From Somniosus microcephalus (taxonomy: Eukaryota): a stretch of DNA of 64,000 bases. Below are positions 1 to 64,000 of the stretch, in pieces (position 1 is the stretch's first letter; each line of letters begins with the position of its first letter). The stretch covers positions 46,314,001 to 46,378,000 of the forward strand of contig CM126207.1 of assembly GCA_052327205.1 (NCBI GenBank). Direction: 5' to 3'. Below the pieces are notes generated by a model, which had not been told where the DNA came from, made no database searches, and saw only the letters and a program-made list of their open reading frames with translations. Made by a program: the position numbers and the translations under genes.

Positions 1-997
1 TACACGTCCAGTACTTCATTTATCCATTGAACTATGAAGGAAGCACCTCGCTCCTGAATTGAGTTGAAAATTCTATTTTATTTAGTTCAAAAAAATCAAT
101 ATCTATATGGAGTGCAAGAAGCCTAAGGGTCACAGTACTATTCTTGCCTCAAACCAAAAAGGCTAATCAGATTTTTTTTTTCTTGAGAAAACTATTAAGG
201 TTCCATTTATTTCTGTAATTCTACTTTAAAGAATTCACAGTATGCAGAGTACTGTTTCTGTAAACACAATACAAGTATGCATAGGATATTTTTACTTAAT
301 TATTTAAATGAACTGTTACCCTATTTCAAGCAAAGTTAGCGTAAGAAATGTCTGGCACACAAAATTAACACACAACTATAAACACCATTAATGATTAATC
401 TGGTATGTTAATTTTCCTTACTCATTGTTTAGAACTCAGATTGATATTTTGGTAGATTAGCAATCAATCAAGGGAGGTTTTTGGCAGATGATAAAAGTAT
501 GACAAATTATAAGTAAATACCATAACACACGCGAATTAATCTTCTACATTGTGCAGCTTGTTTTCTTCAAACCAATACTTAATTGTAATCCAATTATGGT
601 TTCTGTGTTTTGGAATGGGAACATTCACAAGAACGAGTAGATTGTACACATTTATTTATGTGTTATAGAAGAGTAACTCATTGTCTATTGCAAAGTAATT
701 CCTAGATGATTTTGTAGCCTTGATTTTCTAATCGGAGGTAAGCCTGACCATAAGTGGGGTAGTGTGAGAATAGCACCCACTCAACCCATAGTGTGCTGAC
801 CCAATGTATATTTTTGGAATCAGCATAATTTGAATAATGAGCTCCAATCATGGGAAACACTAGTATTTGGGAGTTTGCCTGTGACAGGGCCAGATATTTT
901 GCGCTGCTGCAGGATTTAAAGTCCTTTGCAGCTTATAAGGGCAGTCAGCATAACTTTGTCAATTTGGAATACAGTAAGCTGGTTCAGAAAAGTCAAT

Positions 998-1751
998 GGC
1001 CCAAATTTTGCTGTCAGCGGCAAGGGAACAGTGCTGGCCGTTCACCTCGAAAAAAGCTGCCCACGAAGCTTTAGTGGGCTCTAGAGCACAGATTTCCTCT
1101 TTTCCGGTGTCAGTTTGAATTCGGCGCCCTCAGCAGGGGATCTGTGGCGTCTGTGAACAGGTCAAGCAGCAGGGAGGCTGATCAACCAATCAGAGTGAAG
1201 AATCCTCACAGACAGCAAAGCAGGAAGTAAAAAACAGGAAATATAAATTACATTTAACTCATTGTTCAGAAAGTGAAATAAAGATTGGGACGTACACATG
1301 GGATTAAGGGAGAAACTTAAATAGAAAAACACAAAAACTTATTTTTTTTTAAAAAGAAATATTTTAATTTTTAAAAAATCTGCAACATTAATTTTCTTCT
1401 GACAGAATGAGACTTCATACTTGTAAAATTAATTTTTCAGGGTCGGAGAGGTTGTTCAGCAGTAATTATAACTTAGGATTGAACAAGGCTTAAGCTTTTC
1501 ATCAGTCTTTAGTGCGATAATAGTGGGTAATTAGTTTAAGTTCACGCCTTAGCAGTGATTTCTGTGCAGATTTCATCAGCAAAGACTGCAACAGTGCATC
1601 CTGTGGAGGAGCAGGATATCTCTGATAGCAACTCCCAGATTTCTGCGTTTAACTGCACATGTGCGGATGGGAGAAGTTGCTGTCAGCTTTACCCAGTAAT
1701 AACAGCGAGCGTTGACAGCCTCACTGTTATTAGTACAGCAAAATCCAGGCC
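998..1751 (+). mobile_element. Non-autonomous PIF/Harbinger-type MITE, ~750-bp family A, copy 1
   Basis: TIRs GGCCCAAATTTTGCTGT / ACAGCAAAATCCAGGCC; 3-bp TSD AAT at 995-997 and 1752-1754; internal sequence is homologous to 6166-6924, 38482-39245 and (inverted) 57881-58620. Confidence 0.85.
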
Positions 1752-1754
1752 AAT

Positions 1755-1998
1755 GTCTATATGGAGGGCAAGAAGCCTGAGAACAACCCATTTCTCCAAT
1801 GGGGCCATTGACATTTTCTTGGAGAAGGTGAGACAGAAGAGCCGTGCCCTTTTCAGCAGTGAGTACTAACGGTTCCAACACAGAGCAGCACAGGCAGAAT
1901 AGACGTGGTGTCCAACAGCTTAAATGCCATGAACAACATCCAGCATACCTGGAGGCAATGTAGGGAGAAATGTAACAACCATACCAGGGCAGCCAAGG
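1755..1998 (+). pseudogene. Decayed Myb/SANT-like DNA-binding protein exon of an old Harbinger transposon
   Basis: Translation RTTHFSNGAIDIFLEKVRQKSRALF, then WRQCREKCNNHTRAAK followed by a GT donor (aag|gtagg). This resembles the Harbinger Myb/SANT pattern R.FS..LE.L...V...R..LF ... W.QCRKKFNDL and the fragment at 26126-26305. Confidence 0.65.
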
Positions 1999-4007
1999 TA
2001 GGAGAACACACCATTACCTTCCATTAATACAGTGTATTTGGCATGAATCTGCCCAGCTAATGTAGCTAAATACTGCATGCAGATGTCATAAAACCCACGA
2101 AGGGATGAATGCTGACACTTGGGTATGAAGGCATGTCATTCTGAAAATTTGGAACTTTTCACCACTTCTACTTTGCTTGCAGGGGAAAGAAGCCCAAAAT
2201 AAAAGAGAAAGGACACCTACAGGAAGAGGCACCCCTAACATGTGGATAAGAACCAGGCCAGGCCCAGTACAACAGGAGCACCAGCACTTCACAGCATAGC
2301 ATTTCTTATTATCTCTCTCAAGCACCAACTCAGATAGAATGGGCCACAGGGGAGTTCAGTGGATGATGCAAATAGCATGAGTGAATGGCAAAAAAGGAGA
2401 AAGAACCTAATATCCAAAAGGCCAGCTTGCATTCCATTTGAGCTGATGAACTGAGGATCTGGACCTCACAGGACCTGCTTTTAAAAGGATGAGCATCAAG
2501 CATTGGTGCAGTCATTGGGGATCATACCAATCCGCAAGTTGCTGATGGTGACTTGGGTAGAGGAGTCCACTAGTTATGTATGTAGCTTTACATGATGGTT
2601 TTATAACTGCAGTCCACCATGGGAACTCCCTGCATCAAACACAAGCAATTAAATGAGGTATTGGAAGGCCTGCCAAGATCTTACGCACCATGACTGAGTA
2701 TGGAGGAGTCTGCTTCCAGCTCCTGTGGCATCCTGTTGCATGGCATCAGCACTCTACAGTCTATCTTAGAGTGTGGCCATCTTCAGGTACACTGCAGCTG
2801 GGCCCTTACATCAGGAGTCTGTGTTACCTGCCTTTGTAGATTTGATGGAAACTCAAACCGTTTCCATCCAGACTCTATGCTCCAATATGTGCTCCGCCTT
2901 GGAAAGACTTGTGGATCACATGTGGAGGAACTTTCAAGGCATCACTCATCTCCAACAGTCTGTTCTCCCGGAGACCAGTGGGATTGGAATCAGCATGTGT
3001 TGCTCTCTCTCAGGATAGCAGCACGCCTTTTCCCTCACTACCCTCATGCCAGGCCTTCTGATATTTTGAGTTAAAAACTCATCACATTGCTCTGATCTGC
3101 ATGTGTTTATGAGGCAATGGTTGCCTTGGCCACCTAAGAAAGAAAGGAACAGTTACAGGGACAGTGGGTGGGAATCAAGCAGATACAGGGTGGTAAGTTT
3201 ACAGAGGCAATTTTAACTGTGCAGTCTCCTAAAATCACCCCGATAATGTTTCCTCGTTGCAGGGCCAGTTCAGCCCACTTGTTGTTGGTGACCTTCTATT
3301 CCTGCTGGTCCATACAACTGGAACAAACACCAATGTTTTCAAGGAGCAGCAGCCCTTTATGAGCTGCTGCTCTTTTGATTCTCCACCCATTTCATTCATT
3401 GAATTCCTTGTGCTCATAAAAGCATGCAGGGAGCACATGCTGATTATTAAAATGAGCTGCTCTTGCTGAAGGCGCTGGGGTCACTTCCCCACTCCCCATG
3501 CACAAGACATCCTAATGCCATTTTGTGTTACCAGCCCCGGAGTTCCTTCAGAACACAAGGTACAGTTCTAGAAAATCACAACACATTTGTACAACATGGC
3601 AAAGATCTGGGATGAAGGGTGGGAAACCTTGTTTCAACAGTGATTTGTTTCAGCAGCTTGTGTCATTTAGTTCTGAAAGTGATCAGTTATTGTAAGAAAC
3701 GTGTTGTGACTAAGTGCAGGTACCCTTTCCTGGCACACAATAATTATACTCAAAACTAAGTACGTAATGAAAATTCAAGTGGTTTGAACTTTTGAAGATT
3801 GTTCAAAATTTAAACAGTAATCCACACTTCTACGGTACTTACATTTGTGTTATATATTCTATGCTGTCACCTTAGAAAGCCATGCAGATTTATTGAATTA
3901 ACAATTTCAATGTTTTCCTAAATGCTACCACCTGTGTAGTTTTAGAAGACCAGAACAAATATGACAGGTTTTAGAGAATTTGCATTTTCCATCACTAAAT
4001 ATGAAAT

Positions 4008-4361
4008 TGTGGCGGAGCCACCAGGGGATTCAGGACAATTGTTTATAATTCCTTTAACAGCAATGTAGTGCAACCGGGGGCTGCACCTTTAATGTATCTG
4101 TTAACTGTACTATGGCTTCTTTCCTTTACTCCGCATGATGACGTTATGCCGCCCGTCACGTGATCCCCCAACGGCGGGAAGAACGTGATGACGTCAGTGC
4201 TCGGAACATTCTAGCAGTTCTAGAGAGGCTTTCAACCAGACCAGACCTATTTGCATTGTAACCAGCAGTTTACTGTTTAACTTCGTTTGTTCATTAAATT
4301 TTATTGTTTTTGATTCTCTGCGTCGATCTCAATTCTTCAGCTAGGAACCTCCGTTCCTACA
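4008..4361 (+). mobile_element. Solo LTR (Gypsy/ERV-like)
   Basis: TGT...ACA termini with an imperfect terminal inverted repeat (TGTGGCGGAG / CTCCGTTCCTACA); 4-bp TSD AAAT at 4004-4007 and 4362-4365; CpG-rich U3-like part; ATTAAA at ~4293. Confidence 0.8.
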
Positions 4362-5064
4362 AAATTACATTTTATACAATTTGAATTTCTAAGTCACATC
4401 CCAGAGCCAGGAAGAAATAGAATCCTGTAAAAGTTTGACAGGCACTTAATGGTTGGTGTTCTGTAATCTGCTTGGAAACTTAATGACAAGGTTCTTAATT
4501 TTACTTTAATAGGAATTTATTTTTTTACTTGCAAATGCTTACAAATGTTAATATATGTATATTTCCTAAAGTTCATGGGAGATGAGATTTCTTCCATTCT
4601 TCATTACTATTAACCCATAGAGATTGCCAACCAAATGCACCACTCAATTTCATATTGAGTCTGCATATTCAGTCTGCAGTCAGCCTGCAATTTTTCTACC
4701 GATTCACTTTCATGGGTGGAAAATCATGGGCTGGCGAGTGCATAAGCGGAATTTATACCCATTGTGTGTCTGTATACATATATGCCATGTAAATGTCTGA
4801 TATGAAATAAATGAAAGTAGTATATTTATCTTCTGTGATTGGACATCTCGTATTAACTGTCAACATTCAGTGTATGCCATTTAGACTTGGGGATTCTGGT
4901 TCTAACTTCCATGCACAGGAAGTCCTGATATTTACCTGATATCCATGAGCACTTCCCACTGTAAGTCATTGGGTCAGTTTTTTCCTAGCCTGGGGATACT
5001 TGAGTCCAGTTGCAGTGCCTCTTTACAGCCCCAGATGAGAAAAGAAGTACAGGGTACTTGCATT

Positions 5065-5420
5065 TGTGTAACACCTTATGACTTTTTTTTAGAAACATCC
5101 CAAAGTACTACAGAAACAATTAAGTATTTTAAAGTGGAGCAAATATTATTTTATAGACAAACCCAGTAGCCAATTTGCACATGGCAAGATCCTACAAAGA
5201 GCAATCGAATGAATGGCCAGTTAATTTGTTTTGGTTGAAGGAGGAATGTTGGGCAGGTGTCTGAAAGAGCCTCCTGCTCTTCTTTGAACAGTATCATGGG
5301 ATCCTTCATGTCCACCTAAACCATAGGAACAGGCAAACAAGACCTTGTTTTAATGTCTTAGCCGAAGGACTACATCTGCAGCACATACTCAATACTGTAC
5401 TGGGGTGTCAGCCTAAATTT
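5065..5420 (-). mobile_element. Deu-domain SINE (SacSINE1-like), diverged
   Basis: Reverse complement of the Deu core (gtagccaatttgcacatggcaagatcctacaaa); homologous to 35785-36150 and 57555-57770. Confidence 0.7.
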
Positions 5421-5424
5421 TGAT

Positions 5425-5525
5425 CAACTAACTCAGCATGAACTGAGGATTAAATGTGAAAGCTTTCTGCTCTGTATGACTCTGCTTTCACCCATGTCGT
5501 GTAGTTGCCCACTGATCCATCAAAG
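5425..5525 (-). mobile_element. tRNA-like head of an AmnSINE2-like SINE
   Basis: aactcagca...ctctgtatgactc...cactgatccat matches the head seen at 17560-17648 and 57455-57535. Confidence 0.45.
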
Positions 5526-5669
5526 CAGCCCTTTTTAAACAAATAGACACCTGTTTACTTGCTTTTAAAGGTAAGGAGGTGCTGAGATGACAAGAAACCA
5601 CTTGAAATCCCATCCACTGCCTAATATGCCTTAGGGACATTTAAGAAACTCTTATGTCATAAGAGCATT

Positions 5670-5910
5670 ATCAATAAAAACATTTTTGACACCGAGCCAC
5701 AGAAGGAGATATCAGGACAGATGACCAAAAGCTTGTTTAGAGAGGTAGGTTTTAAGGAGAATCTTAAAGGAGGAGAGAGAAGTAGAGAGGTTTGGGGAGG
5801 GAATTCCAGAGCTTAGGGTCAAGGCAGCTGAAAGCAAGGCTGCCAACGGCGGAGTAATTAAAATCGGGGTTGCGCAAGAGGCCAGAATTGGAGGAGTGCA
5901 GAAATGTCAA
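5670..5910 (-). mobile_element. L2 LINE 3' fragment
   Basis: Nearly collinear with 42810-43035 (gacaccgagccac...gatgaccaaaagcttg...gaggccagaattggaggag). Confidence 0.8.
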
Positions 5911-5919
5911 ATGATTGAA

Positions 5920-6069
5920 TCTGGTAAGTACCTGAAGGAAATATATTTGCAGGGCTACGGGGAAATGGCAGGGGAGTGGGACTCGCTGATGTGCTCTTGC
6001 AGAGAGCTGGCATGGGCTCGACAGGCCGAATGGCCTCCTTCCATGCTGTAACCATTCTATGATTCTATG
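5920..6069 (+). mobile_element. CR1 LINE 3' tail
   Basis: ggccgaatggcctcct...ctgtaacc followed by (ATTCTATG)2, the CR1 terminal octamer repeat. Confidence 0.8.
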
Positions 6070-6165
6070 TCGAGTTACACACTTAACACCTCAGATTCTG
6101 AGGCTTCTCTTTTTAAAGCTGCAAATGTTTTGTGAATTGTATCATTTTAAAATGCTATATTTATT

Positions 6166-6924
6166 GGCCCAGAATTTGCGGTCAGCGGCGAAGCAACGGC
6201 GCTTGCCGCTGACCTTGAAGAAAGCTGCACGCAAAGATCTAGCGATCTCAGTGGCGTGAATTTCAGTTCTCCTGACCTTAGCTTGGATCTGACGGCACAT
6301 CGAGCAAATCTCCAGTGTCCAGCAACAGTGATGTCATCAAGCTGGCCAAGCAGCCAATCACATTGAAGAATTCTCACAGATAGCAAACCAGGAAGTAAAA
6401 TGCACAGATTAAAATTTATTTTTTATAAATTTTACAGAGAGCGAATTAAAGATTGGGACATACACATAGGATTAAGGTAGAAGCTGAAATATCATAAACA
6501 AACTTTAAAAAAAATGATTATATTAAAAGTCATGTAATTCTCATCACATTAATGGAAAAATTTGACATTCCACAAATATAAAATTAGCTTTTCAGAGCCA
6601 GAACGGTTGTTCAGTAGTCAATACACCGTTAAAAACCCAATTACATCTCTTTTAACAAGGCTTAACTTTTTCAGGGGGGGTTTAACAGTGATATTCCAGC
6701 GTAATAGGCAAAGTTTTAGCAGGAACTGTGATTTGAATTGATTGCCAGCTCTGGGAAGTTCCACAGCGTAACCTGTGAAGGAGCAGGGAATGACTAACAG
6801 CAGCCTCTGGATTTCCATGTTTATCAGTGCATGCGCTGACTCCAGAAGTTGCTGTCACTTTCAGAGGAGTAATGACGGTGAATGCTGACAGTTTTGCCAT
6901 CATTACCACTGTAAAATCTGGGCC
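6166..6924 (+). mobile_element. Harbinger-type MITE family A, copy 2
   Basis: TIRs GGCCCAGAATTTGC / GTAAAATCTGGGCC; collinear with 998-1751 and the reverse complement of 57881-58620. Confidence 0.85.
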
Positions 6925-7227
6925 TCTTTTTCGTATTTATATTCTATCCAGGCCACTTTTGGTAGTACTGCTGACACCATTGCAATTTACATTAACTTTC
7001 ACTGATACCAACATTGTATCATAAAGCATTGTACAGTTTAAAAAAAGGCACCGGAATAACCATAGGTTCCCATTTAGTCTACAACTTGGAATTCAATCCA
7101 TAATCAATCCTACCTTCTCCATTTGTAGTATATTGCAGCTGGATGCTAACTTGTGGTGATTCTACTAATTCAGATCGATTTCAAAAAACACGTAAGTAAC
7201 AAAATAAGAAAGTTAGGGAGAACTTAT

Positions 7228-7560
7228 GGTGCACTAGGTTAGCACACTGTCCTTTCATGTGTGGGAGTTGGGTTTGAATCCAGCACAGGATAAGATGAAA
7301 GTCTCCTTTATCTGTGCTAGCTACAAGGTTCCTTTATCAAATGAATTTGGGTAGTCTTTACCCTAGTTCCATGACCCCCATAGTGGAAAATTGCCCTAAT
7401 TTGACACTAATTTGGTTATCAGAGATTCCACAAGGATTGATGATTTGGGAAATGAAAACATCACAATAATGCTGGCGATGGTCTTCTGAGGATGGATTTT
7501 GGGGATCAGAGTAGCAAGAGCTCCATTTTGCATCCAACCTTTGCTACATCTGGTCAAAAG
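7228..7560 (+). mobile_element. LF-SINE-like tRNA-derived SINE
   Basis: Head ggtgcactaggttagcacactgtcctttca...ggtttgaatccagc, then aaatgaatttgggtagtct...ctagttcc...gacactaatttgg. These blocks match the recalled LF-SINE consensus order; a second copy lies at 58632-59205. Confidence 0.55.
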
Positions 7561-9039
7561 TGTTTGAAGCTGACTCTGGATATCTGAAGTGAGTTAGTGT
7601 TAGATTTCCCAGTGCACATTGACACTAGTACCTTGATAAGCCTAAAAATTCATCCCCAAAATGGGGAATAGATAAAAATGGAAAATATAAGACCATTCAG
7701 TCCAAACAGCTCACCTCATTGTTTAAATCAAGAATCCACACAGCTCTCTCCTACTTTAGCACTAAATCCTAACCCCTCAATTTCCTGCTAGATCGTGTAA
7801 GATAAGAAACCACCATTCAAATTTAGCACCTGAATTGATTTTACCCAGCAAACCTTGATTGTAAATGTGCAAGACTATAAGTATTTTGACTAAAATTGAC
7901 AATAGTTAAAATATACATTGCAAAAATGCTGTAGATTTCAATTTAAGTCGCTTTTGACTAATCTATAGATTATATGGAGGCAGAGCATGTCTAGCAATCA
8001 ATTTTTGCATCATTTTGCACTCAAGCATTGTAAAGGTCTAGCTAAATTGTAAAAATTAATTAGCTATATAAATGCCTGAAATGTGCTATTGTCGTGGTAC
8101 CTTTTGTAAAATTTGTTATTTTTTTGATGAAATCGCTTTACTTAATCATTTAAAATATTTCTGATCACTGAATTAATAGTTTTGCAGCCTGTTTTCAGAT
8201 ATTCATTGACATAGGTGATTGCCTCTTAATTACTACACTGCCCTTACTCCATTCATTCTTATTAATTCATGTTTTTTTGGCACAGTCCCAAAAGGCAGCC
8301 TTTCCCTATATCTTCTAATTACTTCTGTAATTGAATTTGCCCACTTTTTCCAACCTATTTTTTAAAGTGACTGTGTTTGTTCATGGGTTTATTGTCTCTC
8401 TTTGTGTCTGCTCAGTTCAGACAGAGCATACATTGATTCCTTTCTCATTTCTCATTAATTTTCCAGGGTCTTGCAGTGTGTCTGTTTCTCACCCTGTCAA
8501 ATTGAATGTTTGAGAAAAATAAGGGCCTGCTTATTAAAGGTTAGGCAAAACAGACTGAAGTTAATTAATTCATTAGTAACTCTAAGCCAATTACTGTAGC
8601 CCTCTCTTATTTTTACACTTGTTAACGAGCCAGAGATGGGAAGAGCTAATTAAACAGACATTTATTTATGTCAAGAATCATATAAAAATTGCCCAGTGGG
8701 GGTTGTTTACATTTATACTTATAAATCAGCTTTGGAACAGTTTTCATAATGGCTTGGAAAGAGCAACTCCCATATAAAAGATGGCTTCAGGGGTTAGGTA
8801 CATTGTCGGAGGCTAAAACATTTGGTATGCATCAGTGCCTTTTAATTATGGTGTTCTACAATCAAATCCAACATGGGAATGGCTGAATTTTTTTTAAAGT
8901 CACTGAAGATTGTTAACAATCACAAGTGAAATGAGCACAGAGCCTCAGATAGATCACAGTGGATAAGACTTCAAAAGAGTGTGTATGATGGCTCTTTAAC
9001 TGCTGGGACCATGGAACTGTTATGACAAGGAAGAAAACC

Positions 9040-9157
9040 AATAGGATATAAGGACAGGCATTCTGGAGTTTTAGCTTGTGTGGAGCATGAACACCAGCAT
9101 GGACCAGTTGGGCCGAATGGCCTGTTCCTGTGCTGTACATTCTATGTAAAAAAAAAA
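9040..9157 (+). mobile_element. CR1-type 3' tail
   Basis: gggccgaatggcctgttcctgtgctgtacattctatgt followed by an A run. Confidence 0.7.
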
Positions 9158-9211
9158 AGCACTTTTTTACTAGATCACTTCTTTTCTATTTAGCCCAGTT
9201 AAATATCAGTG

Positions 9212-11107
9212 AAGATAGAATTTTACAGCCTAGGAGATGGCCATTCGGCCCATCACACCTCTGCCAGATCTCTGAAAGAGCTGTACACTTAGTCCTGTTC
9301 CTCATTTCCCATGCCCTTTAAAAATTTTCTTTTTCAAATACTTGTCCATTTCCCTTTTAAAAGAGATATCGGGCTGGATTTTCATTCAGAAGTCGGGAAG
9401 GAGGCGGGACTACAACTTTTGGGTTTTAGTCCTGCCTCCATCGAGATGTGGCCAATCCACACGATTTTCCCTTGATTGACCTTGTTGAGCCCGCCCAGCG
9501 GGCTCAGCAGGCCAATTAAGGGCCACCCGGCAACAGGTGACGTCACAGACTGAAATTTCATCTGTCAAGACGTGCTGACAGATGAAATATCAGTGTTTCA
9601 CAGCTGTTTGAAGCTGTCAAACACTGACAGTCTTACTTCTAACCTGAGTCCTTCTACGCAGACTCAGTTAGAAATCTCGCCGGCACTGAAAGCTGAAGGC
9701 TGTCACTTTTGACAGCTCGCGGCCATTCTGCTTTCTGTGCCGGCTGAATGATGGACTCCCGAAGCCTAGAGGAAGGAAGGCTTTAAAGGTAAGTACAGGT
9801 AATTTAAACCTCTTTACACACTTTAGACACACCAAACACACTTACCTATGCACTCATCACTCACCGGAACACCGACATCTCGACCCCCTCCAAGTCCTTC
9901 AACCCAATGGCCCGCCTCCTCTAACCTGGCGTGGTTTGGAGCTGTCGGGAATCCCACACGACACCCTTCAAAATAGGGATTAGGCTAAAAACTGCCTGTT
10001 AACTACCTGTTAACAGGCAGTTAATTGGCACTAATCCCTTCCCGCCTCGGGTCGGTGGGTCCCAGTGCGGGGCGGGTACCCGCCTCCTTTGAAACTTACG
10101 TGGAGGTGGGTTTTGGGCGGGATGGTGTCGGGACCCCCGAATTCGGGATTTTTGCCCCCCCGCACGCCTAAAAGCCCGCCTCACGGCACACTGAAAATCG
10201 ACCCCATGGGTTCTGCTTCCACTATTTCTGGTAGGACATTTTATCCCAACAGCCCTCTGCATGAAACAAACTTCTCCTAACATCTCTCTTCATTGTTTTG
10301 GTGATAATCTTAAATTTGTGCCCTTTAAATTCACCGATTCACCAAAACATTTTTCCCAATTTACTTTATTAAAATATCTTATAAATTTGAATACCTCTAT
10401 TAGATCTCTTAAACTCCTTTGCGCTAATGAAAAGAGCCCCAGTTTCTCTAGTCTTTCCACATAATTAAATCTCTTCTGCATCCTCTCTCTAACTTTGATA
10501 TTCTAAAGTAAGACACCCAAAACTCAACACAGTGGACTAACTGTGGCCTAACCAATGATTTATATAGCTTTAGCAAGACCTCTTTGCTTTTGTATGCTAT
10601 GCTCCTGTTTATAAAACCTAGGATCCATATATGCTTTTTTAACAGCTTTATCACTTTTAAAGAAATGTGTGCATCTGAACTACTACTCCTTTTAAAGTTT
10701 TACTATTGGTGTATATGTCCTCTCCTTACGTTTTCTTCTAAAATGTATTAACCTCACATTTCTCTGCTTTAAATTTCATCTGATATCTATCTGCCCAATC
10801 TACTAACTTATCCTGAAGTTATTTGTGGTCCTCCTCACAGTTAACTGCACTCACTATTTTTGTGTTGTCAGAAAATGTTGATATTATACCCCCAAACCCA
10901 AGTCCAGATCATTTATTAAACAGCAACAATCCCAACACTGAGCTCTGTGGGACACCACTGTTTATATCCCTCCGGCCCAAAAAACATCTATTAACCACTA
11001 GTCTCTGTTTTCTTTAACCAACTTCTTGTCTATGCTGTCATAGTCCCTTTAATACTGTGTGCTTTACTTTTACCAAAAGGTGTCCTATGTAGCACCTTAT
11101 CAAATGC
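9212..11107 (-). mobile_element. CR1 LINE 3' part (RT C-terminal region), interrupted by the MITE at 9371-10205
   Basis: Minus-strand ORF pieces ILGFINRSIAYKSKEVLLKLYKSLVRPQL..CVEFW and YVERLEKLGLFSLAQRSLRDLIEVFK are CR1 ORF2 motifs; the 3' tail starts at ~9212 and the element resumes at 10206. Confidence 0.85.
9371..10205 (+). mobile_element. Harbinger-type non-autonomous element, CpG-rich and relatively young
   Basis: TIRs GGGCTGGATTTTCA / TGAAAATCGACCCC; imperfect TSD ATC/ATG; subterminal (c)ccgcc motifs as in 25853-28318; cleanly splits a CR1. Confidence 0.8.
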
Positions 11108-11281
11108 AAATTAACTGAGCGTTCATGAAGTTCCACATATACACTGTGCATAACAATTTCTCTTGCTGTTTGGGAGTTAGTTGGGTTCTTTACTAATCAA
11201 ATTCAATAGTCCACCAAACATTTTGGTAGTATAAGTTGTGAAATCTGAATAAAAGCATATCTTAATTTGATCTTTCCAACT

Positions 11282-11586
11282 GGGGGTGGAACTTTTTCGC
11301 ACACGTGACACTAACTTGGTGAAAATCCATTACAAAGTAGGAGCACTTTGGTATAAATTTCCGAGTTAGCAGCCCCAGTGCAGAGATTTGGGTAACAAGA
11401 TCGCAAATTGTGATTATTGGACATGGAAGTCAGCGCACCTGATTTGCAGCCCTAATGAATTTCCATCCCATTAAGAATTTTATAGAAGGGAAAATTGTGT
11501 GGGTGTGAATCAGGATCCTGAACTCCATGCCTGAAATCCCAATATGCACTCCCAAGATACACAGCTCTGCACCATAAATTTTGCCC
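11282..11586. mobile_element. Old short Harbinger-like MITE (tentative)
   Basis: Ends gggggtggaactttt / ataaattttgccc resemble degenerate TIRs of the same class. Confidence 0.3.
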
Positions 11587-12089
11587 AACATCTGTATTTG
11601 CACCCCTGTGCTCTGCAATATTTTTAATTTCTTCCGATATATTAGTCAGTGCATTTGTTTTACTATGATGGTATGTTAGTGAACATCAGAAGCAGAGCAA
11701 AAATTATAGAATTAAAACAAGAAAAGTCCATTAAGTTCAGCAAGTTCATCACTTTTTCACTACCCCCAACTTCGCTTACCCATAATCTCAACATGGGGTA
11801 GATGTAGGTTTAGTAAACTTGTTCTTTATAAACAGATTGACAATTTGTTACAGCGAGTCAACAGAGGAAATCTTTTCCCCCCATATTCCTCAATCATTTC
11901 TCTCACTAGAAACAAGTCTAATTATCTGTTGAACCCAGTTTTATCCTATTGGCTTCCCAGGTAAATTGTTCTGGAAGGCTGTTACCCTTTATGTAAAAAA
12001 AAAAAAGTTCCATCTCTATTCTCTTCTTTCTCTTAACTGCCCCTTGTAATTGATCAATTTTTCATACTTTTGTCACAGGGAGTTGTTCG

Positions 12090-12280
12090 GGTTTTTACTG
12101 TCCAGAGAATTTGATAATAGATCAAGGGACAGGCAAAGAAGAACCTGGCTGGATGATGTGCTGGAATGGGCAGAAGTGGAGTGGCCTGGCTGGCATGTTT
12201 TAGAGTGGAGAAGATGCGTAAAAAGAGCAAGAACAGTAATAACCTTCCTGTGGTTGGGTGACCAGAATGGCACATAGCAC
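12090..12280 (+). mobile_element. RTE-clade LINE 3' remnant
   Basis: ORF 12050-12277 contains NRSRDRQRRTWLDDVLEWAE...EWRRCV, similar to the RTE C-terminal G.R.RGRQR.RWLD.I..W ... WR..V motif. Confidence 0.6.
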
Positions 12281-12447
12281 TCCAGATGATAGCTGGACCA
12301 ACACTTTATACAACAATACAACCTTTTTGATTAGTACTCAGTCCTGTTAATTATGTGCTACATATCTGTTTCCTTTTAAAAGAAATAAAATAAAGTGGAT
12401 AAATGGTTGCTTTGGATTCCTGGTGAAACAAAGACTGGAATTGGTGC

Positions 12448-12748
12448 ACCTCCCAAACCTGCGGCCGCTACCACCTAGAAGCACAAGGGCAGCAGGCGCA
12501 TGGGAACATCACCACCTCCAAGTCACACACCGTCCTGACTTGGAAGTGTATCGCCGATCCTTCATTGTCGCTGGGTCAAAATCCCGGAACTCCCTACCTA
12601 ACAGCTCTGTGGGAGTACCATCACCACACGGACTGCAGCAGTTCAAGAAGGCGGCTCACCACCACCTTCTCGAGGGCAATTAGGGATGGGCAATAAATGC
12701 TGGCCTTGCCAGCGACGCCCACATCCCATAAACGAATTTTAAAAAAGT
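12448..12748 (+). mobile_element. 3' end of an abundant shark CR1/Crack-group LINE
   Basis: Encodes SFIVAGSKSRNSLPNSSVGVPSPHGLQQFKKAAHHHLLEGN* (WNSLP...FK-type LINE C-terminus), then AATAAA and an A-rich tail; shorter copies at 56087-56220 and ~38075-38160. Confidence 0.75.
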
Positions 12749-15700
12749 ATTACTTTGTGATAATACCAGCTCTCAGCTGCTATGACAGTTTTTTAAATAC
12801 ATTTTGTTAGAGGAAACATCAGAGAATGCAATGCAAAGATTGGCTTCTTACCTCTTTTAATATTCTCTTCCTTCAACAACTTACCCGCTTTTAGAACAAA
12901 CACTTGTGTCACCTAATCAGTACCTGATTTACCATCTCTTCCTTTTTCTTTCAACCTTACCAGTCTTTTACACTATGGAGATTCAGCCTTCACCTAGATT
13001 GCTCTATTAAAACAAATGCTCTCCCAGCTGGCTTGGCTCTTTTGTGTAGCAAGACACCAGCTCCCAGCGCTCTGTCTTTATTAGGAAAGCATAAATGGCA
13101 CCTTAAATGCAATTGCTGTAATGTCCAACCTGAAAATATGGTCACAGTAGAACAAACTGCATTTACATCTTTGTGCTAAAGATGAAAGTTTGACCCTGTG
13201 CCTTTAGACAGGTTAACAACATCCTCATGGTAAAAATATAACATACGGATTCTGTATCAACAAATGCCTCGCTAAATTATTAGTGAAAGCCTTCTATAGT
13301 TTCCACTTGTGTAGATCAGAACTGGTATTCACTGAAGTTTTCTTCATGGCAAAAGCAGACAGCCTGAAATGTAATAGCCTGATTAATGTTTTGGTAGACT
13401 GGACTGCAGTGAGTTTTTCTTCCTGAATATTTTTTTGGTGACTGAACTATTTATCTCCACCATTATTTAAACCCTCAAGCCCAATGTAGTGGATCACTCA
13501 TGAGTCTAATTTTTACAAAACTTTAGATGCTCCAGTGGCACAGAATGGAGCAAAACGTTGACATTGGATGTCTGCGGGTTTGGTTCACAGAGGTGTCTAT
13601 CACTCCAAGCTGATATTACTGCGAACAAATTCTGTTAATTTTCAACTGAGACAATAGAAGCAGTGCCACACTGTGGTGAGATGCTTCATGTTGGGGTGGG
13701 GGCAGAGGGAACTGGTGTAGCTTGTCCTGCTGTAACTACAGATTATGTTAACCAGACAGAGAACAGGATTGATTGTGTTCATGGAGTCTGCGCCCTAAAT
13801 TTTCCTGCCCTCTAAATTTAAGGGAACCATGTTTGTGGATAAATAAAATAAAAATTAAAATCTGGGCTTAACACTATGAAATATTAGAAATGAATGCTGC
13901 ACATTTGTAATCTTGCATAAAGCATACAGGCAAGAAATACAAAACAGCCATGTTTTGCTGTGTACTTTGAATTATCGGCTCTTGCACAATTTTTGCACAG
14001 TTGAGTAATTAGATTAATTAATGAAAATACAAACTGCACTAATTCACGCGTTAGTTGAAAAAAGTAGTTCCTGAGATTAATGTTTTAATAGCATCAAAAT
14101 CTTTAGTGCTGTAATCATCACTCTGTTGCCCTGTGGATCATAGTGGTGGCTTGCTATCGCAGTCATCCAGCTTTGTATGGTCACCTACCACTTGTGTCTC
14201 AAACCTGCTCTTAGTGCACTGACAATTTCCTGCCCCACTGATGAACCTGGAGGACACATTGTTCCCTTGTCAGGAGTCATTATCTCAGCAATTCAGTTAA
14301 ATTTCTCTTCATTTTGACAGTCTGTCTTTCAAACTTTCTATGCTTTCATTGATTTATTTTCTCCTGTTCCTTTCTTCTCTTTTGTTTCCTTATCATAGCT
14401 TCAGGTTATTACGTGCAAAGTATTGATGGAACTGGATGGCTTCAGTCGATCGGGAGCTAATGCATCCCTAATCCTGTCTTTGTTACAGAGGAATGTTCTG
14501 CTTGGGTCTCTGATGGGGAAATAGGTGCAAAGCTGTTGATCCTAGTCTTATTTGTCAGAAACCCATGCATCAATCAAATACAAACCCGGCTGAGTGTTGA
14601 AAGACATGGGGTTTCAGCTGAAGAAATTTGATAACGGTCTATTGTCAGGCTGTACGTTCACTTTTCGATAAGAAATACGTTTGACTGAAGTAGATAAGGA
14701 TAGAAGGGCTGTAGAGGTGAAGAGAGGACTGACATACAAGGTACCAGAGGTGGGGAAGCTTCACCACTGTGCAGTGTATGCATAATCAAGTTTTACCATG
14801 TTGAAATGTGGTGCTTTGACTTCTGAGTTCAAGTAAAATTCATAGGATGACTGAAAAGAAAACTGCCTAAATACAGCACAGATGTACTGGCCACTGGGAT
14901 CACATGCAGTGTTGATACTGTAAGACATACTAGAAGTAAGCATGTTATTATTAGTGCACAGTGGGATTGTTGAAGGGCTGTTGCGATCCATTTAAAAAAA
15001 GACAATTGTTGTGTTTTAACCCTTAAAGCATTGCAAAAGAAATTTTGCAGCATAATGAGATTAGTTTTCTTAATAATGTTTATTATGCCAAGAACTTTGC
15101 CAACTAAGAAATATTTTATCTTTTATATTATTTTTACTTCTACTTTATAATAGCCATTATTAGGGAACATACTCATATTGTCTTTGCAGATATATAAAAG
15201 AAAAAAATTACCTATTTTGAATAGCAGGAAGAACATGAAGGTTAATAGATGAGGTTGACGGAGTTTCTACCAATTCTCAAGCTAGCTGCAGTTTTATTTT
15301 GAAATTAGATCTTTTAGGACCCAAATCACTAGTACTAATCATAAATAATAATTGGACCAACTGTTAAATCTGCAATGGAAATACTGCTCCAGATTAATTA
15401 TAAACAATATCTTTCAAGGGCTGCAGTGATTAATGTGATTGTGTTCTGGTGTAAAATAAAAAGAACATTTTAAAATTATACTCAGTATTATCTCGATAAA
15501 ATCAAAAAGAATAAATTAATTTTTTAGCATTTACTGGATCTTATCACCTTGTCCAGAGTGTTCCCTATGCACTTGTAATTTTATAATACATTCTATTTTC
15601 TGATTATTTATGCAAAAATAATAGGGCCTCAATAATGATTAAGATTTCAATTGATTATAATCATTTGATAATTTGAGTAATATTTTTAGAAATCTATTTT

Positions 15701-17284
15701 CTATTAGCTCTTTTAATAGTTTCTTATGAGAGCTGTGCCATAGGCATTATGTCTGGTTTGCATTTGTAAGATTATTTTACTAGTCTTGCAGGTATGAATA
15801 GGACTCCACAGTAATGTATGTGTGAATAAATATAATTGAGAGAAAATTGCACAAATAGTTTCATGTTTATTCCCCAAATGACCCTACACCCCAGTAGTTG
15901 TATCGCCTAATAGGACAAATGTTTTACAAATAATGATTATTTCTACGATAGTGCAGACAGATTACAGTACCTATATAAAAAACCTTTTCACTATAAATTT
16001 TCCAATGTTCTTTGTAAAATATTTGATACTAATTTATTTAGAGAAGAAATGTAGTAATATTCACCCAAATTATCTAACAAGGACTTTTACTGAACATTTA
16101 CTGCAATACTTTCTGTTGGGCTCAAGATGCTGTACAAAATAAATCCTGTATTTAATAATGACTCTTTTATTTTCTAGGCTGTGGGGAGCAAAATAGATTT
16201 TAGATTGTTTACCTCTGTTCCTGAGGAAACGTTGGACAAGTCTCTGTCTTTGTTTGTTGTGCTCTTTCCATCCCTCATATTTATGTCTGTCAGGAATCCG
16301 TTAATAGTCCCACTTTGGCCTAGTGAATTATATTTTTAAATGAAGCATAAACGTCAAGTTTCCTAATTTAAACAATGAAATGTAAGTATAATTGTAGTTT
16401 AAATGATTAATCAAATTGTTCAGTACTTGCAATCAATTATAGTACTTGTTTGATGTTTAATCCTTTGGATTTCCTCTCAACATGTCTGTACCAAACTGCC
16501 CCTTTCACTACCTGAAGCAATGGGATACCTTGTTGAGGATTTAACAATGTATTAAGGGAGTTGCCTGGGTTAACCACATGTCTCCCAAAAAGCCTGTTAA
16601 ACTGATAAAGTACAGTTTACTTGTTCATTAACATTTTTGTATGCATTTCATGTATATGTCATTTAGACAATATGCCTGAACATCTTGTACTTTTTATACA
16701 AGCACCTGATCCCATTTATTCTTGGCTTGCATTTGTAACCAGGAGCTGTGGGAGTTTTAGAAGTGTCTAATTAGGCACCTCAGTCTATGCTTGTAACTGT
16801 TGAAATGGAATGCAAAGGCACTTCAAATTCCTCTCTAATCAGTGGTTTCAATATGGAAGTCTGTCTATGAACAAGAGTTGAGACACCCTCAGTAAAGAAG
16901 TAACCAAGTTACCTTTATATTGCATTTATACTCCATTGACTCCATGCCGTGTCAAACCAAAGCAGTGTGAGACTCCTTCCTTCAGGAAGTCTCGCACTAC
17001 TTCTCACCCAAGTCAGGTTGTGTCCTGACTCTGGATTTATACTACGAGTTTAGATTTTTAAAAGCCTTTGCAGTGATGCTGATGTAGTGTAAACTATACT
17101 GTCAAGGGTCTCCAATATCAAATTCATTTGTTGTTTGAAACAGTGTACCACTGTGTAATAAAGGAAAGTTGAAGCCTCTGCAGATCGACCTAATTCTAAT
17201 ATGTGTGTTACCCAGTATGGATTGAGGGCTGTATTGGGATTTAATGACCATTGATGGAGTAACTGCTATTTCTTATTTTTTTCC

Positions 17285-17648
17285 ATTTTTCCTCCCATTT
17301 TCTCCCTTCTTGTCCAGAAAGTATTGATTCATTCCATGGGTGCAAACAGACCTCTGATACTTTGTCCAAATGACAGTCATCCTGTGTGAACATGGACAAT
17401 GAATGATTGAGGGCATCATTCCCCCATCTCAAACCCAAAAATACATGCAGCTCATTAGGGGACACTGGATAGCATTCAAGAATGAGAACCCTGGTTAGCT
17501 TATTTTCCTCCCTAGTCTTGGCACCCAAAAACCAAGTGTAGCATTTCAGTCCATTCGCTGAGATTAGCTAACTCACCACAGGCCCATGATTAACACCTTA
17601 TTGGTCTATATGACTCAGTATAGGTGATGCATTTCCACTGAGTCATAA
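17285..17648 (-). mobile_element. AmnSINE2-like SINE, near full length
   Basis: cactggatagc...gagaaccctgg...ctgagattagctaactca...cactgagtcat in the order of the reverse-complemented AmnSINE2 consensus (recalled); homologous to 36160-36420 and 62840-63240. Confidence 0.6.
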
Positions 17649-20166
17649 CTATCTTTTTTTAGCATTTAAATTGCATAAAAATATTGCACAATTGTTAATT
17701 ATTTGGTATCCAGTTAATGAGTTTTGTTCCCTGAATATCCTACTTTTTGAGTATTTCATTTCTAGACAGTCCCTTGTTTAGTGATAATAGATAACAGGAA
17801 GGCAGTGTAGTTCAGTAAAGTGTCTTCCCAGGGTTTATGAAAAGTGACATGGACATTGATGGGAAAAATGATACAATGATATCACATCTGATTCTGTAAA
17901 TTTTTCAATGAGAATTTAAATCAAAATGGAAAAGGTACCGCAAAACTTTTCACTGGAGCAGGTATAATTTCTGCTGCAGCATCAGCTGCATTTAAAGTAC
18001 CACTTTTGTGTTGATGCAACATGATGTGAGGTTTGCACTGACACGGAAGTGGCGGTATAACTTGGGAATCAGGTCAGCAATCTGACAGTCAAGTACCCTG
18101 AACTGAAAGACGTGAGACCACTTTGAGTAGGTAGTTTCACACCATTTGGACTGAGCACCCCATACAGTGTATCTCCAATCTGTTGTGAAGCCGCAATTTA
18201 AAAGTGTCCGGAAGGTCCATTCGACTGCCTAGAAACTTTCTAAACTTAGCTTGTGATGTTTTTAATGTTAGGAGATAGCGGACGCCCCCGCCCTTCTCTC
18301 ACATAACACACAAAACCAGAGATCCCTTGTTGCAAAGCAGTCAATTGTGTAACTCAGCTCTGCCATTTGTACATCACACTCTACAGATGGCGGGTTCTGA
18401 GACTGCTGTCTGTAGTATAACTGTAGTAATAGACTTCCCCAGCGACCAGCTCAGAGCAGAGTTTTCATACCTGACTATTCACAGACTAAATCCACTCAAA
18501 GTGCCCTGCCAAATTTGATGGCTGTATCTTTCCAGTTCTTGGATTGCATAAAAACATTTGGCTAGTTGGAAGCAATTACTGTACCAAAAAGAACAATAAT
18601 CTCATACTTATGGCTTATGAGATACAGTAAAAAAAAATGCTAAAACTTAAAAATTGCCAAATGGAATCTCAGAGGATTGTTCCAGTGTGGATCATGCAAT
18701 CCAATTTGCTGTATGATTGATGTGAGCTTTTGTTTAACTCATGGTATAGCTGACTGATCCATCAACTGACTTTCCGTTTTATAAAATATGAATAGTTTAG
18801 CTTTCAGCAAATATTCTAAACTCTGGGCTGTTTTTTTTTACACTAGTGCCCTATAAATATTTCTGAAATATAATTTAGTCTTATTTTATTCACTTGCTCG
18901 TGAGATGGAAAGTGAAAGGACACTTGTTCTTACATGCAGGTGAGTGAACTCAGAGAGCAGTGAATCTGCAAAATATGCTTTGTAAAGCTGCTTGATGGGA
19001 GAAAATGTTTCCAAGTAAGAAAGCAATGATTTGTAAAATTCTTTGTTTTGTAAGGACTCGGCCTTTTATGACTTATATTTTCAGCTGTGGCTCACCTTGT
19101 AAAGCATTCCTTCCGATACCCAAGACAACCAATACATTAAAATCGGGCACCAAGCATTTACTTGGCAGCAGTAACTGGTGGACCTAGTAGTGTATAATCT
19201 ATTCATTATTTTCAAATCAAATCCACAATTTTCTTTACCAGGTTGCATAACTGGACAAGTGTAGGCTTAGAAACCAATTAACATTTATAAGTATATTACT
19301 TCTGTTATGTGAAGAGTATATATTTTTTATCTAAGGATAGAGCGATATATCCAATGCTGTTTTGTTATTTTGATGTAAACCTTACATTTCAATTTAAGTT
19401 CTTAAACTATTGGGATGACCTACAAATTCATCCCAATTAGGAAAAATAGCTAGAAGGCAAAAAAACTCTCGATATTGCCACGCTTATTTTCTGTCCCCTT
19501 TTTCAATGACTAGGGGCTAAAAACTGAGAAAAAAATGTATGAGTGCTTTGTATTTGTCTGACAAATTACACATGCTTGGCTGCTCCATTGTATCTGTCCC
19601 ATATTCTAGAGTAGATAATAAAGAGGGAGCTGCCAAATGTTACTTATATACTTACTGTTTAACCAGTTCGAAGAGGACTTGAATAGTTAAGAAGGATTGA
19701 GCTCAGACAGACATTTTCTGGTTGATACTACAATGTACGTAATACATTCCTGTCAACTTTTTCCATTATAAATTCCTATGTCCACATTTACTGCCGAGGT
19801 AAACTTGTCACGCTGTAATTACACTCTCTCTACAGCAGGCCCTGGAGCACTAACACTTGCAGGAGCGTGTACTTACAGCACATGTTTACATAAGTAATTT
19901 TCATTATAAATGCGAGGATAGGAATTTATAGAAATAAAGATTGAATGTTTCTCTTTTTTTCAAAAAAGACTAAAGAGAAATTTTACCTCAGGAAAGATTT
20001 CAAAATTTATCTTGTTTTTCAAACTTATTTGAAGAAAGGTTGCTGAGCAGAAAGTGCTAGCAGCTAAAGAAATATAAATCATCAGTAGAGCTGACGGAAC
20101 AGTATTGATACATCCTGGGAAACTGAGTACACTGCACAAACCAAACTCAATTCATAGAGTCACAGA

Positions 20167-23100
20167 TCTGGGGAAAATATCAACTCCAAGCTCTGGGAAA
20201 AAATATCAACTCCAAGCTCTGGGGGAAATATCAACTCTAAGCTCTGGGGGAAAATATCAACTCCAAGCTCTGGGGAAAAATACCAACTCCAAGCTCTGGG
20301 AAAAATATCAACGCCAAGCTCTGGGGAAAAATATCAACTCCAAGCTCTGGGGGAAAATATCAACTCTAAGCTCTGGGGGAAAATATCAACTCCAAGCTCT
20401 GGGGAAAAATACCAACTCCAAGCTCTGGGGGAAATATCAACGCCAAGCTCTGGGGGAAATATCAACACCAAGCTCTGGGGAAAAAATATCAACTCCAAGC
20501 TCTGGGGGGAAATATCAACTCTAAGCTCTGGGGAAAAAATATCAACTCCAAGCTCTGGGGGAAATATCAACGCCAAGCTCTGGGGGGAAATATCAACTCT
20601 AAGCTCTGGGGAAAAATACCAACTCCAAGCTCTGGGAAAAATATCAACGCCAAGCTCTGGGGAAAAATATCAACTCCAAGCTCTGGGGAAAAATACCAAC
20701 TCCAAGCTCTGGGAAAAATATCAACGCCAAGCTCTGGGGAAAAATATCAACTCCAAGCTCTGGGGGAAATATCAACTCCAAGCTCTGGGGAAAAAATATC
20801 AACTCCAAGCTCTGGGGGAAATATCAACTCCAAGCTCTCGGGGGAAATATCAACTCTAAGCTCTGGGGGAAAATATCAACTCCAAGCTCTGGGGAAAAAA
20901 TATCAACTCCAAGCTCTGGGGGGAAATATCAACTCTAAGCTCTGGGGGAAAATATCAACTCCAAGCTCTGGGGAAAAATACCAACTCCAAGCTCTGGGAA
21001 AAATATCAACGCCAAGCTCTGGGGAAAAATATCAACTCCAAGCTCTGGGAAAAAATATCAACTCCAAGCTCTGGGGGGAAATATCAACTCCAAGCTCTGG
21101 GGAAAAAGCTCTGGGGAAAAATATCAACTCCAAGCGCTGAGGGGAAATATCAACTCTAAGCTCTGGGGAAAAATACCAACTCCAAGCTCTGGGGGAAATA
21201 TCAACGCCAAGCTCTGGGGGAAATATCAACGCCAAGCTCTGGGGGAAATATCAACTCCAAGCTCTGGGGGAAAATATCAACTCTAAGCTCTGGGGGAAAA
21301 TATCAACTCTAAGCTCTGGGGGAAATATCAACTCTAAGCTCTGGGGGAAAATATCAACTCCAAGCTCTGGGGGAAATATCAACTCCAAGCTCTGGGGGAA
21401 ATATCAACTCCAAGCTCTGGGGAAAAATATCAACACCAAGCTCTAGGAAAAAATATCAACTCCAAGCTCTGGGGGGAAATATCAACTCTAAGCTCTGGGG
21501 GAAAATATCAACTCCAAGCTCTGGGGAAAATATCAACTCCAAGCTCTGGGAAAAATATCAACGCCAAGCTCTGGGGAAAAATATCAACTCCAAGCTCTGG
21601 GAAAAAATATCAACTCCAAGCTCTGGGGAAAAAGCTCTGGGGAAAAATATCAACTCCAAGCTCTGAGGGGAAATATCAACTCTAAGCTCTGGGGAAAAAT
21701 ATCAACTCCAAGCTCTGGGGGGAAATATCAACGCCAAGCTCTGGGGAAAAATATCAACTCCAAGCTCTGGGGGAAAATATCAACTCCAAGCTCTGGGGGA
21801 AATATCAACTCCAAGCTCTGGGGGAAATATCAACTCCAAGCTCTGGGGAAAAATATCAACTCCAAGCTCTGGGGAAAAATATCAACTCCAAGCTCTGGGG
21901 GAAAATATCAACTCCAAGCTCTGGGGGAAATATCAACTCCAAGCTCTGGGGGAAAATATCAACACCAAGCTCTAGGGGAAATATCAACTCCAAGCTCTGG
22001 GAAAAAATATCAACTCCAAGCTCTGGGGGGAAATATCAACTCTAAGCTTTGGGGGAAAATATCAACTCCAAGCTCTGGGGAAAAATACCAACTCCAAGCT
22101 CTGGGAAAAATATCAACGCCAAGCTCTGGGGAAAAATATCAACTCCAAGCTCTGGGAAAAAATATCAACTCCAAGCTCTAGGGGAAATATCAACTCCAAG
22201 CTCTGGGAAAAAATATCAACTCCAAGCTCTGGGGGGAAATATCAACTCTAAGCTCTGGGGGAAAATATCAACTCCAAGCTCTGGGGAAAAATACCAACTC
22301 CAAGCTCTGAGGGGAAATATCAACTCCAAGCTCTGGGGGAAATATCAACTCCAAGCTCTGGGGAAAAATATCAACACCAAGCTCTAGGGGAAATATCAAC
22401 TCCAAGCTTTGGGGAAAAATATCAACTCCAAGCTCTGAGGGGAAATATCAACTCTAAGCTCTGGGGAAAAATATCAACTCCAAGCTCTGGGGGGAAATAT
22501 CAACGCCAAGCTCTGGGGAAAAATATCAACTCCAAGCTCTGGGGGAAAATATCAACTCCAAGCTCTGGGGGAAATATCAACTCCAAGCTCTGGGGGAAAT
22601 ATCAACTCCAAGCTCTGGGGAAAAATATCAACTCCAAGCTCTGGGGGAAATATCAACTCCAAGCTCTGGGGGAAATATCAACTCCAAGCTCTGGGGAAAA
22701 TATCAACTCTAAGCTCTGGGGAAAAATATCAACTCCAAGCTCTGGGGAAAAATATCAACTCCAAGCTCTGGGGAAAAATATCAACTCCAAGCTCTGGGGA
22801 AAAATATCAACTCCAAGCTCTGGGGGAAATATCAACGCCAAGCTCTGGGGGAAAATATCAACTCCAAGCTCTGGGGGAAATATCAACTCCAAGCTCTGGG
22901 GAAAAATATCAACTCCAAGCTCTGGGGAAAAATATCAACTCCAAGCTCTGGAGGAAAATATCAACTCCAAGCTCTGGGGAAAATATCAACTCCAAGCTCT
23001 GGGGGGAAATATCAACTCTAAGCTCTGGGGGAAAATATCAACTCTAAGCTCTGGGGGGAAATATCAACTCCAAGCTCTGGGGAAAATATCAACTCCAAGC

Positions 23101-23229
23101 TCTGGGGGGAAATATCAACTCCAAGCTCTGGGGAAAATATCAACTCCAAGCTCTGGGGAAAATATCAACTCCAAGCTCTGGGGAAAATATCAACTCCAAG
23201 CTCTGGGGAAAATATCAACTCCAAGCTCA
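20167..23229. repeat. Minisatellite, ~25-27-bp unit G(3-6)A(3-6)TATCAACTCCAAGCTCT, roughly 115-120 copies
   Basis: Directly visible tandem array; variants CTCT/CGCC/CACC and TACC; no unique spacers. Confidence 0.98.
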
Positions 23230-24219
23230 GGATTTTGGGAGAGGCAGAAGCCTTCAAGTAAAAACTTAAATGAAAGCATTAAGAGACACCCAAGACAATT
23301 CAACAGATACATGTAATCATGTTATTGTCAAATATGTATTTTTAAGAATATTGTGTAAACCCTTATTTTGGACATTAGAGGTTTGTTGCTAAAAAAAATT
23401 ATGAATGAAAAACAATTTCAGAAAACATTTTGAATGACTCATGGAAACCCTGTGATCAGTTTGCAAAATCACAGGATGATATGCACTCATTATAAAATAG
23501 CAGCTATTCACAGTGTGATGCCTTCCACAATTAAAAATACCTTTAACAGCACTACCAACAGGAGTAAATAGGTACTGCAGGTATTTACAATAAACACCTG
23601 CTCTATGTACCAAATTTGATTTATAATAGATTATCTATAGTTAAATAGCAAAACCTATGGCAATCTGAGAAACAGAGTTGGTTGGAGCAGAGGAGTTTCT
23701 CTACAGTCCAGGCTGAGGAACTGGGAGACATAAAATGGTGGCCCACAGCACCACCGCTGGCAGATGGCTGTCACTGCAATTACAGCACAATAAATTTACA
23801 TAGGCAGTTTCCATTTTAAATACGAACATAAGAATTTATAATGGAAAAATTGACACAGAAGTTTGACAATGTGACAACGAGAAGTAAGGTTTTATACACA
23901 GGAAGTGCATGCAGACAAAAGATTTTTAATATAATATGGATCGATATTGGCAGATTTCCCATGACATTGCTTATGATGGCTCAGAGGATATACTATTTTA
24001 TAAGAACAGGAGCATTATACCATATAACACGCACTAATTTATTCAGTTGCTAAAGTTTAGCTGTGTGCAACTTAATATGTCCCTTTAAGGGCTCAAGGTG
24101 TAATTGCTGTTCTTTGCTCCAGTTAATTAAAGGCTGATTGATCTTAGCAGATGCTCAGATCAATTAGAGATCAGAGTGGCTTCTGTCACAGAAACTGGCA
24201 TGTGTTGCTCTGACATGAG

Positions 24220-24333
24220 GAGATGGATTTTCACTTTGACTTCAATGGAAATGAAAATTGGGCAGGTTCCATAACGGGTGGCCGATCCACAATGCCAGAA
24301 TTATGCCCAGGCATCAAGTTGACAGTCTACCCC
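24220..24333. mobile_element. Short palindromic MITE half-copy
   Basis: aaaattgggcagg..ataacgggtggccgatccac...tctacccc matches the right arm of 62965-63129. Confidence 0.5.
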
Positions 24334-24417
24334 TTGAAGTATGACACAAACAGACATGGTTTTAATATTTAGTAGTTGATCTCCAGTGGCTTGGCTCACA
24401 GTTAAGTCAGAGGATAT

Positions 24418-24912
24418 GGGGGGGAAAATTCGGTGGTTGCTTTGCGCCTCCCATTAGCGCCCTCGCTAATGGGGCGCAAAGCAACTAGCACCCGGGCGCG
24501 GCACTGCCAACGCCTCCCGCGAAATTCAGCGGGAGGTTAGTGGCGGCGGTAACCGTCAGCGCCCCGTGGCGCTGCGCCGCCGGCGACGACGTCATCGCCG
24601 TGCGCAGAGCCCTGCTCGCGATCTTCGGTAGCGCCCCCTGACTTACTGCCAGACACTATGTCCGATGGGGTCATTTGGGCCTACCTGCAGCCGGGGCGGC
24701 GCTAATTAAAGGCGAGGATGCTGGCCGCCCGCCAGTACCTGCCCCCGTTGCCAACCCCGGCCTCCTCTGCAGACCCCCCCCCCGCCTCCCGCAGAGTGCC
24801 GGTTACGCTCCTTGAGCCCGGCACTTCTCCTGAGTGCCGGGCTCTTTTGCTAAAAGTAGCGTCCCGGCGAAGTTAGTGCCCCAAAGGGGGCGCAACTCAA
24901 TTTTTCCCCCCC
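24418..24912. mobile_element. GC/CpG-rich Harbinger-type MITE (young)
   Basis: TIRs GGGGGGGAAAATTCGGTGGTTGC / GCAACTCAATTTTTCCCCCCC; probable TSD ATG; many intact CpGs and repeated agcgccc motifs. Confidence 0.75.
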
Positions 24913-26125
24913 ATGGTCTTTTAAAAGAAAATGGATCTGTTGTGCCATTAGTTACCGTGAGTGAGTTGATACAGTTTTTGAGAGTGGACTGTTCAGTTTG
25001 TAAGAATTTGGGTGAGGTGTGGGAATAATTGAGTGGGTTGGGGAAATGAGAATTTGTGTGGTTTGTGAGCAGTGCTAAGGAAGGTGTTGAGGATTTCTTG
25101 GGGTTAATTGGTTCATGGGGAATAGCAGTATAGAGTGAGGGAGGGGTATTGAATGGTTGAAGTACTGTAAGGAGCACTGGGTCACTGATGGAAGGATCAT
25201 AGTAGTAAGGAGTTGGGTGTGTGGAGTGGGATATGTAGATTTGGGGCTGGCATATAGAGAAAAAAGATGGTGGGCAAAAAGAATTCAGAAAAAAGAAAGG
25301 CACTAGAGAATAAAATTTATATTAAAAAAGGAAACATAGCCAGTGGAAGAAAACACAAAAAATGTATGTGGAATGGGGCTGTAAAAAAACAAGTGACTGT
25401 GCAAAAAATAAACAGATGTAAAAGAAAACAGAAAAAAATGCAATGCACAACAAGCTTTAGAAAAATCGTCTTGGAAACAAACAAATAAAAGAGTGACAAA
25501 GGGATTTTTTAAAAGAAAGAGTCCAAGGAAAAAAACAAGCAGCGAGCAATGGGCTTTGAAAGAAACAGAGACTGGAAAAAAAACAGAAAATGGAAATGGG
25601 CTTTGAAAAAAAGAGCAGGGGAGGAAAGCATTCAACAACGACGATGGAAAACAAAGAAAACACAAGCAGGTGAGGAAGGAAGTTAGGAAAACTTATCTGG
25701 TGAGAGCTTTAGTTGAAGTCAAGCCTTCTAGCCCACAACTGAACTGGGAGTCACAGCTGGGAGAACCAAGGCTGGAGCTGATCACATGATTCACTCAACC
25801 AATCGGGGCTAAGTATAAGGAATCAAATTGTGCCAATGTCATCCAGCTCATAGGGGGCGATTTTCCCACTGGAGGCGGGTTTCGGTTTGAGTGGGTTCCA
25901 AACCCGCCTCCACTGATAGGTTTGAAAAAATTGCGATTTTCCCCCGATTGGTCAGTTGATTTCAGAGGTGTGGGTTGCCCTCGGTCAATTAGTGTTTTGG
26001 GATTGAAACTCATCTCTGCTGACATCACTTTTCCAGCCTGATTTTAGGGCTGCTTGCTGCCTTGGATCATTCCACTGGATTTCTGCCGATGCTGCACCAC
26101 CTGCAACATATTTTGAGAAACCACT

Positions 26126-26305
26126 ATACCCAATTCCAAGGCAAGGGCCTCCCTGAGGTTCTCGGATGAGGCGCTGCAAATGTTGGTTGAGGGGGCGACA
26201 GCTAACAGGGAGGTGGTCTTCCACTCATCTGGGAGGAAGAGGCCTCCCAAAGAAACCAAGGCTGTGTGGGTCCAGCTGGCAAGGGATATAACCTCCAGAT
26301 CTGTG
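26126..26305 (+). pseudogene. Harbinger Myb/SANT-like DNA-binding protein, N-terminal fragment
   Basis: In-frame KARASLRFSDEALQMLVEGATANREVVFHSSGRKRPPKETKAVWVQLARDITSRSV; similarity ends abruptly at ~26305 (internal deletion). Confidence 0.8.
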
Positions 26306-26550
26306 TGCAGATTGGGTGAATGTTTATGTGTATTGATGAAATGCCATCCCTGTTGGAAAGCATTAAAATGATTTGATGGCAAAATGTTGGCGTGATAACA
26401 TCTGTTCTTTCGCCTTAGGCAGCTCCACATTACAGGCTCCGCGACACTTGCATTGTCAGGTTGGTGGCCAGAGTGAAAGGAGGCCAGAGTCATTTCAATT
26501 GTCTATCATGTCTTAAGATGGAGCCAAGGACATGTGCCAACATGGGCAAC

Positions 26551-27803
26551 CTATGCAAATCTGGCCAGGATGAGTGCATCCCTTGCATCACGGGCAGCCA
26601 TGTGCTCGCCTACTGCGGCTGCTGCTGGTCGATAGACTGGCGCTTGGTCCTCCTCCTGCTCCTCCTCCTCCTCAGCCTCCTCATCCTCCTCCTCTTCCTC
26701 CTCCTCATCTGATGAGGCATGGAACTGAGCCACTTGCTCATCAAGAAGCTGCAAGCCACAACGCTGTGCCATGTTGTGCAGTGCACAGCAGACCACGACC
26801 ATTCTGGAGACCCTGTATGGTGTATACTGCAGGGCTCCACCTGATCGGTCAAGGCATCGGAAGCACATCTTCAACAACCCAATGGTTTGCTCGATGGTGG
26901 ACCTGGTTGAAGTGTGGCTGGCATTGTAGCGCTCTTCAGCCTCGTTAGCTGGCCTCCTGATCGGCGTCATTAGCCACTTCTTCAGTGGGTAGCCTTTGTC
27001 ACCAAGGAGCCATCCGTTAAGTTGGTTTGGTGGATTGAAAAGCGGAGGAACACTAGAGTTCCGCAGGATTGGGAACTACCACAGAACTTGGCACAAATAT
27101 GCAAAAACTCCTTCTTGTGGTTACACACCAGCTGTATGTTGAAGGAGTGGAAGCCCTTGCAGTTGACAAAGATAGCTGATTTGTGATGGGGTGCCCTAAG
27201 GGCCACATGTGTGTAGTCTATGATGCCTTGCACCATTGGCAAGCCTGCCATATTTGCAAAGCCAACCGAATGTGTGGTTATACTTGCTTGATCCCTTGAG
27301 AAGTGGATGTAATTGTGCGGCTTTGCGAAAAGGGCATCGGTAACTTGGGTGATGCAACTGTGGGCGGCCGACTGGGAGATGCCGCTGATGTCTGCTGAGA
27401 ATCCCTGGAAGGAGCCTGAGGCAAAAAAGTTGAGTGCGGTGGTGACTTTGACAGCCACTGGTAAGGGGTGTCCACCCGTTCCTCTGGGCACCAGGTCTTG
27501 CTGCAGCAGTCCGCAGATCTCTCGGACAACCTCTCACGAAAGGCTCAGCCTCCTTTGGCACTGCTGCTCACTCATTTTGAGGTAGCTCATCCTCTGTCTG
27601 TAAACCCTCTGTTGGGGGTATCTCCTGCAGCGAGGTGCCTCGATGCACTGGCACCTTCTGCCCTGTGCAGCATCAGGTGGCTGAGCAGGAGGTTGGGGCT
27701 CCTCCTGCTGCTGCTGCTGCTGAGCTGCCTGGTTCTGCTGCTGCCGTGGATGCTCCTCATCCAAATCTGAGGTCCATGGTGAAAGGAAATGAATGGTTCC
27801 CAT
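26551..27803 (-). pseudogene. Harbinger DDE transposase (HARBI1-family), disrupted
   Basis: Motifs [121 protein letters not shown]. In-frame TGA at 27534-27536 and a frameshifting deletion at ~27070. Confidence 0.93.
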
Positions 27804-29104
27804 GCCGCTTGCAGATGTCTCCATTGGGGAAGCGCTTATTCCAAGCGGGGAGAGGGTCTTCCAAGGAGGTCCCACAGTTGACAGATAGAAGCTGCAGCAC
27901 CTCCGACTTCGGAAGGCCTGCTAAAAGTGCTGAAAGACCTTTTAAAGCAAAGTTCTGCTACCTGCAACTAATCCCTGATGAAAGCGCCGTTTTAATGGTG
28001 GAGCTGCAGCTGTGAAGAGGCCACCCACTTGTCAACCCGCCAGGTTTAGCTGGCGTGGTTTAGGAGGGTTGTGGAACACGCTGAAAATGTCGAAAAATAA
28101 CGAGGGCCTCTCAAAATAGGCTTAGAGAGGCCCTTAACGAGCATTTAAGGCACTTAATAGGCTCTCTGGCCTGCTGGAGGTGGGACCGTTTCCCACCCTG
28201 CAAATCCGGCACTGCCAAAATTGCGCGGAGGCGGGTTCCGAACCCGCACTCCTTTTTTCCAATTTTCCCACCTTTCCCGCCTCCAAACACGCTTCCTCGG
28301 GGCTGAGAAAATCGCCCCTGTTGTCTCAGCTAGGAAAACTGAGTCGCAGCTTAATATAATAAATAGGAAAATTGAAGCGCGACAGAAAATCGTAACAGAA
28401 ATAGCATGACAAAATTCATGTTACAGAACATAATCAGAGGAAAACTGTTAGAACAAGTGTGACACTTGCAAGAAGCGCATGTTAAGTATTACTAGTGGAT
28501 CACCTATGGCATTGCTCTTGGGAAGTCTGGATATGTGTTCGCTTTCTCCTACCTATGTCTGTTGTCTTCTTGTAACAGGGAGTGGGGAGCATTAGTGAGT
28601 GTTTCCCTTTTCTTCTGCCTCTTTCCCTTGCATTCCCTCCTTTCTGGTTTTCTGTCTGTGTGCTGTTCTGCTTTTGACTCTGCATTTCCCCCACACCATG
28701 AGGATAACAATATGTAACAGTAATGTCCAAAAAAAGTGAGTCTTATTTGGTGAATCTATATTGACCATATGAGCGCAGTATCTATTCATTTTCTTTCTTC
28801 TTCATTAGTTAAGTGTTTTTTTAGTCTCATTGTTTTTCTACTTTGTAATAAGTTATTTTCTATTTTTGCTAGCTCACCAATTATATTACAGCACAAAAAT
28901 TCTCTCCAAGCATATTGCAAAACACAAAATTTCTAACATGCTGCTGCCATAATTGTTGCTCACCCACCTGACTATATACGCCTAAAAGTAACATTTATAC
29001 ATTTGCATTTCCATCTTCCAATCTTTCCAACAAGTTTCCCTTCCCTTTATATGCAAAGCCCAACACATCCTACTAGGCCTGATCAATAACCTTGACTAGG
29101 TTCT

Positions 29105-29660
29105 GCTATAGGCTCAAATAAGCTGTTTCGTTATCAGAGGAGTTGCAAATGGAGCTAAATGCTGTAGGATTGTCAGCGAATAGCCCTACTCCTTACCTTA
29201 TGACAGAGGGAAGGTCAGAGATGCAGCAGCTAAAGATGATTGGGCTGAGAAAGGTTCCCTAAGGAGCTCCTGCACTGATGTCCTGTGGTTACAATGATTA
29301 GACTTTGAAAAGCACAACCATCTTCCTGTGTAGTATGACTCTAGCCACTGGAGGGTTTTCCCTTTGACCTCAGTTTTTGGGTTCCTTGGTGCCATACTCA
29401 AGTCAAATGCTGCTTTGATGTCAAGGACAGTTACTCTCACCTCTCCTCTGCCATTCACGTCTTGTGTCTATGTCTAGATCAAGGCTGTGATGATGTAGGA
29501 AGTTGAGTGGTTCTGGCAGACCTCATGTTGAGCCTCGGTGAGTATTTGCTGCTTCATTGCACTATTGATGATGACTTCCATCACTTTGCTGATGATAGGG
29601 AGGAGGCTGAAAGCGTGGTAATAGGCTAGAGTTAGATTTGTCCTGGTCTTTTCTGATGCC
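29105..29660 (-). mobile_element. LINE reverse-transcriptase fragment (CR1/Crack group)
   Basis: SLLPIISKVMEVIINSAMKQ and GEVRVTVLDIKAAFD..., GKTLQWLESY RT motifs on the minus strand, frameshifted. Confidence 0.75.
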
Positions 29661-32600
29661 ACGATTTAGGAGCACTGGAGAGAGGGACAGCAATACAGAA
29701 GGAAGATGTTGAGATGTTGCTGTACTGGCAATGGGGATATTTTGGGGTTTGACAGCAATGCAGCATGGACTGTGGGGTTTAACAGCACTGAGGAGATGGA
29801 GATCTTGGTATTGGCAGCATTGGAGAGGAGGGAAATTATGGATTTTGTAGCACTTGGGGAGAGCAGCAGTGGGGAACAGGGAGATCTTGGGGTTTTGTAT
29901 TGTGATCTAGCTGACAGGTGCATAATTAAGTCATACATAAACAATAGTTGTTTACAACTTAGTATAAAAATGAAAGCACAGGTGCTGTAAATCATTTGCC
30001 TTTGTCCTTTTTGGAGCTAGCTGCTCTAAATAAAAACAGTTGATAGTTTTGATGTGAAATATTTACTCAAAAAAGCTTCTTAAATTAATCTTCCAGCTTG
30101 TTTTGAACTTATTTGGAAAAATAAACTCTCATACTATTCTAACCTGCGTAAAGGCATGCTTCAACATATCTACTGAGAAAAATGAATCCGTTTTCTGTAA
30201 ACAATAATTGTTTACAATTTCTCAATATAAAGAAAAGAAAGTGTGTGTATTGTAATCACTCCATTTCTTTCTCACTTTCTCTCAAGTAAAAGTTTGATAG
30301 TTTAAATTTGAGACCTGACCTGAGCTTTTAAAATTCACTCGGCAGCTTGTTGTCAAATAATACGGGAAAACAAACTCAGAAGTCTTGTTACAGTATGAGA
30401 AAAGATGCATTTCCACTGAGAGCCATACTAATGGTTTCTGGGAAAATCGCCACACCGCACATTCTCAAATTGTGACATCCTGGGAAGTAAAAGCACAAGT
30501 GTAGTCTTGGCTCCCTTCAGCTGTCAGATTGATGGTTTGGGGAAAAATAGCAACTGCAAACCCAAGCTTTTGACAGAGGCCAAGGCATCCAAATTAAAAA
30601 CCTTAATGACGGCACTCAAATATACAAAAGGCAATTTTTTAGGTCAGTTTAATCTTGTTATTGTGAAATATGTATTTTTTTTTTAGTTAGAAACTTTCCC
30701 GACCTCCTCAGTTCTAATTTGTTCCTGTTTTACTTTGAGCTAATCAAGTATGATGCCTAAATGTGACACACAGGAAGTATCAATTTTTTAAGTATAGATA
30801 GCTATATATTAAATATACTTAACTACCAGTAGATACCCTGTGGTGTTACTCGTGGTGTGTCAGAGGATTTTTATAACAGTAGGGATGTTATGTTATGCAA
30901 TGCACAATTTATTATCAGGGCCATTGATTTACAGGGACTATATAAGTCATTCTTTTTTTCTTGCATGAGATTTGATATTTTTACTGGTGGTTTGGGGAAC
31001 AAATTTTAGAACTCTGGCCATTTTTCCATGAAATCTATGTCAGTGGCCTTGATTATTATTACATGTTCCTTCCCCTAGGTATTTAATTTTTAGCTCTCAC
31101 CTTGTTTAAAGTCCAGGATACACACGAAGATGTAGGCAATATGCAGCAGATTGGAGGTAGACCTGTGGTGTTTAGCTGTAATGGGGAGATGGAATTAAAG
31201 AATTTTGTAGCATTAATATTGTTTTTTGGGATGTGGTAGTGTTGGGGTGGTTCTGGGTACTGCAAAGGGAAACCTGGGTTTGGTAGCACTGGGGAAGGGT
31301 GGAATGTGGAGATTGGCTTATGGAATCATTCCTGTTGGCTGTCAGGAATGGATGGGTTATCCCAGTGTTTGGCAGAACTATATTGCAACAATGATTGCCA
31401 AATCTATGGACATTGGCGAAATACCGATTTCTGTCAGCACTGTTGTCCCAGAATATGGCAGCACTTTGGAGGATGTGGAAATCTGGAGCACTGAAATAAG
31501 GATGAAGTTCCATCAGTATTGGGGGCAGGAGTCACTGTCTGGAAACACTGGGGACTAGCGGTCTATGGGCATTGCAGGGAAGTACGAATGTCTGGGAACA
31601 TTCGAGGGAGGTACTAGGGGCAGAAGGTCCCAGGATGTTAATGCACTGGGAGGTTGACAGAGTAGGTAGCATTGGGTGGGGGGCGGGGGTGGGGAGTCTG
31701 GTTATTCAGGAGACTGAGCAATAGGGTTTTAGAACCAGGAGAGGGTCCTTTTTAGTACTGAAGAGGGAGTGATCAGTCTGATGGCACTAGAAGGAGGAGG
31801 GCTCATGGTCTGGCAGAATGTGACTCAATTTGTGTGTGTCTCTTTCTCTATATCAGTCTGTCTTTCTGTTACTCTTTCCCTCTCTCTCAATTTCTTTCTG
31901 TCAGATGTTAGCTTGGGGTTCCAGAATGAAGCTGATTTTTAAGTGCAAAATCCACTGTTATTGCATTTGCTGATTGCTTTTTAGTATACAGTTGACAAAT
32001 ACAGTATTTTGAGTAGTTTTGTGCTTAAAACTGGCTTTAGGCTGGGACTTAGACTGACACCTCAGGATCTTGTGGGAATTGTGAAGACACAAGGAAGCAG
32101 AGAGTTACAGAAAGGCAAGAAGAAATAGTAAGCAAGAGAGTCAAGATATAAACAGATATATAGAGATGACAATGAGAGAAAGTGCATGAGAAGCATACAG
32201 AGAGCAAAAGAGGAAGACAGAAAGAGTGAAAAACAAACAGAGGGAGGTAGGGAGAAAGAAAGAATGAATGAGAGAGTACAAGACCAGCAGAAACATAATT
32301 TTGCAAAGAGGCAGACACAATATTGTTTAGTCAATGAGCAATGCCAAAGGAAATCAACTGGTATTTAATGAAGAGATAGCATATGTAACAACACTGTAGA
32401 AGTGCATGTACACTGCTGCTCACTAACACAGGCATCAGGCACTGTGGGGTTAATTTCATAACACAGAAACGGTTTGGAGATACCAGTTTATGGTTACGCA
32501 TCAACTAATGAATCCTTATATAACCACCCCTTGAGACCACCACTGGGAGATGCCATCATTTGGATGTGTTCTAGTGAGTTTGCAATGAGTCTGGGGGATA

Positions 32601-35600
32601 TTATACTACACTTATGGGAGCGGATCTATAAAAACCACAGCAGAGCACCATTGCCAGAAAATTCAATGAAATGGTGTGTGAGACACAATCCTTTGTAGGT
32701 GACTCATGACCCAAGTTCTGACATGAGTCAAAAGCCCAGCCTAAGCAAAATGAACAGCTAAAAGAGAACATTTTCAGGAGTGAATGTAATCATGGTTACC
32801 AAGGGAAAAACCTCTCTAAACAGTTACAGCGATCTGTGAGCTACTTTGTATGAGAGAAAATAAGAAATCTCTCTAGTATGGCAATGTTGTCTAAAGCTAG
32901 TTTTACATGAAATGAGTGCCGTCGACTACAGATGTTCAGCTCTGTTGTCTTCAACTTCACTCTGTAGTAAAAACGACTCGACCTCTAGAGATCCAAAAGT
33001 ATTGGAACTCCACATTTTCACGGATCTTGCAAGCTGTTGTTGGGCTATAGTTAAAATTAACAGTGGCTCATCAACCCTGGAAAAGCAAGTTTTACACTCA
33101 CTAACCGGTATGGACCTTTCCCAGACATTTAGATAGTCAGATATTTAGTCAGAACGATGACTTCAGAATAGCTATGCAGTAAAAACATGGCAGTTTCTAC
33201 AGCAATCCGGACTCAGTTAGTATTTCAGAGCCACTTCACGCAATGGTCCTGCAGTATGAATGAGCTATAGATAGTTGTGTGACAAAGTCCAGCTCAAGTC
33301 ATTAAAAAAAACTGAATCCAGTATAACAGGAGACTAAACTTGTAATGAGACGCATCCACAATATTACTGGAAAGAGACAGCTGCTGACAGCAGGGACTAA
33401 AACATACCTACAGTTGGATGCCTTGCAGCCTCAATGTGTGGACAGCCAGAATGCTGGCAGATGCTGTATGCATCATTTACATTAGCTGAAAGTTTTTTTT
33501 TTAAAGAGTTGATGACCTATTGGGTTCTTCTCCCTTTCCCCGCTCCCATGGGCTTGGTGTCATCTGGTCTTACTGTGTAAAATTTGCATGAAATACATTT
33601 ATAAATCAAACTTGTCTTTTCTCCTCTTTTGTTCAAAGAAATGCTAGTTTCCTATCTCTGTTCCTAGTTTGTTTGTGAATCAGTTGTGAAATTCAACAAC
33701 TTGTATTTAAAAGTTTGAGACAAAGCACTGGACACTGGAATGCAACCAAAGTCACGGCTTGTCTGACAGCTGATGGAAGGCGATTCTGGAATGGTCCAGG
33801 CAAAGGCCCTTTTTTCTTTCCTGACGTGCATTACCATACTCAGCTGACATGCTGACAGCGGCATTGCTCCATATCCTCTCTCTTTTTTTGGAGAATGAAT
33901 GGCAGGGGAAATTCCTGATTAACTCCACAATATAGTGGCTGGCCTGTGGCAGCAAATTCCTGATGACAAGGATGTGGCCATTCAGCTGTAGAAAATCGTA
34001 GCACTGACCTCAAACTGCTTTCACAAGCAGATGTTTACCTGATAACTTCAATTTAAGTTTCAAATAAATTTCTTCATTGATTTTGGTATTTGCTTCTTAA
34101 AAGATAAACACACTCTTTGCAAAGTATGTCTTTCTTGGACAGTTTTATAAATTACTCTCAACACTTAATTAGAGTGGATGAGAGGGATGCCTCATTTCTC
34201 TTTGTTATAAATTAAGCTTTCAGTAATCCTAAACAAAAAGCTGAAATCTGGAAGCTATAGGATTTGGTAGCAGGATTATGGTCTCTCAGATAATGATGTG
34301 CAGTCAGCAGAACCAAAGCTGTATTTTAATTCAAATCAGCTGGTAAACAAACCATTGACATGTTTGTGGATGACAGCAACTGAGTCCCGTGGAAGTGTCT
34401 TAACAGCAAAATTATTATTATTTTTTCTGTCAAAGACAACTACTGAATAATAGACATGTCCCTTACTCCACATGGTACTGCATCCATTCTGCTTTTATGT
34501 AGGATGCTAGTAATGATACAGCCCTTCGTATTGTTCAATTAACCCTTTCCTGGCTCCAGTAGCTTTGGTTTCTGCAAAGGATGGGAACATGAGAAGTGCT
34601 CAGCTTCTTCCATGCCCCATTTTGTTCAATGAATAATGTATATTGTTGTACAGATCCATACGTTCCTCCAATTCTAAGTATATAATCAGTCTTCAACATT
34701 CAGTGAATGTCCCTCACTGCTAGATGAAAGTTCAGTGCTCAAATTGTGCTAAGCCATTACATTTCTGATCTTAAGGTTTTCTAATGAATTGGCTATAGTT
34801 TGTAAAATCTCTCTTTTATCCTAACTACGTGTTTTCAATTTCTAATATGTGTTTACCAGGTTGTGTAGTAAACAGCATTTGTCTGAATGAGAAGTGGTAA
34901 ACATATTCAGAATTCTGAAGTAGCATGAATGCATACTGATTATCTTTTTGGAAGATGCATTGTGTCTGATTACTTTGGTTTACAAGGTCATTGCACTCTC
35001 AATTGTTGGAGTGAATAAACACTATTGTTCAGGGCAAGCAATTCTTTATACCTTCTCAAGACACAAAAGCAATTTGTCATTATCAAAGAATAATTGTTGC
35101 TTTTGCTTTTTTGATATGTTTGAGTGTTTGCTAGCTAAGCAAGGAAAACATGTATAGTGCAGAAATTAAGAAGTCAGTGGTGTTGCTGCTATCAATTTTT
35201 TTACAAAAGGGTTTCAATAATGTTGTGTACTTTGAAGAACTAACAGTAAAGGGTGCTTGGTCAGAAATTTACAGTGAAATCAAAATGCAAAACACAATTT
35301 TAAAAATGTTTTAGATGTACTCATTCCGCACAGGACTATTTTCTAAAAACATGCCTGTCGATGTAATACTAAAGTTGGTTAGTTGAAGTGTTATCTTAAT
35401 AAAGATCCATATTCCATTTCCAAATCTCATAGTGTTGACATAAGTTCATGTTACTGGTAATTAACTTTGGTGGTACATCTAAGGCTTATGTAACTTTATA
35501 AGTATGCTACATTTTGTGGTTTACTGTTATTAAACTTTAATTCTCATAAAACTTCAGAGTCCATATACATCAGTCAAATTGAAGTTCATACATTTAAGAG

Positions 35601-35744
35601 TAAAATGAATTGTAATATATACAGAACTACAAATAAAACCCAATCAACTATAAAACAGGTTTATATTACTCATTTTGTTCATAACTATTAATGTATTTGT
35701 GTTATTATACTGTATTAAAGTCAATAATGTAAACTTTTTTAATG

Positions 35745-36420
35745 TTCTTTGCCTCCAATTTTCTCCCCTTCCTTCTTCAGAAACTTCAGTGCAGTACTGA
35801 GGGATTGCTGTACTACCGAAGGTGCCGTCTTTTGGATGAGATATTAAACTGAGGCTCCATCTGCCCTTGCAGGTGGCCGTAAAAGATCCCATGGCACTAT
35901 TCAAAGATGAGCATGTGTGTTCTCCAGTGTCCTGGCCAAAATTTATCCCTCAACCAACATAACCAAAGCAGATTAACTTGTCAATCATCTCCCTGCTGTT
36001 TGTGGGACCTTGCTGTTTGCAAATGGTTACTGCAGCTCCCTACATTACAACAGTGACTTCACTTCAAAAGTACTTAATTGGCTGTGAAGCTCTTTGGGAC
36101 ATCCTGGGGTCATGAAAGGTACTATAGAAATCCAATTTCTTTCTTTCCTTTTTTATCCTCACATGAAGGCACTGAAGGTACAGTACTACCGGTGCTGACC
36201 ACCGTCTGGTACATCACCCAAGTGACCATTCTTCATGTGTAAGCATAGATGGGAAGCATCAGCAAGCTATTTGATGGGGGGCATCACAGCAAAGCCTGAC
36301 CCTGTCTTCACCTGACATTTACGCACATGCCTTTTACAGCTGGAGGTCACTGAATAGCAATTAGAAAAGAGAACCCTGGCTGATTTGTTCCACTCCCCAA
36401 CCTCGGGCACTAAGGTCACT
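35745..36420 (-). mobile_element. AmnSINE2-like SINE split by a SacSINE1-like insertion
   Basis: Tail ccaattttctcccc at 35754; body resumes at ~36160 (tgaaggcactga...cccaagtgaccattcttcatgtgt...gcatcacagc..agcctgaccctgtc...gaaccctggctgattt). Confidence 0.65.
35785..36150 (+). mobile_element. Deu-domain SINE (SacSINE1-like)
   Basis: cagtgcagtactgaggg...aaagatcccatggcactattc...tgctgtttgtgggaccttgctgt...aaaggtactatagaaat followed by (TTTC)n. Confidence 0.8.
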
Positions 36421-38481
36421 ACTGGAAAATGTATGATATTGTTAATTTATTTAAATTTAGTACTGTTAAATGCAACAAGATTGAAGTAAAAATCCAAATG
36501 GCCAATTTTGTCCCAGTGACTCGTACCACCAAGTTTCTCAGACAGTATCTAAGCGGAGAGCTTGGTCTTTAGTAGTTAGTTGTTTTAAATAAAATGTGAG
36601 CAATTATTTGAAGGTGCAGCAGAGATTAACTACACCACTGAGTGCATTAAGGCACTTTAGTGGAGTTAAGTGTTTTGTTAGACAGCGATGTAATTTATTG
36701 AAGTGCATGGACAAACTTTCTATGAACTTTTCTCACTATCTGGGTTTATGTCTGTTGAAAAGCAAAAAAGCTTTGCTATTCATGGCTTCAGGTGTTCCCT
36801 CATCTGGAGCAGATTGCTTGCAGCATGGTGGTGAACCTAAAGCATTATTTGGACCTTAATCCCCTCCAAACCGGAAGGAGAAGGATTTATAGGGATCAGC
36901 AAAGCTTTGGATTCTGATTCCTCAAATTCAGAATTAATCGAAACTGTCAGTACAGAAAAGAAACTCAACTAAAAAAGATGACGATTTTTTAAAAAAATAG
37001 AAAAATGGGAAAAACAAGTACCATTAAAACCAATGAGAAGCTGCAGTGTGACCAACCAGCTACCAGAGATCAGCAGTGCACACCACCAGGGAGTGGAGCA
37101 TTCTGCACTTTATAAACCTGAAACAAGTGTAAACAAAGTTTGTTAAACAGCTTGTGAAACAGATCATTGATTTTGGTTCCTGGAGGCGCGTTACCCTTAG
37201 ATCACTAGGTCACAACCAAGACTTGCAGACAAAAACTCCAGATCACCACAGAGATTGAATACACATGTATATAGACCACCATGGCGATCAGGTGAACAAA
37301 TGGCACTAGACCACCAGGAAGACTGGGTACAAACATACCCAGTGGATTGTTGGGGGGGTTTGGATATTTGTGTAACACTGTTGCTCCCTGTCAGCTCCTA
37401 TTATGAGAAGCTCACAATTAGGCATGGTGATGTGCTTCCCTTTGGCTTGTTAGCGGGCAACATGACACCTTACACCATACATGGGCAGAAGGAGATAATG
37501 TGGTGTTGCACTTTGCAGCGCAGATAAAGACAAACAAAATGGCAGCATTTATTTTGAGATTGGTGTGGCACTCTCTGTTAATCTATGATCATCTATCTGT
37601 GCCATCTGAGTGACTTAAAAGTGCACCATCTGGAGCCTTCCTGAAGGCTCAATGGGACAATTTTTGCATAAGGTAGTCTGTTTACAAATGTAGAATTGAC
37701 ACTGGGTTGCCCTCACTCAGTACATCTCGCAGGCTGCTAGAAAAAGAATCCAACAGTCAGTGAACCTATAGACTGTTGGCAGGTCCAGGGAAATGATAGG
37801 CTCCCTGAACTGGTCAGTTTTTTAAGTTTTTAGCACTCATACTGTGATGTTGAAACAAGTGTTAATGTTACAGCAATAAAGTTGTTAAAATTTCAGGAGT
37901 AGCTTTAGTATTGCAATATTCAGGAAAACTATTCGGGTGCCATTGCTAGTGGCACTGGAGCAGAACAGACGCTGGGGGGAGGTTGTCAGATAATCAGGCA
38001 GAGATCGATCTCACTGGATCTGCATCAATTCCCTACCACCTACAAACTTTTAATTGGGTCTTGAGACAGGCAATAGACAGATCTAGCACCCAAAACTGGG
38101 CAATAACTACAACCCTGCCAATGGTCGCCCACATCCCAAGAACAACTTTAAAAAATTTTAAATTCTTATCATCATCCCTTCTTGTCTTTGCCCCACCCTA
38201 TCTTTGCAATCTCCTTCAGCCCGCTATACCCTCCCAAACACACCATTCCTCAGTCTGGTCTTCTGCTTAGCCTTCTCCTTTCACCCCAGCATGGCAGGCT
38301 TTTCAGCCAACTTCGTCCTAGACTCTGGAACTCTGTAAATCTATCCAGGACATTTCTTTAGGTTAAAAGTGACTTGTTGTAATCCCTATGGCTCAGCTGC
38401 ACATCAGGCATTGCATTGCACTAAACCATTGAAATATGAGTTACAGTACTTCCAACTTTGAAAACTTACAAATGATTTATT

Positions 38482-39245
38482 GGGCAGGATTTTGCTCTCA
38501 TCATGAACGAACGGCGCCAGCCGTTCATTACACTTGTACTTGCCTGCAGACTTTCTATGGGATTTTGCACTGGAATTTACTCTAATTAGAAAGCCATTTC
38601 AGCGCAACACCCTCTACAGGGGATCTGGGACCTGTGTGAACAGGGCAAGCAACTGTGTATCTCCTTAACCAATCAGATTGAAGAGTTGTTGCTGAGCCAT
38701 GCAGAGTCTGAATTAGGAAGTGTAAGTTAGAATATTTAATTTAATGTCAAATCAGGTACAGAAAGTGAAATAAAGAAAGGTGGGATTGCGAGAGAGAGAC
38801 AAAAGAGACACAGATAATTTTTTTTTAATAATTTAAATTTGTTTTTTAAAATCTCCAACAATAATTAACATCTGAAGTAATGAGATTCCACACTTGTAAA
38901 AGTTAATTTTCAGTACCAGAGAGGTTATTTGCAGTAATTAAGACTTATCACGCCATTAAAAATGTACTTACACTGGAATAGACAAGCCCTAACTTTTTCT
39001 GGTGAGTTTAGTGGGTATCTATCACGTAAGTACAGCAACTTCACGCCCTTCTATGTGTTTCAATGCCGAGTCTCTGGGCGAGATACAGCACTGCTTTTGG
39101 AGGAGCAAAGCAACTCGGACAGCAACTTCTTGATTTCTGCGTTTAATTGCACATGTGCAGTCGCTATAGGTTGCTTTCCGATTTACACTTTAATAATGAT
39201 GAGCACTATTAGCCTCACTGTTATTTCTACAGCAAAATCTTGCTC
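38482..39245 (+). mobile_element. Harbinger-type MITE family A, copy 3
   Basis: TIRs GGGCAGGATTTTGCT / AGCAAAATCTTGCTC; TSD ATT/ATT; collinear with 998-1751. Confidence 0.85.
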
Positions 39246-40599
39246 ATTGAATGTTTACCAAACTGAATTTTAGTAAAAAGAAATTGACGAGTCGTTTCCC
39301 TTCTTCAGACTGTTGAGCCATGATTATACAAAGAATTGATGTTAGATCCCTCCTTCACTATATCAAACCTGTTCAGCCAGATTAATAGTGTTTCCCAATT
39401 ATACCCAATACGTTCAATAGAGAAGTTCAATATTGAATTTTTGCTGGTTTAAAAATGTATTGATGTAGTATTTTACCTTTTTTTTGATTAAAATGTAAAT
39501 GACAACACCTGACAGCAGGTAAAGAAGGGATTGTTACAATGTGGGTTTGGGAGGCGAGTTTAAGCAGAACAGAGGATGTGCCAGGTGCCGATGAGCTGTT
39601 TCACTATTGCACTGCCAGGTTATATTGGCATTTGTCCAAATTGGTGCCATCGTGAATCCAACCCCAGAAGTCTGTTTATTTTTTCCGAGCTACAGTTTGG
39701 CACCTGTGATTCAGGTTGATTATACTGGATATCAGAGGTCGTATTGAGGTCAGTTCAGTGCCAAACCAATCTCCATGTGTCATTTTAACCATGGTATTAG
39801 TCCCTTTGGAAACCAGCTTTAAATGGGTCTGTATGTGTGCAAAAAATACTGAAATGTAACCTGGGCAATGAAGCACTTTTATTAAAGTTCAGTGGAGCCC
39901 CTGTGCTTTTTATGGTTGGATTTATTTGATTAACAATAAATCTTGTTGACTTGTGTTATCAGCACCAGTGTTTAGAGAGGTTCATTTTTAAAAAAATTTA
40001 AAGACAGCAAGTTGTAAGTAAATTATGCCTCAATAGATTTACAGTGGCATTTATGTTTTTGTACTTTATTTCTTGCTATAACACTTAGCATTCAAAAAAC
40101 AACCCTTCTAAAAAACCTTCTCTATCAATGTTCTCTTTGTGGGGCCAGTTTTGTAAGCATCACTGACTTTTCCAGTGTATTTGTTGTGAGGACATGGCTG
40201 GGTAATTGAGCTGAGGGTAAAAGGGTTACTAGTCACTGGCTTTGATACCATCGCTCTGTCTTATTGCTACTATCCTTGGAACTTCTAACATGTGTTCAAT
40301 GTTTTTATTTTATTTGCATTTAGTAAATGATAAAATAACTCTTTTATGGGGACAGAGTTGTGCCAAGTGTGTCAATCATCGTCATGCCACTGCTATAGCT
40401 CACTTGGCTAGTGTGAGACAGTTCTTTGGTCCTTTTATTGAATGGTCTTTATTATGTTAAAGGTGCTATATAAATACAAGTTATTGTTGTTCATCATTGC
40501 ACCTGTCTTGGCCTCTCGGTGCCCAACTGTCCCCCTGTTCTATATTTGGCATTGGGTGCAGTTTATGTTGACCTATTACTATTACTACTGCTGCTATCA

Positions 40600-40880
40600 C
40601 CATTTGTGGAAGAGGTTACAGAGAAAGAGAAGGGCGTGGCCATGAAGGGACTTAAGGACGAGGATGAGAATTTTAAATTTCAGGTACTGGGTAACTGGGA
40701 GCTCATGAAGGTCAGCAAGGACAGGGGTGCTAGGTGAGCAGGACTTGCTATGGGATAAGACTGGGGCAGCAGAGTTTTTGATGAGTTAAAGTTTATGGAG
40801 GGTGGAGAATGGGAGGGTTGGCCTGGAGAATATGAGGATAGTGAAGTCTGGAGGTGAGAAAGGCATAGATTTCAACATCA
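40600..40880 (-). mobile_element. Diverged L2 fragment
   Basis: Collinear with 43060-43330 (ggccatg.aggga...gatgag.attttaaa...ggcagcagagtttt.gatga). Confidence 0.7.
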
Positions 40881-40954
40881 GACCACAGTGTAAATTTGAA
40901 AGTTTAAATGTAGATTAGAAAAGTTTAGTGAAACTCATGTGTAACATTAACACT

Positions 40955-41090
40955 AAAAGAAAATACTGCAGATGCTGGAAATCAGAAATAAAAACAGAAA
41001 ATGCTGGAGATACTCAGCAGGTCAGGCAGCATCTGTGAAGAGAGAAAAAGAGTTAACGTTTCAGGTCAATGACCTTTCGTCAGAACTGGG
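40955..41090 (-). mobile_element. Penelope-like element pseudo-LTR fragment
   Basis: aaatactgcagatgctggaaatc...aatgctggagatactcagcaggtcaggcagcatctgtg...gagttaacgtttcaggtc, a very common elasmobranch Penelope terminal repeat (recalled); contains a hammerhead core. Confidence 0.75.
41051..41087 (-). ncRNA. Minimal type I hammerhead ribozyme motif
   Basis: Minus strand reads AGUU-CUGACGA-A-AGGUC(AUU)GACCU-GAAA-CGUU-AACU: stem I AGUU/AACU, both core boxes, a 5-bp stem II, a palindromic minimal stem III (ACGU), and cleavage triplet GUU. Confidence 0.7.
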
Positions 41091-41123
41091 ATCACTAACT
41101 GGATTCTAACATTGTTAGATACT

Positions 41124-42079
41124 GGGGTAGATATTGACTGTAGGCGGGTTTCAGGTGGCCAGCTGGTGAGACGGAAAGCCCAGTCCATTTTGAAGGCAAG
41201 GTCTGGTTAGCATGGGTTTGGCAAGCTGCAGGCTGAAGACAAGCATCTCAGGACAGCCTGCCCAGGTTGGTTTTGTGGAGCCCCTGTCGTGCCAAAAGTA
41301 AATTACAATTTACCTGCTGGGCAGCACTGAGGCTGGAGCACCGGCTGATACTTTGCGGTCTGTGCAAGGCAAAATGATCTACCCAGTACTGTCCTAAAAT
41401 CGTTTTTGGGGTCCTATGTTCATCATATCCTGGGATGAAGGGGTTGACGTATGACAAAACGTTGAGCAGGTTGGGCCTATACTCATTGGAGTTTAGAAGA
41501 ATGAGAGGTGATCTTATTGAAACATATAAGATTCTGAGGGGAATTGACAGGGTAGACACAGAGAGGATGTTTCCCCTAGTGAGGGTATCTAGAACTAGGG
41601 GTATCGTTTCAGAATAAAGGGTCCCCCATTTAAGACGGAGATGAGGAGGAATTTCTTCTCTGAGGGTCGTGCATCTTTGGAATTCTCTACCCCAGAGAGC
41701 TGTGGAGGCGGAGTCATTGAATATATTCATGGCGGAGATTGACAGACATTTGAACTACCAGGGAGTCAAGGGGTACGGGGAGAGAGCGGGAAAGTTGTGT
41801 TGAGGACAAGATTGGATCGGCCATGATCTTATTGAATGGCGGAGCAGGCTCGAGGGGCCGATTGACCTACTCCTGCTCCTGTTTCTTATGTTCTTATGTT
41901 CATATTTGCATATTAAAAGGACCCACCACCTGACTCAGGCAGGCTCTCCAGCTGCCCAGCGTTGGGAAAGAGAGAGATAGTTGCACCACTGGCGGGAATG
42001 ATTACGGAAGTCATACCCCATAATGTTCGGGGCGATACTTCCCTGTTTATGCTGGACAGAAGGCCTCAAAATCTCCCCC
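41124..42079. mobile_element. Harbinger-type MITE containing a nested CR1
   Basis: Ends GGGGTAGATATTGA / TCAAAATCTCCCCC; TSD ACT at 41121-41123 and 42080-42082. Confidence 0.7.
41427..41900 (+). mobile_element. 5'-truncated CR1 LINE
   Basis: MKGLTYDKTLSRLGLYSLEFRRMRGDLIETYKILRGIDRVDTERMFP; tail (TTCTTATG)2. Confidence 0.9.
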
Positions 42080-42716
42080 ACTATTTCAGAAAATGTTCCT
42101 TTTTACAACAAATCACCTCATAGCCACTGTCGGGATCAAAAGAAGTCACAACAAATCACAGACACTGTAACCAGTGGCAACCTGTAACTTGGGGGCTAAT
42201 ACCAAGAAAAGAAGTTTAAAATTAAATACAAACTGTGGGTGTAATTACAGTCTGAACAAGCCCCAAGGAGAGATAATAAAACACAGCAAAAGAATTCTAA
42301 CAATAAATTTGATGTGTGAGATTTTACTTTTTGCTTTTGTTTTCAAAACATCCATAGCTCTTTACTGACAGTTTCAATCAGATTGGTTAGTGTTTACAGG
42401 GTGCTGGCTTCCCACATTTACAATACTGAAATGAGTGACATTAGCCCAATGGACCCATATCATTCTGAATCTACAATACCATGGATTCTCCAGCTGGTTT
42501 TTACACTGTGGAGAGTGCAGCCAACAGAGTGAGAACTACTCATCTTGCTTTGGCTATGGTCCTGTAGGGAGAAAGTGTCTTAGACTAACAGCAAGTAGAA
42601 TAAGTTAAAAAATATTGCACGGAGAAATTACTATATTATTAAGAGTACATTCGTTGAATTAGATATAGGGCATAATGCAATTAAATATTTCATGATATCC
42701 CTGCCAGGCTTCATTG

Positions 42717-43860
42717 CAACAACAACAACAACAGTAACTTGTATTTATATAGCGTCTTTAACGTAGTAAACCATCCCAAGGCACTTCACAGGAGCGTTCT
42801 CAAACCATGTTTGATACCGAGCCACATAAAGAGATATTAGGGCAGATGACCAAAAGCTTGGTTAAAGAGAAAGGTTTTCAGGAGTGTCGTAAAGGAGGAA
42901 AGAGAGGTAGAGAGGTGGAGATGTTTAGGGAGGGAATCTAAGAGCTTAAGGGCTTGGCAGCTGAAGGCACGGCCACCAATGTTGGAGCGATTAAAATCGG
43001 GGATGCTCAAGAGGCCAGAATTGGAGGAGTACAGATATCTGAGGGTTGTAGGGCTGTAGGAGGTTACAGAGATAGGGAGGGGTGAGGCCATGGAGGGATT
43101 TGAAAACAAGGATGAGGATTTTAAAATCGAGGCGTTGCTTAACTGGGAGCCAATGTAGGTCAGCGAGCACAGGGGTAATGGGGGAACAGGACTTGGTGTG
43201 AGTTAAAACATGGGCAGCAGAGTTTTGGATGACCTCGAGTTTTCAGAGGGTAGAATGTGGGAGGCCAGCCAGGAGTGCGTTGGAATAGTCAAGTCTAGAG
43301 ATAACAAAGGCATGGATGAAGGTTTCAGCAGCAGATGAGTGGAGGCAGGGGCGGAATCGGGCGATGTTACGGAGGTGGAAATAGGCAGTCTTAGTGATGG
43401 TTTGCTATGTGGCTGGATGCTCATCTTGGGGTCAAATATGACACCAAAGTTGCGAACAATCTGGTTCAGCCTTGGACAGTTGCCAGGGAGAGAGATGGAG
43501 TCGTGGCTAGGGAACGGAGTTTGTGGTGGGGACTGAAGACAATGGCTTTAGTCTTCCCAATATGTAGTTGGAGGAAATTTCTGCTCATCCAGTACTGAAT
43601 GTCGGACAAGCAATCAGACAATTTAGAGACAGCGGAGTTGTCAAGAGAAAAGGTGGTGAGGTAGAGCTGGGTGTCGTCAGCATTCATGTGGAAACTGACA
43701 CTGTGTTTTCGGATGATGTCACCAAGAGGCAGCATGTAGATTCAAAACAGGAGGGGGCCCAAGGATAGATCCTTGGGGATACCAGAGGTAACGGTGCGGG
43801 AGCAGGAAGAGAAGCCATTGCAAGTGATTCTCTGGCTACGACTGGATAGGTAAGAATGCA
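42717..43860 (-). mobile_element. L2 LINE 3' part (RT C-terminus plus tail)
   Basis: TVTSGIP...LGPLLF, MLPLGDIIRKHSVSFHMNADDTQLY (YADD box), WMSRNFLQL.IGKT, GGRAFS...LP; (CAA)n tail at 42717. Confidence 0.9.
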
Positions 43861-43969
43861 AATGAAATGAAATTGGTTTGTATGGATTCCAAAAAACAAT
43901 TAACCTCCTGGATTTTGTCACTGCCATGTGCAAAGAAAAGCTATGGGATAATATTAAGGCCATTTAGAC

Positions 43970-44620
43970 CAGGGTTTCTCAACCTTTTTGCTTCTGAAGC
44001 CCCCCTCCTGTGTTATAAAAAATCCATGGACCCACCTGTAACACAAAACAAGTATTTTTTCTGTATAAAATTAGTTATACAACTAAACATATATATTTAT
44101 TATTTTTGTTTTACTTACTTAATTATCATGAAGTTGAGACTGAGGTTGGTAGAGTTCTACTTAAGTTAGTAGACTATCACTGAGGTTGATAGAGTTATAC
44201 TGAAGTTAATACACAGTCACGAAGGTTGGTAAAGATTCACTGGAGCCGATGGAGTGCTGATGAGACCGATGGTGTTGAGGGCCGTACCAGCTTTCGCTTC
44301 TCCCCTTGTTGGTTACTAACGAGCTGAGCGGAACGCACCCGCTGAGACTGGACGCCATCTCCTTGGCAACACGGCGGACCAGTGACCATGAGCCTCTGGG
44401 GCCAAGTGACGGTTTCCAGCTCCTCACGATCTGTGTGGGGGGCCGGAGACTAAAGTGTTTCTGTGCTGGTGTTGATCGGTGACTTGTGGGTGAGAGGTGA
44501 AACTTTGTGCCCTGGATACTGCAACTTTCGGGGATCGGCATTACATCAACTTTAAATTGTCTGCGCGTTGGAGACAGGGAGCCACTGGCGGACCCCTTCA
44601 AACCTTCCCGTGGACCCCTG
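43970..44620 (+). mobile_element. hAT (Charlie-like) non-autonomous element
   Basis: Starts CAGGGTTTCTCAACCTTTT and ends GGACCCCTG; 8-bp TSD ATTTAGAC (43962-43969) / CTTTAGAC (44621-44628). Confidence 0.75.
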
Positions 44621-47294
44621 CTTTAGACAGTTCTGCGCTCCTTCACCCAGTACCCAAAACGGTGCTGCAGCTTCCAAACTGCAGCAGCTCAATATGCCAC
44701 CAGCTGGAAATTAGAATGGCCAATCAGAAATTAGCTGGCAGTTTCAATTCTCAGCAAAATACTTGATGTCTGTGACACGACACCGGAGCAAAATGGAGTT
44801 TAGAAGCTAACAGGAACAAACTCATTTCACAGAATATGAATTGTTTATATCAGTCAAATAGTTTTAAAAATATAAAGATGCCATTTTCAGAATGCAGCAA
44901 CATTATCTATCCAGAAGAGTGGAATTATTCACAAACCATAATTTTCAGAAAAAAGTGATTAAAATGTCTAAATTTCACTGAATCCCATGGGACTGCAAGA
45001 ATGCATTAACAGCCTTCAAAGGTGGCAAGAAATATTTACTTAAGTACTCAAATGACTAAAGTACACAGAAGAGGCTCAGTTCCACCGAAGAACATTTTTG
45101 CATGGTTGGAGGAAACCATCTCAAAGCATTTCAACTTAGTCCCTGAAGAGGAAACCTTAGTCTCAGAGTCCCAACAGACTGGTAAGTATAATTTTTGTCT
45201 CTCGTAAATAATCACTCAGGTACAATAACTATAATTGAAAACAGTGGGCATAATGCATACGTTAAGAAGTATAATAATAACAGATTGAAAAGTAATGAGA
45301 AAATAAGTAAATCAGTGATGAGAAAAGGCCATTTAGCCTATTAAAGCTCTTCCTTACAGTAACTAACTCTTCCCTTATGGCATCTAATTTTATATTAATA
45401 GGAAAATGTATTGCACTTTTCAGAATGCAATTTTTAAATATTCAAGAGCTCTGTGAAATAAATTATATCCTTTTTGTCTCCACAGAGAAGCTATTTTCGT
45501 CTAGCTCGATTGCATTCATCCAGAAAGTCATACCCAAAGTTCAGGACAGAAACAAGTCACAGGAAGTTGGGAAATCCACTGGTGAGAAGTCAACAGCCAC
45601 TGCACAGTTGTTAACCCGGAAGGGAGTACATAATATGCTACCCGATGGCTGGAGCTGTATTACCTGTCACCAGATCCACCCAGGATCTTCTCTGAGGTAA
45701 CACAAACATGCAGGAGGGTCCAATGCAGAACTTAAGGTAGCATATCAGCAGCAGAAGGCAACTGCTGACTTTTGGGTCACAACTTCTCCCCTCACAATAT
45801 CTCAGAGCCTTGTAGAGGAGGAATGCCTGCTTCAGCAGGCCATTGACAATCTCTGTCAGTGTGCAATCTGATAACACACTGACATGGTGAGACCAAACAG
45901 TATTATGCAATTGGAGTAGTAACAGTTTGGTCGAATAGACTAGTTCATGTGTAGCAGTCTGCTGTGAAACCAGCCATGCTCCTTTGTATTGCACTAGGAT
46001 ATATCCATTGAAAGCTCTCAGTTTTCTGAAGGCATTTCTTCTGAGGTTAGTATCTACCTTCCTGTAGCTGAGATGGCTCCCTCCAATCCAAAATACCACA
46101 CTGGGATGTATCTTTCAATGGACAGCCCTTCCAAAGCTCAACCATCCATTTCTGAAATCAGTAAATAAAAATAATCAAATATTAGTCCTGTAGTCATGTA
46201 TGTACTACCAAAATTGATTTTACAATATTGTTTTTTCTTCACTGTTCATCTTTGTGTAATGTGTGTGCTAAATTAGTATAGTATTGCAGACATTGGAGTT
46301 ACTATTTTTGTGTATATGATTTAGTCATTTAAGGCTACTATTTTAGACAATTAATTAGACATTACATTTATGCTCAATATTGATATTTTGCAGCCTGTAA
46401 TATTTTCTAGCTGTTGAAGTAAAAGCCAATTATTTTTCTCATTTATGCATTCAGTGTCATCTTTGCCCACTCGACACAAATCTTTCAGCCCCATTTTATA
46501 ATTAGAGTTGATTCTTCAATATGTTGTCTGTTCACCATCCTGGATGTAACCAGATTGTTCAGTCACATGTGACATTCTTTTGCTTTCCAGGTCCTCTTCT
46601 CATGCATATATTAATGTTGAGGGTGTTTTGGCTTGTGCCAGTTCAAACCGTGCTATTAGGCATATTTAACATGTTAGTATCAACATAGTGTTTGAAAAAT
46701 TGCACTCAAGTTAATATGTTTTAATGTTGTGCCAATTTATTTTTTGATGCTCTTAATTAATCATCAAACCCACTCCTTCCGCAGAGTTTCTATACTTTGC
46801 CCTCAAGATATTTAACTCATTTATTAATCTCTTAATGAATAACCAGATGTACAACTTTGAAAAAGATAGAACTGTGAAATTTCTCACTAACCCAAAGTAA
46901 TCTTAAGTGACTCAGAGATATCAAACATTACAACCTTCAGTCAATTGACCAGTTGCATTCCACAATTGACTATTTAATTGCCCCAGCAGCATACAGCTAT
47001 CATGTTCTGTCAAGTACTTGATCATCTTAGCTTGTTCTTATCCTTATAACTTTTTATCCAATTCTTAACCTGATATTTAGCCAGCTCTTTTTTTATGGGG
47101 AATAACATTCTAATTTCTAATTTTCCTTGGGGAGTGTTAAGAAGGAAAGGCTAGGAGGAATGCTTTATGTGAAAAATAGCCCCCTCGTATCTTTAAAAAG
47201 TCTACATATAAAACAGTATTTACTACCTTCTATAGCATATTTTAATTGTTACCAATTATTTTAGCTCCCATGGAGACCCACCATTAGATAAAAT

Positions 47295-48965
47295 CATAAG
47301 AATTAGGAGCAGGAGTAGGCCATACAGCCCCTCAAGCCTGCTCTGCCATTCAATAACATCATGGCTGATCTTCGACCTCAACTCCACTTTCCCGCCGAAT
47401 CTCCATATCCCTTGATTCCCCTAAAGTCCAAAGATCTATCTATCTCAGCCTTGAATATACTCAAAGACTCAGCATCCACAGCCCTTTGGGGCAGAGAATT
47501 CCAAAGATTCACAACCCTCTGAGTGAAGAAGTTCCTCCTCATCTCAGTCTTAAATGGCCGACCCCTTATCCTGAGACTGTGGCCCCTAGTCCTAAACTTT
47601 CCAGACAGATGAAACAACCTCTCAGCAACTACCCTGTCAATCCCCATCAGAATCTTATATGTTTCAATGCGATCACCTCTCATTCTTCTAAACTCCAGAG
47701 AGTATAGGCCCAATCTACTCAATCTCTCCTCATAGGACAACCCTCTCATCCCAGGGATCAATCTAATAAACCTTCGTCGCAGTGCCTCCAAGGCAAATAT
47801 GTCCTTCCTCAGATAAGGAGACCAAAACTGTGCACAGTACTCCTGGTGCAGTCTCACCTGTACAAAGCCCTGTACAATTGTAATAAGACTTCCTTATTCT
47901 TGTACTCCAACCCCCTTGCAATAAAGGCCAACATGCCATTTGCCTTCCTAATGGCTTGCTGCTGTACCTGCATGCTAAGTTTCTGTGTTTCCTGTACAAG
48001 AACATCTAAATCTCTCTAAACACCAACATTTAATAGATTCTCACCATTTAAAAAATATTCCGTTTTTCTATTCTTCCGACCAAAGTGAATAACCTCACAT
48101 TTCCCCACATTATACTCCATCTGCCATTTTATTGCCCATTCACTTAACCGGTTTATATTTCCTTTGCCGGCTCTTTGAGTCTTCCTCACAGCTTACTTTC
48201 CCACCTAGCTTTGCATCAGCAGCAAACTTGGATACATTGCACTTAGTCCCTTCATCCAAGTCACCAGTATAGATTGTAAATAGCTGAGGCCCAAGCACTG
48301 ATCCTTGCGGCACCCCACTAGTCACAGCCTGCTAACCAGAAAATGACCCGTTTATCCCTACTCTGTTTTCTGTCCATTAACCAATCCTCTATCAATGCTA
48401 ATATATTACCCCCAACCCCGTGAGCCCTAATCTATCTTAACAACCTTTTATGTGGCACCTTATTGATGCCTTTTGGAAATCCAAATATACTACATCCAAT
48501 GGTTCCCCTTTATCTTCCCTGTTAGTTACATCCTCAAAGAACTCTAATAAATTTGTTAAACACGATTTTCCTTTCATAAAACCATGTTGACTTTGCCTAT
48601 TCATATTATGATTTTTTTAAGTGCCTTGCTACCAGTTCCTTAATAATGGATTCCAGCATTTTCCCAATGACTGATGTCAGGCTAACTGGCCTGTAGATCC
48701 CTGTTTTCTCTCTCCCTCCTTTCTTGAATAGCGGGGTTACTCTTACTACCTTCCAATTTGCTGGGACCATTCGGGAATCTAGGGAATTTGGGGAAGATCA
48801 CAATCAATGCAGCCACCTCTTTTAGAACCCTAGGATATAGGCCATCATGGGGATTTATCGACTTTTACTCCCATTAGTTTCTCAAGTAGCTTTTCTCTAC
48901 TGATATTAATTACTTTAAGTTCCTCACTCTCATTCGCCCCTTGGTTCCTCACTATTTTTGGTATG
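47295..48965 (-). mobile_element. CR1 LINE, ~1.7-kb 3' portion
   Basis: [35 protein letters not shown]; YCAQFWSPYLRKD...YEERLSRLGLYSLEFRRMRGD...FFTQRVVNLWNSLPQ. Confidence 0.93.
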
Positions 48966-51196
48966 CTTTGTGGCTCTTCTCCAGTTAAAATGGTTGTGAC
49001 ACCTCCCCACACTCTTCGCCAGTGGTAAAAACCCTTTCTAATGTTGTAGCGAGACTTTTCATCTACACTAGGAAGCAGAGGGAATCAATCCGGTCTGGAT
49101 TTCCAACTCATTCATAGTCAATGGTGAGGTAAAATGACTCATAACTATTGACTGGTATAATTTAGCTAGGATGATAATTAATCTCACATTCAGGCAAGTT
49201 TTTTAGATGAGTGGTTTGAACACAACTTTAATTTCCACATGTCTGAATTTAATATAAACTTTAATTTTAATATTGAAAATAATTGGATATGAAAGAGACT
49301 TACAGCTGGGAGTTACATACATCTAAGTTGCATGGCAGAGTTTAACCTTTGTTTACTCAATTGAGGCTGGATTATACTTATATTTTTCCATAAAGGCTCA
49401 TTGGCGTGCTAAAACTATTTTATTCACTCTTTCTTATTTGCGTGATTATTCATTGTATCCAAAAATTCTGAAATACTGTTTTTTGTAAAGAAAATTAAAC
49501 AGCTTTCCTTAGGGGGAAAATAAACCTGTTCAGTACAAGGCAATGCTGTCTGTTGCAATGTAAAAGGATCAAGTTATTTGATCAATTTCACATATGTATT
49601 CATACATGGGATTCATTTAGTCAGAGCTTTGCATAAATATTTTTGATGGTGTACAGGACTCAGCAGGAACAGTAACTGTGAATGTGTACAACCTGAGCCA
49701 TACATGAGTTTCAGCTTGTTTGGTACCAGCTTTACATTTAGAAGGGAACACTAAAAAATAGTGGAAGCGATAAGAGGCGTATAGTTTGTCAGGTGTTTCA
49801 CTATTCACCATATTTTTTATCAACGCAAACATACTGGAACACAGATGCGATCTGTCTACAGAAGCACTACAATTTCAGTGTCAGAAATGAAACTGACTTC
49901 CTGCCTTTGGGAATTAGCATTGATGACACTGGTATAACACAAATACTTGGATATCTGGAAAAAGGTTTTTTTTTCCTTTTTGCAGCAGTCTTCTGGTTGG
50001 TTCACGATGTTCTCCTGGACAAACAGCTAGACAGTGATCAGAAAATGCAAGAGATAACTCAACCCACCCATTCACCAAGCTGCCTATTTGATATTTTTAG
50101 TACTAACAACACCCACTGGTGATGCAAAGAGTACTTGAAAGCATTGAATGACCAGTGTAGTAAAGGTTACTTAATTTAAGCTTTACTGAGGAGTTAATGC
50201 AGAGAAAGCTCATCAGTGTTGCTGACTAGCATCGCATGCAATATATGATGTTCCAGCTGCAAAGATACTCACTCTAATGAATAACATTAATCCATAAAAT
50301 TGAAAAATAAGTTGAAAAATCAAAATTTGATATTGATGTTTTGTGTGAGCTTGGTGTAGTAGGCATTGCAGTTTAGTTTCTGATTCTATTGCACATTATG
50401 GACTGAAGAACATAGATTGATTATAACCATCATGAACTGTTCCTGCTTCTCGCCGACCCTTGCTGGTGTCATTCTGGTTTGGCGTCTAGGTTGTGCATCC
50501 ATAATGCATCACATAATGATGGGTTAGTGTATTACATTAACATGCTGTTACATTATGAGATGATCCATGTATGCTTCCCAAAATAATTGTTAAAATATTT
50601 TGTAAAGCCAGTTCAACTGTCCCAAGTACATATTTCACTTCTGGTACAGCCAGAACAGAACTGGAAACATTCCTCTTTTTGGCCTCCAGAAGCTAATTAA
50701 ACCTTAATGATGCAGCACCATTTTGTTGAGTAAAAGTAACTTCACAATGTCTAGTAACTTAAAGTACCTCATCGTTTACCTACTTTATTGATTTCCGTAG
50801 GTTACTGATAACAATTGAATGGTGACATGAACAGAAAAAAAATCAAAAAGGTATAAAATTAAAGTTCTCATTTGATTTTTCCGTTTCAGATAGATTTTAG
50901 TTAACAGGAATAAGACTTAACCTATAATGTATACATACGAAAAAGCAGCTCAATATGTTCCCTCATTCATCTCTTTTATTTATTTGCATGTTCATTATTT
51001 TGCATTTATAACAAGAAAACAAAGAAAGAGAGAATTTATAACACAAATTTATTACTAAATTCATGCTGATAGCATGACCAAATCATACATTGGCACCTCT
51101 AGTCTGTTGTCATCCAAACCCACAGATGGTGGTGGTCTGTTTCCAGATTTAAGCAATTGGACATGTACTTGAAAAGGACTCATTTTCAGGGTTATG

Positions 51197-64000: not shown

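Follow-up and report, generated by a model that had tools for sequence, protein, structure and literature searches.

Cervera and De la Pena (2014, PMC4209133) described minimal hammerhead ribozymes in metazoan Penelope-like elements. In that paper a single motif from S. mansoni shows no cleavage in vitro, and there as well as in a review such motifs of other species are given as cleaving weakly as dimers and not at all as monomers. The PAc motif of the anole requires the element's own protein according to Frangieh et al. 2024 (PMC11167929), and the role of Penelope hammerheads is called still open in PMC8557442. A study of non-LTR retrozymes (10.64898/2026.07.22.740005) includes one chondrichthyan. 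Sharks go unnamed in the text of PMC4209133 and in the single supplementary file that gave matches, and a literature search, with most subscription papers outside its reach, found no paper on hammerheads of shark Penelope-like elements or on a pile-up of their 5' ends.

The motif analysed here is of the kind already published in PMC4209133, and the copy in the window (the whole stretch of 64,000 nucleotides of Somniosus microcephalus DNA that we analysed) is a further example. We give a probability of about 0.85 to the reading that a Penelope-like element carries it in its terminal repeat as a minimal type I hammerhead, and that the window copy is a short truncated stub which is likely inert, because no partner motif, poor folding and no host exon were found for it.

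The motif and its parent element

The motif covers 37 nt on the minus strand (41051..41087), and its letters agree exactly with those of the earlier note. Stem I consists of 4 bp (41087-41084 with 41054-41051) and is followed by the first core box CUGACGA (C3-U4-G5-A6-C7-G8-A9, 41077..41083), an additional A separating position 9 from 10.1 (41076), stem II with 5 bp, a 3-nt loop and an A10.1-U11.1 closing pair (41075-41063), the GAAA box (41062-41059) and CGUU with its GUU triplet (41058-41055). The type I core CUGANGA ... GAAA ... UH is intact and both stems are paired, while a palindromic ACGU at 15.2-16.2, (near-)invariant in the subfamily alignment, stands in place of stem III; in all these points the earlier description proved right. 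Following standard hammerhead numbering we take the predicted cut to lie between 41055 and 41054, and all positions are counted from there (-1 = 41055, +1 = 41054).

The two-box pattern matches once in the window against a mean of 0.01 after shuffling, and the full descriptor with both stems matches in 5 of 200 Markov-simulated windows. Rfam yielded no hammerhead, neither by E-value on 39000-43000 nor at the gathering threshold on the whole window, presumably because its models expect a stem III and loops that are absent here. The proposed check by covariance models thus found nothing.

A solo stub of 138 bp (40952..41089, minus strand; start at -35) carries the motif at its 5' edge; it is made up of the hammerhead, the 3' part of a pseudo-LTR and a tail. 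At 133 of its 138 bases the stub is identical to the upstream pseudo-LTR of L061, a near full-length copy elsewhere. The placement inside a Penelope terminal repeat therefore stands as far as pseudo-LTR identity is concerned; what the window holds is a solo, 5'-truncated end and not an intact element, and neither another piece of the element nor a partner motif of its family is present there. A candidate start ATG lies 23 nt past the cut (41030..41032, minus strand); it is invariant in 24 of 24 alignment rows, and L061 has it in the reading frame of the reverse transcriptase (RT), with one stop between. The optional tail of about 35 nt (40952..40987, minus strand) lies between the two preferred 3' ends of the family, 39 of 95 sampled copies ending at +66 to +75 and 28 at +98 to +111. 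A TTAAC resembling a branch point spans the cut; after it come a pyrimidine tract and CAG, ahead of the ATG (41030-41060, minus strand), and a second pyrimidine tract with CAG is found at 40975-41000 (minus strand). These labels are putative and follow general consensus motifs. Other subfamilies have lost the first CAG and kept the ATG.

Long copies show the order RT, CxxC linker, GIY-YIG, a UTR of about 335 nt, hammerhead and ATG. The RT frame carries a DKG motif, and the linker reads C-x4-C-x2-C in L061, L017 and L023, in line with the CX2-5CxxC linker of Neptune. RT and GIY-YIG, the latter C-terminal, share a single ORF, which is broken by stops or frameshifts in the copies examined. L061 is a partial tandem with both pseudo-LTRs, its two hammerheads lying 3,219 nt apart on either side of the RT/GIY-YIG frames. 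Pfam hits for RT and GIY-YIG are weak (E 1.4e-4 and 5.7e-4, below the curated cut-offs). With the RT stretch as query, 7,991 candidates were scored, and 1,327 of them are relatives at E 1e-20 or better; those with names that score best come from sharks and rays (61-69% identity), and many of the relatives carry RVT_1 and some also GIY-YIG. The same stretch found no match in PDB. The family also shows the pseudo-LTR partial tandem, inverted truncated copies and 30-40-bp tail of EN+ Penelope-like elements. Judged by these sequence features, the host element is an endonuclease-bearing Penelope-like element with a linker of the Neptune/Nematis type.

Family size, covariation and decay

In the genome (6.45 Gb) the pattern CTGANGAN{14,20}GAAACGTY matches 42,208 times against 636 matches of the reversed pattern. 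The 33-mer of the window subfamily has 6,661 exact matches (reversed control 0) and the U3-A8 version of the motif 7,205 (control 0). All these counts are lower bounds, and C3-G8 subfamilies with a 13-nt gap fall outside them. The view of a very abundant elasmobranch repeat is borne out, with both boxes retained in at least 42,208 genome copies and shark or ray proteins as the best named relatives. A chance origin of the motif is ruled out above all by this family size, and a non-Penelope origin by the linkage to RT/GIY-YIG frames together with the family counts. Sister subfamilies, represented by L175, L182-L184, L188, L205 and L207-L212, show a U3-A8 core, a GUC triplet or, at 2.1-1.1 of stem I, C-G, and L052 is a U3-G8 intermediate; the sister subfamilies are all linked to the same endonuclease. 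In addition, a solo stub with a target duplication of about 13 bp was observed inside another repeat of about 1 kb, along with which it has been multiplied (L033:1480-1610, G000:C1:6728339 and many others). The site in that repeat has 4,719 copies, and the stub is present in 8 of 100 among the matches listed.

Covariation was evaluated in 213 copies with a GAAA box near a downstream anchor, a set shaped by the searches that fetched it; the first box could be located in 177. At positions 3/8 these carry C-G (126), U-A (29), U-G (5), C-A (13) or another combination (4), the C-A cases being probably CpG decay. Stem I 2.1/1.1 reads U-A in 131, C-G in 25, U-G in 16 and otherwise in 5 copies, and stem II 10.1/11.1 reads A-U in 86, G-U in 53, G-C in 35 and otherwise in 3. 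Across the 24 alignment rows, which were hand-picked and are related, 99.1% of the cells pair and three pairs change on both sides, against at most 44% for slid controls. The covariation that had been proposed as a check on stems I and II is thus present, as compensatory changes between subfamilies in both stems and in the core pair 3-8. The number of independent events is small. Ten long U3-A8 copies fall within one supported clade of 15 in an endonuclease tree of 41 rows, which is poorly resolved and has five long branches, so that U3-A8 may have a single origin.

Among the copies themselves, the boxes show no excess conservation: 23 of 462 core cells are mismatched against 56 of 1,344 elsewhere (p 0.51), or 12 of 420 against 50 of 1,218 without CpG (p 0.30). 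This comparison used 42 copies picked by a downstream anchor, with 7 of 50 columns set aside (subfamily-diagnostic, N7 or loop). The earlier note had named such a lack of excess, together with absent cleavage, as evidence against the motif, yet the result is uninformative because the masters were selected and dead copies decay; selection shows between subfamilies. From the alignments we infer that the subfamily masters are selected for the fold and that individual copies decay neutrally.

The same copies correct the view that two features of the motif are atypical. The extra A is the family norm (174 of 177 copies) and, in PMC4209133, an extra nucleotide between 9 and 10.1 is listed as one of the four hallmarks of these motifs. 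GUU is likewise the usual triplet of the family (153 of 177 copies, with GUC in 10); a review counts it among the active NUH sites, and one row of the supplementary alignment of PMC4209133 also reads CGUU. By comparison of the sequences, the real departure from the published consensus is A10.1-U11.1 in place of the conserved G-C: in the window subfamily the pair is kept and its identity changed, at a position where G10.1-C11.1 is described in PMC4209133 as a frequent trait outside the descriptor. Folding predictions for the lone monomer give -5.9 kcal/mol for the hammerhead against -9.1 kcal/mol for an alternative helix, with a hammerhead probability of 0.002, and stems I and II reach a pairing probability of no more than 0.16 with 20-nt flanks, falling to about 0.01 when the flanks are 120 nt long. 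Given the departure from G-C and the poor folding of the monomer, the window subfamily may have been a weak ribozyme.

Where the copies begin

To sample the starts of copies we used the first 100 listed matches of one downstream anchor (first 32 Mb of C1), leaving out four tandem or segmental duplicates, one locus-edge match and one further duplicate, and adding one unlisted partner, which gave 95 copies. Forty-one of these start at -40 to -20 (mode -34 to -30, on the 5' strand of stem I) and 3 at -95 to -41, a start rate ratio of 20; the remainder start at -19 to +17 (18 copies) or further upstream (33). With inversions and one internal deletion removed the numbers are 22 against 2 of 69, and the ratio is again 20. 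For a second anchor, which targets other subfamilies, inspection by eye gives about 17 of 100 listed copies starting within this zone, with hardly any immediately upstream of it. Starts at -33 amount to 665 matches genome-wide, a number inflated by a single insertion multiplied inside another repeat (61 of 100 listed rows); after correction about 260 are left against 9 at -44, where the pattern is stricter and the at-risk set is estimated to be about five times smaller. Contig depth in a DNA-sized run likewise steps up at the 5' border of the motif, to which upstream divergence contributes.

Inverted element sequence lies directly upstream in 25 of 62 short copies. Head-to-head inverted pairs of stubs, with junctions in or near the hammerhead, were observed in L019, L021, L024, L048, L084, L116 and L161. 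Among 58 non-inverted copies, 11 carry direct repeats of 9-16 nt at their ends that resemble target-site duplications, and such copies are therefore separate insertions.

These observations can be combined in a working model. In a tandem source transcript two motifs would pair through ACGU, or the element's protein would help one of them to fold, and the RNA would then slowly be cut after GUU, leaving unit-length RNA trimmed; these steps are drawn by analogy from published work on other species. If the motif acts at all, it would do so in transcripts of tandem source elements. Reverse transcription would start about 70 or 105 nt past the cut on uncut RNA and would often stop at the 5' border of the motif, which is most likely the 5' end of the RNA. 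The resulting short cDNAs would integrate independently, in many cases as inverted pairs, and afterwards undergo neutral decay. As cause of the stop we prefer a real RNA end near -33, since a stall at structured RNA should fall on the 3' side of the stems. Somewhat short of even odds, in our judgement, is the more specific proposal that the hammerhead forms the very 5' end of a shark Neptune-type RNA, and that internal reverse transcription running off this end sheds 'strong-stop' cDNAs of about 100-140 bp, combined with a switch of the core pair from C3-G8 via U3-G8 to U3-A8. If true, a transcription start at stem I would explain tens of thousands of solo hammerheads, and cleavage would take off the cap 23 nt ahead of the start codon.

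The strongest competitor explains the pile-up of 5' ends by a 3' splice site; as in Penelope of D. virilis, helix I would be where an intron ends. All subfamilies with native upstream sequence indeed have a pyrimidine tract and YAG right at stem I, the AG of the YAG being that of the 5' strand of stem I (41084..41087, minus strand) in the alignment with long copies. By consensus motifs we take this site to resemble an initiator as well as a splice acceptor. In D. virilis, helix I marks the end of the intron according to PMC4209133; this intron is located in the promoter region. The ends observed here are however ragged (-20 to -40) and do not form a single junction. Upstream of the short copies we find the inverted element mentioned above or unrelated sequence, with only 3 same-strand matches and no shared upstream exon, and no GT..AG is present among the contig joints listed (127 more lie beyond the list). 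Splicing is hence an unlikely source of the boundary, and the end of the RNA itself is preferred.

In a second competing reading, in vivo cleavage of the template by the ribozyme leaves a 3' fragment that is reverse transcribed, so that copies would start exactly at the cut. Starts within -4 to +3 account for 8 of the 95 sampled copies, a hazard of 0.013 per nt against 0.003-0.005 beside it, which is a weak hint in its favour. Genome-wide, starts with two non-matching upstream bases give no peak at the cut (+1 189, +3 254, -2 255); by hand-sorting of 100 listed rows each, true junctions number about 110, 124 and 70, respectively. Starts near the cut make up less than 1% of roughly 47,000 anchored copies. 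At many of the apparent 5' junctions near the cut, the adjoining sequence looks like the end of a single other repeat family that probably inserted later, which confounds any footprint. As a separate observation, about a quarter of the listed rows in one of these counts share a short deletion between two AAC-type microhomologies by which the palindrome and the cut site are lost. In the anole, too, no RNA-seq reads end at the cut according to PMC11167929. Because starts at the cut are not in excess genome-wide, we infer that the inserted copies stem from uncut RNA; a role of cut fragments is improbable and for these subfamilies already largely refuted.

Host effects and comparison with known systems

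The suggestion that the repeat scatters self-cleaving motifs through introns, and hence that dispersed copies act there on host RNA processing, could draw on the intact core of the window copy, the many copies with both boxes, the adjacent inverted partners and the contigs carrying the stub from runs guessed to be RNA; it goes unsupported and is very improbable, as the boxes lack excess conservation among copies, the window has no second copy of the element, inverted partners leave only one motif per RNA strand, the stems are predicted to pair poorly in either flank length, the single S. mansoni motif is inactive in vitro and the anole motif needs its protein (PMC4209133 and PMC11167929), and no host exon was found. 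For the latter, Pfam was run on 128 of 357 unmasked stop-free frames (from the 150 longest) and gave only transposase remnants, and contigs aligned across 28500-46500 (18 kb) covered mainly repeats. The window further contains a tandem array at 20167-23228 (period 26, about 118 copies, with higher-order periods of 51 and 77 nt), broken DDE_Tnp_4 transposase frames at 26554-27533 (minus strand; E 1.5e-19 and 5.2e-6) and a stretch at 24416-24850 that resembles (66-75%) repeats flanking the stub in L033.

Taken alone, the window copy contributes nothing, but its family supplies material for tests. Its masters offer three core pairs and three closing pairs of stem II, a natural mutant-rescue series. 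The sharp boundary of 5' ends at the motif may mark the start of the RNA, and the negative footprint at the cut site agrees with uncut RNA as template.

Among described systems the minimal hammerheads of metazoan Penelope-like elements are among the closest. By the account in PMC4209133, the shark family shares with them the type I topology, the 4-bp stem I, the extra nucleotide between 9 and 10.1, the palindromic 15.2-16.2 without a stem III and a spacing of about 3 kb between the motifs of full elements, as well as mostly solo copies, pairs on opposite strands and the U3-A8 core variant (there in S. mansoni). The trait of families with covariation and compensatory changes is found here too, with few independent events. 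The shark subfamily differs by A10.1-U11.1 instead of G-C and by a stem II of 5 bp. Motif numbers are larger, with at least 42,208 in the shark against about 4,000 in coelacanth and 9,000 in X. tropicalis in the same source, though the descriptors differ.

Non-LTR retrozymes (10.64898/2026.07.22.740005) also carry a type I hammerhead, derived from pseudo-LTRs of Penelope-like elements. They consist of two or more head-to-tail tandem units, each with a hammerhead, whereas the stub is a monomer with the tail of its family, and the window contains a single copy and no tandem array of hammerheads.

PAc, a Poseidon element from Anolis carolinensis (Frangieh et al. 2024, PMC11167929), resembles the shark element in its hammerhead at the junction of pseudo-LTR and ORF, and its two internal starts of reverse transcription about 35 nt apart make a tail like that of the shark. 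Uncut RNA is the dominant template of PAc in vitro, with which our sequence-based reading agrees. Differences concern the CX2-5CxxC linker of Neptune/Nematis, which the shark element has, and the candidate ATG, located 23 nt after the cut in the shark and 26 nt before it in PAc. With the Neptune clade, as described in PMC8557442, the shark element shares the DKG motif, the RT, a Zn-finger-like C-x4-C-x2-C linker and the C-terminal GIY-YIG, along with pseudo-LTR partial tandems, inverted 5'-truncated copies and a tail of 30-40 bp. The linker alone does not separate Neptune from Nematis.
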